Shown in pieces: positions 1 through 64,000 of a stretch of 64,000 nt of DNA (positions are counted from its first letter, which is position 1; every line of letters starts with the position of its first letter). Under the pieces are notes generated by a model that did no database searches, was not told where the DNA came from, and was given only the letters and a program-made list of their open reading frames with translations. The DNA comes from Anaeromyxobacteraceae bacterium (GTDB taxonomy: Bacteria; Myxococcota; Myxococcia; Myxococcales; Anaeromyxobacteraceae): the NCBI GenBank assembly GCA_047602405.1, contig JASGHJ010000001.1:2330423-2394422 (forward strand), given 5' to 3'. A program made the position numbers and the translations under genes.

Positions 1-2332
1 TGAGCTCGAGCTCGACGCGCCGGAAGCGATCGAGCGGGTAGCGGATCGCCCCGACGAGGCCGAAGTCGCGCTGGTAGTAGACGAGGTTCGGGTCGAGCGA
101 GTCGAGGTTCTGCTGCACGAAGTGGAACCCACCGAGCACGAGGCCGTAGCGGTGCGAGCGGTTCTCGTACAGGAAGAGGCCCTGCGTGTAGTCGAAGGAG
201 CCGTACACCGCGAGGTCGACGTAGAGCTGGTTGTCGCGCAAGAGGTCGCTGAACAGCACCGCCGCGCGCCCGGCCACCGTGTTGCCGGCGCCGCCGCCGA
301 AGACGTAGCCGCCCTCGGGCCGCCAGTTCTTCATCGCGAACGCCTGGTAGTCCTTCGGCTGCTCGGGCCACTCGGCGCGCGGGATCTCGAGCGGCGGGCC
401 GGCCGCGGGGCCGACCGCGACGGGCTGGGACTCCTGCCAGGCGCTCTTCGGCACCTCCACGAGGCGGAAGCGGCCCGAGTTGAAGGTCGTCGCGAAGATG
501 CCGCGCGCCTTCGGGGCGGGGGCCGGACTCGAGAGGCCGGTCGTGAAGTCGGTGACCCGGCGGATCTGCGCGTCCTTGATCAGGTAGAGGTCGACCTTGC
601 CGTCGGAGTCGGACGCGTACAGCACCGAGCCGTCGGCCTGCGCGTAGGGGTGCCGGTCGTTGTGCGGGGCGGTGGTGAGCCGCACCTTCTCACCGGTGCC
701 CGCGTCGATGCGGAAGAGGTTGAGGAGGCCGTGGTCGGTCGCGTCGGAGGCGACGTAGATGCCGTCCGGGCCCCAGTGCAGGTCGCGCTCGACGTAGGGG
801 TCGTTCGTGAGCCGGCGCGCCTCGCCGCCCTCGATGCTCGCCACCCAGACGTCGGACTGCGCGTCGCCGGCCACGAGCGCCGAGAACGCGATGTGGCTGC
901 CGTCGGCCGAGAAGGCGGGGTCGGCGATCTGGATGAACTTGCGGTTGCCGGAGGCGGTGATCGCGAGCTTGCGGGTCTTGCCGAGGTCGATGGAGGGCGG
1001 CTTCCCCTCCTTGGCGTTCACGCGGTACCTGCGGACGTAGAGGCTGTCGCCCTGGCCGTCCTGCGCGGAGAACGCGAGGATGCCCGGGCCCACGGTGCCG
1101 ACCGCGAACTCGATGGGGTGGAGCGACTCGGTGCCGGGCTTCGAGTCGGAGGCGACCTCCTGCGCCGAGCGCGGGTTGCGCACGTCGAACAGGTAGAGCC
1201 GCGCGCGCCCCTTCTCGCGGTCGATGCCGCGCATGAGGATGAGCTGCCCGTCGGCGGAGGCGGTGAAGTCCTCCGGCTCCGCCGGCAGGTTCCGCAGCTC
1301 CTTCATCTGCGAGAGATCCTGCTTCGTCTTCAGGTACTGCGAGTAGTAGCGGCGCTTCAGCCAGGTCTTCCAGCGGGCCTCGACCTGCTCGAGCGGCTCG
1401 TCGAGCACGCGGCGCACGAGCGCGCCGAAGCTGCGGCCGCCCGGAGGCGCGCCGGCGCCGTCGCCGAGCAGGTACGCGTTCTCGATGAGGCCCTGGATCT
1501 TGTCGCGGCCGTACTCCTCGGCGATGAAGGCGACCCGCGCCTGGCCGAGCTTGTAGGTGGGGATGTACCCGCGGGCGCGATCCTCGGCGAAGGGGATCAT
1601 TATGTACCCCTCGCTCGGATCCGGGTTCCAGACGAGGTCGCGCAGGTAGCCCTCGGTCTCGGTGTCGAGCCCGCCCTTCGTGTAGTACTCGGCGATGCCC
1701 TCGGTGAACCAGAGCGGCAGGACGTTCGCGAGCGAGCCGAGGTCCTCGGCCTCCGACGCGTCGTTCAGCTTCTGGATCATGAACTGGTGCACCATCTCGT
1801 GGGTCGAGACCTCGATGAACTTGGAGTGATCCCCGAAGTAGGGGACCAGCATCCGGAGGTCGGACTGGTTCGAGGTGACGCCGAGGGTGGACTCGCCGAT
1901 CTGGAAGATGTTGGTGGCCTGGAACTCGCGCTGGGTCGCGTAGAGGAAGTAGGGGATGCGCTTCGTCGGCTGGTAGGCGAACTGGTCGACGAGGCGCGCG
2001 TACGCGCTCTGGATCGCGGGGAGCGCGCGCTGGGCCTGGGCGAGCGCGCTCTTGTAGTAGTAGAGCCGGATGCCGCCGCGGCCGCCGCCGGGCGCCGGCA
2101 CGTCGACGTACTCCCACTCGAAGTCGTACCAGGCGACCTTGTTCTGGCCGGGCCGCTCGGGGAGGACGTACGCCTGACGGAAGCCCCGCTCCGCCTCGCG
2201 GCGCTCCGCCTCCTCGCGGAGCCGGTCCATCCTGCGCAAGGAGTCGCCGATCGAGGGAGAGGAGAGGTTGAGGCCCTGGGCCGAGCCAGCGACCGGCGCG
2301 AGCGCGAGGGCGAGGAGGGCCAGTTTTCTCAT
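1..2332 (-). CDS. Secreted gluzincin-type peptidase + PD40/TolB-like propeller + probable outer-membrane beta-barrel protein (runs off window start)
   Basis: Not in the ORF track; translated by hand from ATG at 2332: signal peptide MRKLALLALALAPVAGSAQG, then THEMVHQF...PLWFTEGIAEYY (HEXXH + E), PD40-like repeats (DPAFSADG, DLHWGPDG) and aromatic beta-strand-like C-terminal part. Confidence 0.75.
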   Translation of the reverse strand, partial: MRKLALLALALAPVAGSAQGLNLSSPSIGDSLRRMDRLREEAERREAERGFRQAYVLPERPGQNKVAWYDFEWEYVDVPAPGGGRGGIRLYYYKSALAQAQRALPAIQSAYARLVDQFAYQPTKRIPYFLYATQREFQATNIFQIGESTLGVTSNQSDLRMLVPYFGDHSKFIEVSTHEMVHQFMIQKLNDASEAEDLGSLANVLPLWFTEGIAEYYTKGGLDTETEGYLRDLVWNPDPSEGYIMIPFAEDRARGYIPTYKLGQARVAFIAEEYGRDKIQGLIENAYLLGDGAGAPPGGRSFGALVRRVLDEPLEQVEARWKTWLKRRYYSQYLKTKQDLSQMKELRNLPAEPEDFTASADGQLILMRGIDREKGRARLYLFDVRNPRSAQEVASDSKPGTESLHPIEFAVGTVGPGILAFSAQDGQGDSLYVRRYRVNAKEGKPPSIDLGKTRKLAITASGNRKFIQIADPAFSADGSHIAFSALVAGDAQSDVWVASIEGGEARRLTNDPYVERDLHWGPDGIYVASDATDHGLLNLFRIDAGTGEKVRLTTAPHNDRHPYAQADGSVLYASDSDGKVDLYLIKDAQIRRVTDFTTGLSSPAPAPKARGIFATTFNSGRFRLVEVPKSAWQESQPVAVGPAAGPPLEIPRAEWPEQPKDYQAFAMKNWRPEGGYVFGGGAGNTVAGRAAVLFSDLLRDNQLYVDLAVYGSFDYTQGLFLYENRSHRYGLVLGGFHFVQQNLDSLDPNLVYYQRDFGLVGAIRYPLDRFRRVELEL

Positions 2333-2433
2333 GCAGTGAGCGTACGTAGGGGACTCCAGGGGAGCGAGCAACCGAAAGGATACCCTGTGCAGCGGACGGT
2401 CCGTCGAGCGCAGCGAACGGCGCTCCGTGCCGG

Positions 2434-2898
2434 TCAGGGCTCCTCGCGGATCCCGTGACGCACACCGCCTACCTCGAGGACCCACCCCGTCCCTGCAGGG
2501 TCCTCCTCCAGTCTCAGCCCGAGGGCGATCTGCGCACCGCGGGAGAAGCGCGCACGCTCCCCCTCGCCGAGTTCACACCTGAGGACCCCGTCACGGGCCA
2601 CCGTGAGCGTGGCGAGGTCGAGCGGTTCCTCGCGCCCGCCCGCGAGCCGCACCGACGGACGCGCCCCGTCGAGGTCGACGGCCTGCACGATCCAGGGCGT
2701 CTCGCCGACCGCGACGTACGCCTGCTCCCGCCCGATCGCGATCCGCCAGCGCCCCGCCGCGTCCCGCGCGAGCGACCCCCACAGGACGGAGAGCGTTCTC
2801 GCGTGGGTGATGGGCTCGCCGTGGTGGAGGAACCGCCCCTCCTCGTCGATGGCGAGCCCGCTGTGGGACCGGAGGAGCTCGAGGGCGGCCTCGTCCAT
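2434..2898 (-). CDS. DUF1285-like hypothetical protein
   Basis: LAIDEEGRFLHHGEPITH N-terminus and AYVAVGETPWIV, as in this family. Confidence 0.6.
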   Translation of the reverse strand: MDEAALELLRSHSGLAIDEEGRFLHHGEPITHARTLSVLWGSLARDAAGRWRIAIGREQAYVAVGETPWIVQAVDLDGARPSVRLAGGREEPLDLATLTVARDGVLRCELGEGERARFSRGAQIALGLRLEEDPAGTGWVLEVGGVRHGIREEP

Positions 2899-2912
2899 GG
2901 CTTGATCCTAAC

Positions 2913-2996
2913 CCGTTCATCCCGAGCGTACCTCGACTCCGGCCCCTGCTGACGCAGGGGCCTACGCTCGGTATGGGCGGACGAAGTCGAGGGACG
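2913..2996 (+). repeat. Nested REP-like palindromic element (GTAG family), copy 1
   Basis: ccgttcatcccgagcgta...ggcccctgctgacgcaggggcc...gaagtcgagggacg; closely matches the reverse complement of 3477-3561. Confidence 0.8.
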
Positions 2997-3035
2997 TTGC
3001 GCCCCCGCGGAGGGCAGGGTACGACCACCGCGCCG

Positions 3036-3476
3036 ATGATCCCCGCCCGACTTCCCGCCGTCCGCATCCGCTGTCCGCAGGAGCACGAGGCCCGCGTGTC
3101 GCGCGCGCTCGCCGCCGCGGGCTTCACCCCCGAGCGCTCGCTCACCTGGCTCGTGGTGCGCGACGCCGATCCCGACGCGGTGAACGAGGCGCTCGTCGCC
3201 GGCGGGGCCGTGCCGCGGGTCGCCGTGCGCGAGCGCATCGGCCAGCTCGTGGGCTGGGTCCTCGACCGCGAGGGGCAGATGGACGGCCGTGCGGCGAACG
3301 TCGAGATGCTCGTGAAGAAGGTCCTCGACGACGCCGGGCTCGCGGCCGCGCTGAAGCCGCGCCCGGCCGACGCCCTCCTCGCCGCCGCCCGGGCGCTCCA
3401 CGAGCACCTCATGGCGACCGGCGCCGGGTTCGTGTCCTGGACCCGGTTCGCCGAGGCGTTCTGCGAGGCCGTGTAG
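3036..3476 (+). CDS. Hypothetical protein
   Basis: ATG at 3036 (MIPARLPAVRIRCPQEHE...), GC3-biased codons, lies between the two REP-like copies. Confidence 0.6.
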   Translation: MIPARLPAVRIRCPQEHEARVSRALAAAGFTPERSLTWLVVRDADPDAVNEALVAGGAVPRVAVRERIGQLVGWVLDREGQMDGRAANVEMLVKKVLDDAGLAAALKPRPADALLAAARALHEHLMATGAGFVSWTRFAEAFCEAV

Positions 3477-3561
3477 CGTCCTTCGACTTCGGCCGCTCAT
3501 GCTGAGCGTAGGCCCCTGCGTCAAGCAGGGGCCGGAGTCGAAGCACGCTCAGGATGAGCGG
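3477..3561 (-). repeat. Nested REP-like palindromic element, copy 2 (inverted relative to copy 1)
   Basis: cgtccttcgacttcggccgctcatgctgagcgtaggcccctgcgtcaagcaggggccggagtcgaagcacgctcaggatgagcgg; overlaps the cinA stop codon. Confidence 0.8.
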
Positions 3562-4791
3562 CCGTGCTCGATCGCCCGGCGCAGCAGGTCCAGCGCCTCG
3601 TACGCCGCCGAGCGCTGCACGCGCGGGCGGTCGCCGCGGAACTGGCGAAGCGCGTGGGTGGTCCCGTCCGGCCCGGCGACCGCGAGGTGCACCGTGCCGA
3701 CCGGCTTCTCCGGCGTGCCGCCCGAGGGGCCGGCGATGCCGGTGACGCCGACGCCGTAGGTCGCGCCGCCGAGCCTTCGCACGCCCTCGGCGAGCGCGCG
3801 CGCGACCGGCTCGGACACGGCGCCGTGCGCGGCGAGCAGCGCGGCGGGGACGCCGACGACGCCCTCCTTCACGGCGTTCGCGTAGGCGACCACGCCGAGG
3901 TCGAGCACGTTCGAGGCGCCCGGGACCGCGGTGAGGAGCGAGGCGAGGAGCCCGCCGGTGCAGCTCTCGGCGAGCGCGACCTTCTCGCCGCGCGCCTGGA
4001 GCCGCGCGACGACGAGCGCGGGCAGCTCGTCCTTCGCTTGGCCCCGAGATCCGGTCGCCGAAGGCGGCGCGCACCGCGGCCTCGATGCGGTCGGCGTGGG
4101 CGGCGGCGTCGGGGCCGGTCACGGTCCACTTCACGTGGACCTCCGGCCAGTGCGCGCGGTAGCCCCAGCGCACGCCGGCGTTCGCGGGGTCGTCCATGAT
4201 CGGCCGCATCGCGTGGTCGGCGTGCGACTCCGGGACGCCGATGAGCTTCACGACGCGCGCGGCGGGGGCCGCGCCGAGGCGGGCGGCGACGCGCGGCAGC
4301 ACCCACTCGTCGCACAGGCCCCTGTACTCGAGCGGCACGCCGGGCAGGCACACGAGCTCGCCCTTGCCCACGCGAACCGCGAAGCCGGGCGCGCTGCCGA
4401 AGCGGTTCGGGACGACCTCCGCACCGCGCGGGAAGTCGGCCTGCTTCAGGTTGTTGGGCGTGAGCGCGCGGCCGAACGAGCGGAAGCGCTCCTCGAGGGC
4501 GGTCACGGTCGGCGCGTGGCGCTCGAGCGGCACGCCGAGCACGCCCGCCACGACCTCGCTCGTGAGGTCGTCCTCGGTCGGGCCCATGCCGCCGGACAGC
4601 ACGACGAGGTCGGCGCGCGCGGTGGTCTCGCGGATGGCGCGGTCGAGGTCGGCGCGGTCGTCGCCGACGAGGGTCTTCCGGCGCACCATCACGCCGAGGT
4701 CCCACAGCCGGTCCATCAGCCAGGGCGAGTTCGTGTCCACCACCTGCCCGGTGAGGAGCTCGTCGCCGGTCGCGAGCAGCTCGACGTCCAT
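3549..4791 (-). CDS. cinA: CinA-family protein (MoCF-like domain + NMN deamidase PncC domain); frameshift near 4045
   Basis: ELLATGDELLTGQVVDTNSPWL, GGMGPTEDDLT; the second frame gives AESCTGG and GVTGIAGPSGGTPEKPVGTV. Confidence 0.9.
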
Positions 4792-4809
4792 CGCGGTGAT
4801 CTCCCGTGT

Positions 4810-5391
4810 CTACAGGCCGCACCACCAGCCGCCGGCGTCGCAGCCGGCGTACCGCGCGAGCGCCCAGCCGACGAGCCGGAGCAGCGCCCACGCCCAGACG
4901 CCCGCCGCCACGTCGTCGAGGATGACCGCGGGGGCGTTCTTCATGCGGTCGAACGCGGACGCGGGCCACGGCTTCAGGACGTCGCAGGCGCGGAAGAGCG
5001 CGAAGCCGAGCAGCGCGGACGAGAAGGTGAAGGGCACGGCCAGCATCGTGACGAGGTAGCCCGCCACCTCGTCGATGACGATGGGCGAGGCGTCGGTCAC
5101 GCCCCAGTACTTCCCGGCGTGGCCCGCCGCGACGATGCCGACCACCGTCACGATCGCAGCGATGGCGAGCTCGCCGCCGACGCCGAGCTTCGAGGCGGCC
5201 CAGGCGAGCGGGATGGCGCCGAGCGTGCCGAACGTGCCGGGGGCGACCGGGACGAAGCCGCACGGGCCCCAGGCCGCGAGGATCGTCCAGCCGCCGGGCG
5301 GGCCCGCCGGGCGCGGGCCGCGGCGGACGCGGTAGAAGCGGGAGAGGCCTGACGGGGGCGGGCTTCCGGGCGACGGCTCGGGCGCGGACAC
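4810..5391 (-). CDS. pgpA: Phosphatidylglycerophosphatase A
   Basis: APGTFGTL, IVIDEVAG, FRACDVLKPWP, ILDDVAAG motifs; start position uncertain. Confidence 0.9.
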   Translation of the reverse strand: MSAPEPSPGSPPPSGLSRFYRVRRGPRPAGPPGGWTILAAWGPCGFVPVAPGTFGTLGAIPLAWAASKLGVGGELAIAAIVTVVGIVAAGHAGKYWGVTDASPIVIDEVAGYLVTMLAVPFTFSSALLGFALFRACDVLKPWPASAFDRMKNAPAVILDDVAAGVWAWALLRLVGWALARYAGCDAGGWWCGL

Positions 5392-5395
5392 GCTC

Positions 5396-6253
5396 TTAGA
5401 TGTACTCGTCCTGCCGCCGCTTGTCGCCCTCGGCATCGTCGTCGTCCGCCTCGAGCGCCTCGTCGGCCTCGATCTCGGCGCGGACGTCGGCGGGCAGCGC
5501 GGCCGGGTCGACGCGCGGGCGGGAGAGCGCGAGCAGCGCCTCGGCGAGCCCCATCGCGACGTACGCGGCGACGAACACGAGCAGCACGAAGGACGCGCGG
5601 GTCGCCATCCCGACGGCGACGCCGGCCACGCACATGAACGCGAAGATGGTGAGGCTCTTCGCGGAGAGGTGGACGTCCTTGAAGGTGCGGTAGCGCACCG
5701 TCGACACCATGAGGAACGCGAGCAGCGCCACGACCACCAGGATGGGGATCCGGTCGGCGGCGCTCGTCGAGCTCTCGTAGGTCCGGTAGTGCGCGATGAC
5801 GAGCGCGACGATCGCGCCCGCCGCGAGCGGGATGGGGAGCCCCACGAAGAAGCGCGAGGAGCCCTTGTCGCCGCGCATCGCGAGCACGTTGAAGCGGGCG
5901 AGGCGGAGCGCGCCGCAGGCGAGGAACGAGAAGGAGACGAAGAAGCCCGCGAAGCCGAGCGGGGCGAGCGCCCACTTGAAGACGAGGAGCGCGGGCGCCG
6001 CGCCGAACGAGATGACGTCGGCCAGGCTGTCGAGCTGCATGCCGAAGTCCGACTGCGTCTTCGTCATGCGGGCGACGCGCCCGTCGAACGCGTCGAAGAA
6101 GAGGGCGAAGAAGATCGCGAGGGCGGCCTGGTAGAGCTGGGCCGGGCTGGGGTCCCCCGCGCAGAGCACGAGCGCGTAGAACCCGAGCAGGATCGAGCTG
6201 ACCGTGAACAGGTTCGGGAGGACGAACATCGCCTTGCGAAGGTTCAGCTGCAT
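5396..6253 (-). CDS. pssA: CDP-diacylglycerol-serine O-phosphatidyltransferase
   Basis: LPNLFT, DAFDGRVARMTKTQSDFGMQLDSLADVISFG, LRLARFN. Confidence 0.92.
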   Translation of the reverse strand: MQLNLRKAMFVLPNLFTVSSILLGFYALVLCAGDPSPAQLYQAALAIFFALFFDAFDGRVARMTKTQSDFGMQLDSLADVISFGAAPALLVFKWALAPLGFAGFFVSFSFLACGALRLARFNVLAMRGDKGSSRFFVGLPIPLAAGAIVALVIAHYRTYESSTSAADRIPILVVVALLAFLMVSTVRYRTFKDVHLSAKSLTIFAFMCVAGVAVGMATRASFVLLVFVAAYVAMGLAEALLALSRPRVDPAALPADVRAEIEADEALEADDDDAEGDKRRQDEYI

Positions 6254-6311
6254 GAGCGCAGGTGGTCTCCCGGAGGGCCCCGCGGGGGGCTTCCACGAAG
6301 GGCAGAAGGTG

Positions 6312-7388
6312 TCACTTCAGGGGCCGTTTGTCGAGAGGGGTCGCGGGTTTGGCTCCCGTGCAAGGGACCGGACCCCGCTCGCCTGGCCCGAGCGTCATCC
6401 GCGAGCCGGAGGCGCAGTCGACCACCCTCAACGGATCCGTCCACCAGAGGTTCTTCCGGGCCGCGACCTGGGCGCCGCCCGTGGCGAGGACCCCCGGGCC
6501 GCGCCCGCCGCAGGCGTTCCCGGCGAGCTCCGCCCGGGCGCCGCCGAGGAAGAGGAGGCAGCCCGACACGCCGCCCGAGGCGTCGACGCCGGTGAGGTGC
6601 ACCGAGCCGCCCAGGGCCTGCAGCGCGGCGCCGCCGCAGCGCGCCAGCATGCCGCCCGTGAGGCGGACCGTGGCCTTGCGGGCGAGGAGGCACGCGCCGG
6701 GGATCTCGTCCTCCTGGACGCCCGCGCCCACCACCGTCACCTCGTCGCCCTCGACCTCGGCACCGCTCGACGCCGACACGCCGACGTCGCCGGGCGCGAA
6801 CACGACCACGAGCGAGAGCCGCGTCCTGCCGCTCGCCGCGACCAGCGCGGCCTCGGCCGCGCGCCCCGCCGACAGCGTGAACCGCTCGAGCGCGAGCGCG
6901 CCGCCGTTCACGAGCACCGCCGCGCGCTCGCCGCGGCCGTCGCCGTCCGAGAGCGACGCGTCGCCGCCCGCCACGACCAGCGCCGTGCGCCCGTGCAGCG
7001 AGAGGCCCTTGCCGCGGAGCGCCCCGGCGTCGACGCGGACGCCGCACGCCCCGCCGGTGAGGCCGACGTCGTCGAGCGAGGCCGTGCCCGCCCGGACCAC
7101 GAGCCCGCAGCGCTCGGGGCCCGCGCGCAGCGTGAGCCCGGAGAGCGAGACCTCGCCGCCGGCCGCCCAGGCGCCGTCGACGCCCTCCGGCGCCTCGACG
7201 ACCGTGAGCCCCGCGCCGGCGCCCTCGACGCGGACGCCGCGGAGCGAGCCGAGCGCCGCGACGTGCCGGCCCGCGGGCACGCGGACGACGTCGCCCGGTC
7301 GCGCCCGTCCGACCACCTCGGCGAGGTCCGCGCCGGGGGGCACGTCGAGCGTCGCGGCCAGGAGGAAGGAGACGAGGGCGGAGACCAT
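6312..7388 (-). CDS. Secreted protein, probable right-handed beta-helix
   Basis: ATG 7388 MVSALVSFLLAATLDVPPGADLAEVV..PGDVVRVPAGRH; repetitive Gly/Ala/Val beta pattern. Confidence 0.55.
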   Translation of the reverse strand: MVSALVSFLLAATLDVPPGADLAEVVGRARPGDVVRVPAGRHVAALGSLRGVRVEGAGAGLTVVEAPEGVDGAWAAGGEVSLSGLTLRAGPERCGLVVRAGTASLDDVGLTGGACGVRVDAGALRGKGLSLHGRTALVVAGGDASLSDGDGRGERAAVLVNGGALALERFTLSAGRAAEAALVAASGRTRLSLVVVFAPGDVGVSASSGAEVEGDEVTVVGAGVQEDEIPGACLLARKATVRLTGGMLARCGGAALQALGGSVHLTGVDASGGVSGCLLFLGGARAELAGNACGGRGPGVLATGGAQVAARKNLWWTDPLRVVDCASGSRMTLGPGERGPVPCTGAKPATPLDKRPLK

Positions 7389-7396
7389 GGCGGCCC

Positions 7397-8371
7397 CTAG
7401 CGTACGCCCGGCCCGTCCACGGGGCCCATCGCCATGGTGCCACCCAGCCAGTCGAGCGGATCCTCGGGCTCGCCGCCGCGCCAGACCTCGAAGTGGAGGT
7501 GCGGCCCGGTGGCGCGCCCCGTCGCTCCGACGAGGCCGAGCGGCTGGCCGGCGTCCACCGCGTCGCCCGGGCCGCACAGGAGCGCCGAGAGGTGGCCGTA
7601 GCGCGTCGTCACGTCGCCGGGGTGCCGCACCTCCACGAGGATCCCGTAGCCGCCCACCCAGCCCGCGCGCACCACGTAGCCGCGCGCGGCGGACTGCACG
7701 ACGTTGCCCCGCTGGCCGGTGAGGTCGACGCCCGCGTGCAGGATGCGGCGGTGCTCGATGGGGTGGAAGCGCATGCCGAAGGTGGAGGAGACGCCGGCGT
7801 GCTCGACCGGCCAGCGCAGGCGCGCGGGCGCGGCCTCGCGGAAGAGCGCGAGGCCGAGCGCGCGGGCGGCGTCGAGCCGGCGCGCGAGGCGGCCGAGGCG
7901 GGCGCTCACCGCGGCGGCGAGCGGCGCGGGCGGCGGGCCGTACCGGCGCTGGTCGTAGTCCCACTCGGCCTCGACCGTGACCCGCGCGCGGACGAGCTCG
8001 AGCAGCGGGGTCTGCGGGAGCGCCCGGCCGAGGTAGGCGTCGAGCTCGGCGGAGAGCCCGCCCCAGCCGCGCACGGCGTCCTCGGGGAAGCCGCGGCCCG
8101 CGGGGACGCGCGCGCGGCGGCCGCGGGCCTCGGCGGCGAAGCGCAGGAGCGCGCCGTCGATGGGCGGGCCCTCCGGCGCCTCGGACGCGATCGACTCGGG
8201 CGCGGCGTCGGCGGGAGGTGCGGGCGCACCCTCGGGTTCGGCGGGCTCCAGCGCGCCACCCCGGAAGCCGGCCTCGACGAAGCTCATCTTCGCCGCGGGG
8301 TGGGCGCAGCCTGCCGCGATCACGGAGATCGCGATCGCGAGGTGGAGGCGGCGCTCGGCGGAGGTGGACAC
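7397..8371 (-). CDS. M23 family metallopeptidase (lipoprotein-like)
   Basis: SSTFGMRFHPI, HAGVDL, YGHLS, TGPHLHFEV. Confidence 0.9.
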   Translation of the reverse strand: MSTSAERRLHLAIAISVIAAGCAHPAAKMSFVEAGFRGGALEPAEPEGAPAPPADAAPESIASEAPEGPPIDGALLRFAAEARGRRARVPAGRGFPEDAVRGWGGLSAELDAYLGRALPQTPLLELVRARVTVEAEWDYDQRRYGPPPAPLAAAVSARLGRLARRLDAARALGLALFREAAPARLRWPVEHAGVSSTFGMRFHPIEHRRILHAGVDLTGQRGNVVQSAARGYVVRAGWVGGYGILVEVRHPGDVTTRYGHLSALLCGPGDAVDAGQPLGLVGATGRATGPHLHFEVWRGGEPEDPLDWLGGTMAMGPVDGPGVR

Positions 8372-8506
8372 GACGCGGTCGAGCGTAGCACGCGCCGTTC
8401 CACTCCCAGGGAAGTGAGTCCGCTGTGGGTGAACGTCGGAGAACCGCGCGTCCCGTGCCCCCGGGACGGGATGGCGGGCGATGTCGGCTGCCCGCTCGAC
8501 CGTCGG

Positions 8507-9532
8507 TCAGGCCGCGGCGAGCGCCAGGGCGATGCGCTTCAGCGCCTCGTCGACGTCGGCGCGCGACACGTCGAGGTGCGTGACGAAGCGGACGAGCTCC
8601 GGGCGCGAGCCCTCGGGGTTCGCGAGCACGCCCGCCTCCGCGAGGCGCCTCGCGAGCGGTGCGGCCGGGCGGGCGAACGAGGCGAACACGAGGTTCGTCT
8701 CGACCGGGAAGGCGATCGTGCCGCCGAGCGCGGCGAGCCCGGCCGCGAGCCGCCGTGCGTTCTCGTGATCCTCCACGAGCCGGTCCACGTGGTGGTCGAG
8801 CGCGTGGAGCCCCGCGGCGGCGAGCACGCCGGCCTGGCGCATGCCGCCGCCGAGGCGCTTCCTCAGCCGCCGGGCCTCGGCGACGAGGTCCCGGGGGCCG
8901 CACACGGCCGAGCCCGCCGGCGCGCCGAGCCCCTTCGAGAGGCAGATGCTCGCGAGCGTCGCCTCCGCGGCGTACGCCGCCGGCGCGTGGCCGGAGGCGG
9001 CGCACGCGTTCATGAGCCGGGCGCCGTCGAGGTAGAGGTGCAGGCCGTGGCGCCGCGCGACCTCGCCGAGGGCCTGGACGCGCGCGAGCGGGTAGACCGC
9101 GCCGCCGCCGCGGTTGTGGGTGTTCTCGAGCTCGACGACCCGGGTGCGCGGGTAGACGTCGCCCTGCGGGCGGATCGCGGCCTCGACGGCGGCGGGGTCG
9201 AGGAGGCCGCGCTCCGCGGCGATCGTGCGGGCCTGCACGCCCCACAGCGCGGCGAGGGCGCCCGACTCGAAGGAGATGCAGTGGGCGCCGGCGTCGCACA
9301 CGATCTCGTCGCCGGGGCGGGTCAGCACGCCGAGCGAGACCTGGTTCGCCATCGTGCCCGACGGCACGAAGAGCCCCACCTCCTTGCCGAGGAGCGCCGC
9401 CACCCGCTCCTGCAGCCGGATGACGGTGGGGTCCTCGCCGTAGACGTCGTCCCCCACCTCGGCCCTCGCCATGGCCTCCCGCATCGAGGGGGTGGGCCGC
9501 GTGACCGTGTCGCTCCTCGGATCGATGACCAT
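8507..9532 (-). CDS. ltaE: Low-specificity L-threonine aldolase
   Basis: [44 protein letters not shown]. Confidence 0.93.
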
Positions 9533-9595
9533 GCGGGGTTCTCTGATAGCATGACCGGACCCTGGACCGCCGCTGGCGGAAGCTGGAGACACCGG

Positions 9596-10799
9596 ATGCG
9601 TACGACCACCACCTCCCGGGCGCTGCTCGCGCTCCTCGTGTCCACCCTGGCGCTCCCCGGCGCCGCCGCCGCGCAGGCCGGGACCGCGCCGGCCGCGCCG
9701 AGGAAGACGCGGGTCGCCGTCCTCGAGCTGAAGGCCATCGGCGTCGAGGCCGCGAAGGCGGAGCTGCTCTCCGAGATCGCGCTCTCCGAGGCCGCCGCGC
9801 TGCCGTACCTCGAGGTCATCGGCAAGAGCGACATCACCTCGATGCTGGGCTTCGAGAAGCAGAAGAAGATGCTCGGCTGCGAGGAGGACTCCGCCTGCAT
9901 CGCCGAGATCGGCGGCGCGCTCGGCGTGAAGCTCGTGCTCGTCGGCTCGGTCGGGAAGATCGGCTCGCTCTACCGGGTGGACCTCAAGGTCCTCGACACG
10001 GCGAAGGCGGGCAACGTCCGCCGGCAGGGCACGAACGTCGAGGGCGCCGAGGAGAAGATGGTGCCCGCGATCCAGCGCGCGGTCCGCCTGCCTCTTCGCG
10101 CCGGAGGCGCAGGCGGCGGGCATGCCGGTGAACGCCGCGCTCGACGAGCTCCAGGGCGGCGCGGCGCCGCAGCCCGAGAACGTGCTCGCGCCCGCCGGGC
10201 CGAAGCTCCGCAAGTGGATCTTCGGCGTGCGGCTCGCGCTCGCGCGGCCCAACGGCAGCATCGACGGCACGGCCAAGATGGCCGACTGGGTGAAGCCCCA
10301 CGCCGCCTTCGGCCTCGACCTCTTCTACAAGGTGACCCCGCACCTCTCGTGGGGCGGCTCGCTCAGCTACGGCGCCGGGAAGGCGGGGCCGGTCCTGAAG
10401 GACTTCTGCCTCGTCGACAACGGCGCCGGCCCGGTGCAGCTCACCTGCAATCCGGCCATCATCCGCCTCGCGCTCGACCTCAACTACGACCTCGCCGACC
10501 AGGAGGCGAAGCTCGTCCCCTGGCTCAACGCGGGCGTGGGCTTCGAGTCGCTCATCGTCACGATCAACGGCAGCTCGAACAACTCGATCTCGGCGAGCGG
10601 CTTCGAGCCCTTCCACGGCGGCGCCGGCCTCGACCTCCGCGCGGGCAAGCTGCGCTTCGGGCCCTACGTCATGATCAGCGTGGCGAAGTACTCGACCCTC
10701 GAGGTCAAGGTGAACGGGAACACGCAGTCCGGGTCCATCAACGACACCAAGGTCCACTCGCTCCTGTTCCTGGGCCTGCGCGGCGCGGCCGAGTTCTAG
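9596..10799 (+). CDS. Secreted protein: TolB-N/CsgG-like alpha/beta domain followed by outer-membrane beta-barrel; probable frameshift near 10090
   Basis: Signal peptide, [11 protein letters not shown]...[18 protein letters not shown]...VGSVGKIG; the next frame gives amphipathic strands ending in Phe (GLRGAAEF). Confidence 0.6.
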
Positions 10800-10803
10800 C
10801 GGC

Positions 10804-11496
10804 GTGGCGAAGGCCAGGCCCGCACGGCCACGCCGGCGCGCGCCCTCCGGGGAGAAGCGGGCCCGCGCGGCGGAGGTGCTCGACCGGCTCGAGGTCGCGA
10901 TGCCCGACGTGCGCATCGCGCTCGACTTCGGGACCGACCTCGAGCTCCTCGTGTCGGTCGTGCTGTCGGCGCAGAGCACCGACGCCGGCGTGAACAAGGC
11001 GACGCCCGCGCTCTTCCGGGCGTTCCCCGACGCCGCGGCGTACGCCCGCGCCCGCCCCGAGGAGCTCTGGCCGTTCATCCGGACCCTCGGGCTCTACCGC
11101 AACAAGGCGAAGGCCATCGTCGCCGCGGCGCAGGCAATCGCCGCGGCGCACGGCGGGAAGGTCCCGCGCACGCGCGAGGCGCTCGAGGCGCTGCCCGGCG
11201 TGGGGCGGAAGACCGCGGGCGTCGTGCTCGTGCACCTCGGCGCCGGGGCGGCGTTCCCCGTGGACACCCACGTCGGCCGCGTCTCGCGGCGGCTCGACTT
11301 CACCCGCGAGGAGGATCCCGACCGCGTGGAGGAGGACCTCTGCGCACTCTTCCCGGAGGAGCGCTGGGCGAAGGGCCACCAGCTCCTCGTCTGGCACGGC
11401 CGGCGGACCTGCGACGCCCTGCGTCCCGCCTGCTCGCGCTGCCCGGTGGAGCCGCTGTGCCCGAAGCGCGGGACGCCGCGCACGATGCGCCGCTGA
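10804..11496 (+). CDS. nth: Endonuclease III
   Basis: LSAQSTD, LPGVGRKTA helix-hairpin-helix, VDTHV, C-x6-C-x2-C-x5-C Fe-S motif. Confidence 0.95.
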   Translation: MAKARPARPRRRAPSGEKRARAAEVLDRLEVAMPDVRIALDFGTDLELLVSVVLSAQSTDAGVNKATPALFRAFPDAAAYARARPEELWPFIRTLGLYRNKAKAIVAAAQAIAAAHGGKVPRTREALEALPGVGRKTAGVVLVHLGAGAAFPVDTHVGRVSRRLDFTREEDPDRVEEDLCALFPEERWAKGHQLLVWHGRRTCDALRPACSRCPVEPLCPKRGTPRTMRR

Positions 11497-11518
11497 CCCG
11501 CTCCCGACGTGGGCTTCC

Positions 11519-11610
11519 GAGGGGCTCCCGCCCGACGCGGAGCTCCTCTCGAAGCCGTTCACGCCGGAGCAGCTCCTCGCGCGCGTCGCCGAGGTGCTGC
11601 GGCAGGCGGG
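11519..11610 (+). pseudogene. Start-less C-terminal remnant of a receiver (REC) domain
   Basis: Translates EGLPPDAELLSKPFTPEQLLARVAEVLRQA (KPF + alpha5 pattern); no in-frame start between the nth stop and this segment. Confidence 0.55.
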
Positions 11611-11638
11611 GGCGGGCGACCGACGGGACGGTCCCGCC

Positions 11639-11689
11639 CCGCTCGCCCCGAGCGTAGACGTCGCGGAGCGGCGTCGGAGACGAGGGGCG
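11639..11689 (+). repeat. Single REP-like element, same family as 2913/3477
   Basis: ccgctcgccccgagcGTAGacgtcgcggagcggcgtcggagacgaggggcg between convergent genes. Confidence 0.6.
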
Positions 11690-11692
11690 CCC

Positions 11693-12760
11693 TCAGAGGC
11701 TCGGCCGAAGCCTGCGCCGGGCCTGCGCCTGCGCGTGCGCGACCGCCCACTCGCCCGCGACCCGCTCGCGCCAGCGGCGCTCGAGCTCGAGCCGGATCCG
11801 CGGTCCCGCCTCGCCGAGGAGCACCTCGGCCGCGGAGCGCGGCGGGGCATCCGGCACGCGCGGGGCCTCGCCGAGCGCCAGGAGCCGGTCCGCGAGCGAG
11901 GCGTGCGTCTCTCCCGGGCGGGCGCGCTCGTCGAGCGCCACGAGCAGCGCGAGCTCGGCGACCGGCCCGGTCATGCCCAGGGCGAGCGCCTCGGGGACCT
12001 CCTCGAGGTGCCGCTCCGGGGGCGCCGCGCTCGCGGCGAGGGCCGCGCGGAGGCGCGGCTGGAGGTGCCGCGCGAGGGCGTGCTCGGCGAGCCGCGTCCC
12101 GAGGAGCGCGTCGGCGGTCGCGGAGGCGCCGGCGATCCGCGCCGCCTCGCGGTCGGCCTCGCGCTCGCCGGCGCGCGCGAGCGCGAGGCTCGCCGCCGAG
12201 AACCACGGCCGGTAGGACGCGAGGAGGCGGCGCAGCGCCCGCGCGACGGGGCCGCGCCGCGCCTCGAGCTCGGGCCCGAGCACGTCGAAGGTCTGCCGGA
12301 GCCGGTGGACCCAGGCCGCGCTCTCGCCGTGGCCGCCGGCGACGTGCGCGAGCTCGTGCGCGAGCACGGCCCGCAGCGCCTCCGGGCCGAGCGCCGCGAG
12401 GAGCGGCCAGCCCAGGGCGAGCTCGTTGAGGGTCGCGCCCGGGAATCCGAGGCGCGGCGTCTGCCAGACGCCGGCGTCGAGCTCGTCCGAGACGAGCACC
12501 GCGTGCAGCCGCGGGCCGGGTGCCGCGGCGCGGACCTCGTCGAGCGCCGCGAAGAGCGCCGGGACCTCCTCGCGCGTGACCGGCACGCCGCGCGGCCGGT
12601 CCGGGGCGCGGGTGGTGGCGCGCAGCACGGCGGCGAGGAACCCGAGCACGGCGAAGGTGAGCACGCCGAGCGCGGCGAGCGCGAGCCGGTAGCGCCCGGG
12701 GTGGGCGTCGGCGAGCCGCTCGAAGCGCGCGGCGGTCCGGCGGAAGCGCTCGGGGGTCAT
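11693..12760 (-). CDS. M48 family metallopeptidase
   Basis: AVLAHELAH, EREAD, THASLADRL. Confidence 0.85.
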   Translation of the reverse strand: MTPERFRRTAARFERLADAHPGRYRLALAALGVLTFAVLGFLAAVLRATTRAPDRPRGVPVTREEVPALFAALDEVRAAAPGPRLHAVLVSDELDAGVWQTPRLGFPGATLNELALGWPLLAALGPEALRAVLAHELAHVAGGHGESAAWVHRLRQTFDVLGPELEARRGPVARALRRLLASYRPWFSAASLALARAGEREADREAARIAGASATADALLGTRLAEHALARHLQPRLRAALAASAAPPERHLEEVPEALALGMTGPVAELALLVALDERARPGETHASLADRLLALGEAPRVPDAPPRSAAEVLLGEAGPRIRLELERRWRERVAGEWAVAHAQAQARRRLRPSL

Positions 12761-12846
12761 GGCGACGAAGCGAGACCTCTCATCTCCTCGGGGGAGCCTA
12801 ACAGGCGGCGCGGCCGGGCGCCCCTCCGGGCGATGATGCGGTGCAC

Positions 12847-13947
12847 ATGCGCACCCCGGCCCGGCTCGATCTCAGGTCCCTGAACCGCGCGACCCTCGCG
12901 CGCCAGCTCCTGCTCGCCCGGGCGCGCGCGCCCGCGCTCGAGGCCATCGAGCAGCTCGCCGGCCTGCAGGCGCAGCTCGCGCGGCCGCCGTTCGTGGCGC
13001 TCTGGAGCCGCCTCCAGGGCTTCTCGCGCGACGAGCTCGCCGCGCTCGTGCAGGGGAGGAAGGCGGTGCGGGCGCCGTTCTTCCGGCACACCCTCCACCT
13101 CGTCTCCGCGCGCGACTACCTCGCGTTCCGCGGCGTCGTGCAGGCCGCGCTCGAGCGGGCGGCGGTGACGCACCTCAAGAAGGTGAAGGACCCGGACGCC
13201 GTCCTCCGGACGGCCCGCGCGCTCCTCGCCGCGCCGCTCACGTACGGCGCGCTCCGGGACGGCCTCGTGAGGAAGCACCCGCGCGGCGACCCGATGTCGC
13301 TCGCCTTCGTGCCGCGCACGCGGCTGCCGCTCGTGCAGCTGCCCGGCGAGGGCCCGTGGTCGTACCCGGCGAACGCGGCGCTCGCCACCGCGGAGGCGTG
13401 GCTCGGGAGGTCCCCCGCGTCGGACGGAGACCGCGCCCGCGAGGCGCTCGCGGTCCGCTACCTCGCCGCCTTCGGCCCGGCGAGCGCGGCCGACGTGCGC
13501 GAGTGGTCGGGCGTGCCGGAGTGGAAGCCGGTGCTCGAGCGGCTCCGGGAGCGGCTCGTCGCCGTCGAGGGCCCGGACGGGCGGGAGCTCCTCGACCTCC
13601 CGGACGCCCCGAGGCCGGGCGGCGACGTGCCCGCGCCGGTGCGGTTCCTGCCCGACTTCGACAACCTCCTGCTCGGGCACGCCGACCGCACGCGCGTGAT
13701 GCCCCCTTCCGCGCGGCCCGCCTTCGCGGCGAGGAACGGGATGGTCCCGGGGGCCGTGCTGATCGACGGCTTCGTCGGCGCGACCTGGCGCGCCGAGGTG
13801 AAGGGCGGCCGGATCGCGGTGGCGGTCGCGCCGCTCGGGAAGCTCACGGGGGCGCGGCGCGCCGAGGTCGAGGCGGAGGCCGACGCGCTCGCGGCGTTCC
13901 TCGAGCCGGAGGCGAGGGCGCGCGAGGTGAGGGTGGGGAAGGCCTGA
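12847..13947 (+). CDS. AlkZ/HTH_42 winged-helix DNA glycosylase family
   Basis: LNRATLARQLLL, GLQAQ, LWSRL, RHTLHLV, YLAAFGPAS, RFLPDFDNLLLGH. Confidence 0.88.
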   Translation: MRTPARLDLRSLNRATLARQLLLARARAPALEAIEQLAGLQAQLARPPFVALWSRLQGFSRDELAALVQGRKAVRAPFFRHTLHLVSARDYLAFRGVVQAALERAAVTHLKKVKDPDAVLRTARALLAAPLTYGALRDGLVRKHPRGDPMSLAFVPRTRLPLVQLPGEGPWSYPANAALATAEAWLGRSPASDGDRAREALAVRYLAAFGPASAADVREWSGVPEWKPVLERLRERLVAVEGPDGRELLDLPDAPRPGGDVPAPVRFLPDFDNLLLGHADRTRVMPPSARPAFAARNGMVPGAVLIDGFVGATWRAEVKGGRIAVAVAPLGKLTGARRAEVEAEADALAAFLEPEARAREVRVGKA

Positions 13948-14003
13948 CCCGAGGTGGCCACGCGGGCGCCGTCACGCCGCCCGGCCCCGCACCTCTTCAC
14001 GGA

Positions 14004-15203
14004 ATGGCCCACCCCCCACGCGCCCTCGCGGCGGTCGTGCTCGCGCTCCTCTCGCCAGCGGCGGCGCGCGGCGAGGCCGTCCCGCCCGACTCCCCTCGCT
14101 GGGCGCTCGAGGGAGGGGCCCGGCTGTCCGAGGTGCAGGGCCGGCCCTGCCTCCTCCTCGACGGCGGCGCCGCGACCGTGAAGGAGCTCCTCCTGCGCGA
14201 CGGCGTCATCGACGTGGACGTCTTCACCTCGGCGGCGCGCGGCTTCCTCGGGATCCAGTTCCGGGTCGCCGGCGAGGACGGCGAGTGGATCTACCTGCGC
14301 CCGCACAAGTCGGGCCTGCCCGACGCGATCCAGTACACGCCGGTGCTGCACACCGGGCTCAACTGGCAGCTCTACAGCGGCCCGGGCTTCACCGCGCCGC
14401 TCGAGATCCCGGTCGGCGCGTGGTTCCACCTGCGGGTCGTCCTCGAGGGGGCGCAGGCGCGACTGTACGTGAAGGGGCTCGAGCGCCCCGCGCTCGTCGT
14501 CGAGGATCTCAAGAGCGGCGTCGAGCGGGGCGAGGTGGCGCTCGCGGTCCTGACCGGGGCCACCTGCTTCGCGGGCTTCGAGGTCCGCGCGACGCCCGAT
14601 GCGCCCTGGGAGCGCCATCTGCCGCCCATGCCGCCCGGCACGCTCACCCGCTGGGCCCTGTCGCCGGCGTACGACGCGCTCGAGCGCGACCTCGAGCGGC
14701 CGCTCACGGCGAAGGAGCTGAGGGAGATCCCCTGGCAGGAGGTGGTCGCCGAGGCCCCAGGTCTCGTCCCGATCAACCGCTACCGCGAGAGCCCCCACCC
14801 GCGCGTCAGCTTCGCGAGCGACTTCTCGAGGCGGCTCGAGCCGCAGCCCGGCATGAAGGTGGTCTACGCGCGCACGCGGATCGACGCGCCGCGGGACGAG
14901 GTGAGGAAGCTCGCGCTCGGCTACAGCGACGAGGTGAGCGTGTTCCTCGACGGGCGCATCCTGTGGCGGGGGCGCAGCGCGCAGAACTTCCGGGACCCGG
15001 GCTTCCTCGGCATCGTCGACGCCGAGGACGACGCGGTCTGGCTGCCGCTCCGGAAGGGCCCGAACGAGCTCGTGCTCGCGGTGGGCGAGCTCGGCGGCGG
15101 CTGGGGCTTCGTCGCCCGGCTCGCGGGGGCGGCCGGCGAGGCCGCCGGGGATCAACGGCCGAACAGCCGCGCGAGCCAGGACCGCCGCGGCGCCCGGCGG
15201 TAG
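14004..15203 (+). CDS. Secreted hypothetical protein with concanavalin/DUF1080-like N-terminal domain
   Basis: Signal peptide, DGVIDVDV..FLGIQFR..EWIYLRPH, WFHLRVVLEG; C-terminal LGYSDEVSVFLDG..LRKGPNELVL. Confidence 0.65.
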   Translation: MAHPPRALAAVVLALLSPAAARGEAVPPDSPRWALEGGARLSEVQGRPCLLLDGGAATVKELLLRDGVIDVDVFTSAARGFLGIQFRVAGEDGEWIYLRPHKSGLPDAIQYTPVLHTGLNWQLYSGPGFTAPLEIPVGAWFHLRVVLEGAQARLYVKGLERPALVVEDLKSGVERGEVALAVLTGATCFAGFEVRATPDAPWERHLPPMPPGTLTRWALSPAYDALERDLERPLTAKELREIPWQEVVAEAPGLVPINRYRESPHPRVSFASDFSRRLEPQPGMKVVYARTRIDAPRDEVRKLALGYSDEVSVFLDGRILWRGRSAQNFRDPGFLGIVDAEDDAVWLPLRKGPNELVLAVGELGGGWGFVARLAGAAGEAAGDQRPNSRASQDRRGARR

Positions 15204-15538
15204 AACTCCACCGCGCCGCGCGCGAGGTAGCGCGCGGTGGGCGGGACGAACGCGATGGGGAGGCGCGACGGCGGGAGCTCCCGCAGGAGCGCGAGGGCGC
15301 GCTGCTCGATGGCCCCGCGCGCGCCGGCCGGGCAGTCGATGCCGATGGCCCAGGTGAAGTAGGCCTCGCGGTCCTCCGGCAGGACCTCCATGACGCCGAG
15401 GCGCGCGGCGCTCACCTCGGGGCACTCGGCGAGGAGCCCGACGAGCGCCGCGAGCGCGTCGTTCGGCCGGTCCTCGGGGGCGCCGAGCCGGACCTGCGTG
15501 GCCCGCGAGAACTCCCAGGTGACGACGTGGCTCTCCAT
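15152..15538 (-). CDS. SseB C-terminal domain-like protein
   Basis: VRLGAPEDRP..L..LL...PEVSAARL, ending FYRR..SWLARLFGR. Confidence 0.6.
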   Translation of the reverse strand: MESHVVTWEFSRATQVRLGAPEDRPNDALAALVGLLAECPEVSAARLGVMEVLPEDREAYFTWAIGIDCPAGARGAIEQRALALLRELPPSRLPIAFVPPTARYLARGAVEFYRRAPRRSWLARLFGR

Positions 15539-15665
15539 GGCCCGCGAGCGTAACGCGCCCGGGGCCGCCGCCGATCACCCTGAGGTGTGGCCCCGAAATC
15601 CGTGAGCCCCTCCACCAGTGGTGTAACTTCCGGGGCGCGCGCCGCGGCGGTGCGTGGCGCCGACC

Positions 15666-16262
15666 TCAGCCGGCGCGCTCGGCCCTGCGGCGCGCGGTCC
15701 CGAGGAAGATGCGCCGGATCCACGCGCTGAACGGGCCAATGAGGAGCCAGTACGCGCCGAACGCGAGCCCCGCGCGGCGGCCGCGCGTCCTCGCCCAGGT
15801 CTCGGTCCAGAGGATCGAGCCGCCCTCGTGCGGCTCGGCGCGGAAGTTCGCGACCACGCCCAGCGGCGCGCTCCCGAGCGCCTCCCGGAACGCCGCGGGT
15901 GACGCGCAGACCTCGCGCGCCGAGCGCCCCCGCGGCGGGAGCATGATCCCGAACACGAACTCCCGCCCGGCCTCCTCCTCGAGGATCGCGAACGGCGTGG
16001 TGGAGAAGGTCGCCCGCAGGGTCCAGTCCGCCGGGACACCCATCCCGCGCAGCGTGAAGAGCGCGCTCACGATCGGCATCTCGCCGATGCGGGAGTCCGC
16101 GAGCGCCTCGAGCGCGCGGGCCGGCGGCGCCGCGATGGGGAGCTGGTGTGCCTCGAGGAGCCGGAAGCCGTCGCGCCAGCGGTCGAGCGCGCAGGCGGGC
16201 CTCCTGCTCGTCCCGAACGCAGGGCCGCGCAGCGACCCGAAGAAGGACCAGGGGTGGAGCAT
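15666..16262 (-). CDS. DUF2867-like hypothetical protein (start uncertain)
   Basis: LFTLRG, ILWTETWA, FGAYWLLIGPFSAWIRR. Confidence 0.6.
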   Translation of the reverse strand: MLHPWSFFGSLRGPAFGTSRRPACALDRWRDGFRLLEAHQLPIAAPPARALEALADSRIGEMPIVSALFTLRGMGVPADWTLRATFSTTPFAILEEEAGREFVFGIMLPPRGRSAREVCASPAAFREALGSAPLGVVANFRAEPHEGGSILWTETWARTRGRRAGLAFGAYWLLIGPFSAWIRRIFLGTARRRAERAG

Positions 16263-16381
16263 GCGGGGATTCTGGCCGGGAGCGCCCGGCCGCGCGAGCC
16301 CGTCCGCAGCCCTCGCCGGGTGCCCGCCGGCCGGCCCGCCCTGCGTTGAACCGGCCGGTGCCGCGTGCTACACCCGCGATG

Positions 16382-16786
16382 CCGGAGCCGCCCGGGCGTA
16401 CGCGTCGGCCTGCAGGGCAGGGGTCGCCGAGGAAAGTCCGGGCACCACAGGGCAGGGTGCCGGCCAACGGCCGGTCGGGGTGACCCGCAGGAAAGTGCAA
16501 CAGAGAGCAGACCGCCGAACGGCGCCGCGAGGCGCGCGTGGCAAGGGTGAAACGGTGCGGTAAGAGCGCACCGCGCTCCCGGTGACGGGGGCGGCATGGC
16601 AAACCCCACCTGGTGCAAGAGCAAATAGGGAGGCGTCCTCGCCGCGAGGCGAGGTGTCAGGCGGCCCGCCTCAAGCCTCCGGGTACGGCTCGCTCGAGGC
16701 GCGCAGCAATGCGTGTCCCAGATGAATGTCCGCCGCCGCGGAGAGCATCCCGCGGATACAGAACCCGGCTTACAGGGCGGCTCCGG
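16382..16786 (+). ncRNA. rnpB: RNase P RNA, bacterial type A
   Basis: GAGGAAAGTCCGGGC, GAAAGTGCAACAGAGAG, GGGTGAAACGGTGCGGTAAGAGCGCACC, GGCAAACCCCAC, ACAGAACCCGGCTTA; ends pair (ccggagccgccc / gggcggctccgg). Confidence 0.97.
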
Positions 16787-16810
16787 TCTTTCTTCGCGCA
16801 GGGCGGCAGG

Positions 16811-16902
16811 TGCTATCAAATTGGATAGCAACCGCAGGCTTCTGACGAGCGCGCTGTCTGCCGTACCCGGTCGGGTGAAAAGTACAACATCCGGATGTTG
16901 TA
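16811..16902. other. Two AT-rich 20-bp palindromes between convergent rnpB and DUF1428 gene (terminators or binding sites)
   Basis: tgctatcaaattggatagca (16811-16830, one mismatch) and perfect tacaacatccggatgttgta (16883-16902). Confidence 0.6.
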
Positions 16903-16987
16903 ACTTTCGGGGCGTGACTCGACGGCCCGACGCCGTGGCCCTCGAGCTCACGGCGCGGCGCTTCACCTGCACGCCCCGCCGCCCGGC

Positions 16988-17338
16988 TCACCAGCCCAGG
17001 AGCACCTCGAACCCGGCCATGGCCATGCGCTTCACGTCGAAGGGCATCGTGGTCATGCCGGCCATGCGCGGGTCCTTCATGACCTTCGCGTTAACCCGGT
17101 CGCGGTGGGCGCGCGACCGGTAGAGGATGAAGGAGAACACCACGGTCTCGCCGGCCTTCAGGCGGGCCATCTTCTTGAAGCCCTGGCCGAAGCCCTTCAG
17201 GTCCTCGGCGACGCACTCCCGGTAGCCGAGCGCGCCGTGGTCCTTCCACACCCTGGCGCCGAGCTTCGCCATGGCGAGGTACGCCTTCAGCTGCTTCCGG
17301 GGAATCGGGATGACGAAGCCGTCCACGTAGCCGGGCAT
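16988..17338 (-). CDS. DUF1428 family protein
   Basis: YVDGFVIPIP, HGALGYRECVAED, ETVVFSFI, MPFDVKRM. Confidence 0.9.
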   Translation of the reverse strand: MPGYVDGFVIPIPRKQLKAYLAMAKLGARVWKDHGALGYRECVAEDLKGFGQGFKKMARLKAGETVVFSFILYRSRAHRDRVNAKVMKDPRMAGMTTMPFDVKRMAMAGFEVLLGW

Positions 17339-17416
17339 GAGCACCTCCGGGTCGCCGGCGACGTCGGTCGGTCCGCGTCGCAGGGCGCCGGACGAGGAGC
17401 GTACGCCGGTCCCCCG

Positions 17417-18515
17417 TCATCGGAGCAGCCCGGGCCACCATCGCCACTCGCACGTGTCGGCGAGGCGGGGGTCGTAGGCCGCGGACATGCCACCGAGGAT
17501 CACGGTCCCGTCGCGGCCGATGCTCACGTCACGTGAATGCGCGACGGCAGGGAGCTCGACCGTGCCGCAGGACTCGCCGTTCGGGGCGATGAGCTCGATC
17601 CCGACGTGCTCGTGGTCGAAGACGGACGGGGGCAGGATCGCGTTCGCGCCGCCGCCCCGGACGAGGACCACGTTCCAGGGAGGGACGCCGTCGAGCCACG
17701 CGGGCGCCGCAGCGACCTGCGTGTCGTCGTCGCGGACCGTGCCCCACGTCTCGCCGAGCGGTGCCTGCTGCCAGACCGCGAGGGAGCCATCGGCGAGGAG
17801 CGTCGACGCAGGGACGGCGGGCCACGCCACGCCCGGGTTCGCGAACGGCTCGGACGTCGGGCCCTTCGGCCCGACCCACCGGAGCAACGATCGTGGCGCT
17901 GCGCCCCCGTCGTCCGCCGTGACCGCGACGAGCGCATGGCCCGATCGCCCCACGCCCACGACGCCGTAGAGCCCGGGGAGGGCCAGGGCGGCGGTGACCG
18001 CGCCGGCGGCGGTCCTCCATTGCACCTCCGGGGCCGCAGGACCGTCGCGGTGCTCGAGGAACACGACCGAATCCGCCCCGTGGGTTCACGTGGACGGAGG
18101 CGCCCGAGGCCTCCTCGTACACGCGCCTCCCGCCGAGTGCGTCGACCCCCACGAACGCCCGGGTGGAGGTCCCCTCGGTCATCTGAAAGCCGTCCTCCAT
18201 GGGCGCGAAGGTCGGGCTCGCGGGATAGGTCACGAACATGCTCGCCAGGGGCGCGCCTCCCGCGATGGGGACGAAGTCGAACGTCCATGCGCGCGGGTAC
18301 CCGTGCCCGAGCGCCACGTACCTCCCGGTCCCGTCGGTGGTGCCGAGACAGCCCTCCGAGTAGGTGCCCTTGCCGGTCGCCGTCGTGAACGGGCCCGGAG
18401 CGGGGACGAGCCCCTCGCAGGTGGATGGCGGGGCCGACGGGGCCGGTGTCGAGCCGGGCGTGCAGGCCACCAGCCAGGCGCCGCATGCGACGCCGCGAAG
18501 CCGCCTCCAGCTCAT
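17417..18515 (-). CDS. Hypothetical lipoprotein; frameshift near 18065
   Basis: MSWRRLRGVACGAWLVAC lipobox-like; ends CEWRWWPGLLR; the two ORF-track halves join across frames. Confidence 0.55.
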
Positions 18516-18750
18516 CCCCACCCCCCGTGGGAAACCCTTGCCCCGGTGAAAGGATGCCGAGGCGGCCGGTGAACGGAAGGGCTCCTGGGAGGGCGGCCTC
18601 GTCGTCACCACCGCGCGTGACGTGACGTGCCGTCCACACCCGCACAGTCCGTGCGGCCATCTGCCACGCTCCGCGCCAGGCCCTCCCGCCGCCGTGGAGG
18701 GCGGGTCCGTGGGATGCTACGCAGAGGATGGCCGAGGGGAGGGTGACCTG

Positions 18751-19293
18751 GTGAAGAGGTTCCTGATCGCGGCGTGCTTGCTCTTGCCGGTCGCGCTCGT
18801 GGCCCGCGCCAACTCCGCGCCGCCTCTGACCTACTGGATCCACGAGGACGCGCCGGGCGCGGTGCGGATCTGCGCGAGCGGGGAGGACTGCTCCGGCCGC
18901 GTGCTCCTCCGCCGGGACGTCGCCACGGGCGCCGTCGTGTCGATGACCTCCTGCGGGAGCGGCGCGACCGCCGGGTGTTACCTCGACGAGTGTGTCCCCG
19001 CGGGCACGTACCAGTACGGCCTCCAGGTGCCCTACGCCTGCGACGAGCGCTGGGGCGCGTTCTACTACGCGCAGGAAGACGTGGTCGGCGCGCCCGCGGG
19101 CTGCACGCGCACGCTGCCAGCGCCTGTGGCCGCGGCGTCCGTGCCGTGGGGGGCGTCGGACGTGATCTGCACGTCGAACTACCACGGCCCCGAGACCACG
19201 GTCGGCTGCTCGAGCACCGGCGCGGTCGTGGGGCTCAACCTCCTCGCCATCGGCGCGGGCCTCGCGCTGCGCCGCCGCCGGCGCGCCGGGTGA
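18751..19293 (+). CDS. Cys-rich secreted protein with MYXO-CTERM-like anchor
   Basis: GTG start after GGAGG, signal peptide, C-terminus VGCSSTGAVVGLNLLAIGAGLALRRRRRAG. Confidence 0.7.
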   Translation: MKRFLIAACLLLPVALVARANSAPPLTYWIHEDAPGAVRICASGEDCSGRVLLRRDVATGAVVSMTSCGSGATAGCYLDECVPAGTYQYGLQVPYACDERWGAFYYAQEDVVGAPAGCTRTLPAPVAAASVPWGASDVICTSNYHGPETTVGCSSTGAVVGLNLLAIGAGLALRRRRRAG

Positions 19294-19604
19294 GCGGGTA
19301 CGCGGCCGCGCTCGCGCTGACGCTCGCGGTGGAGGTGCCGCTCGTGGCGGCCCTCTTCCCCGGGCGGCGCCTCCGCATGGCGGCGCTCGCGGCGGTCGCC
19401 ACGACGGCGACGCACCTCTTCATGGGCTTCGGCCTCCCGCGGCTCGTCGCGCCGGGCGCGTGGCTCCTCGCCGGCGAGGCCTTCGCCACCGCCGCCGAGG
19501 CCGCGGCCTACGCCCTCGCGACGCGGAACCTCCCGCGCGCGCTCGTGGCGTCCGGCCTCGCGAACCTGGCGAGCTTCCTCGCCGGGGCGTGGCTCCTCGG
19601 CTGA
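19290..19604 (+). CDS. Small integral membrane protein
   Basis: GTGA overlap with the upstream stop; ALALTLAVEVPLV..ATHL..GEAFATAAEA..ANLASF. Confidence 0.65.
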   Translation: MSGYAAALALTLAVEVPLVAALFPGRRLRMAALAAVATTATHLFMGFGLPRLVAPGAWLLAGEAFATAAEAAAYALATRNLPRALVASGLANLASFLAGAWLLG

Positions 19605-19623
19605 AGGCGCCGGGTCCGCAACC

Positions 19624-20973
19624 TCACCCGATCGATCTCCCCGCCGCGAGCGCGGGCTCCGGCGGCTCGTCGGGCCGCTCGAGGTCGTCCGCCACGCCGG
19701 GGGCGGCGTCGCGGGTCAGCCGCACCACCACGAGGTGCATCCAGACCAGGCAGCCGAGCGACAGGGCGAAGAGCACGGCGAAGGTCGTCGTCGGCAGGCG
19801 CGTCGCCTGCGCCATCGCGCCGAAGGCGATCGGCATGACGAAGCCGCCGAGGCCCCCGATGACGCCCACGAGCCCACCGACGGCGCCCACCTGCTCCGGG
19901 AAGTACGTCGGGATGTGCTTGAACACGGCGGCCTTGCCGACGCCCATCGCGATCCCGAGGACGAACACGAGCGCGGTGAAGGGCCCCGGGGTCATGTGCA
20001 GGACGAGCCGAGCCCCCGCCGGGCCCGCGGCGTAGGCCCCGGGCGGCGAGAGGGCGACGTCCATGTCCGGGACCGCGAGCAGGAGGGACGCGACCGTGCA
20101 GATCGCGAGCACCCAGTACATCACGGTCCGTGCACCGTACCGATCCGACAGCCAACCGCCCGGCGCCCGGATGATCCCGGACGGGAACACGAAGATCGCG
20201 GTGAGCAGGGCCGCGTCGCGCAGCGAGAGGCCGAAGACGTCGATGTAGTACTTGGGCAGCCAGAGCGAGAGCGCGACGTAGCCGCCGAAGACGAGGAAGT
20301 AGTAGAGGCCGAACCGCCAGACCCGCAGGTGCCGGAGGGGCGCGAGGAGCTCCGCCACGCCCTTCTGCTTGTGGTGGGCGTGATCGGTGTAGGTGAGCGG
20401 GTAGTAGCAGGCGGCCATCACGAGCACGCCCACCGCGTAGACGAAGGGCACGAAGCGCCAGCCGCCCGGGACGAGCCCGGCGCCGCCCGCCGGCACCACC
20501 AGCATGAGCCCCGGCGCGAACAGCTTCGTGAGCGAGGCGCCGGTGTTGCCCGCGCCGAAGATCCCCAGCGCCGTCCCCTGGAGCCGCTGCGGGAACCAGG
20601 CCGAGGTGTAGGCGATCCCGACCGCGAACGAGGTGCCCGCCATGCCGAGCGCGAGGCCGAGCGCGATGAACTGCCAGTAACGGTCCGCGAGGCAGATCAG
20701 GAGGAGGGGCGCGGCGGTGAACACGAGCAGGGCGGTGAAGATCGGGCGCCCGCCCCACCGGTCGGTGGCCATGCCCATCGGGAGGCGGAGGAGCGAGCCG
20801 GTGAGGATCGGCACCGCGACCAGGGTGGCGAACTCGGTCTCGGTGAGCCCGAGCTCCTTGCGGATCGGGATGCCGATGATGGCGAAGACCACCCACACGG
20901 CGAACAGCACCGTGAACCCGAGGGTGTTCAGGGCGAGGACGCGGGTCCGCCGCCGGCCCAGGTCGATCGTCAT
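19624..20973 (-). CDS. narK: Nitrate/nitrite MFS transporter (NarK1-like)
   Basis: GTSFAVGIAYTSAWF, GIFGAGNTG, FGLYYFLVFGGYV, GGLGGF nitrate signatures. Confidence 0.9.
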   Translation of the reverse strand: MTIDLGRRRTRVLALNTLGFTVLFAVWVVFAIIGIPIRKELGLTETEFATLVAVPILTGSLLRLPMGMATDRWGGRPIFTALLVFTAAPLLLICLADRYWQFIALGLALGMAGTSFAVGIAYTSAWFPQRLQGTALGIFGAGNTGASLTKLFAPGLMLVVPAGGAGLVPGGWRFVPFVYAVGVLVMAACYYPLTYTDHAHHKQKGVAELLAPLRHLRVWRFGLYYFLVFGGYVALSLWLPKYYIDVFGLSLRDAALLTAIFVFPSGIIRAPGGWLSDRYGARTVMYWVLAICTVASLLLAVPDMDVALSPPGAYAAGPAGARLVLHMTPGPFTALVFVLGIAMGVGKAAVFKHIPTYFPEQVGAVGGLVGVIGGLGGFVMPIAFGAMAQATRLPTTTFAVLFALSLGCLVWMHLVVVRLTRDAAPGVADDLERPDEPPEPALAAGRSIG

Positions 20974-20983
20974 GGCGTCCCCC

Positions 20984-22357
20984 TCAGCACGGGAGCTCGG
21001 CGCCCCGCCGGGCGTACACCCACCAGGTGACCGCGATGCAGCTCAGGTACACGACGATGAAGCCCACGATCGCGGCCGCCGGGGAGCCCGTCGCCGACAT
21101 CGAGGCGCCGAATGCGCGCGGGACGAAGAAGGCCCCGTAGGCGGCGATCGCCGAGCTGAAGCCGATGACGGCCGCGGACTCCTTCGCGGCGTCCCTGCGG
21201 GCGAGCCCGAGCGCGGTGGCGTCCGCGCCCGCCCGCCGCTCGTGGAAGGTCGCGAACATCACGGGGATCATCCGGAAGGTCGAGCCGTTGCCGATGCCGG
21301 AGGTGGCGAACAGGAGGAGGAACATGGCGAGGAACCCCGGGAAGCTCCCGGGCGCGCCCCCGCGGGGGAGGAAGGCGAGCACGCCGGCCGCGAACGCCGC
21401 CATCGCGCCGAAGTTCCAGAGCGTCACCCGGGCGCCGCCGAGCCGGTCGGCGAGCCAGCCGCCCACGGGCCGGGCGAGGGCCCCCACGAGCGGGCCGAGG
21501 AAGGCGTACTTCACCGGGTTCACTCCCGGGAACAGGGCCTTCGCGAGGAGGGGGAGGCCGGCGGAGAAGCCGATGAACGAGCCGAACGTGCCGGTGTAGA
21601 GCCAGCACATGATCCAGTTGTGCCCGCGCCGGAAGACCACGGCCTGCTCGCGGAAGGAGGCGCGGGCCGACGCGAGGTCGTTCATGCCGAACCACGCGGC
21701 GACGACCGACGCGACGACGAACGGCACCCAGATGAACCCCGCGTTCTGGAGCCAGACCGCCCCGCCCTTCGCCGTCACCTGGGGCTGGCCGCCCAGGGCG
21801 CCGAACACCGAGGTCGTGACGACGAGGGGGACCACGAACTGCATCGTCGACACGCCGAGGTTGCCCAGGCCGGCGTTCAGCCCGAGGGCGATGCCCTTGC
21901 GGTCCTTCGGGAAGAAGAAGCTGATGTTCGCCATGCTCGAGGCGAAGTTTCCGCCGCCGAGGCCGCAGAGGAGGGCGAGCACGAGCATCGTGGCGTAGGA
22001 GGTGGAGGGGTCCTGCACCGCCCAGCCGATGCCCACCGCCGGGACGAGCAGGGACGCCGTCGAGATCGCCGTCCAGCGGCGCCCGCCGAACACGGGCACC
22101 GCGAAGGAGTAGAAGATGCGCAGGGTCGCGCCGGAGAGCCCGGGCAGCGCAGCCAGCCAGAACAGCTGATCGGTCGTGAACGGGAACCCGACCTCCGGGA
22201 GCCGCACGACGACGACGCTCCAGACCATCCAGACCGCGAAGGCGAGGAGCAGGGCCGGGATCGACAGCCAGAGGTTCCGCTGCGCGATCGCGCTGCCCCC
22301 CGCCTCCCAGGCGGTGCGGTCCTCCGGGTCCCACCGCTCGATGACGCTGGCGCTCAT
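20984..22357 (-). CDS. narK: Nitrate/nitrite MFS transporter (NarK2/NarU-like)
   Basis: WDPED, RNLWLSIP, GGGNFASSMANISFFFP, GIGNGSTFRMIP. Confidence 0.93.
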   Translation of the reverse strand: MSASVIERWDPEDRTAWEAGGSAIAQRNLWLSIPALLLAFAVWMVWSVVVVRLPEVGFPFTTDQLFWLAALPGLSGATLRIFYSFAVPVFGGRRWTAISTASLLVPAVGIGWAVQDPSTSYATMLVLALLCGLGGGNFASSMANISFFFPKDRKGIALGLNAGLGNLGVSTMQFVVPLVVTTSVFGALGGQPQVTAKGGAVWLQNAGFIWVPFVVASVVAAWFGMNDLASARASFREQAVVFRRGHNWIMCWLYTGTFGSFIGFSAGLPLLAKALFPGVNPVKYAFLGPLVGALARPVGGWLADRLGGARVTLWNFGAMAAFAAGVLAFLPRGGAPGSFPGFLAMFLLLFATSGIGNGSTFRMIPVMFATFHERRAGADATALGLARRDAAKESAAVIGFSSAIAAYGAFFVPRAFGASMSATGSPAAAIVGFIVVYLSCIAVTWWVYARRGAELPC

Positions 22358-23031
22358 CGCGCACCTCCCGCCGTCGGCCGGGGGCGTCGCCAGACGACCA
22401 CCTGCGGGAGCCGCCACACGTAGTGCGCCGGGACCACCAGCGCGTGCGCGAGCCGGGTGAACGGCACGAGGGCCACGAGCACGAGCGCGTTCAGGGCGTG
22501 GAGCTTGAAGGCGAGCGGGAGGTTCTCGACGAGGTCGACGCGCGGGGACAGGGTCAGGAGCGAGGCGAGCCACGGCGTCGCCGCGCGCGTGAACCAGGCG
22601 AGGCCCCACCGGGCGGTCACCGCGATCCACAGCCCCGACCCGACCTGCAGGAGGAGGAGCGCCAGCACGGTCCAGTCGAGCCAGGGGGTCCGGCCGCGGA
22701 GCACGAACCGGCGGGCCACGAGCACGAGGAGGCCCGCGAGCGCGGTGAGGCCGAGCGCGAACCCGGAGAGCTCGATCACGAGCAGGCGCGCCGGCGCCGA
22801 GAGGAGCCACGCGAGGTGTCCGGGCAGGAAGATGGCGCAGAGGTGGACGAGGAGGACGAGGAGGATGCCGTAGTGCCACGAGACCGCGCCCCAGTACTGG
22901 AGCCTCGCCTCGAGCAGCTGTGACGAGTGGGTGGTGACGGTCTCGCGGGCCGCGCCGAACCGGCGCAGGCCCCCGACCACCGCGACGGCGAACAGGACGT
23001 AGGGGACGGTGCCGAACAAAAAGCCGTTCAT
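22354..23031 (-). CDS. narI: Respiratory nitrate reductase gamma subunit
   Basis: SSQLLE, WHYGILLVLLVH, FKLH, PFTRLAH heme-ligand His pattern. Confidence 0.9.
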   Translation of the reverse strand: MNGFLFGTVPYVLFAVAVVGGLRRFGAARETVTTHSSQLLEARLQYWGAVSWHYGILLVLLVHLCAIFLPGHLAWLLSAPARLLVIELSGFALGLTALAGLLVLVARRFVLRGRTPWLDWTVLALLLLQVGSGLWIAVTARWGLAWFTRAATPWLASLLTLSPRVDLVENLPLAFKLHALNALVLVALVPFTRLAHALVVPAHYVWRLPQVVVWRRPRPTAGGAR

Positions 23032-23549
23032 GGCGAGACCTCCTCGCGAAGTGCGTCGATCACCGAGGCGTAAGGGTTCGAGGACTCCCGCAGGCTCTCC
23101 GCCATGCGGTCGAGCGCGGGCCGCAGGGCGTCGGCGAGCAGCGCGTCGCGGCTCGCGCCGGCGGGCACCGCGGCCAGGTAGCGGAGGACGACCGCGAGGT
23201 GATCCGGGAGCTCCCCGCTGTCGTCCGCGAAGCCGTCGTCACGGTAGACGCCGGCGAGGCGGGCCATGAACGCCCCCCGCCGCGGGCTCTCGCCGCACAG
23301 GTGGTGGCCGAGGTAAGGCGGGCAGGCGGGGTCGAGGTCGAACGCCTCGGAGTAGCGCTCCTCGAGCTCGTGCGGCCCCGCGGCCGCGGCCACGGTGGCG
23401 AAGCGCTCGAGCCGCCGGGTCGCCTCGGGCCGCGCCACGAGGCCGAGGCACTCCCGGGCCACGTCGGCCGGGTCGCGTACCGGGTACGTCAGGAGCTCCG
23501 CGAAGGCGCCCAGCGCGCGGTTCGAGACGGGTCGGGGGGACACGGTCAC
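23028..23549 (-). CDS. narJ: Nitrate reductase molybdenum cofactor assembly chaperone
   Basis: LLTYP, YSEAFDL, YLGHHLCGES..RG, ELPDHL, NPYA. Confidence 0.88.
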   Translation of the reverse strand: MTVSPRPVSNRALGAFAELLTYPVRDPADVARECLGLVARPEATRRLERFATVAAAAGPHELEERYSEAFDLDPACPPYLGHHLCGESPRRGAFMARLAGVYRDDGFADDSGELPDHLAVVLRYLAAVPAGASRDALLADALRPALDRMAESLRESSNPYASVIDALREEVSP

Positions 23550-25018
23550 CTCCCCGGCGGCGCGCGCAGGTAGGCGAACCCGGCGGCGTTCTGGACCTGC
23601 GGCTCGCCGCTGGGCTCGGAGATCCCCTCCCGCATCATCGGGGGGATGACGATGCGCTCCTCCATGCTGGCGAGCGCGGTCAGGCGGTAGATCGCGTCGG
23701 CGTCCGCCGCGCCCAGCCCGGCCTGGTCCAGCGCCTGCGCCGCCGCCGCGGGGTCGAGGTCCCCGACCCTCGTGGAGCGGCGGTGCAGCCGGACCGCGAT
23801 GAGCTTGCGGTACGTCGCGCGGATCACGTCCTCGTTGCCCGCCGAGAAGAGGCTCGCGAGGTAGCGGATTGGCAGCCGGGCGCCCTCCAGGGAGGTGAAG
23901 AACGCGCCCGCGCCCTCCTGGGCGTCCTGCGCCATCGCCGGGAGCAGCGGCGGCACGTAGAAGAGCATCGGGAGGGTCCGGTACTCCGCGTGGAGCGGGA
24001 GCGCGATCCCCCAGTCCTTCACGAAGCGCAGCACCGGCGACCGGCGCGCCGCGTCGATCACCGCGTCGGGGATCCCGCTCGCGTGCGCCGCGGCGGCCAC
24101 GGCGGGATCGCGGGGATCGAGCACGAGGCTCCGCTGCGCCTCGACGAGCGCGGCCTCGTCGGCCCCGGCGACCTCGCGGAGCCGGTCGGCGTCGTAGAGG
24201 AGCACACCCAGGTAGCGGATCCGCCCGACGCAGGTGTGGAAGCACGCGGGCGCCTCGCCGGCCTCGAGGCGCGGGTAGCACAGGATGCACTTCTCCGACT
24301 TGCCGGTGGACCAGTTGAAGTAGATCTTCTTGTACGGGCAGGCCGAGATGCACATGCGCCAGCCCCGGCAGCGCTCCTGGTTCACGAGCACGATGCCGTC
24401 CTCGCCGCGCTTCGTGATGGCGCCGGAGGGGCACGCCGCGACGCACGCCGCGTTCAGGCAGTGGTTGCAGATGCGCGGGAGGTAGAAGAACACCATCCGC
24501 TCGATGCTCTGGAGCTCCGCGCGCTCCTCCGCCGAGACCTTCGCCAGGTTCGGATCCTGCGCGGCGTAGACGTTCGAGCCCGAGAGGTCGTCGTCCCAGT
24601 TCGGGCCGGAGCGGATCTCCAGGGGCTTCCCGTCCAGGACCGAGACGGGCCGCGCGGTGGGCTGGTCGGCGCCCGCGGGCGCGTCGAACAGCTCGCCGTA
24701 GCGGTAGGTGAAGGGGTGGTAGTAGTCGTCGAGGACCGGCAGCCCCGGGTTGGAGAAGAGGCGGCCGAGCGTCGCGAGCTTGCCGCCCTGGCGCAGCGTG
24801 AGCGCGTCGCCGTCCTTCCTCCACCCGCCGCGGTGGTGCTCCTGATCCTCCCAGGCGACCGGGTAGCCGGTGCCGGGCTTCGTCTCGACGTTGTTCCACC
24901 ACGCGTACTCGACGCCGCGGCGGTCGGTCCACTGGTTCTTGCAGGCGACGCTGCAGGTGTGACAGCCGATGCACTTGTCGAGGTGGAACACCATCGAGAT
25001 CTGCGAGCGGACGTCCAT
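23546..25018 (-). CDS. narH: Respiratory nitrate reductase beta subunit
   Basis: LDKCIGCHTCSVACK, WNNVETKPG, LPRICNHCLN, CRGWRMC, KCILCYPR. Confidence 0.97.
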   Translation of the reverse strand: MDVRSQISMVFHLDKCIGCHTCSVACKNQWTDRRGVEYAWWNNVETKPGTGYPVAWEDQEHHRGGWRKDGDALTLRQGGKLATLGRLFSNPGLPVLDDYYHPFTYRYGELFDAPAGADQPTARPVSVLDGKPLEIRSGPNWDDDLSGSNVYAAQDPNLAKVSAEERAELQSIERMVFFYLPRICNHCLNAACVAACPSGAITKRGEDGIVLVNQERCRGWRMCISACPYKKIYFNWSTGKSEKCILCYPRLEAGEAPACFHTCVGRIRYLGVLLYDADRLREVAGADEAALVEAQRSLVLDPRDPAVAAAAHASGIPDAVIDAARRSPVLRFVKDWGIALPLHAEYRTLPMLFYVPPLLPAMAQDAQEGAGAFFTSLEGARLPIRYLASLFSAGNEDVIRATYRKLIAVRLHRRSTRVGDLDPAAAAQALDQAGLGAADADAIYRLTALASMEERIVIPPMMREGISEPSGEPQVQNAAGFAYLRAPPGR

Positions 25019-25029
25019 GGGCGGCCTCC

Positions 25030-28000
25030 CTAGAACTGCGGTGCGCCCGGGAGCTTGCGCACGCGGACGAAGGTGTCGCGGTTGTTGCCGGTGGGGCCCC
25101 AGTAGTTGAGGGCGAACGTGAACTGGCCGTAGCCGCCGAGCATGAGGGTGGGCTTGAGGCGCACGCGGGTGAGGCTGTTGTGGCCGCCGCCGCGCCGCCC
25201 GCCGCGGAGCGGGCTCTTCGGCACGCCGATGGTCCGCTCGGGCGAGTGGTAGAGCAGGCAGAGCCCGGAGGGGATGCGCGCGCTCACCACGCAGCGAACG
25301 ACCACCACGCCGTGGTCGTTCCAGGCCTCGACCCAGTCGTTGTCGCGCAGGCCGATGGAGTCCGCGTCCCGATCGTTGATCCAGAGCGGGTGCGTGCCGC
25401 GCGAGAGCGTCAGCATGCGGAGGTTGTCGCCGTACGTGGAGTGGATGCCCCACTTGCCGTGCGGGGTGAGGTAGTTGAGCTGGAGGCTCGGTCCCTCGGC
25501 GCCGTCGCCCGCGCTGCCGACGAGGTCGGGCCCGGGCTTCGGCTTGTAGGTCGGCAGGGCCTCGCCGAAGGCGATGAACCCGGGGTGGTCGAGGTAGAAG
25601 TGCTGGCGGCCGGTGAGGGTCCGCCACGGCACGAGCCGCTCGACGTTGAGGCAGTAGGCCGAGTAGGTGCGGCCACCCCCGGTGATCCCGGTCCAGCACG
25701 GCGAGTCCAGGAGCCGCCGGGGCTGCCGCGCGAGCTCGGCGAACGTCGTGCGCACGCTCCGGCTGCCGGCGACGAGATCGGTGAGCGGGAGCCCGACCTT
25801 CTTCTCCTCGGCGGCGAAGGCCCGGTGGGCCGACTCGCCGTTCGTCTCGGGCGCGAGGTGGAGGATCACGTTCGCCGCGTCGCGGGCCTGCTCGATCGAG
25901 GGGTAGCGCTGGCCGCCCCACTCGACCGAGGGCCGGTCGCGCACGAGCTCGTCGTAGAGGTCGTCGACCGGCCAGTTGATGCCGTGCGCGGCGAGGCCCC
26001 CCGTCCGCACCGCGGGGCCGAACGAGACGAAGCGCCGGTGCAGGTTCACGTAGTCGCGCTCGACGTACGAGAGGCCCGGCATGGTCTTGCCCGGCTCGGG
26101 CGCGCACTCGCCCTTCGACCAGTCCCTGAGCTCGCGCTGCGCGAGCTCGGCCGGCGTGTCGTGCATGAGGGGGCGGGTGACGATCTCGCGCACCGTGCCG
26201 GGGAGGTGGACGCGGGCGAGCTCGCTCACCTTCTCCGCGATGGACCGGAAGATGTCCCAGTCCGAGCGCGACTCCCAGCAGGGCGGTACGGCCGCCTGCA
26301 GGGGGTGGATGTACGAGTGCATGTCGGTGGAGTTGAGGTCGTCCTTCTCGTACCAGGTGGCCGCCGGGAGGATGACGTCGGAGTAGAGCGCCGTCGTGTC
26401 CATCCGGAAGTTGAGGTCGACGACGAGGTCGAGCTTCCCCTCCGGGGCGGGGCTCCGCCACCGGGCGTCCTCGACGGCGCCCTCGGCCTTCTCCGGCGCG
26501 GCGACCGCGGAGTGGGTGCCGAGGTAGTGGCGCAGGAAGTACTCGTGCCCCTTCGCCGAGGACATGAGCGCGTTGCCGCGCCAGATGAACCACAGGCGCG
26601 GCCAGTTCTCGGGCGCGTCGGGGTCCTCCACCGAGAAGCGGAGCTTCTTCTCCACGAGCTGCTCCACCACCCAGCGCGAGACGTCTGCGTCGGTGGCCGC
26701 GCCCGCGGCGCGCGCCTCCTCCACCACGGCGGCCGGGGTCCGGTCGAACTGGGGGAAGAAGGGGAGCCAGCCCATCCGCACCGCCCGGACCTGGTGGTCC
26801 ATCGTGTGGCGGTCGGCGAAGGCGCTCGCCTCCGGGAGCGGATTGAGCCGCGCGTCCTCGCCGGCCCCCTCGTACCGCCACTGGCCGGAGTGGACGTAGT
26901 GGAAGGAGGGCGCGTTCTGCAGCCGCGGCGGGCCTGCCCAGTCGAGCGCGAAGGCGAGCGCGGACCACGGCGCGACCGGCGCGAGCTTCTCCTGGCCGAC
27001 GTAGTGGTTGAGCCCGCCGCCGTTCTTCCCGACGCAGCCGCAGAGCACGAGCCCGGCGATGGCGGCGCGGTAGGCGTGATCGCCGTGGTACCACTGGTTC
27101 ACGCCGGCGCCGATGATGACCGAGCACTTGCCGCCGGTGCGCTCGGCGGTGGTCGCCCACTCGCGCGCGAACCGGAGCACGTCCGCGGCCGGGACCCCGG
27201 TGTGCTGCTCCTGCCAGGCGGGCGTGTACGCGCCGCCGGCGTCGTCGTACCCGGCGGGATAGGCGCCGGGCAGGCCGCGCGAGACGCCGTACTGGGCGAA
27301 GAGCAGGTCGTAGACCGTCGCGACCTTCACCGGGCCGCGGATCGTCTCGACGGTGCGCACCGGCACGCCGCGCAGCGCGACCTTGCCACTGCCGTACTCG
27401 TCGAAGGCCACCTCGGCGACCTCGCCCTCGCCGAGGGCGGAGAGCCGCGCGTCGATCGGCTCGCCGTCGAGGCCGTCCTTCAGCTCGAGGTTCCACTGGC
27501 CCTTCTCGTGCTGCCACCGGAAGCCGATCGAGCCGCGCGGCATCCGGGGGGCTCCCTTCGCCCCGTCCCAGACGACGAACTTGAAGTCGCCGTTCTCGAC
27601 CGCGCGCGTGCGCTCGAGCTCGCTCGCGCGGAGCATCCGGCCCGGCCGCAGGCCCGCGGCGCGCTCCTCCAGCTCCACGAGGAACGGCGCGTCGCTGTAC
27701 CGGCGCACGTAGTCGAGGAACGCGGGGGTGGGGTGCTCGTGGTGGAACTCCCGCAGGATGACGTGGTCGACCGCGAGCCAGAAGGCGGCGTCCTGGCCCG
27801 CGTGGATCGGGATCCACTGGTCGGCGTACTTCGAGGTCATGCTGAAGTCGGGGCTCAGCACGACGAGCTTCGCCCCGTCGTGGCGCGCCTCGGCGGCGAA
27901 GTGGACGTCCGGCGTCCGGGTCATCCCCAGGTTGGCGCCCATCGAGACGATGAACTTGGAGTGGAACCAGTCGGCGCTCTCGGCGACGTCGGTCTGCTCG

Positions 28001-28647
28001 CCCCAGACCTCGGGCGAGGCGTTGGGGAGGTCGCAGTACCAGTCGTAGAAGGAGAGGTTCACGCCGCCCAGGAGCTGCAGGAACCGGGAGCCCGCCGCGA
28101 AGGAGAGCATCGACATCGCGGGGATCGGGCTGAAGCCGACGACGCGGTCGGAGCCGTGGCGCTTGACCGTGTGGACGGTCGAGGCGGCGACGAGCTCGAG
28201 GACCTCGGCCCAGGTGCTCCGGCGCAGGCCGCCCTTGCCGCGGGCCTCCTGGTAGCTGCGGCGCTTGACGGGGTCGTCCACGATGGAGGCCCACGCCGCG
28301 ACCGGGTCGGCGTGGCGCCGGCGCGCCTCCCGCCAGAGGTCCATGAGCACGCCGCGCAGGTACGGGTACTTCACCCGGAGCGGGCTGTAGAGGTACCAGG
28401 AGGCGGAGATCCCGCGCTGGCAGCCGCGCGGCTCGTACGCGGGCACGTCGCAGGAGATGCGGGGGTAGTCGGTGGCCTGGGTCTCGAGGGCGACCACGCC
28501 GTTCTTGACGTGGATGTTCCAGGAGCAGCCGCCGGTGCAGTTCACGCCGTGGGTGCTGCGCACGACCTTGTCGTGCTGGAAGCGGTTCCGGTAGAGCTCC
28601 TCCCACCGCCGCTCCGACGCGTCGAACACGTCCTTCACCCAGCTCAT
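25030..28647 (-). CDS. narG: Respiratory nitrate reductase alpha subunit
   Basis: [52 protein letters not shown]. Confidence 0.97.
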
Positions 28648-29138
28648 CGCTGACCTCCACGGATGGTGTTGGCGCCGGCGAGGATCTTCGCCCGCGAGGA
28701 GCCCGTCCTCCTTCGCCCCGCGAGCCCGATGACCCCGAGGAGGAGGCCCGCGCCGGCGGCGCCGAGCAGCTCCACCCGGTGGGTGGGCTCCGGCGCGCCA
28801 CGCGCGGCGGCGGCCGCGAGGAAGGCGGCGAGCGCCGTCCGCTCCTCCGGCGCGAGCGGCCTGCCCGCGTAGAGCGGGGTCATGGTCGGGAAGGGGAGGT
28901 CCTCGAGGAGGCCCTCGATCGCGCCCGGATCGACGCCGGCGAGGCTGGAGAGCGCGGGGCCGAGGTTGGCGGTGGCGGCGAGCCCCTCGCCGGCCAGGGC
29001 ATGGCAGGCGGCGCAGGGTGGCCCGCCGCCGCTGAGCGGCCGCTCGCCGGTGAACAGGTCCCTGCCCTGCGCCGAGGGGGCCTGGGCGATCGCGAGCCGG
29101 GGGACGAGGAGGAGCGAGGCCAGCGCGAGGCGATTCAT
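28644..29138 (-). CDS. Membrane-anchored monoheme cytochrome c (NarC-like position)
   Basis: Signal peptide, CAACH, distal Met (FPTMTP), C-terminal TM helix; stop overlaps the narG start. Confidence 0.85.
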
Positions 29139-29149
29139 ACCGGTCATTC

Positions 29150-29165
29150 TGGATATGGTTATCCA
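29150..29165. promoter_or_regulatory. Candidate Rrf2 operator
   Basis: Inverted repeat TGGATA-tggt-TATCCA in the 86-bp divergent gap between the cytochrome c/nar operon and the Rrf2 gene. Confidence 0.55.
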
Positions 29166-29224
29166 CAATCACCAAGATGTGTACAGGAGATGACAGGGCT
29201 GCCCCGATTGGCTACGTTCCCCGG

Positions 29225-29632
29225 GTGACCTTCTCCGCCTCCGCCGTCCACGCGCTCCGCGCCACGTCCTGGCTCGCGGAGCACCCCGGGGCCGAGCCCG
29301 TGCTCGGGCGCGACCTGGCCCGCGAGATCGAGGTGCCCCCGGACTACCTCGCGAAGGTGCTCGGCACGCTCGCGAAGCACGGCGTCCTGCGCGCGACCCG
29401 TGGGGCCAAGGGCGGTTACCGGCTCGCGAGGGCTCCGTCGCGCATCCGCCTGCTCGAGATCGTGGAGCCCTTCGAGGGGACCCGGGCGCGGACGACCTGC
29501 CTCCTGCGGCCGGGCAAGCCCTGCCGTCCCTCGACCGCCTGCGCCGCGCACGACTCGTGGAGCAGCGTGACCGAGGCCTACCGGGAGTTCCTCGAGAACA
29601 CGACCGTCGAGGACATCCGCGAGCGTCCCTGA
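29225..29632 (+). CDS. Rrf2 family transcriptional regulator
   Basis: YLAKVL, RGAKGGYRLAR, C-x7-C-x5-C-x2-H. Confidence 0.9.
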   Translation: MTFSASAVHALRATSWLAEHPGAEPVLGRDLAREIEVPPDYLAKVLGTLAKHGVLRATRGAKGGYRLARAPSRIRLLEIVEPFEGTRARTTCLLRPGKPCRPSTACAAHDSWSSVTEAYREFLENTTVEDIRERP

Positions 29633-29639
29633 CGGGGCC

Positions 29640-31764
29640 TCACGGCTCCCCGCGCGGCTTGGCCTCCGCCGCTCCTCCCTGGCGCTCCAGGCTGGACAGG
29701 AGCTCCTCGATGGCCTCGAGCGACGCGGGCTTCGCGAGGTGGCCGTCGAAGCCCGCGTGGTGCGCCCGGGCCACGTCCTCCGGCCGGGCGTAGCCCGACA
29801 GCGCGATGAGCCGCGCGCTGGCCGCGTTCGGCTCGGCCTTCAGGCGCCGCGCGAGCTCGAAGCCGTCCACGTCGGGCAGCCCGAGAATCGCAGAGGATCG
29901 CGTCGGGCGGCGTGCTCCGGACGGCCGCGAGCGCGGCCCCGGCGTCCGGCGCGCGCTCCGCCGAGTGGCCCGCCAGCCGCAGCACGTCGACCAGCATCTC
30001 GGCCGCGTCGAGGTTGTCCTCCACGACGAGCACGCGCCGGCGGGGCCCCGGAGCGCCGGGCTCCCGTGGCCCCCTCCGCTGCGGCGGGGACGCGGCGGGC
30101 AGCTCCACGACGAACTCGGCGCCGCGCCCCTCGCCCTCGCTGTGTCCCCTCACGGTCCCGCCGTGGAGCTCCGCGAGGCCGCGCACGAGCGCGAGGCCGA
30201 GCCCCAGCCCACCCCGCGATCGGGACAGCGAGCCGTCGGCCTGCACGAAGGGCTCGAAGACCCGCGCGAGCACGTCCGGCGCCATGCCGATCCCGTCGTC
30301 GCGCACGCGGACCACGGCGTGCTCTGCCCCGCCCTGCACCTCGAGCCGCACCCGGCCGCCCCGGTCCGTGAACTTGGAGGAGTTGAGGAGGAGGTTGCCG
30401 ACGATTTGCTCGATCCGCGCGGCGTCCGCGTGCACGTGCGGCCCCTCGGGCGGGGTCACCACCTCGAGCTCCACCCCGCGCACGTCGAACACCGCCCGGA
30501 GGTCCTCCGCGGCCGCCCGGGCGGCCCGGCCGAGATCGAGCGCCTCGCGCTGGAGCTGGATCTTGCCGCGGGTGATCCGCACGACGTCGAGGAGGTCGTC
30601 CACCATCCGGCCGAGGTGCGCCACCTGCCGGCCGATCACCTTCCGCGCGCGCACCGCCAGCTCGGCGGTGCCCTGCCCGGCGTCGAGCATCGCGAGCGCG
30701 TTCACGATCGCGGCGAGCGGGTTGCGGAGCTCGTGCGAGAGCACGGCCAGGAACTCGTCCTTGCGCCGATCCGCGTCGGACACGGTCGACATGGCGGCGC
30801 GGAGGCTGGCCTCCGCGTCCCTGCGCGCCCCCACCTGGCGCGCGAGCTCCTCGTTCTGGACCTTGAGCTCCACCTGCTGCACCTGCAGCTCCTCGTTCTG
30901 CGCCTGCAGCTCCTCCTCCTGCGCGCGGAGCTCCTCGTTCTGCACCTGCAGCTCCTCGTTCTGCGCGGCGAGGCGCTCCTCGCGGTCGCGGAGCGCCTCG
31001 GCCATCCGCGCGAATGCGTCCGCGAGCCTCGCGAACTCGCCGCGCGGCGCGGGGCTCCGCTCGAGCTCCGCGGCGGCCGCGTAGTCGCCCTGCGCGAGGC
31101 GGCCGCTGACCGCGACGAGGTGCGCGGCGGGCGCCCGGACCTGGCGCGCCGTGAACCACGCGGTGAGGCCCAGCAGGCCGCACGTCACCAGGAAGGCCAG
31201 CACGAGCCAGAGCTCCGTGCGGTGCCGGTCGGCCTGGATCGCCGCGCTGGCGGCCAGGGACCGCTCGCGCAGCCCCTGGCGGAACGCGCGCACCCGCTGG
31301 AGGATGGGCTCGCGGAGGCCGTCGAGCGCGAGCTCCCCGGCCACCACTTCCTGGTGCGGGGCGCCCGCGCGCACCCGGTCCGCGAGGTCGCGCACCGCCT
31401 CGAGGTAGGCGGGCAGCCCGACGAGGCTCTCCCGGAGCCCGGCGCGGGGGTCCTGCGGGTCGAGGTCGCGGAGCACCCCCATCTCCTCGTGGATCCGCGC
31501 GAGCGCCCGCTCGAGCTCCGCATGGGCAGCCGGCGTGCGCGCGATGACGGCGGAGCGGACCTCGACCGCGACCGCCAGGATCGCCGCCTCGACCCGGGCC
31601 GCGGCGACGCCCGCCGGGGCGATCCGCTCCACCTGGCGCGCCGACTGCTCGCCGATCCGCCCCTGGAAGTGGAGGGCGGCGCCGAGCAGGAGCCCGAGCA
31701 GGAGGGCCGCCACGCCGAAGCCCACGCCGAGCGAGGCGCCGATGGAGGCGTCCCGTCTGGCCAT
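29640..31764 (-). CDS. Membrane hybrid histidine kinase (HAMP, coiled coil, HisKA, HATPase, REC); frameshift near 29885
   Basis: FLAVLSHELRNPL, NLLLNSSKFT, DDGIGM, GGLGLGL, VLVVEDN, MDGFELARRL, HLAKP. Confidence 0.92.
30845..30965 (-). repeat. Coding 21-nt tandem repeat (QNEEL heptads)
   Basis: About six units like ctcctcgttctgcacctgcag encoding AQNEELQVQNEELRAQEEELQAQNEELQVQQVELKVQNEEL. Confidence 0.8.
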
Positions 31765-32606
31765 CACGAGGCGCTCCGTCGCCGGAAGAGCCGGGCCCGC
31801 CAATCGACCACCTCGAGCTCGCCGGCCGCCTCGGGGGGAATCCACTCCGCCTCGCCCAGCCACAGGAGCCCCCCGCGCCGGAGCGCCGCCACGAGGTGCG
31901 CCACCACCTCCCGCTGCAGCGCGGCCTCGAAGTAGATGAGCGTGTTCCGGCACGCGACGAGGTCGAACGACCCTCGAGGGGGCGCCGCCGCGAGGTCCCG
32001 CCGCTCGAAGGCCACCCTCGCGCGCAGCGAACCGGCCATCCGGAACGGCAGCCGCGGATCCCCCGTCCGCTCGAGGTGGCGATGCCGGAGCGCCACCGGC
32101 AGCTCCTCGAGCGCCTCCGGGGGGTAGGCGCCGAACGCCGCGGCCGCGAGCGCCGCAAGGTCGACGTCGGTGCCCAGCACGTCCGGCGCCGCGGGGGTGG
32201 GGATCCCCTCCTCGGCGAGGACGATGGCGAGGGAGTATGCCTCCTCGCCGCGCGCGCAGCCCGCGCTCCAGGCGCGCAGCGGGTGGGGCGTCGCGCGCCG
32301 CAGCTCACGCAGCGCGCGCTGCAGCGCCGCGATCGAGGGCGCGTCGCGCCAGACCCGGCTCACCTTGACGGTCAGGCGCTCGAGGAGGTGGGCCGCCTCC
32401 GCCGGGTCGGCGCGCAGCCGGACCACGTAGGCGGCCGGGTCGTCGACGCGCGCCGCGATCATGGCGTTCCGGATCCGGCGCTCGACCGTGGCGCGGCGGT
32501 AGGCGCGGAAGTCGACGCCGTGGCGCTCCCGCACCTCCGCGAGCATGAGGTCGATCGCCGCCGGGGGGAGGCGCTCGTCCCGACTCGTCCACGCAGCGTG
32601 CGTCAC
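31764..32606 (-). CDS. cheR: CheR-type protein-glutamate methyltransferase
   Basis: GVDFRAYR, RAWSAGCARGEEAYSLA, GTDVD, FDLVACRNTLIYF, LWLGEAE. Confidence 0.9.
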   Translation of the reverse strand: MTHAAWTSRDERLPPAAIDLMLAEVRERHGVDFRAYRRATVERRIRNAMIAARVDDPAAYVVRLRADPAEAAHLLERLTVKVSRVWRDAPSIAALQRALRELRRATPHPLRAWSAGCARGEEAYSLAIVLAEEGIPTPAAPDVLGTDVDLAALAAAAFGAYPPEALEELPVALRHRHLERTGDPRLPFRMAGSLRARVAFERRDLAAAPPRGSFDLVACRNTLIYFEAALQREVVAHLVAALRRGGLLWLGEAEWIPPEAAGELEVVDWRARLFRRRSAS

Positions 32607-32729
32607 GGCAGCCTCCCGATCCAGGAAGCTTCTCCCGCGAACCGGGCCTCGCAGGCTGAGCCCCGGTGGGGAATGGCCCGCCCGGGCCGGGGTGTAGAAT
32701 CTCCACTCCACCCCGAGCGAGGTGCCTTC

Positions 32730-33521
32730 ATGAGCACGACCGCGGAGTCCCCCCACGTCGCCCGCGAGGACGCGGGCGGTGTCGCCACCCTGACCCTGGA
32801 CCGCGGCGACCGCTTCAACCCGCTCTCGCTCGCGATGCTCACCGGGCTCGAGGCGCGGCTCGACGAGGTCGCGGCCGACCGGAGCGTGAAGGCGGTCGTG
32901 CTCGCCGCCGCCGGCCGCGGCTTCTGCGCCGGCCACGATCTCAAGGAGCTCCGCGCGCACGCGGGCGACGAGGCCTGGCAGAGGAGGTTCTTCGGCGACG
33001 CGAGCCGGGTGATGGTGAAGCTCACGCAGCTGCCCCAGCCGGTCGTCGCCCGCGTCCACGGCATCGCCACCGCCGCCGGCGCGCAGCTCGTCTCGATGTG
33101 CGACCTCGCGGTCGCCTCCGAGGAGGCGCGGTTCGCGCTGCCGGGCGTGAACGTCGGGCTCTTCTGCTCGACGCCCGCGGTCGGCGTCGCCCGCAACGTC
33201 GGCCGCAAGCGCGCGATGGAGCTCCTCCTCACCGGCGAGCCGGTCGACGCGAGGACCGCGCTCGCCTGGGGGCTCGTGAACCGGGTGGTGCCCCTCGACG
33301 CGCTCGACGCGGAGGTGAAGCGGTTCACCGACCTCGTCGTGGCGCGGAGCGCGCGGGTGATCTCGGCCGGGAAGCGCGCGTTCTACCGGCAGCTCGATCA
33401 GTCCCTCGGCGACGCCTACGAGGGCACCGGGAGGGAGATGGTGAGCGGCATGCTCCAGCCCGACGCCGTCGAGGGCATCGAGGCGTTCCTCGGGAAACGC
33501 GCGCCGAGGTGGCCGGGGTAG
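32730..33521 (+). CDS. Enoyl-CoA hydratase/isomerase
   Basis: FCAGHDLKE, GIATAAGAQLVSMCDL, PGVNVGLFCSTP. Confidence 0.92.
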   Translation: MSTTAESPHVAREDAGGVATLTLDRGDRFNPLSLAMLTGLEARLDEVAADRSVKAVVLAAAGRGFCAGHDLKELRAHAGDEAWQRRFFGDASRVMVKLTQLPQPVVARVHGIATAAGAQLVSMCDLAVASEEARFALPGVNVGLFCSTPAVGVARNVGRKRAMELLLTGEPVDARTALAWGLVNRVVPLDALDAEVKRFTDLVVARSARVISAGKRAFYRQLDQSLGDAYEGTGREMVSGMLQPDAVEGIEAFLGKRAPRWPG

Positions 33522-33573
33522 CCCCGGGACCGGCTTGCCCCGCGCCCTCCACGTCCCGACCTTCCCGGGAGCC

Positions 33574-34659
33574 GTGGAAGCGCGCGCTCCGCCTCTCCCG
33601 GGGCCCGACCCCGCCAGGACGGCGCTGCGCGCCGCGCTGCGCATCGCGGGGCTGGGCCTCGCCCTCGCGGCCGCGTGGGCCGCTCGCGAGGTCCTGCTCC
33701 TCGGCTTCACGGCGCTGCTCCTCTCGGTCGTCCTCTCCTTCCCGGTCGGGTGGGTGCAGCGGCTCCTGCCGCGCCGGGGCCTCGCCGTGCTGGTGGTGCT
33801 CGTGCTCGGCGGCGGGCTCCTGGGCGGGATCGGCGCGCTCGCGATCCCGTCGCTCGCCGAGGAGGCGCCGGGCGTCGTGGAGGGCGCGCCGCGCGCGATC
33901 AAGCGGGCGCGGGACTACCTCGAGCGCGGGCGCCGGATGCTCGGGGACGGCAAGGCGACGCCGGCCGCGCCGCCGCCCGCGGAGCAGCCCACGAAGCAGA
34001 TCGCCGAGGCGGCCCAGCTCGCGCTGCCGGCGGCGGCCGCCATCGCCACCACCATCACCGAGATCGTCCTCGTCATCGTGCTCGCCGCGTTCCTCGCCGC
34101 GGAGCCCGGCGCCTACCGGCGCGGGATCCGGCGGCTCGTGCCGCCGCGCCACGAGGCCGTGTTCGACGAGGTCTGGGAGCGGGTGCACCTGGGGCTCCGG
34201 CGCTGGGTCGGCGGCATCCTCGTCGCGATGGCGCTCATGGGCGGCTTCACCGCCGCGGGGCTCCTCGCCGCGGGCGTGGAGGGCTGGGCGCTGCTCGGGC
34301 TCCTCACCTTCGTCGGCACCTTCGTGCCCTACGCCGGCGCCGTCGCGAGCGCGGTGCCCGGGCTGCTCGTCGCGGCGGGGCAGTCGTCTCGCCACTTCCT
34401 GCTCGCGATGGGCGTCTACCTCGCCGTCCACGTCCTCGAGGGCTACATCGTGGAGCCGCTCGTGATGCGGCGGGCCGTCTCGGTCCGGCCGGCGCTGCTC
34501 CTCGCCGGGCAGGCGCTGTTCGGGGCGGTCTTCGGCGTGCTCGGCATCGTCGTCGCGACGCCCGCGCTCGTCTGCGGCCAGGTGATCGTCGAGGTGCTCT
34601 GGGTGGAGCGGCGGCTCAGGAAGCCGCCCGCGCCGGACGTGGCGCCGCTCGCGACTTGA
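33574..34659 (+). CDS. AI-2E family transporter
   Basis: Multi-TM; FVPYAG, LEGYIVEPLV, FGVLGIVVATP. Confidence 0.88.
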   Translation: MEARAPPLPGPDPARTALRAALRIAGLGLALAAAWAAREVLLLGFTALLLSVVLSFPVGWVQRLLPRRGLAVLVVLVLGGGLLGGIGALAIPSLAEEAPGVVEGAPRAIKRARDYLERGRRMLGDGKATPAAPPPAEQPTKQIAEAAQLALPAAAAIATTITEIVLVIVLAAFLAAEPGAYRRGIRRLVPPRHEAVFDEVWERVHLGLRRWVGGILVAMALMGGFTAAGLLAAGVEGWALLGLLTFVGTFVPYAGAVASAVPGLLVAAGQSSRHFLLAMGVYLAVHVLEGYIVEPLVMRRAVSVRPALLLAGQALFGAVFGVLGIVVATPALVCGQVIVEVLWVERRLRKPPAPDVAPLAT

Positions 34660-34694
34660 GCCCCCGCGGGCGGCGGTGCTACTCGGTAACTCCC

Positions 34695-35669
34695 GTGCCG
34701 TCCCCGGTCCCCGCCGCCCCCGGCCCCTGGCCGCACACCGCGCTCGAGGGGCGCACGCTGCGCCTCGACGGGGATCGCTTCGAGGTCGGCCTCCCCGGGG
34801 ACTGGGCGCACTTCATCGACCCGCGCCTGCCCGAGGTGCTCCCGGGCTGGGGCCTCGAGGAGCCGGGGCAGCTGCCGGGCTTCCGGCGCTCGAGGCTGGA
34901 GGCCGGTCGCGTCCTCGCGCTCTCGCTCGACCACGCGTGGGCCGCCGCGGCGTGGGCCCGGTGCCGCGCCGGCGGGCCGCTCACCGTGGTGCACCTCGAC
35001 CGTCACACCGACTGCGGCGCGCCGCTCCTCCTCGTCTCCGGCGAGGGGGGCCTCGTCGACTGCCTCAGCGGCGCGCCGGTCGGCGCGGGCGCGCCGGAGT
35101 CGCTCGAGGGCGCGGCCGCGTCGGGCGCGGTGGGCATCGGCGGCTTCATCGCGCCCGCGGTGGCGCTCGGCCTGGTCGGCCGCGTCGTGCACGTCTACCC
35201 CGCGCGCACGCCGCTCCCGGCGCCGCGCGAGCGCACGCTGTCGGTCGGCGCCGGCGACGCCCACCCGCGCCGCCCGGACCTGCGCTGGCTCGCCGCGTCG
35301 CTCGAGGGCGCCGCGGGCACCCCGCGGTGGAGCGTGCCGTACGTCGCCGCGCACGCCAGCACGGTCCCCGCCGGGCTCCCGGGGCCGGTCGTCCTCGACG
35401 TGGACCTCGACTTCGCGTCGAACCGCTACCGGGGCGACCCGGACTGGGAGGGCACGCCCGGGCCGGAGCTCGCGCCGGAGGCGTTCGCGGCCGAGGTCGG
35501 CGAGGTGCTCGATCGGCTCGAGCCGGCGCGGGTGGTCGGGGTGACGGTCGCGCTGTCGCCGGGCTTCTGCCCGGTGGAGGCGTGGCGCCCGCTCGCGGAG
35601 GCGCTCTCCGGCGTGCTGCGGGTCCGGCTCGGCGTCTCGCTCGAGGGGCTCGGGCCCTGGGAGCGCTGA
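34695..35669 (+). CDS. Arginase/deacetylase-fold protein (UPF0489 or peptide-arginase-like)
   Basis: DHAWA, VVHLDRHTD, VLDVDLDF, VALSPGFCP. Confidence 0.6.
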   Translation: MPSPVPAAPGPWPHTALEGRTLRLDGDRFEVGLPGDWAHFIDPRLPEVLPGWGLEEPGQLPGFRRSRLEAGRVLALSLDHAWAAAAWARCRAGGPLTVVHLDRHTDCGAPLLLVSGEGGLVDCLSGAPVGAGAPESLEGAAASGAVGIGGFIAPAVALGLVGRVVHVYPARTPLPAPRERTLSVGAGDAHPRRPDLRWLAASLEGAAGTPRWSVPYVAAHASTVPAGLPGPVVLDVDLDFASNRYRGDPDWEGTPGPELAPEAFAAEVGEVLDRLEPARVVGVTVALSPGFCPVEAWRPLAEALSGVLRVRLGVSLEGLGPWER

Positions 35670-35671
35670 GG

Positions 35672-37423
35672 CTACGCCTTCGCCGCCCTCGAGAGCGCGT
35701 CGCGCAGCGTCGAGACGGCGTAGGGCTTCTGGATGAACCCGGCGATGGGCGCCTGCGGGTGCCGTTCGAGCAGCGCCTGCTCGTCGAAGCCGCTCGAGAG
35801 CACGACGCGCAGCCCCGCGTCCACGGCGAGCAGCGCCTCGAGGGTCGCGATGCCGTCCATCTCCGGCATGGAGAGGTCGAGCAGGACGAGGTGGACCTCG
35901 CCGGGCCGGCTGCGGACGAGCTCCACGGCCTGCTTCCCGCCGGGCGCGGTGAGCACCGGGAACCCCATCGACTTCACCATCCGCGCGCAGGCCCGGAGCA
36001 CCAGCTCCTCGTCGTCCACCACCAGCACCGTGCCCGGCGCCGGCGCCGTGCGCGGCAGCGGCGTGCGCCGCGGCGGACCCACCTCGGCGGGCCCGGCCTC
36101 GCGCGCGGGGAAGAGCACGCGGATCGTCGTGCCGCGCCCGGGCGCGCTCTCGACGAAGATCGCGCCGTCGTGGCCACGCACGATCCCGAGGAGCGCCGCC
36201 ATCCCGAGCCCGCGCCCGGGGCCCTTCGTCGAGAAGAACGGGTCGAAGAGCCGCGCCTGGGTGGCCGCGTCCATGCCGCAGCCGTCGTCGCTCACCTCGA
36301 GCGCGACGTAGGCGTCGGCGGGCCGCCGCACCGCGAGCACGCTGCCCGCCACCGCCCCCGCCAGCGCCCCCGCGCCACCCGGCCTCACCGAGGTGGCGAG
36401 GGTGATGGTCCCCGCGCGCCCGCCGATGGCCTCGGCGGCGTTCGTGATGAGGTTCATCACGACCTGCTGGACCTGGCCGACGTCGGCGTCGACCGACGGG
36501 AGCGCCGGGGCGAGCCGCGGGACGATCGCGCAGGTGTGCGGCACCCCCGCGCGGAAGAGGTGGACGTTCTCCATCACGACGCCGGAGAGGTCGACCGGGC
36601 GCACCACGAAGCGGCCCTTCCCGGAGTACGCGAGGAGCTGGCGCGTGAGGTCGGTGGCGCGGCGCGCGGCCTGGGCGGCGAGCTCGACCGACTCCGCGGG
36701 CGGGCTGCCCGCGGGGAGCTCCAGCCGCGCGAGGTCGAGGTTCCCGAGCATCGCCTGCAGGAGGTTGTTGAAGTCGTGCGCCACCCCGCCGGCGAGCACG
36801 CCGAGGCTCTCCAGCTTCTGCGCGTGCAGGAGCCGGCGCTCGAGCTCGAGCCGCTCCGCGGCGTCCCGCTGCGAGGCGCGGAACAGGCGGGCGTTCTCGG
36901 CCGCGACCGCCGCCAGGTTCGCGAGCGTCCTGCAGAGATCGACGACCTCCGGGCCGAGTGTCATCGCGCCCGAGGTCGAGCCTACGATGAGGACGCCGAC
37001 CGCCTTCGGGCCCGCGATCATGGGGCAGTAGAGGAGGGTGCGCAGCCCGCGCTGCTCGACGACGACCCGCTCCGCGGGCGTGATGCTCGCCTCGAGGCGC
37101 ATGTCCGGCACGTGGACCGGGACCCCCTCCCGCAGCGCCCGGGCGAGGCGCGGGTGGTCGCGGGTCGCCGCGAGGCGCAAGGGCTCGGGGAACCCGGGGG
37201 GGAGGGGCGGCGTGGTCGCGCCGAGGCGGATCTGCTCGCCGTCGACGAGGTAGACCGCGGCGGACTCGAGCGCGGAGACCCGGCACACGCCGTCCGTCGT
37301 CGCCTGCAGGATCGCGTCGAGGTCGAGCGTCGCGGCGAGCGCGCCGCTCACCTCGACGAGGGTGGCCAGTCCTGCCGCGCGGCGGCGCAGCGCGGGGATG
37401 TCGTCGCTGTGCGCCTGGCTCAT
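35672..37423 (-). CDS. GAF-domain hybrid histidine kinase
   Basis: QKLESLGVLAGGVAHDFNNLL, MNLITNA, DDGCGM, GRGLGM, VLVVDDE, FIQKPY. Confidence 0.93.
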   Translation of the reverse strand: MSQAHSDDIPALRRRAAGLATLVEVSGALAATLDLDAILQATTDGVCRVSALESAAVYLVDGEQIRLGATTPPLPPGFPEPLRLAATRDHPRLARALREGVPVHVPDMRLEASITPAERVVVEQRGLRTLLYCPMIAGPKAVGVLIVGSTSGAMTLGPEVVDLCRTLANLAAVAAENARLFRASQRDAAERLELERRLLHAQKLESLGVLAGGVAHDFNNLLQAMLGNLDLARLELPAGSPPAESVELAAQAARRATDLTRQLLAYSGKGRFVVRPVDLSGVVMENVHLFRAGVPHTCAIVPRLAPALPSVDADVGQVQQVVMNLITNAAEAIGGRAGTITLATSVRPGGAGALAGAVAGSVLAVRRPADAYVALEVSDDGCGMDAATQARLFDPFFSTKGPGRGLGMAALLGIVRGHDGAIFVESAPGRGTTIRVLFPAREAGPAEVGPPRRTPLPRTAPAPGTVLVVDDEELVLRACARMVKSMGFPVLTAPGGKQAVELVRSRPGEVHLVLLDLSMPEMDGIATLEALLAVDAGLRVVLSSGFDEQALLERHPQAPIAGFIQKPYAVSTLRDALSRAAKA

Positions 37424-37546
37424 CCCGCTCCCCGGCCGCGCGATCCAGGGTGACCCGCGGTCCCAGTCGGAGCGTGTCACGCGCCGCGTTCGGCCGGAAG
37501 CCGATGGGGTGCGCCTTTCGGTCGCACGCTCCCCGCGGAGGGCGGG

Positions 37547-38177
37547 TCAGGCGGGTGGCGCGCCGGAGCCCTCGACCTCGTTGAGCATCGACGCCCAGAC
37601 GCCCATGTGGCCGGCGACGAAGCGCACGCCGACGGTGGTCGAGCTGCCCGCCTGCGCCGTCCAGCACACGACCGCCTGGAACTTCGCGGCGCGGTTGCCC
37701 GCGCCGAGGCGCACGTCCACCGGCTCGCCGATCGCGGGCACCGGACCGGACCACGCGAGCCCGCAGCCCTTCGCCGAGACCGAGAAGGTGGTGCGGTAGT
37801 GCGTGCCGTTCGAGCCCTGCACGACCGCGGGCAGCGAGACGAGGAACCGCGGCAGCCGGTTCTGGTACTCGACCGGCTCGCCGCGCGCGACGGAGAGGAG
37901 CTTCGAGAGCGCCGGGCGGCGCAGCTCGTCGGGTGCGAGCTCGACGCGGTGCTGGTTGCCCTGCCGGTTCGTGCTCGCGACGCGGCCGGTGATCGTGGCG
38001 GCGACGTCGAGGCCGACCACCATGATGCGCGAGACCACGCGCTCCTGCAGGCGCATGGGCCGCGGCACCGAGAGGACGAGGCGATTGGACTCGGGCCGCC
38101 ACGCCGCGACGAGCTTCTTCGGGCCGGAGCGCGACGTCGACGCGCGACCAGCCGGTGGTGGAGACAGCGGGGGGCAT
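37547..38177 (-). CDS. PilZ domain protein (possible frameshift near 38130)
   Basis: RLPRF, SVSAKGC, VVCW, VGVRF. Confidence 0.65.
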
Positions 38178-38450
38178 CCGTGAAGCTCCGTGACGCAGGG
38201 GGTCGCGCATCAAACCAGCGGAGACGCCCGGCGAGAAGAGGGGATGGAGAGGATACCCACCTGGTCCGACGCCGTGGAGGGAGTTCGATTCCGTGCGGGC
38301 GCTCGCTCGCCTACATCGCCCGCTCGCACCGTCGACGCAGGGACGCTCGTGGGCCCGCCGCGGCCGGCGACGATCCACTCCGAGCGTACGCGCGATGCTG
38401 GCGGCCCGTCCGAGGCGCGCCCACCTTCTCGCCGGAGCGAGGAGGTAGGT

Positions 38451-40281
38451 ATGCGCGTTGCGAGGCTCGGCACGGTCGCCTTGCTGCCTCTTCACGCTGG
38501 CCTGCGGCGGCGCGGGCGGCGGCGGCGGCGCGGGGGGTGGTGGAGGGGGAGGCGGCGGAGGCGGCGGGGGAGGCGGCGGAGGGACGGACAACCCGCCGAC
38601 CGCCGCGCTCGACGTGTCGGTGACCGGGCCGGGGTCGGTCGACCTCGCGGGCGGCGGCGCCGCGGTGCACTGCCAGGGGCACTGCACGATCACGGTGGGC
38701 CAGGGCGCCGCGGTCGTCGTGACGGCGCGCCCGGACGACGGCGCCGTCTTCTCGGGGTGGGACGGTGCGTGTCACGGCAACGGCGCGTGCGCCCTCACGG
38801 TGAACGCGGCGGTGACCGTGACCGCCCGCTTCGAGCAGGCGCCCGCGCCCGCCCCCGGCCGTCACGCGCTGACGGTGGTGCGGGCCGGCGAGGGGCTCGG
38901 CACGGTGAAGAGCGATCCGGGCGGCATCGACTGCGGCAACGACTGCCGGGCCGAGTACGGCGTCGGCGCGGTCGTGCGGCTCACCGCGACGGCGGTCGAG
39001 GGCGCGCGGTTCGCCGGCTGGGAGGGGCCGTGCGGCGGCACGGGCACCTGCGACGTCACGCTCTCGGCCGACGTCACGGTGACCGCCCGCTTCGACCGGG
39101 TCCAGGTGCCGCGCCGGACGCTGACGGTCGGACGGCAGGGCGAGGGCTCGGGCGTCGTGAGGAGCTCGCCCACCGGGATCGACTGCGGGAGCGCCTGCAC
39201 CTCGACCTGGGACGAGGGCACGGTGGTGACGTTGACGGCGACGGCCGACGCGGGCTCCGCCTTCACGGGCTGGGGCGGTGCCTGCTCCGGGGCGGGGACC
39301 TGCACGCTCACGCTCGCCGGCGACGCGACCGTGACCGCGGCGTTCTCGAAGGTGACCGCGGCCGCGAAGCCCTTCACCCTCGAGGAGGTGCGTGGGCCGG
39401 ACGCCGACGGCAGCGTCGCGCCGCACGGCCTGAACGCGCGCGGCGACGTGGCCGGCGCCTACCTCACCGCGCGCGCGGGCGTGCGCGCGTTCGTGGCCCC
39501 GGCGGGCGGCACGTTCACGCTCATCGGCGCGCCCGGCAGCGAGACCGTGGGGGTGGGGATCTCCGACGCCGGTGCGGTGGCGGTCTACCTGCAGGCGACG
39601 ACGCACGTCGCGCGCTGGTCGGGCGGCGTGCTCCGCGAGATCACCTTCGCCCCCGGCAACTGGGGCGCCTACCCGACCGGCATCGGGCCCACCGGCGCGA
39701 TCGTCGGCTTCATGTGGATGCCGGACGGCCGGACCGAGGCGTTCCTCGCGGCGGGCGAGACCGCGGTGACGCTCCCGCGCCCGTCGGGCGGCACGGCGAG
39801 CTGCAGCGCGGCCGCCGTGAACCTGGACGGCACGATCGCGGGGGGCTGCGACGCCGACGCGGTGGTCTGGCGGAGCGGCCGGCCGGAGCTCCTGCCGGTG
39901 CCCCGGAGCGCGGGGGCTCGCGACGTGAGCGGCGCGGGGCGCGTCTGCGGGAGCGAGGCGGGGACGGGCAGGTACGCCGAGGGGTTCGTGCGCGTGCTCG
40001 CGACCGGTACGACCGAGGCGGCGCGGCCGGACGGCGATCACCTCAGCGTCAGCTTCGCGGCGGTGAACGACGCGGGGACCGCGGTGGGCGTGTCGATGGG
40101 GAAGAACGGCCGGGGCGACGCGGTGCTCTGGCAGGGCGGGAAGCTCGCGCTGCTGCGCGACCTCGTCGACGATCCCGGCTGGCACCTCGAGGAGGCGGTC
40201 GACGTCAACGCCCGCGGCGACGTGCTCGTCTGGGGTCAGGACGGCGGCCGGACCCGCGCCGCCGTCCTGCACCCGAGGTGA
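38451..40281 (+). CDS. Lipoprotein with poly-Gly linker, three divergent InlB B-type repeats and HAF-like propeller; frameshift near 38487
   Basis: ATG after GGAGG, TLAC lipobox, repeats of G.GTV.S.P.GIDCG..C...V.LTAT...F.GW.G.C, then NARGDVAG-type repeats. Confidence 0.7.
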
Positions 40282-40287
40282 ATCAGG

Positions 40288-41178
40288 CTACCGGTAGGAA
40301 GCCCACATGGTGTTCGCGCGGGAGTTCTGGCCCGCCGAGAACGTGTTCATGCAGGCGTCGTCCGTGTAGTCCATGAAGTTGGTGATCGGGTCGAGGCCCG
40401 CCTTCGACTTGCAGGAGTCGCGGCCCGTCGGGCAGCCGAACGCGGCCGACTTCTCGGCCGGCGTGTCGCTCACGCCGTCGCCCGTGCCGTTACAGCCGCC
40501 CTGGAACGTGTGGTAGAGGCCGAGCCAGTGGCCGACCTCGTGGGTGGCGGTGTCGCCGAGGTTGTAGGGCGCCGCGGTGCCGCCCGGCAGCGACGAGTAC
40601 AGGACCACGACGCCGTCCATCTTCGGGCTCGACGCGTAGTTCCACGGGAACGTCGCCCAGCCGAGGAGCCCGCTCCCCATGTTGTTGAGGTACAGGTTGA
40701 GCGCGTTCGAGCCGCCCTGGCGGAGCGCGTTCTTCATCTGCGTCTCGCAGGTGCCGCCCGTGCAAGTGTACCAGCTCGAGTTGTTCGCGTGGTCGACGCT
40801 CACCAGGCTGAACGAGAAGCTCGAGGGCGCGTAGGCCGCGTTCAGCACGGAGATCTGCGAGTTGATCTGCGAGGTCGTCGGCGCGCCGCCCGAGCCGTCG
40901 GTGTTGTGGATCACGTGCACGTAGACGGGGATGACGTGCGAGGCGGTGAGGGCGTTCTCCGGGAGGCCGCCCATCGCATCGAGGATGGCCTGCGTCTGCG
41001 CCTCGATGAGCGCGACCGTGCCCTCGTCGAGATCGATGACGCCGCACTGGAGCGCGTTCTCGGGGCGCGGGTTCGAGGCGAGCTCCTCGCCGTCGTCGGG
41101 CTCCTGGCCGCCGCAGGCGGTCAGGGCGAGGGTGAGCGAGGCGACGTACGGGAGCGTGCGGCGAAGGTGGAGGTCCAT
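40288..41178 (-). CDS. M43 (pappalysin/ulilysin-like) zinc metalloprotease, lipoprotein
   Basis: LTACGG, HEVGHWLGLYHTF, NFMDY Met-turn. Confidence 0.92.
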   Translation of the reverse strand: MDLHLRRTLPYVASLTLALTACGGQEPDDGEELASNPRPENALQCGVIDLDEGTVALIEAQTQAILDAMGGLPENALTASHVIPVYVHVIHNTDGSGGAPTTSQINSQISVLNAAYAPSSFSFSLVSVDHANNSSWYTCTGGTCETQMKNALRQGGSNALNLYLNNMGSGLLGWATFPWNYASSPKMDGVVVLYSSLPGGTAAPYNLGDTATHEVGHWLGLYHTFQGGCNGTGDGVSDTPAEKSAAFGCPTGRDSCKSKAGLDPITNFMDYTDDACMNTFSAGQNSRANTMWASYR

Positions 41179-41371
41179 GGGACTCCCTTCGTGAGCGGTG
41201 GGGACGGCGGGACAGCCAGGGGGCCGCAGCGTTTCACGCGCGATCGTGGCGGTGCAAGGCCACGGGGCGTCGTCACCCAAGTGGGCGCGGCACCCAGGGT
41301 GAATTCGTGCGCGTTCGCCGGGCAGCTGCTGCGCAGTGCGGCAACCGCCGTGGATGCGCTAGAACACCGTC

Positions 41372-42415
41372 ATGGATCGTTTCCCCTCCGAACCGCTCAT
41401 CCACCGCCACGACTGGGCCGCGGCCCCCTCCGACGGCGAACGCCGCACCCGCTGGGTGGTCGGCATCACGCTCGCGATGATGGTGGGGGAGATCGTCGCC
41501 GGGACCTGGTTCGGGTCGATGGCGCTCCTCGCCGACGGCTGGCACATGGGCACGCACGCCGCGGCGCTCGGCGTCGCGGTGTTCGCCTACGTCTACGCGC
41601 GCCGGCACGCCGGCGACCCGCGCTACTCCTTCGGCACCGGCAAGGTGGGGGCGCTCGGGGGCTTCGCGAGCGCGGTCGGGCTCGCGGTGGTCGCGCTGCT
41701 GGTGCTGTTCGAGAGCCTCGGCCGGCTCGGGAGCCCGGTCGCGATCCGGTTCGACGAGGCGATCGCGGTCGCCGTGCTCGGCCTCGCCGTCAACGTCGGC
41801 TGCGCGTTCCTCCTGCGCGACCACGATCACGGGCACGACGGGCACGGGCACGGGCACGATGGCCACGGGCACGGGCACCACGGGCACGGCGAGGACGAGC
41901 ACGGCCACGCGCACGAGGACCACGACCACGCGCACCACCACGACCACGCGCACCACCACGACCACGCGCACCACCACGACCACAACCTCCGGGCCGCGTA
42001 CCTGCACGTGCTCGCCGACGCGCTGACCTCCGTGCTCGCGATCCTCGCGCTCGCCGCCGGGCGGACCCTGGGCTGGACGTGGATGGACCCGTTGATGGGC
42101 GTCGTCGGCGCGCTCGTCATCGCCCGGTGGTCGCTCGGCCTCCTGCGCGACACGAGCCGGGTGCTGCTCGACGGCGAGGTCGAGGCGGCGCGGCGCGAGG
42201 CGATCGCGCGCGCGATCGAGGGGCCGGGCGACGGGCGGGTGACCGACCTCCACGTCTGGCGCGTGGGCCCGCGGCAGCTCGCGGCCATCGTCGCCGTGGT
42301 CACCGAGGCGCCCCGGACGCCGGCGCACTACCGCGCGCGGCTCGCCGCCTTCCCGGACCTCGCCCACGTGACGGTCGAGGTGAACGCCCCGGCCGACGCG
42401 CGCCCGGCCGCCTGA
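41372..42415 (+). CDS. dmeF: CDF family Co/Ni efflux transporter
   Basis: GSMALLADGWHM, FGTGKV, His-rich loop, HNLRAAYLHVLADALTS. Confidence 0.9.
   Translation: MDRFPSEPLIHRHDWAAAPSDGERRTRWVVGITLAMMVGEIVAGTWFGSMALLADGWHMGTHAAALGVAVFAYVYARRHAGDPRYSFGTGKVGALGGFASAVGLAVVALLVLFESLGRLGSPVAIRFDEAIAVAVLGLAVNVGCAFLLRDHDHGHDGHGHGHDGHGHGHHGHGEDEHGHAHEDHDHAHHHDHAHHHDHAHHHDHNLRAAYLHVLADALTSVLAILALAAGRTLGWTWMDPLMGVVGALVIARWSLGLLRDTSRVLLDGEVEAARREAIARAIEGPGDGRVTDLHVWRVGPRQLAAIVAVVTEAPRTPAHYRARLAAFPDLAHVTVEVNAPADARPAA
41921..41983 (+). repeat. Coding 18-nt tandem repeat in His-rich loop
   Basis: (cacgaccacgcgcaccac)x3.5 encoding HDHAHH. Confidence 0.8.
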
Positions 42416-42555
42416 TGGGCCGTCCCCCGGGCGGGCGCCGACGCAGGGTGAATACGGACACGGGTTCAACGCTCCGCCCGCGCCGCGCCGCGGTGCGGGG
42501 GACGACCCCGAGGAGGAGAGCGCCTGGGCGGGCCGCGCCCTAGCTTTGCGGCGCC

Positions 42556-44860
42556 ATGAAAAGGTACTGGGCTGCGCTGGTCGTCGTGATGGTCTTCGGG
42601 TTCGGCGTCCTCGGCGCCTTCGCGCCGCGGATCCGGGCGGCGATGCCGCCCATCCCCACGCGCGTCGTCGACGCCTCCGGCCGCGAGGTGCTCGACGGGG
42701 CCGCGATCATGCGGGGGCAGAACGTCTGGCAGTCGATCGGGGGGCAGGAGGTCGGGACGATCTGGGGCCACGGCTCGTACGTGGCGCCGGACTGGGGCGC
42801 GGACTGGCTCCACCGCGAGGCGACGTTCGTGCTCGACGCGTGGGCGAGGGCCGAGGGGGCGCCGGGCGGCTACGCGGCGCTGCCGCCCGAGCAGCAGGCC
42901 GCCCTGCGGGAGCGCCTCTCCGGCGACCTGCGCCGGAACACGTACGACCCCGCCACCGGCGCGGTCGCGATCTCGGCCGAGCGCGCGCGGGCGTACCGCG
43001 CGAACGCCGAGCACTTCGCCGGCGTGTTCCGGGACGGGGTCGACGCGTACGCGATCCCGCGCGGCGCGCTCACCGACCCCGCGAAGCTCTCCGATCTGGC
43101 CGCGTTCTTCTGGTGGGCGAGCTGGGCGTCGGTGACCGAGCGGCCGGGCGAGACCGTGACCTACACGCAGAACTGGCCCCACGAGCCGCTCGTCGGCAAC
43201 CGGCCCACCGGCGGCGCGCTCGTGTGGAGCGTGCTGTCGTTCGTGCTGCTCCTCGCCGGCATCGGCGGGCTCGTGTGGTGGCAGGGCGGGCGGGAGGGGA
43301 ACCACGTGGCCGGCGAGCTCCCGGAGCGCGATCCGCTCTTCGGGCTCAAGCCGACGCCGAGCCAGCGCGCGACGCTGAAGTACTTCTGGGTGGTGGCCGC
43401 GCTGCTCGTGGTGCAGGTCGCGCTCGGGGCGGTGACCGCGCACTACGGCGTCGAGGGGGCGGGCTTCTACGGGTTCCCGCTCGCGGACTGGCTCCCGTAC
43501 TCGGTCGCGCGCACCTGGCACACGCAGCTCGGCATCTTCTGGATCGCGACGGCCTGGCTCGCCACCGGGCTCTACGTCGGCCCGGCGGTCTCCGGCGTCG
43601 AGCCGCGCGGGCAGGCCGCCCTCGTGAACGTGCTCTCTCGTCGCGCTGCTCGTGATCGTGGTCGGCTCCCTCGCCGGGGAGTGGCTGAGCGTGATGGGGA
43701 AGCTCCCGGGCGACGGCTGGTACTGGTTCGGCCACCAGGGCTGGGAGTACGTCGACCTCGGGCGCTTCTGGCAGCTCTTCCTCTTCGCCGGGCTCTGGAT
43801 CTGGCTCGCGCTGATGGCCCGGGCGCTCGTCCCGGTGCTCCGGCGGGCGCGCGCACCCGAGGAGGCCGAGGCCCGCTCGCTGCTCGGGCTGTTCCTCCTC
43901 TCGTCGGTCGCGATCGCGCTCTTCTACGGGGCCGGGCTCATGTACGGGAAGGGCTCGCACCTCGCGATGGTGGAGTACTGGCGCTGGTGGGTGGTGCACC
44001 TGTGGGTGGAGGGCTTCTTCGAGGTCTTCGCGACCGTCGTCATCGCGTTCCTCTTCGTGCGCCTGAAGCTGCTCGAGGTCGGGAAGGCCACCCGGGCGAC
44101 CTTCTTCTCCACCGCGGTGTTCCTCGCGGGCGGCATCATCGGGACCTTCCACCACCTCTACTTCTCGGGCACGCCGGAGGCGGTCATCGCGCTCGGCGCG
44201 ACCTTCAGCGCGCTCGAGGTGGTCCCGCTCGTGCTCGTGGGGCTCGAGGTCTGGCAGAACCTCCGGCTCGCCCGGGCCCGGCGCTGGCTCGAGGCGTACC
44301 GCTGGCCGATCTGGTGCTTCGTGGCGGTCGCGTTCTGGAACCTGGTGGGCGCGGGGCTGTTCGGCTTCTTCATCAACCCGCCCATCGCGCTCTACTACAT
44401 GCAGGGGCTCAACACGACGCCGGTGCACGGCCACACCGCGCTCTTCGGCGTCTACGGGATGCTGGGCATCGGCCTCATGCTGTTCTGCCTGCGCGCGCTC
44501 CGGCCGGGCGCGGCGTGGCGCGACGGCCCGCTCGCGGTCGCCTTCTGGTGCATCAACGGCGGGCTCGCGCTGATGGTGCTGCTCTCGGTGCTGCCGGTGG
44601 GGCTCCTGCAGGCGCAGGCCTCGGTGGAGGTCGGCACCTGGTGGGCCCGCAGCGCGGAGTTCATGCAGCGCCCGGTGATGAGCACGCTCCGGTGGCTGCG
44701 CGTCCCGGGGGACACGCTCTTCGCCATCGGGGCGATCGTGCTCGGTGGGTTCGTGCTCGGCCTGCGCACCGGCTGGTCGCTGCGGCGAGGCGCGACCGTG
44801 CCGGAGGGGTCGACCGAAGTCCTGCCCGGCGAGGCAGAGGCGCTGCCCCGCCGACCGTGA
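42556..44860 (+). CDS. norB: Quinol-dependent nitric oxide reductase (qNor); frameshift near 43637
   Basis: GHGSYVAPDW, YTQNWPHEPL, RTWHTQL, WWVVHLWVEGFFE, GTFHHLY, VHGHTALFGVYG. Confidence 0.93.
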
Positions 44861-44895
44861 GCGGCCCGCTCCCCCGGCGGAGCGAGCCTCCTCGC

Positions 44896-45183
44896 CTACG
44901 CCGCGACGACGGCGGGGACCGGCAGCGGCAGCGGCTGCGGGCGGCTGATCGTCTCGACCAGGCGCACCGGCGTCGTGTCGAGCACCTGCGCGATCTGGAT
45001 GAGCCGCGAGAGCGGCGGGTTCCGCTCGCCGCGCTCCAGCAAGGAAACGTAAGAGACCGAGACGCCGAGCTCGCGGGCGAGCTGGACCTGCGTCTTCTGG
45101 TTCGCGCGGCGGATGTCGCGGAGGCTGGCGCCGAAAACCTTCAGTGCGTCGCTGCGGGTTGCCCTGGGCACGTCCTTCTCCAT
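44896..45183 (-). CDS. XRE-family HTH regulator
   Basis: FGASLRDIR..TQVQLARELGVSVSYVSLLERGERNP. Confidence 0.85.
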   Translation of the reverse strand: MEKDVPRATRSDALKVFGASLRDIRRANQKTQVQLARELGVSVSYVSLLERGERNPPLSRLIQIAQVLDTTPVRLVETISRPQPLPLPVPAVVAA

Positions 45184-45398
45184 TGACCGCTCCATGCGGC
45201 TCGCTGAATTACCTACCGCCAACCCCGCGGGGTCGCTTTCCGGTTCTTGCAACAAGGTCGCGCCGTTCTTTCGGTTCCTTGCGTGCTGCGGGTCGAATCC
45301 ATGGTGTAACCACCCGGAAGGACAGGAACCCTGGGTCAGGGTACAAGTACCCCCAGTCCCGCTGGCCGTTCGGGTGTACCGGGGCGACCGGCCGTGAA

Positions 45399-46016
45399 TC
45401 AGCCCCGACCGGTCGAGAGCGCGAGCAGGACCTGGGCCGCGTAGTAGAGCGGCAGCCCGACGAGCCGGTTCGCGAAGGCCTCCTTCACGAAGCGGTCGCG
45501 CGCGACGGTGAGGTCGGAGACGTAGAAGAGGAGCGCGCCGGCGATCACCGTCCCGCGGCCGGTGCCGAGCGCGAGCCAGACCATCAGGCTGATCACGACG
45601 CAGTACGCGACGACGGGCGCCCGCATCGTGCCGAGGTGCGGCCACAGCCAGCGCAGCACGAGCGCGAACGCCACGCCGAGCGGCGCGGCGGCCCACGCGG
45701 CGGGTGCGGCCAGGACGGTCGCGAACCCGGCCGCGTAGGCGACGTGCGCGAGCAGGAACGCGACGAGGCCCGCCAGGAACGCCGTGCGAGCCGGCGAGAG
45801 GAGGAGCGCGTCACCGACCGTGGAGAGGCACAGCCCGGCGAGGAGCGCCTGGTCGAGCGCGCCGCCGCCGGCCGCGCCGCGCGCGAGGGCGAGCGCGATC
45901 ACCGCGAGCGAGGCGCCGACCTTGCCGAGGGCCCGGGCCGCCGCCTGGCCCCGGGCCTCCGCCGCGAGGTGGACGGCGAGGAGGAGGGCCGCGGCCGCGA
46001 CGGGCGCGAGGGTCAT
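45399..46016 (-). CDS. YhhN/lysoplasmalogenase family membrane protein
   Basis: GDALLL, FLAGLVAFLLAH, GALLFYVSD, LYYAAQ. Confidence 0.88.
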   Translation of the reverse strand: MTLAPVAAAALLLAVHLAAEARGQAAARALGKVGASLAVIALALARGAAGGGALDQALLAGLCLSTVGDALLLSPARTAFLAGLVAFLLAHVAYAAGFATVLAAPAAWAAAPLGVAFALVLRWLWPHLGTMRAPVVAYCVVISLMVWLALGTGRGTVIAGALLFYVSDLTVARDRFVKEAFANRLVGLPLYYAAQVLLALSTGRG

Positions 46017-46074
46017 GGCGCATCGTCGCCGCGGCGGGCGGGCGCGTCGACCGGCCTCGAGGGGCCTCCCCCGA

Positions 46075-47286
46075 CTACCCGTGCTCGCGGAACTTCGAGA
46101 GCGCCGCCTTCACGAAGCGCGAGCGCACCTGCTCGGTCGCGAGCAGCCGCTCCGCGGGCGGCAGCGCGCCGAGGCCGCGCACGAGGCCGTGCAGCACCCG
46201 CGCGCCGAGCGAGCCGCTCGCGTCGAAGAGGAGGTCGGCGAGGCGGTTTCGCTCGAGCGCCTGGCGCACGACCTTCTCGAGCTGGTTCTGCGGCACCGGC
46301 CGCTGCGCGCCGCCGCGTACCATCCGGAGCGCGCCCTTGTGGCAGGCGGTCGCGCAGACGCCGCAGCCGATGCAGCGCTCGAGGTCGAAGCGCGGGGCGA
46401 GGCCGGACTTCTGCTGGCCGGTCCGGCGCTCCGGGACCATCGCGACCGCGCCCACCGGGCAGGCGCGTGCGCAGCGCGAGCAGCCGGCGCACGCGTCGCC
46501 CTCGCGCCGGGGCGCGAACCCGCTGCCGTTCACGCCGCGCAGGCCGAAGTCGTTCACCGCCCGCAGCTGCTCGCAGCAGCACCCGCAGCAGTTGCAGACG
46601 AAGGTCGGCCGGCTCCTCACGTTGTCGGCGATCTGCACGAGCCCGCCTTCGCGCGAGCGCGCGAGGACCTCCAGCGCCTCGGCGCGCCCGATGGGGCGGC
46701 CGAAGCCGCGGCGCACCACGAACTCGGCGCCGCCGCCGAGCGACAGGCAGACCTCCATGGGCGCGCCGCAGGCCTCGCCCACGTGCTCGGCCTTGTGCCG
46801 GCAGTAGCAGAGCGAGACGGCCCAGGCCTTCGCGTCGCCCACCACCGCGCTCGCCCGCTCCCAGTCGAGCACCTCGGGCGCGTCGTCGGCGAGCGGCGGC
46901 TCGTGCACGAGCGCGCGCCCGATGACGGTGTCCCGGCCGAGCGCCTCGCGCGCGAAGGCGGGGTCACCGTGGGTGTAGGCGTGCAGGGCCTCCGCCATGC
47001 GCTTCTTCGGGATGGTGTCGCGCTTGCCGTCGCCGAAGGGCGCGTCCTGCGCCCGCATGAGCGAGTACTCGAAGAACCCGACCACCGGCGGCGACAGGAA
47101 GTAGCTCACCCGCCCCGAGCGCGGCTCGACGAGGTCCATCACGAGCCCCTTGTCGCACATGGCGTCGAGCTTCGGCCCGAGCTCGGCCTCGGCGACGCCG
47201 AGGCGGCCGGCGAGCGTGCGGAGCGAGGTCGGCCGGAAGGGCATCCGGGCCGCGATCGCCGCCTCCTCGGGCGTCCAGAGGATCTT
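46075..47286 (-). pseudogene. 4Fe-4S dicluster protein, 5'-truncated at the junction
   Basis: CYCRH, CNCCGCCC, CxxCxxCxxxCP and CIGCGVCATAC; the plausible reading begins at KILWTPEEAAIAARMP and upstream sequence is the antisense of a STAS gene. Confidence 0.75.
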
Positions 47287-47635
47287 CGTCATCCCGCTCT
47301 CGCAGAAGGTCCTCCTCATGCCGCTCATCGGCACCATCGACGCCGGGCGCGCGGGGCTGATCATCGAGGCCTCCCTCCTCGGCATCGCCCGGCACCGCGC
47401 CTCGCACCTGATCCTCGACATCACCGGCGTGCCCGAGATCGACACCCTCGCCGCCGACGCGCTCGTCCGCACCTCGCGGGCCGTGAGGATCATCGGCGCG
47501 CGGGCGTGGATGACGGGGATAAGCCCGGCCATTGCCCGGACGCTCGCGCAGATCCAGGCGGATCTCGGCGAGCTCTCGACCTATGGCACCGTCCAGGAGG
47601 CCGTCGCCCGGCTGCTCCGCGGGAAGAGCCTCTGA
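47287..47635 (+). pseudogene. RsbR-type STAS domain, 5'-truncated
   Basis: VIPLSQKVLLMPLIGTID..RA..LILDITGVPEIDT..GARAWMTGISPAIARTL; no start codon or N-terminal sensor domain. Confidence 0.8.
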
Positions 47636-47689
47636 TCCCGCCCCGGCCTCGGCGGCGGGGCACAGCTCGGCTACGGTGATCGCCCGTCG

Positions 47690-48614
47690 ATGGAGATCGC
47701 CGACGTCCCGCCCGACCTCACGCGCCTGATCCGCGATCCTACGGCCGCGCCGGCCCCGTCGCCGTTCGATCACGCCCACGCCCTGCTCCGCGCCCACCTG
47801 CTCCGGCGGATCTCGCGCGCGCTCGAGAGCGCCGGCCTCTCCGCGATGCTCGTCAAGGGCGCCGCGCTCGCGCTCACCGTCTATCCGGACGCCGCCTCGC
47901 GCCCCATGGGCGACATCGATCTCCTGGCGCGGCGCGCGGATCGCGATCGGATCGTCGCCGCGCTGATCGACGCCGGCAGCGAGCTGCGCGCCCCAGCGGG
48001 GAGGCCGTGGAGCGCCGATCTCCTCGGCGAGGCGGTCGTCGCCATGCAGGCCGGCGCGACGTCGCTGCTCGTCGAGGTGCACACCACGCTCGACAAGATT
48101 CGTCGCGCGCCCGGTCGACATGCGCGCCCTCTTCGCCCGCGCCACGCCGGCCCCGGACCTGCCCGGCCTGACCATCCCGTCGCCGGAGGACCACGCGATC
48201 CTCATCGCGATCCACGCCGCCGGCCACGATTTCCACCACGCCGCGGCCCTGCTCGACCTCGCGCTCCTGCTGCGCAAAGGCCTGGATCTCCCCGCGCTCG
48301 CGGCGAGGGCGCGCGCGTGGCGAGCGCGGACGGCGCTGTTCGTCCTGTTCTCCCTGCTGCGCGATCTCGGCGCGCCCGAGGTCTCGGACGCGCATGTGGC
48401 GCTGTTCGATCCCGGCCCGCTGCGGCGCGCGGTCCTCCGCCGCCGCGCCGCGATGGCCGCCTCGAGCAACGATCTCGGACTGCCGTGGATGATCCGGCAA
48501 ACACCGCTCCGCGACGATCTCGGCACCTGGGTGCTGGGGCTCTGTCGCTATGCGGCGGTGCGCGGCGTGGAGCGGGTGATCTTCGGCAGCGCTCGAATAC
48601 GGCCCACGGCGTGA
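47690..48614 (+). CDS. Uncharacterised nucleotidyltransferase (NTP_transf_5-like); frameshift near 48100
   Basis: LVKGAALA..YPD...RPMGDIDLL, VEVH, PSPEDHAILIAIH..H, LLDLALL. Confidence 0.85.
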
Positions 48615-48619
48615 AGTCC

Positions 48620-48639
48620 GAACATCGGAGTCGATGTTC
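48620..48639. terminator. Hairpin immediately after the nucleotidyltransferase stop
   Basis: gaacatcg-gagt-cgatgttc; no clear U-tract. Confidence 0.35.
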
Positions 48640-48794
48640 ACGCAATTCCAGACGACGTTCGTGCACTACCATCGACGCAGCATCGCGTCGACGCGCTCAC
48701 CGAGCGTGCCTTACGCACTCAGGGCTCTGGGCGGACCAATACAGGTTCCCTTACAGGGTTTTCCCGGTTAACCTCCGTCCACCTGGAGGGAGCC

Positions 48795-51700
48795 ATGAGC
48801 CTGCACGCGCTTATCACCGCCCTTGCCCGTGGACTAACGCGGATGTTGGCCCCACTGCTCCTGGTGCTCGGATGCGTGCTCGAGCGGCAGCGCGTGTTCC
48901 GACGCCTCGACACCTCCCTCGCTCGGGGATGGTCCACCTCCGAAGACGCCCACTCCACCGCCGACTCAGCATCCCCCGCCGACGTGCCCGGCGTGGGATG
49001 ACTCCGTTTTTCCGTATGACCTCCCCACCACACCGACCGCCGCCGCCGGATCCATCGAAGGATCCTTCTCCGTTTCTCCTGCCGGCGATGCGACCTATCT
49101 CCTCTCGCTCGATGTCCCGCCGGGCAGGAACGGGATGCAGCCCTCGATCGGGATCGCTTACGACAGCGCGGGCGGCGATGCCGTGCTCGGCATGGGCTTC
49201 TCCATCACAGGCCTGTCCGCGATCACCCGCTGTCCACGCAATCTGCTCCAGGACGGGCGCGTCGGCGGGGTGACCTACGGACAGGCGGACGCGCTTTGTC
49301 TCGACGGCCAGCACCTCGTCATGACGAAGGGCCTCGTCCCGGATCCGCAGCACCCGTTTGCCGCGCAGAGCTGCGCCGCGCCCGATTGCTACGAGTACCG
49401 GACACAGCCGGATTCATTCGTACGCGTGCTCGCCCGCTACGAAAAGGGTCTGCCTGCGGACGACGGTCCGCAGTACTTCGACGTCTTCACCAAATCCGGC
49501 CTGCACCTCATCTACGGCGACGCCCCCGGGCAAGGCGGCAACGCCAACGTGCTCGCGTTGAACAGCGCCAACGCGGCCTGGTGGATCGCGCAGTCGAGCG
49601 ATCGCGACGGCAACACCATTGATTACACCTACTGGAACGATCTCGCATCGATCCCCTGGTCCTCCTGGCCTTATCTCCGGTCCTACACGACCGAGATCGC
49701 GCCCAAGCAGATCACCTACACCGGCCATCCCACGGTCCCGGCGACGCGGGCGATCTCGTTCGTCTACGATACCAAGGATCCGGAGGATATCCGCACGCGC
49801 TACGACCACGGCGCGCCGCGCACGAGCGCACGCCGCCTCGCGTCGATCTCGATGAGCGAGGGGCAAACCATCCTGCGCACGTACGATTTCACCTATGCGC
49901 TCGGGCAAACCACCCGCCGGACGCTCCTCCAGGAGGTCGAGGAGTGCTCCTGGACGCCGCAACGGGTGTGCAAGCCGCCCACGATTTTCACCTGGAGCGA
50001 GGCCGAGCTCGGGTTCAGCGCAGCCCCGGTCACGGCGTTGCCTGCTCCCGAGTCCGGGAATGCCAGCGTCATGCCGATGGACATCACCGGCGACGGCTTA
50101 CCAGATCTCGTGGTACCCGACATGCCCAAGGTCGGCGACACGAGCGCGGATCCTTCCACGACGCTGTGGCGCGTCGCGGTCAACAAAGGACCGCTCCACC
50201 CCGATCCCGATCACAGCCCCTACTTCTCCTCGCCGTTCACGGTCGCGGCCAACGCGCCCATCCCGCCGCCGGCCCAGCCGGGCGCGGCTGTCCTTCCCGA
50301 GCTCGGGACGCCCATCGATTACAATCACGATGGGCTGACGGACCTCCTCTTGCACGACATCCACGGTCAGCACCCGAACTGGATGGTGCTCCTCACGGTG
50401 CCGCCTTCGCCGAACAAACCGAATCCCACGTTCAAGCCGCTGGACACCGGCATCCCGCGGGTGTTCGGCCTCGGCGTGGATACGCCGCCGAGGCTCGCCG
50501 GGGCGACGGCCTCCGCTCACCTCGCGGATTTGGATGGAAACGGCGTGAGCGATCTCATTCAGTGTGAAGAGATTGCCATCGGCACGTTCGCATGGACAGT
50601 ACACCTCTGGGAGCCAGGAGGCTTCAGCCCCACCGCTCGCCCGCTGCCGCCGCTCTCGGTCATCTATCCCTGTGACACCGAGCTAACTCCCCTGGACGTC
50701 GACGCGGACGGCGTTATCGATCTCGTCCTGCGGGAGACCGACCAGGATCCGATGGGCGGCGCCATTCTGCGCGACAACTACATCACGTTCTCGCTCGTCG
50801 TCGCGAGCGCAGTGAGCCCGAGCTTCGATCTCTGGTCCTCGCTGGACCTGCACCTCCAGGTGCCGCCGACCGGAGGGGCGATCTTCTGGATGGATGTCAA
50901 CGGCGATAGCCTCCCCGACGCGGTCGAGACCGGGTTCGCCAACCATCTTCCGTTGACGTTCCTCAACACCGGTGATCCGGAGCAGATGTTCGCGCCGGGC
51001 TACGTGAGCATGGCGGCGGACCCGACGATCGATGCGCCGGACGCGCTGGCCTCGCTCGGGGTGCCCATCGACGACAATGGTGATGGGCAAGAGGACTTGC
51101 TCTTGCCCGTGCGGATGAACGGCCCCAACAACCCTCCTTCCTGGGTCGTGCTGGAGACCTCGAAGCAGGATCCGAGCGACCCGGCGTCCCCGTGGGTGTT
51201 CGTGCCGGTCGTGACGTCGATCCCCTTCGATGCCCAGGCGACGCTGGACGCAACCGGCAACGCGAAGATCTCGCTCTGGGACCCGCACGGGCCGCGCGTG
51301 CTCGACGTCGACGGGGACGGGGCGCACGACGTCCTCTTGCCGATCAATGGATTCTTCCACGTCTTCCGCAACAAGGCGTCCGATCAGGATCTGCTCGTCG
51401 CGGTCACGGACGGGCACAACGAGCACGACCCGGGTGAGCCAGGCTTTGCGCCCACCGTCGCGATTACCTATGCACACCTGATCGATCTCGCGCGGACCGA
51501 CGGCGTCTCCCCGGGATCACCGGCGCTCGACGAGTATCGCTATGTGTCGCGCGACGATCCGGCCAATGGCTGCGATTACCCGCGGGCGTGCGTCGCCGGG
51601 CCCCAGCGCGTCGTCGCGACGTATTCGCTGAACGCCGGCGCCTCGCCCAAGGGCCTTCCGCGGTGGCGCGCCTATGCCATCCAGTACCGCGACAGCCGCT

Positions 51701-54700
51701 ATCACCGGATCGCGCGGCGGTCGCTCGGCTTTGGCCGGCGGATCGTGCGCGACCTCCAGACCGGCGCCGGGGAGGAGGAGGTCTACGATAACGTCACGAC
51801 CGGGCTCGACCCCGGCTTCCCCGTGCCCTTCGCCGGCCAGGTGACCGAGGAACGGCGCTTCAATCCAGGCCTTCCGACGCAACCGAATCCGCAGCAGATC
51901 GAGATCTCGTCGACCACGGTTTCGTTGCAAGAGGTCATCACCCAGGCCGGCAGTAACCATTTCGTGGTGCCCGCCGTCCGCGAGGTGCGGAGCCTGGAGG
52001 GCATGTTGCCGCCGAACGCGTCGGTCCTCGGCTATGTGCGGGACAACGTCGGCCCGAACCCACCTTCGGCCATCGTGCTCAGCGACACAAAACGCTCGAT
52101 CACCAAGCTCGACGGCGACGGCAACGCGCTCGTCGAGAGCTCGAGCACGGCCAGCGTCGGGTTGACCAGCACCATTCAGCGCCAGATCGCGACGGACCCG
52201 TTCACCGGCCTCGCAAGCGAAATCACCGACGTGCACGAATGCAGCGCCGTGCCGGGGCTCCAGCAGTGCCGGACGCTGCACCGCACCCTGGATCCGGTGA
52301 GCGGTCATGTCATCACCGAGACCCAGGCGAGCGATGATCCGAGTGAGATCCAGGAGACCCAGGTCACCACCACGTTTGGCTACGATCTCTTCGGAGACCT
52401 GACGACCGTCAGCGCCGTCGACGCAGACGGCGACGTGCGCTCGACCTGTATCTCGTACTTCCCGAACGGGTTCCCCTTCGCGCACGTCAATGCGGCTGGG
52501 CATGTGGTCTACACCAAGTACCACCCAGGCTATGGGGTGTTGCTTGCCTCGGTGGACGCGAACGGCCTGGTCACGCAATGGGCGCACGACGGGCTCGGGC
52601 GGGTCACCGAGGAGCGGCGGCCGGACCAGACGAGCACCACGACTGCGCTCTCCCGCGTCAAGGATACGCAGCAAGGCGGCGTGGTATCGGCAAGAGGTCG
52701 AGACGAAGACGACCGGCGGAGAGGACGATGTCGTCTGGCAAGACAGCCTGGGGCGCACCGTCAGGACCTTTCGGCAAGGTGTGCAAACCGGCCCGCTCGT
52801 GCCACCGCGGATCGTGCAGCGGATACGCTATGACCTCTATAGCGGCAAGGTGGCGGCGCGCTCGGTGCCGGCCGACGAGCTGACCTTCAACCAACAGGGC
52901 GCGAGCGAGGAGACCTTCGAATACGACGCTGGCGGAAGGATGGTGAAGCACACCGCGCCGTGGGGCGCGGTGACGACGGTGGAGCACAGCGGGCTCACGA
53001 CGATGGTCACCGATCCGCGGCAGCACAAGACCGTGACCACGCTCGATGCGCTCGGGCGCACGGTCGCGATCGAGAATGCCAAGGGTGAGGTGACGACGTA
53101 CGGCTATGGGCCCTTCAGCGGGCTCTGGTCGGTGACCGCGCCCGATGCGACCACAACCAAGGTGATCCGCGACGCCTTTGGCCGGGTCAAGCACCGCGAC
53201 GATCCCGACCGCGGGCCGATGACGCTGCACCACGACGGCTTCGGGCAGCTCCGAGCGTCGACCGACGCGCTGAACCGAAAGGTCTCGATGGCATATGATC
53301 CGCTGGGACGGCCGCTCACGCGTGTTGACAGCGACGGGAGCACCCGGTGGGAATGGGACACCGCGCCCATGGGGAACAGCAAGGCGGCGCTCGGGAGGAT
53401 CGCCAAGGTCACGAGCCCCGGCGGCGCGATCAAGCAGTTCACGTATGATGATCTCGCCCGGCCGGCAGCGGTCAAGCTCACGCTCGACGGCGAGAGCTTC
53501 TCTGCGGCGACAGGCTACGACAGCTTTGGTCGCCTCTCGACGATCACCTACCCGAGCTCGCCCAACGTCGCGCCGCTGGTCGTCAGCTATGGCTACGACG
53601 ATCACGGTCATATGCTCATGGCAAAGGACGTGTCGACAGGCCTCGCCTACTGGACGCTGACGGGCACCGACGGCGCGGGGAGGATCACCGGAGAGCGGTT
53701 CGGCAACAAGGTCACGACGACGCGCGCGTATTTCGACGAGAAGAACCGCGTCAAGGCCATTCACACGGAGAACGACCTCGGCGCGACGCTCCAGGATCTG
53801 GCGTATGGGTATGACGACAACCTGAACCTCTCGACCCGCGCGGACAGCCTGGCGGGCCCGAACGGAAGCGAGACGTTCTTGTATGATGCGCTCGATCGGG
53901 TCTCGTGCGCCACGCTCACGGGAATGCCCGGCTGTCAGCAGGCTTGGAGCTACGAGCAGAACGGCAGCGGCAACCTCCATACCGCGTCGGGCGTCGGCGT
54001 GTATACGTATGACCCGCAGCACCCGCACGCGGTCCACACGGCCGGGCCGGACGTGTTCAGCTATGACGCCGTCGGGAATCAGATCGGACGGTCCGGTGCC
54101 ATCGTCGCGTACACCGCGTTCGACAAGCCCAAGAAGATCGCCGCCGTCGCGCTCGAGTACGACGGCGACCAGCAGCGGATCCGCAAGACGACCAGCGAGG
54201 CGGTGACCGTCTCCCTGGACGACCTCTACGAACGGGTCACGCACACGAGCACCGGCGTCGTCGAGCACCGGTACACCGTTCACGGAAGCGAGCGCGCGGT
54301 CGCGATCGTCACCCGCGAGGAGGCGGGGCCGAGCGCGACGCTCTACGCGCATGTCGACCACCTGGGCTCGGTCGATGCCTTATCGGACGAGCAAGGCAAG
54401 CTGGTCGAAAAGCGCAGCTATGACGCGTTCGGCGCGCGCAGAAATCCAGATTGGGGCAAGCCGCCTCCGCCGTCGTTCTCGTCGTTGACGCCCCACGGCT
54501 TCACCTGGCACGAGAGCGATGACGAGCTGGGGCTCGTCAACATGCGCGGCCGGATGTATGACCCAAAGGTCGGGCGGTTCTTGACAGCCGACCCGATCGT
54601 GGGCGATCCAGGCGCGGGCGAGCAATGGAATCCGTACGGCTATGTCGGCAACAATCCGCTCACGTTCATCGATCCCAGCGGGTTCGACGCCGAACCGATG

Positions 54701-55688
54701 CCGACCGGGCCGCCGCCGGCGGGCTGCGAGGCGTCCCCGCAACTATGCGCATTCAACGGCAAGTGGGTCAGCCCCATCGTCGTCACCGTCCATGGAACGA
54801 AGCCGCCCGAGCCGCCGCCCAAGCCGAAGGAGGAGGCGATCGAGGCCGGCGTGGCGCTCGTGCCCACCGACGTCAAGACCACGGGGACCGCGGTCGGCAC
54901 CGTGCCGGCGGCCGATACGACTGCGCCCAAGAGTCCCGGGCGTCGCGTCGGGCGATTCGCGTTCGGCATGGGCAAGGCCTATGTCGGGCAAGTGCTGGAG
55001 ACGGTCAAGTCGATCACGCTCAACGTCGCGACGTTCGGGGGGTACAGCATCGTCAAGACGTGGTGGAGCATTGGCGAGGGGATCTTCGAGGGGATCGAGC
55101 GGCATGATTTCGGAGAGGCGGGCTGGCAGGTCGGGCTCAGCGGGGCGATGCATGGGATCAACGCGGTCAATCCCGTGTGGGGGGCCATCGTCACCGGGAT
55201 TCATGGGGTCGAGGCCGTCCAGCAGGGGGATGACGGAGAAGCTCGGCGCGGCGGTTGAGCCGGTGCTCGTGGCGATTATCGGTACGGTCGTTGCCGGGAG
55301 GGTTGCGGGGGCGGAGGCGGGGACCGCAGGGGCAGCGGAGGCTGAAGCGAGTGGCCTCGCTTCCCGCGCCAATGCCATTCACGGTGCGCTCAATCCCATC
55401 ACACAACGTTTTACGACGACGGCTGTTGCGCAAGTACGGACGGCGTCGGGAGCTGTCGAACGCTGGGTCGCATCGAGCGAGCGTGTCCTGCGCCCAGCTC
55501 AGCTCGATGCGCTCTTGCCGGGTGAACGAGCAATCGAGGGGATCGGACATGCGGAGGCGACGATCACCAACGAGGCAGCAATTCGAGGAGCAGCAGTTGA
55601 ATCAATCGCCGCGAGTCGACCGATTTGCCCCGCCTGCGCCACCCAGATTCAATCAGTCGGAGCAATTCCGCGGAGCCCGCTAAGATGA
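48795..55688 (+). CDS. SpvB/FG-GAP/YD-repeat Rhs polymorphic toxin with C-terminal deaminase-like domain; frameshifts near 48871, 52680, 55235
   Basis: GSFSVSPAGDATY..DVPPGRNGMQPSIGIAYDS..LGMGFSITGLSAITRC (SpvB-like), D.xGDG.xD repeats, YD repeats, HVDHLGS, RMYDPKVGRFLTADP, YVGNNPLTFIDPSG, tip GHAE...SRPICPAC. Confidence 0.85.
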
Positions 55689-55700
55689 GGTATACGGAAC

Positions 55701-56283
55701 ATGATCAGCTCGTGGAGTAACAAACTGGTGGAACAGTTAAGAGAGCTGTCTACTCAGAAGCGGGTAGCGTTCGCCGCTTCATGCTGCGAGCGGATGCTGC
55801 CCAATTACGTCGCCTTTTCGAGACAGAGCAGATGGGGAGATCCCGCGGCTCTTCGCGCAGGCCTTGACATCGCATGGCGTTACGTCGAGGAAGCTTACAT
55901 TGAACCATCGACCTTGGAAGCAGCAATTGACTCCTGCGAACGAAACACACCTGATACGGAACAATTTTTCGCACCCCCTGACATCGGCCGCTCTAGATGC
56001 CAGCGCAGGGATTTTAGAAACGTTGCATTGTATCACTGACGGGAGCGCGCGCCGAGCCGCCGATGTTGGAGCCATGGCGCATGACACCGCAGAGATGTAC
56101 GTTCGGGACGCAGAGGGTATCAGCGTCGAATTCGCCTCACGTCACCCGCTTGTGAAAGATGAATTGGAACGGCAAACAAGAACGCTTGCGGCGCTCGGTC
56201 GTACAGATTACCACCTGTCGGCTCTGATTAGAGACATCAAACAGGAGAACGCTTGCGCAAAAGCCATATCCGATCCGAGGTGA
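55701..56283 (+). CDS. DUF416-like putative immunity protein; frameshift near 55975
   Basis: 12 bp after the toxin stop; VAFAASCCERMLPNY, PDTEQF, ALDA, HPLVKDELERQ; AT-richer than flanks. Confidence 0.7.
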
Positions 56284-56289
56284 AGCACG

Positions 56290-56550
56290 ACGAGATGGTG
56301 GAAAGTGCAAGGAACAGATACGGTCTTGGGTGACGTCCCGTTCGATATCTTAGGAAGATCCATTGCAGAGGTTGTGCAGGAGTACCAGGTTGTGTTCCAG
56401 CGTCGCCCAACAAAGACTGAGTGGGAGGTACTGCTTACAGAGGCGCTTCTCGTTGGCGTGACATCCGAAAGGCAGCAAATGCGCACACCAGATGATAGTG
56501 TCGTGCGCGGGGTCACTCTCGAGCTTGAAGAAACCATAAGTTACAAATAG
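56290..56550 (+). CDS. Small hypothetical protein, possible orphan immunity gene (start uncertain or degenerate)
   Basis: RWWKVQGTDTVLGDVPFDIL...FQRRPTKTEWEVLL; AT-rich, follows the immunity gene. Confidence 0.45.
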   Translation, partial: TRWWKVQGTDTVLGDVPFDILGRSIAEVVQEYQVVFQRRPTKTEWEVLLTEALLVGVTSERQQMRTPDDSVVRGVTLELEETISYK

Positions 56551-56561
56551 AAGTCACCATG

Positions 56562-56646
56562 CCCGGAAGGCATGTAGTGGGGGCAATTCGCATTCGGGAT
56601 GGCAAGGCCTATGTCGGGGAAGTGCTAGAAAAGGTCAAGTCGAGCA
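56562..56646 (+). repeat. Degenerate direct repeat of the Rhs pre-toxin segment 54935-55016
   Basis: ggcaaggcctatgtcggggaagtgctagaaaaggtcaagtcgagca vs ggcaaggcctatgtcgggcaagtgctggagacggtcaagtcgatca. Confidence 0.8.
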
Positions 56647-56939
56647 GAGTTCGATATTTTACGTTGGACTCCAGCACAAGCACGCAGCAGCCGCCTTATC
56701 CCGGTTCTGCAAGACCGTGCACCAGGGCATCTATGGCGATCAGTCTTCCGGAGCACATCCCTCCCTGAGCGGGCGATGGGGAGGGGCGCGCAGCGCGCAG
56801 CGCCGAGCACCGACGGGGCCCGCGGGGATGGGCATCCAACGGAGATCATCGAAGCGCTTGACATCCGACCCGATCGTCGACAATCCAGGCGCGAGCGAGC
56901 AACGGCCCCCTCCGCCTCCCCGTATCCACACCGCCACCC

Positions 56940-57812
56940 ATGAAGCCCTATCGTGCGCCGCGCTGGGTCCGCGCCCTCCTCGCCTGGGATCGCGTCGCGA
57001 TCCGCGCCAACAACATCCGAGAAGGCATCCTCGACGAGCTGCTCCTCGCCTGGATCCCGCCCGAGGATCGCGCGGCGCTCACCGCCCTCGTCTACGCGAA
57101 GCAGAGCGCTTATCTGCCCGGCGGCGCGCACTTCCAGGGCGGCCTCTTCGGCTGGGAGCGCCGCGCCCTCGACGCGCCTCCCTTCCCCTCGAGCGGCCGC
57201 GTCCTCGTCGGCGCGGCCGGCGCCGGGCGTGAGGTCCGCGCCCTCGTCGATCGCGGCTTCTCCGTCGTCGCCTTCGACCCGTGCGCGCCCTTCGCCGACG
57301 CCGCGCGCACCCTCGCCACGGACGATCGCGCCACCTTCGTCCAGGCCTCCTACGAGGACCTCGTGCGCGCCGTCGAAGGCCGCGGCGGGCCGCTCGATTT
57401 CCTCCGCGCCAATCCTCCGTTCGACATGGTAATCCTCGGCTGGGGCAGCTTCTCGCACGTCATGCCCGCCGCCTCCCGGCTCGCATTGCTCCGCGCCCTC
57501 CGCGCCCTCGCGCCGCGCGCCCCCGTGCTCATCAGCTTCGCGCTCGAGCCGGAGCCGGGCACCGCGCCGCCGGGCAAGGGGCGCGTCCGCGGCACGCTCC
57601 AGCGCCTCTTCGCCGCGCTCGACGCGCCCGGCGTCTCCGAGGTCGGCGATCATTTCCTCTCGAACGGAGGGTTCTTCTCCTTCCTCAAGCAGGACGCCTT
57701 GATCAAGCTCGCCTGGGACGCAGGCTACGAGATCGTTCGCTTCGAGGAGCAGCCCTATGCCCACGCGGTCCTCGCCCCGCTCGGGAGCGCAGGCGCCGAG
57801 GCGACCCCGTGA
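56940..57812 (+). CDS. Class I SAM-dependent methyltransferase-like protein
   Basis: RVLVGAAGAGRE motif I, VVAFDP, FDMVILGWGSFSH. Confidence 0.75.
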   Translation: MKPYRAPRWVRALLAWDRVAIRANNIREGILDELLLAWIPPEDRAALTALVYAKQSAYLPGGAHFQGGLFGWERRALDAPPFPSSGRVLVGAAGAGREVRALVDRGFSVVAFDPCAPFADAARTLATDDRATFVQASYEDLVRAVEGRGGPLDFLRANPPFDMVILGWGSFSHVMPAASRLALLRALRALAPRAPVLISFALEPEPGTAPPGKGRVRGTLQRLFAALDAPGVSEVGDHFLSNGGFFSFLKQDALIKLAWDAGYEIVRFEEQPYAHAVLAPLGSAGAEATP

Positions 57813-57922
57813 ACGCGCGAGGCCCCTCGGGCAACGGAACGCGGGACCCCCTCGGTTGTGCGCGGGGGTAGCCGCGTGGTAACGTCGGCGGACCGGTTTC
57901 AGGCTTGTTTTCGAGGAAGACA

Positions 57923-58114
57923 ATGGCGGACACGACGCAGCGAGCCAGGGAAGACGAAGAGGGCACGGCCCCGTCGCCCTCCCTCGCCCCCCTCCCGGAG
58001 GACCACCGGAGGCCCTACGAGAGCCCGCGGATCATGAAGAAGCGATCCCTCAGCTCCGCGACGCTCTTCACCGTCATGACGCAGAGCTCGATCGGCCTGA
58101 CGATGATGGGTTGA
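57923..58114 (+). CDS. Putative RiPP precursor peptide (63 aa) with lasso-type leader
   Basis: RBS gaggaag; MADTTQRAREDEEGTAPSPSLAPLPEDHRRPYESPRIMKKRSLSSATL-FTVMTQSSIGLTMMG; directly upstream of rSAM/B2/RRE. Confidence 0.8.
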   Translation: MADTTQRAREDEEGTAPSPSLAPLPEDHRRPYESPRIMKKRSLSSATLFTVMTQSSIGLTMMG

Positions 58115-58153
58115 TCGAGTCCGCGGCCCCCCTCGCCGCGCCGGAGGAGCTCC

Positions 58154-59205
58154 ATGGCCGTCGCCGTCATCGGGTTGCATGTGACCGACCGCTGTCAGCT
58201 CGATTGCCAGCACTGCCTCCGCGATCCCGAAGAGAAGCCGAAAGATCTCCCGCTCGCCGTGATCGCAGAAGGTCCTCGCCGAGGCGAGCCGCGTCTACCG
58301 CGCCGCGCAGGTCGCCCTCACCGGCGGCGAGCCGCTCCCTCCACCCCGACCTCGAGGGCATCCTCGACGCCATCGTCGAGAGCGATCTCCGCTGGCACCT
58401 CGTCACCAACGGCAAGCGCTTCTCCCGCCTGCTCGATCTGCTCCGCGCGGCGCCCGCGCGGCGGGATCACCTCACCGCCGTCAACTTCAGCCTCGACGGC
58501 GCGGACGAGGCCGTGCACGACGAAATCCGCGGCAAGGGCAGCTATCGCGAGGTGATGCTCGGCGCGACGCTCTGCACGGCCCACGGGATCCCGTTCGTCC
58601 TGCAGATGGTGATCGACGCGAAGAACGCCCACCAGATCGAGGCGATGGGCCTGCTCGCCAGCCACCTCGGCGCGAGCGCCGTCTCGTTCTCGATGCTCCA
58701 GCCGACGGGCACGCACCTCGACCGCAATCTCTACCTCTCGGCGCGCGCGTGGCGGAACATCAAGGACCGGATCGAGCGCCTCATGGCCACGATCAAGCTC
58801 CGCGTGCAGATGCCGGAGGGCTTCTATCAGGATCAGCCCTTCCACGTGTGCGAGCCGTTCGCGAGCAAGCAACTGCACGTCGACGTCGAGGGCCGGCTCA
58901 ACCTCTGCTGCCAGCACTCCGGCATCCCGAGCGACGGGCCGAACCAGGACGTCGCGGGGGACCTCAAGGAGATGAGCCTGGTCGAGGCGCACGCGCGCCT
59001 GCTCGGGATCATCCACAAGGCGCAGCTCGACCGGCTCGATCGCGTCGCGCGGGGCAACCTCACCGAGTGGGATCACTTCGGCTGCAACGATTGCATGAAG
59101 CGTTTCGGCAAGCCCCACTGGGTCGACGGCGGCGTGCAGGGCCCCGAGGCCCACAGGGAGCGCTGGCGGGGCGCGTGGGCGAAGAGCCTGCCCGTCGTGA
59201 AGTGA
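58154..59205 (+). CDS. Radical SAM enzyme with C-terminal SPASM/twitch-like Cys; frameshifts near 58268 and 58338
   Basis: RBS ggagg; VTDRCQLDCQHC, ALTGGEP (middle frame), LVTNG, FSLDG..HDEIRGKGSY, C-terminal CEPF..VDVEGRLNLCC..CNDC. Confidence 0.88.
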
Positions 59206-59210
59206 AGGCG

Positions 59211-59645
59211 ATGCTCGCGCTGATCGAAGCCGCGATCCCGCAGGGAATCCGACTCCGCACGGAGGCCATCGCCCTCCGCCTCCGCCTCGGCGCGTGGGTG
59301 CGGAAGCGATCGTTGCCGGACGTCCTCCGCGCGCTGAGTAAGCATGATCGCGCGGCCGATCCGGTGCCGCTCCCGCTCGTCGAGGAGGCGATCGGCGCGA
59401 GCGAGGCGATCGTCGCCCGCCTCCGCGTCCTGCCGGACACGTGCCTCTATCAATCCCTCGCGCGCTACGCGGTGCTCCGCCGCGCCGGGCACCCAGCGCG
59501 GTTCGTGATGGGCATCAAGCCGCCCGCGGACGGCGAGATCACCGGCCACGCGTGGGTCGAGCTCGACAACTCCCCCGCGTTCGAGGAGATCGAGCCGGAT
59601 CTGATCGTCACGTTCTCCTATCCCGAAGGCCGCGTATCGCCATGA
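59211..59645 (+). CDS. Lasso B2-type transglutaminase-like leader peptidase
   Basis: DTCLYQSLA, RFVMGI, GHAWVELD (catalytic Cys/His). Confidence 0.88.
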   Translation: MLALIEAAIPQGIRLRTEAIALRLRLGAWVRKRSLPDVLRALSKHDRAADPVPLPLVEEAIGASEAIVARLRVLPDTCLYQSLARYAVLRRAGHPARFVMGIKPPADGEITGHAWVELDNSPAFEEIEPDLIVTFSYPEGRVSP

Positions 59646-59929
59646 CCGACAAGGCCGCGCCCACGCCCAACCCGCAAGCCCTCTTCACCGAGCTCGACGA
59701 CGGCACCGGCGTGCTCCTCCACCTCGACACCAAGTTCTATTACACGCTGAACCCCACCGCGGTCTTCGTGTGGAAGGCGCTCGGCAGCGCGGCGGCCCGG
59801 TCCGTCGCCTCCATCGCCCAGGATCTCATCCGCGAGTTCCGCGTCGAGCGCTCCGAAGCCGAGCGCGACGTCACCCGCATCCTCGACGAGATGATCGCCG
59901 ACGGCCTCGTGATCGAGCGCCCGGCGTAG
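59642..59929 (+). CDS. PqqD-family RiPP recognition element (B1-like)
   Basis: ELDDGTGVLLHLDTKFYYTLNPTAVFVW..L..EFRVE...AERDV..ILDEMIADGLV. Confidence 0.92.
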   Translation: MTDKAAPTPNPQALFTELDDGTGVLLHLDTKFYYTLNPTAVFVWKALGSAAARSVASIAQDLIREFRVERSEAERDVTRILDEMIADGLVIERPA

Positions 59930-59937
59930 CGCTTCCG

Positions 59938-60934
59938 ATGCCCGCCATCTCGATCCGCGGCGCCGCGATCTCGTGGTCGAGCGAGGGCCTCGCCGAGGAT
60001 CCGATGGCCGGCGTGCTCGAGATGCTCGAGCCCACAAAAGCCTCTGAGATCGCCGAGCGAATCCATCTCGATCTCCGCCCGGCGACGGCAGAGACCGCGG
60101 CCGATCCCGGCGAGGAAGGCTGGATCCCGTCGTTCTTCCACGGCGCCGTGCAGGCGTACCGCGGCCCCTCGGGGTTCCTGCTTTCGGGATCGATCCTCGC
60201 GCGTGCTCATCCCAACCGGGATCGCGCCTGCTTCGGCGGAGGTCGTCGCGCCTGGCGAGGAGATCCACGCGGGATCCACGCGCGTCCTCTTCCAGATCGC
60301 GCTCACGCTCCTGCTCCGCCGCGCGCGGCTCTTCCACCTCCACGCCGCCGCGGTCGTACGCCCTGACGGCGCGGCGATCCTCATCGCCGGATCGTCGGGC
60401 GCCGGGAAGACGACGACCGCGCTCGCGCTCCTCGAGGCCGGCGTCGAGTACCTCGGCGACGACGCGATCTTCCTCCATCCCAGCGCCGATCCCGGGCAAA
60501 TCGCGCACGCCGTCGCCTTCCCGCGCGCGTTCCACCTCGGCCCGGCGACGCTCTCCGCGTTCCCCCGCCTCCTCCCCCTCGCCGGCCCCGCGCCCGCGCG
60601 CACCGACAAGCGACCGGTCGATCCCCGCGTCGCGTTCCCCGACCGCCATCGCCCGGAGATCCCGCTCTCGCGGGGGCGGACCATCGCGGTCTTCCCCTCG
60701 ATCAGCGGGGGCAAAACCACGGAGATCAGTGCGATTTCCAAGGCCGAGGCGTTCGGGCACCTCCTCGCCGAGAGCGCGGCGCTCATCGTCGAGGGGATGC
60801 CCTTCCGCGACGAGAACCTCGCGATCCTCCGCGCCCTGGTGGATGCTGCGTCCCCGGTCGAGATCCGCCTCGGGGAGGACGCGCTCACCGCGCCAAGAGC
60901 CGCGGTGGCGCCCCGGCTCTTGAACTTTCTATAA
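59938..60934 (+). CDS. HPr kinase-related protein; frameshift near 60185
   Basis: LHAAAV, AILIAGSSGAGKTT (Walker A), YLGDD. Confidence 0.82.
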
Positions 60935-60935
60935 T
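60930..60935 (+). promoter_or_regulatory. Possible -10 box for wzc
   Basis: Perfect TATAAT about 52 bp upstream of the wzc start in very GC-rich DNA; no clear -35. Confidence 0.3.
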
Positions 60936-60987
60936 CGCGGCGCAACGTACCAGCCCGTCCGCGCAGTTTTCCCCGTGAGATGCCGCA

Positions 60988-63286
60988 GTGAGCGCTGAAA
61001 CCCCGCAAAATCCAGTCCGGCAGTTCGGCCAGCCCGCGGTCCGCCCCGAGGCCGCCGGCGCCGGCGGCGCCGTCATCTGGCACACCCTGCGCAAGCACTG
61101 GACGACCGCGGCCATGACCGCGATCGTCGTCACCCTCGCGGTCACGTTCTACACCCTCGGCCAGACGAAGATTTACCAGGCCGCGGCGACGATCCAGTTC
61201 GATCCCAACCCGCCCCGCCCCCTCGGCCAGAAGGTCGAGACCGTCGTGGAGATGGGCGCCGGCAGCTACTGGGACAACCACGAGTACTACGAGACCCAGT
61301 ACAAGATCATCACCTCGACCCGCGTCGCCGCCGCCGTCGTCAGCCAGCTCGGGTTGAACCACGACGCGGCCTTCCTCCGCAACGCGCCGCCCGGCGTCAC
61401 CTTCCCGCCCGCCAACGTCCCGGAGGAGGCGGCGGCCCAGGCGCTGCGCGGGCGCATCAAGGTCGAGCCGGTGAAGGACAGCCGCCTCGCCGTGGTCAAG
61501 CTGGAGGACGCCGATCCCGATCGCGCCCAGCGCCTGCTCGCCGCCGTCGTCGACGTCTACATCGCGATGAACCTCGAGGACGTGCACGCCTCGACCTCGC
61601 AGGCGGCGGACTGGCTCCACGGCCAGCTCGACAAGCTCAAGGAGGACCTCGAGACGAGCGAGATGAGCCTCCACGATTACAAGGAGAAGAAGAACATCCT
61701 CTCGGTGTCGCTCGACGATCAGTCGAACATGCTCCGCGAGGAGATGAAGCAGCTCAACGAGGCGCTCACCTCCGTGCGCACCAAGCGCGAGGAGATCTCG
61801 GCGCGGCGCACGGAGCTCGCCAAGGTGCGCGCGGACAACCCGACGAACCTCCCCGCGAGCGAGCTGCTCCAGAGCGCGCTGCTCCAGGGCCTGCGCCGCG
61901 CCTACGAGGACGCGGTGCGCGATCGCGACGGCCTCGTGAAGGGCGGCAAGGGCAAGAACCACCCCGAGGTGATGAGCGCCGACGCGAAGATCGACGCCAC
62001 GCGCGAAGCGCTCCTCGCCGAGGTGCGCAACATCCAGGGCGCGCTCGACGGCGATCTCGCGGTGATCAAGCGCCAGGAGGCCGGGCTCGCCGGCCTGTAC
62101 GAGGGCGCGAAGAAGGAGGCGTTCGACCTCAATATCCTCGAGATCGAATACAACCGCCTCCGCCGCACGAAGGAGAACGACGAGAAGCTCTACTCGCTCG
62201 TCCTCGACCGCACGAAGGAGAGCGATCTGACCCGGATGCTGCGGGTCAACAACATCCGCGTCGTGGACCCGCCGCTCCGCCCGGGCGGCCCGGTGCGCCC
62301 GCAGGTGCCGGTGAACATCGCCACGGGCATGTTCGTGGGCATCCTCCTCGGGATCGTCGCCGCCGTCGGCCGCGCGCTGCTCGATCGCACCGTGAAGACG
62401 CCGGACGACATCGAGCGCGAGGTCGGCCTCTCGTTCCTCGGCATCCTCCCGGAGATCGGCGACGACAAGCGCGGGCTACAGCCACAGTATCACCGCGGCC
62501 AGCGCAAGCCGAACGTGAACCTCGTCGAGGGCGGGCCGGAGCTCATCGTCCACAATTATCCATTGAGCGGAATCGCCGAAGCATCCCGGACCATCCGCAC
62601 CAATTTGCTCTTCATGGCGCCGGATCACCCGTTCCGCACGCTCCTCGTCACGAGCGCCGGCCCCTCCGAGGGCAAGACCACGGTCGCGTGCTGCATTGCC
62701 ATTGCAATGGCGCAGGCCGATCAGCGCGTCGTCCTCGTCGATTGCGATCTGCGCAGGCCCCGGCTCCACCGGATCTTCCGCGCCAAGGCCGATCTCGGCC
62801 TCACCACCGCGCTCCTCGACGAGGACGTGGCGAGCTCGCTCACCCCGGCGATCCAGGAGACGCCGGTGCCGAACCTGAGCATCCTCGCCGCCGGCCCGAT
62901 CCCGCCGAACCCGGCCGAGCTGTTCCACAGCGAGCGCTTCCACCGCGTCCTCGAGGAGCTGCAGAGCCGGTTCGATCGCGTGATCATCGACAGCCCGCCC
63001 GTCGTCGCCGTCACCGACGCCGCCGTGCTCTCCACGCTGGTGGACGGCACCGTGCTCGTGCATCCGCGCCTTCAAGACGCAGAAGGATCTCGCCCGCCAC
63101 GCGCTCCGCGCGCTCGCCGACGTCGGCGCCAACACGGCGGGGACCGTGCTCAACTCGGTCAACCTCAACAAGGGTGAGTACAAGTACTCTCAGTACTATT
63201 ACTACCGCAAAGAGGGTTATTACGCCGAGGACGCGCCCGCCCCCTCGAAGTCGTCCCCGCCTCCCCCGCAGGCCGAGGCGAGCTGA
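60988..63286 (+). CDS. wzc: Wzc-type polysaccharide co-polymerase / tyrosine autokinase; frameshift near 63060
   Basis: Two TM segments around a coiled coil, AEASRTIRTNL, VTSAGPSEGKTT, VDCDLRRP, IIDSPP, Tyr-rich tail GEYKYSQYYYYRKEGYY. Confidence 0.92.
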
Positions 63287-63375
63287 AGCCTAGGGAGGGC
63301 GACCAAGGAATACACTGGTATTTTGAGGGAGCCCAACCGACGCGTCGGGGCGCGCAGCAGAAAATCAACGGGCTG

Positions 63376-64000
63376 CTAAAAAGGCCTCTTCGCGGTGAGG
63401 AAGAGGAAGCTCCCGCGCCGCGCCTGCGCCTCGCGCAGATATCTGATTCCGACACCATCTTGATCGCGAAGCGGCGGAGCCGCCGGGGGAGCGGGATCGC
63501 GTCCGACTCCTGGCCGCAGATCTCGGAGGAGACGTCCTTGAAGAAGGCGCGGAAGAGATCCTCGAACTGCTCGGGCACGTAGAAGCGCGCGGAGAAGCCG
63601 TCGGTCGTCTCGTAGAGCGTCTCGTCGAAGCTCTTCTGGAGGAAGCGCCCTCCGAGCAGGTATTCGCGGACGAAGGTCACCGCCACGCGGGCGCCGCCGC
63701 GGTGATAGACCATCACCCGACACTCGCCCTCCGCCGGAGCACGCGGGCGATCTCCCCGCACGATCTTCGCCGTCCGCGAGGAGTGGTGGATAACCCCCCA
63801 CGACCACACGATATCGAAGCTCTTGTCGGGGAACGGGAGGGCCTCCGCGTCGCCCTGGACGACGTCGGCCGAGAGGCCTTTGAGCGCGAGGCGCCGCTTC
63901 GTCGCTTCGATCGAGGTGGGGGGGAGAGATCGATCGCGGTGACCCTGGCGCCGGCGCGGATCATCGTCTCGCAATGCAGGCCCATGCCGCAGCCAATCTC
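63376..64000 (-). CDS. Class I SAM-dependent methyltransferase (partial, several frameshifts)
   Basis: EIGCGMG, AIDLS, QGDAEALPFPDKSFDIVWSWGVIHH. Confidence 0.8.

What the first reader, a model, noticed from the sequence alone, without database searches (positions are those of the whole stretch)
57923..58114. Precursor has exact lasso leader spacing but a core that cannot form a lasso ring
Seen: counting back from a cut after ...SSATL, the leader has Tyr at -17, Pro at -14, Ile at -12 and Thr at -2. This is the canonical YxxPxL...T(-2) spacing, with Arg at -8 where Gly is common. The predicted 15-aa core FTVMTQSSIGLTMMG (58067-58111) has no Asp/Glu (needed for the macrolactam), no Cys (needed for sacti/ranthipeptides) and no Trp/Tyr/His; it has 3 Met, 3 Thr, 2 Ser and one Phe. 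Inference: the rSAM chemistry is something else (epimerisation, Met/Thr/Ser- or Phe-based cross-link, or C-terminal Gly chemistry), and Ser/Thr are the likely kinase targets.
Basis: partly seen in the sequence, partly recalled or inferred. Interest (0 to 1): 0.82.

Follow-up and report, generated by a model that had tools for sequence, protein, structure and literature searches.

The report
Ringless lasso-type peptide with radical enzyme
This small gene encodes the precursor of a myxobacterial peptide family that keeps the leader-handling parts of lasso peptides but lacks the ring-closing enzyme, and it is likely made into a linear peptide phosphorylated at its second residue and possibly given mirror-image (D) residues by a radical-SAM enzyme, a combination I did not find described.

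Summary
The 63-aa ORF has Tyr-17, Pro-14, Ile-12 and Thr-2, and a core FTVMTQSSIGLTMMG without Asp/Glu, Cys or Trp/Tyr/His. It is not an indel artefact: contigs from three runs (two studies) cross the core without a gap.

Among 91 distinct related precursors, 68 lack Asp/Glu. The only nearly fixed core position is Ser/Thr2 (81 of 91). It sits 18 residues after the leader Tyr, the spacing of the phosphorylated Ser in linear polyphosphorylated peptides (LPP, PMC13381572). The cassette is RRE, B2 peptidase, HprK-like kinase, nucleotidyltransferase, ABC exporter and radical SAM, often with a methyltransferase; no cyclase was found. So it works like LPP but uses a lasso B2 peptidase and adds a radical SAM.

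That enzyme keeps a spare cysteine at the position of the H-donor Cys223 of the epimerase EpeE, so epimerisation is my lead guess (about 0.35-0.4). The motif is not diagnostic, and some cassettes lack the enzyme. Met-, Phe- and C-terminal-Gly chemistry are not supported.

Window 47286-64000 is most likely a Polyangiaceae fragment misjoined to this assembly, so the cluster probably does not belong to the host genome.

The parts
57923..58114 (+). Precursor peptide gene, 63 aa (48-aa leader, predicted 15-aa core)
58016..58033 (+). YESPRI, YxxPx[LIV] motif predicted to bind the RRE
   Evidence: motif definition in PMC13381572
58061..58066 (+). Thr-2 Leu-1, predicted B2 cleavage signal
   Evidence: Thr at -2 in 88 of 91 and 60 of 63 unselected; cut inferred
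58067..58111 (+). Predicted core FTVMTQSSIGLTMMG
58070..58072 (+). Thr2, predicted phospho-acceptor, 18 residues after the leader Tyr as for LPP Ser3
   Evidence: Ser/Thr in 81 of 91; LPP motif YxxPxVLxHQxIxFETxxS
58154..59205 (+). Radical SAM enzyme with one predicted auxiliary cluster (twitch type); frameshifted by extra bases near 58265 and 58337 that relatives lack
58906..58911 (+). Cys-Cys (251-252 in P0003 numbering); the second Cys aligns with EpeE Cys223
59202..59645 (+). Lasso B2-type cysteine peptidase (TCL and GHAW motifs intact)
   Evidence: NF033537 52.3 bits, cut-off 33; PF13471
59642..59929 (+). Discrete RRE (PqqD/B1)
   Evidence: PF05402 E 4.9e-17; PDB hits TfuB1, TbiB1, 9x8z, 9x90
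59938..60934 (+). HprK-like kinase (HAAAV, Walker A, GDD motifs); frameshifted near 60185
   Evidence: family hits are below the curated cut-offs
56940..57812 (+). Class I SAM methyltransferase, predicted amine N-methyltransferase; fused to the nucleotidyltransferase in several relatives
   Evidence: weak hits to daptide MTase NF041820 and PDB 3g2m
47690..48614 (+). NTP_transf_5 nucleotidyltransferase (PF14907); frameshifted near 48099; separated from the rest by an Rhs block
60988..63286 (+). Wzc-type polysaccharide chain-length/tyrosine kinase gene, flanking exopolysaccharide locus
   Evidence: same adjacency in L021, L027, L028, L044
47285..47286 (.). Probable chimeric assembly junction: host chromosome to the left, Polyangiaceae-like fragment to the right

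Best explanation
This is the precursor of a cyclase-free myxobacterial peptide cassette that likely makes a linear peptide phosphorylated at core residue 2 and then tailored further, with the radical SAM enzyme predicted to act as a cysteine-quenched epimerase. Shown: the gene, its leader motif, the conserved Ser/Thr2, the gene set, no cyclase found, and the cysteine layout of the radical SAM. Inferred steps: the RRE binds YESPRI and presents the peptide. The HprK-like kinase (poly)phosphorylates Thr2. The nucleotidyltransferase adds a sugar or nucleotide to that phosphate. The radical SAM abstracts a hydrogen and Cys252 returns one from the other face, most likely at Val/Ile/Leu of the Gly-rich core. 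B2 cuts after Thr-Leu, the methyltransferase N-methylates the freed Phe1 amine, and an ABC transporter exports the product beside exopolysaccharide genes. My odds: linear LPP-like phosphopeptide at Ser/Thr2 about 0.7; radical SAM as peptide epimerase about 0.35-0.4.
For: Ser/Thr at core position 2 in 81 of 91 distinct precursors, against 19% at positions 3 and later. Same distance from the Tyr (+18) and from the conserved Thr (+3) as LPP Ser3, which LppK phosphorylates. Among 42 radical-SAM loci of 13 kb or more: B2 38, RRE 38, precursor 38, kinase 37, nucleotidyltransferase 35, ABC 28, methyltransferase 23. No AsnB-like hit in any fetched cassette locus, and no PF00733 hit near the cluster in the complete Minicystis genome. 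PsmK/PsmN precedent for kinase followed by hexose addition (PMC9266682 passages). C232, C251, C310 and C313 in 208 of 208 homologues and C252 in 206 of 208; C252 in 118 of 132 covering 50%-identity representatives. An EpeE-like profile aligns to PDB 8ai1 at E 1e-32 and shows ...GEIYPCC..., while the 8ai3 sequence reads PCA, placing Cys223 second in the pair. hhalign joins that profile to ours (probability 97.6) with all five cysteines in register. Cys223 is EpeE's proposed H donor, with Val/Ile as targets (PMC13012085 passages). 85 of 91 cores have V/I/L at position 3 or later.
Against: No activity was tested. The CC pair is not diagnostic: an unrelated SPASM protein in L194 has GEVMPCC and a BlsE (decarboxylase) homologue has a spare Cys as CxC; BtrN, a sugar dehydrogenase, has the same pair by my recall, which I could not confirm. 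14 of 132 representatives lack C252. The fold search ranks SuiB, SkfB, BlsE and PqqE (Z 25.0-22.3) above EpeE (Z 18.4), and TIGR04078 is not among the top 25 NCBIfam hits. The link to EpeE runs through an intermediate profile; the C-terminal domain alone found nothing in PDB. LppK did not accept Thr at its site (S3T), whereas this peptide has Thr (28 of 91 in the family). 10 of 91 precursors lack Ser/Thr2. LppN was inactive heterologously, so the nucleotidyltransferase step is open. Methyltransferase hits are far below cut-off.
Confidence: 0.45

Rival explanations
1. Same linear phosphopeptide, but the radical SAM works on the sugar or nucleotide that the nucleotidyltransferase hangs on phospho-Thr2 (epimerisation, oxidation or decarboxylation, as twitch enzymes do on sugars and nucleosides), not on the peptide backbone.
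For: The enzyme is highly conserved while cores vary widely except at position 2. BlsE is among the top fold matches (Z 22.8). The loci sit among polysaccharide genes. The myxobacterial clade keeps invariant basic residues (R23, H81, R334, R336) that could hold phosphate. Cores from cassettes with and without the radical SAM look alike.
Against: The top fold matches also include peptide maturases (SuiB, SkfB, PqqE). The gene most often sits directly after the precursor (63 of 108 loci). The basic residues are not kept in distant representatives. A few radical-SAM loci show no nucleotidyltransferase in view (7 of 42).
Confidence: 0.25
2. The radical SAM makes a cross-link or oxidation at Ser/Thr2 or a neighbouring residue (ether, C-C bond or formylglycine-type), replacing the macrolactam as the class-defining change.
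For: Fold neighbours SuiB, PqqE and anSME do such chemistry (functions recalled). Ser/Thr2 is the only nearly fixed core residue.
Against: There is no conserved second partner: 36 of 91 cores have no aromatic residue and 78 of 91 no Cys. A Ser at the same or the adjacent position persists in six cassettes lacking the radical SAM, which points to the kinase as its user. The spare Cys would be unexplained.
Confidence: 0.2
3. A lasso peptide after all: a cyclase encoded elsewhere closes a ring, or a sequencing error hides the acidic residue.
For: Lasso-type leader, RRE and B2 are present. The genomes encode PF00733 proteins elsewhere.
Against: The core is gap-free in three runs. 68 of 91 cores have no Asp/Glu, 13 have one at positions 7-9, and only 1 combines that with G/A/S/C at position 1. 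No cyclase was found in the loci.
Confidence: 0.02

Closest known systems
Linear polyphosphorylated peptides (LPP) of Bacillota, LppA/K/B/S/D/N (PMC13381572; read: abstract, introduction, first two results sections, discussion, term searches of the main text and 6 supplements)
   Same: YxxP leader, discrete RRE, HprK-like kinase, NTP transferase, ABC exporter, no cyclase, location in polysaccharide loci, conserved Thr at Tyr+15 and hydroxyl residue at Tyr+18.
   Different: Here the peptidase is lasso B2, not an SpI signal peptidase. Cores are 9-23 aa rather than 45. A radical SAM and often a methyltransferase are added. The hosts are mostly Myxococcota. The paper's main text has no 'radical', 'Myxo' or 'methyltransferase'.
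Paeninodin / pseudomycoidin phosphorylated lasso peptides (PadeK, PsmK, PsmN; review PMC9266682, passages only)
   Same: Split RRE plus B2 peptidase, Thr-2, HprK-like kinase, nucleotidyltransferase.
   Different: Those have a macrolactam cyclase, an Asp/Glu ring acceptor and a C-terminal Ser as kinase site. Here there is no cyclase or acceptor, the core ends in Gly, and the conserved hydroxyl residue is at position 2.
Epipeptide epimerase EpeE/YydG (PDB 8ai1; PMC13012085, PMC8326336, PMC5682303, passages only)
   Same: Radical SAM with a single auxiliary cluster and five C-terminal cysteines C...CC...CxxC; the second Cys of the pair is in register with H-donor Cys223.
   Different: Sequence identity is only about 14% in the structural alignment and TIGR04078 is not met. 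EpeE is reported to be leader-independent, with no B2, kinase or nucleotidyltransferase in its system (gene set recalled).
Daptides (search-listing abstract of PMC12670281 only; other details recalled)
   Same: Linear RiPP with lasso-like RRE/peptidase; the methyltransferase here hits the daptide MTase model weakly.
   Different: No C-terminal Thr here, and no recurring dehydrogenase or aminotransferase among the annotated clusters.

Membership tests
Lasso peptides | [YW]xxPx[LIV] leader with Thr at -2 | tested here: met
Lasso peptides | RRE (B1) and B2 cysteine peptidase | tested here: met
Lasso peptides | Asp/Glu at core position 7-9 | tested here: not met
   none in this core; 13 of 91 in the family
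Lasso peptides | Macrolactam cyclase (Asn synthetase-like) in the cluster | tested here: not met
   no tblastn hit with two AsnB-like queries in the cassette loci; PF00733 hits lie far from the cluster in complete G423. The window fragment ends at 64000, so the true host's flank beyond it is unseen.
LPP | Discrete RRE, HprK-like kinase and NTP transferase, without cyclase | tested here: met
LPP | MsbA-like ABC exporter | tested here: inconclusive
   28 of 42 related loci; not in the window fragment, which is cut at 47286
LPP | SpI (SipW-like) leader peptidase | tested here: not met
   B2 in 38 of 42 loci; no signal peptidase among the 19 cluster representatives annotated; no dedicated SpI profile was run
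LPP | Ser at Tyr+18 (core Ser3) as phospho-acceptor | tested here: inconclusive
LPP | Polyphosphorylation by the kinase | not testable with these tools
   needs expression and mass spectrometry
EpeE-type radical SAM epimerase | Auxiliary-cluster cysteines plus a spare Cys at the Cys223 position | tested here: met
   (through an intermediate profile)
EpeE-type radical SAM epimerase | Score above the TIGR04078 cut-off | tested here: not met
   not among the top 25 of 51 hits for P0003, all far below their cut-offs; no match in G000
EpeE-type radical SAM epimerase | L-to-D inversion at C-alpha | not testable with these tools
   needs D2O assay and Marfey analysis
Sacti-/ranthipeptides | Core Cys as sulfur donor | tested here: not met
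   no Cys here; 13 of 91 cores have two Cys
Daptides | C-terminal Thr with dehydrogenase and aminotransferase (recalled) | tested here: not met
   core ends in Gly; no such recurring genes among those annotated

The most novel reading that the evidence does not exclude
A new RiPP class in Myxococcota and beyond: a linear, N-methylated, D-amino-acid-containing peptide carrying a phospho-sugar or phospho-nucleotide at residue 2, made by lasso leader machinery with an RRE-dependent twitch radical SAM epimerase in place of the cyclase, and exported alongside exopolysaccharide as a possible surface or matrix component.
Probability: 0.25. Interest if true: 0.8.

Novelty: new variant of a known kind. 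Interest (0 to 1): 0.6.

Why it matters
It extends the cyclase-free, kinase/nucleotidyltransferase branch of lasso-like RiPPs (LPP, described in 2026 from Bacillota, final product unknown) to myxobacteria, with a different peptidase and an uncharacterised radical SAM family: 247 clusters at 50% identity reach E 1e-30 or better. It gives two residue-level predictions that can be tested directly, Thr2 for the kinase and Cys252 for the radical SAM. Cultured strains carry the cassette (Polyangium fumosum DSM 14668, P. jinanense, Minicystis rosea, Byssovorax cruenta), so native products can be sought. It bears on the open question of why these peptide cassettes sit in polysaccharide loci. It also warns that this assembly's contig end is chimeric.

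Tried and rejected
Complex prediction of radical SAM + RRE + precursor from L020 with a 4Fe-4S cluster gave no verdict (0.58, against 0.84 for the control with the radical SAM replaced); it is not used as evidence.

No RNA holder was listed among sequencing runs, so expression is unknown.

Direct PDB searches with the C-terminal domain, single and as a profile, found nothing. The Atlas search for the recurring 442-aa secreted-looking protein gave only low scores (0.77, NIDO).

The link between methyltransferase presence and Met-rich cores (22 of 26 against 3 of 21) falls in one clade of the tree, so I rejected it as evidence for Met methylation.

The leader frequencies were selected by my own pattern, so I replaced them; two false hits (L015, L032) were dropped.

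Met-, aromatic- and C-terminal-Gly chemistry were rejected on conservation.

The primary EpeE papers and a twitch-domain review were not held, and a search for BtrN cysteines found nothing relevant.

Literature searches listed no paper describing a B2 + radical SAM + kinase + nucleotidyltransferase cassette. I read listings and selected passages only; subscription journals and bioRxiv supplements are not covered. RRE-Finder mentions about 300 lasso-type RREs beside radical SAM genes as false positives, without study (PMC7470986 passages).

Full report
Observation. The ORF at 57923-58114 encodes the 63-aa peptide as described, with Y-17, P-14, I-12, R-8, T-2 and a 15-aa core from 58067. Short-read contigs of near-identical strains in runs X2, X3 and X4 (two studies) cross the core without a gap. 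The same runs lack the extra bases that break the radical SAM (58265, 58337), kinase (60185) and nucleotidyltransferase (48099) genes, so these frameshifts are probably assembly errors.

Surroundings. [quoted passage not shown] A PF14907 nucleotidyltransferase at 47690-48614 is separated from the methyltransferase by an Rhs block; in relatives the two are adjacent or fused.

Family. The radical SAM brought in 16 loci from 14 of 301 genomes, 49 genome loci and 68 metagenome loci, almost all Myxococcota where named. A precursor profile gave 91 distinct precursors from 108 loci. Thr-2 is present in 88 of 91, and in 60 of 63 in a check that did not select for it. Cores are 9-23 aa and rich in Gly, Ser, Thr, Met, Val and Pro. 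68 have no Asp/Glu, 13 have one at positions 7-9, 13 have two Cys, 4 have W/Y/H, 36 have no aromatic residue, 45 have Met and 37 end in Gly. The only nearly fixed core position is 2 (Ser 53, Thr 28; Ser/Thr is 19% at positions 3 and later). These sequences are related, so the counts are not independent, but Ser/Thr2 spans nearly the whole tree. Among 42 loci of 13 kb or more: B2 38, RRE 38, precursor 38, kinase 37, nucleotidyltransferase 35, ABC transporter 28, methyltransferase 23. Two AsnB-like queries hit no cassette locus. In complete Minicystis rosea the cluster is at 12.27 Mb and the nearest PF00733 hit at 13.51 Mb.

The radical SAM is optional. The host chromosome has its own cassette at C1 about 886-893 kb (L142): precursor (core FSGDGGPGGGIGGE), B2, RRE, kinase (38% identical to the window kinase), nucleotidyltransferase and ABC transporter, with no radical SAM. 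L182, L183, L184, L186 and L191 are similar, and their five genomes (96-99% complete) gave no match to the radical SAM profile at 1e-25 (that call had no positive control, while one search found the family in 14 of 301 genomes). Four of these six precursors have Ser at Tyr+18 and two have it one residue earlier. This points to the kinase, not the radical SAM, as the user of position 2.

Closest described system. Popov et al. 2026 (PMC13381572) describe LPPs in Bacillota: SpI peptidase, discrete RRE, HprK kinase, NTP transferase and MsbA-like exporter in capsule loci, without cyclase. Their motif YxxPxVLxHQxIxFETxxS puts Thr at Tyr+15 and the phosphorylated Ser at Tyr+18, the same register as T-2 and Thr2 here (my count from the published motif). 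The main text has no mention of radical SAM, myxobacteria or methyltransferase; in the supplements Myxococcota appear as SpI entries in the two rows shown (of four) and Radical_SAM as one column heading. In pseudomycoidin, PsmN adds hexose to the phospho-Ser (review passages). So this cassette works like LPP but fails LPP membership on the peptidase, and fails lasso membership on cyclase and ring acceptor.

The radical SAM. The model of homologue P0003 (mean pLDDT 88.6) matches SPASM/twitch enzymes: SuiB Z 25.0, SkfB 23.9, BlsE 22.8, PqqE 22.3, anSME 21.9, EpeE 18.4, so the fold does not give the reaction. No NCBIfam model reaches its cut-off. Beyond the SAM motif there are five conserved cysteines: C232, C251, C310 and C313 in 208 of 208 and C252 in 206 of 208; C252 holds in 118 of 132 covering representatives at 50% identity. 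One auxiliary cluster needs at most four ligands. An EpeE-like profile (A4, 10 sequences) aligns to PDB 8ai1 over all five cysteines, and the 8ai3 sequence has Ala at the second Cys of the pair, which with the 25-residue tag offset is Cys223. hhalign puts our five cysteines in register with that profile (probability 97.6). Cys223 is the proposed H donor for Val/Ile epimerisation (passages). Against this, CC also occurs in an unrelated SPASM protein (L194), and a BlsE homologue has a spare Cys. I therefore put peptide epimerisation at about 0.35-0.4, action on an appended sugar or nucleotide at about 0.25, and a cross-link or oxidation at about 0.2. The methyltransferase's best, weak matches are the daptide MTase model and PDB 3g2m, which I recall as the glycopeptide N-terminal N-methyltransferase MtfA; N-methylation of Phe1 is an inference.

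Whose DNA. The assembly is 74% GC and 6.16 Mb, and its same-genus relatives' radical SAMs are 46-56% identical, whereas the window enzyme is up to 84% identical to database proteins and groups with Polyangiaceae loci. The window is the end of contig C1. Bases 46638-47285 are 100% identical to the first 648 bases of C2. C2 continues with the natural start of the minus-strand Fe-S gene, while the window switches to the tail of a STAS gene. Contigs from X1 and X3 align only from 47289 rightwards, with 51 and 63 unmatched letters on the left. Composition turns Polyangiaceae-like from 48 kb (12 of 117 background bins are also positive). A misjoin is the best reading (about 0.9); a real recent insertion is not excluded without the source reads.

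Novelty. Cyclase-free YxxP peptides are known (LPP; PQQ; fosfazinomycin, passages). Five searches listed no description of this B2 + radical SAM + kinase + nucleotidyltransferase set. Earlier notes of this scan report the same architecture in at least 26 genomes; they are unchecked leads, not support. Verdict: a real precursor of an undescribed variant of LPP-like peptides, with testable residue-level predictions; interest 0.6.

Noticed in passing
window 47285/47286; G000 C2:1-648: Probable chimeric join: the last 16.7 kb of contig C1 is Polyangiaceae-like and error-rich, while C2 carries the natural continuation of the host gene.
   Followed up: yes
window 49135-56550: Rhs/YD-repeat gene in two ORFs (SpvB-like, FG-GAP and RHS domains) followed by a split DUF416 gene and small ORFs, inserted between the nucleotidyltransferase and methyltransferase that are adjacent or fused in relatives; runs X2 and X4 hold similar Rhs sequence.
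   Followed up: partly
L142:6330-15063 (G000 C1 about 886-895 kb): The host's own cassette without radical SAM: precursor, PD40 beta-propeller protein, B2, RRE, kinase, ABC, nucleotidyltransferase, a 480-aa lipoprotein-like gene and a WecA/MraY-like gene (the last named from sequence only).
   Followed up: partly
L051, L056, L062, L083, L096, L105, L110, L122: A subfamily of cores with two Cys (for example VSGEECVFDPPGTC); all 13 Cys-containing cores have two, suggesting a disulfide.
   Followed up: no
L020, L021, L027, L030, L031, L034, L038, L041, L044, L053: A 440-490-aa protein of no Pfam family recurs in 12 of 42 loci, usually just upstream of the precursor; PD40 beta-propeller proteins recur in 4 others. 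Possibly secreted partners.
   Followed up: partly
L192:404-3044 (minus strand): A different myxococcotal locus with an EpeE-like radical SAM (TIGR04078 E 4.6e-21, below cut-off), an HprK-like kinase and a GNAT fused to a signal-peptidase-looking N-terminus: possibly an LPP-type cassette with its own epimerase.
   Followed up: partly
L015/L016 (G097 C25) and L063: Two paralogous radical SAM genes in one cassette; in L063 one copy lacks the second cysteine of the pair.
   Followed up: no
G000 C1:1-3000 and C1:23314-26305: The start of contig C1 is an inverted near-copy (98%) of a stretch 23-26 kb inside, another possible assembly artefact.
   Followed up: no
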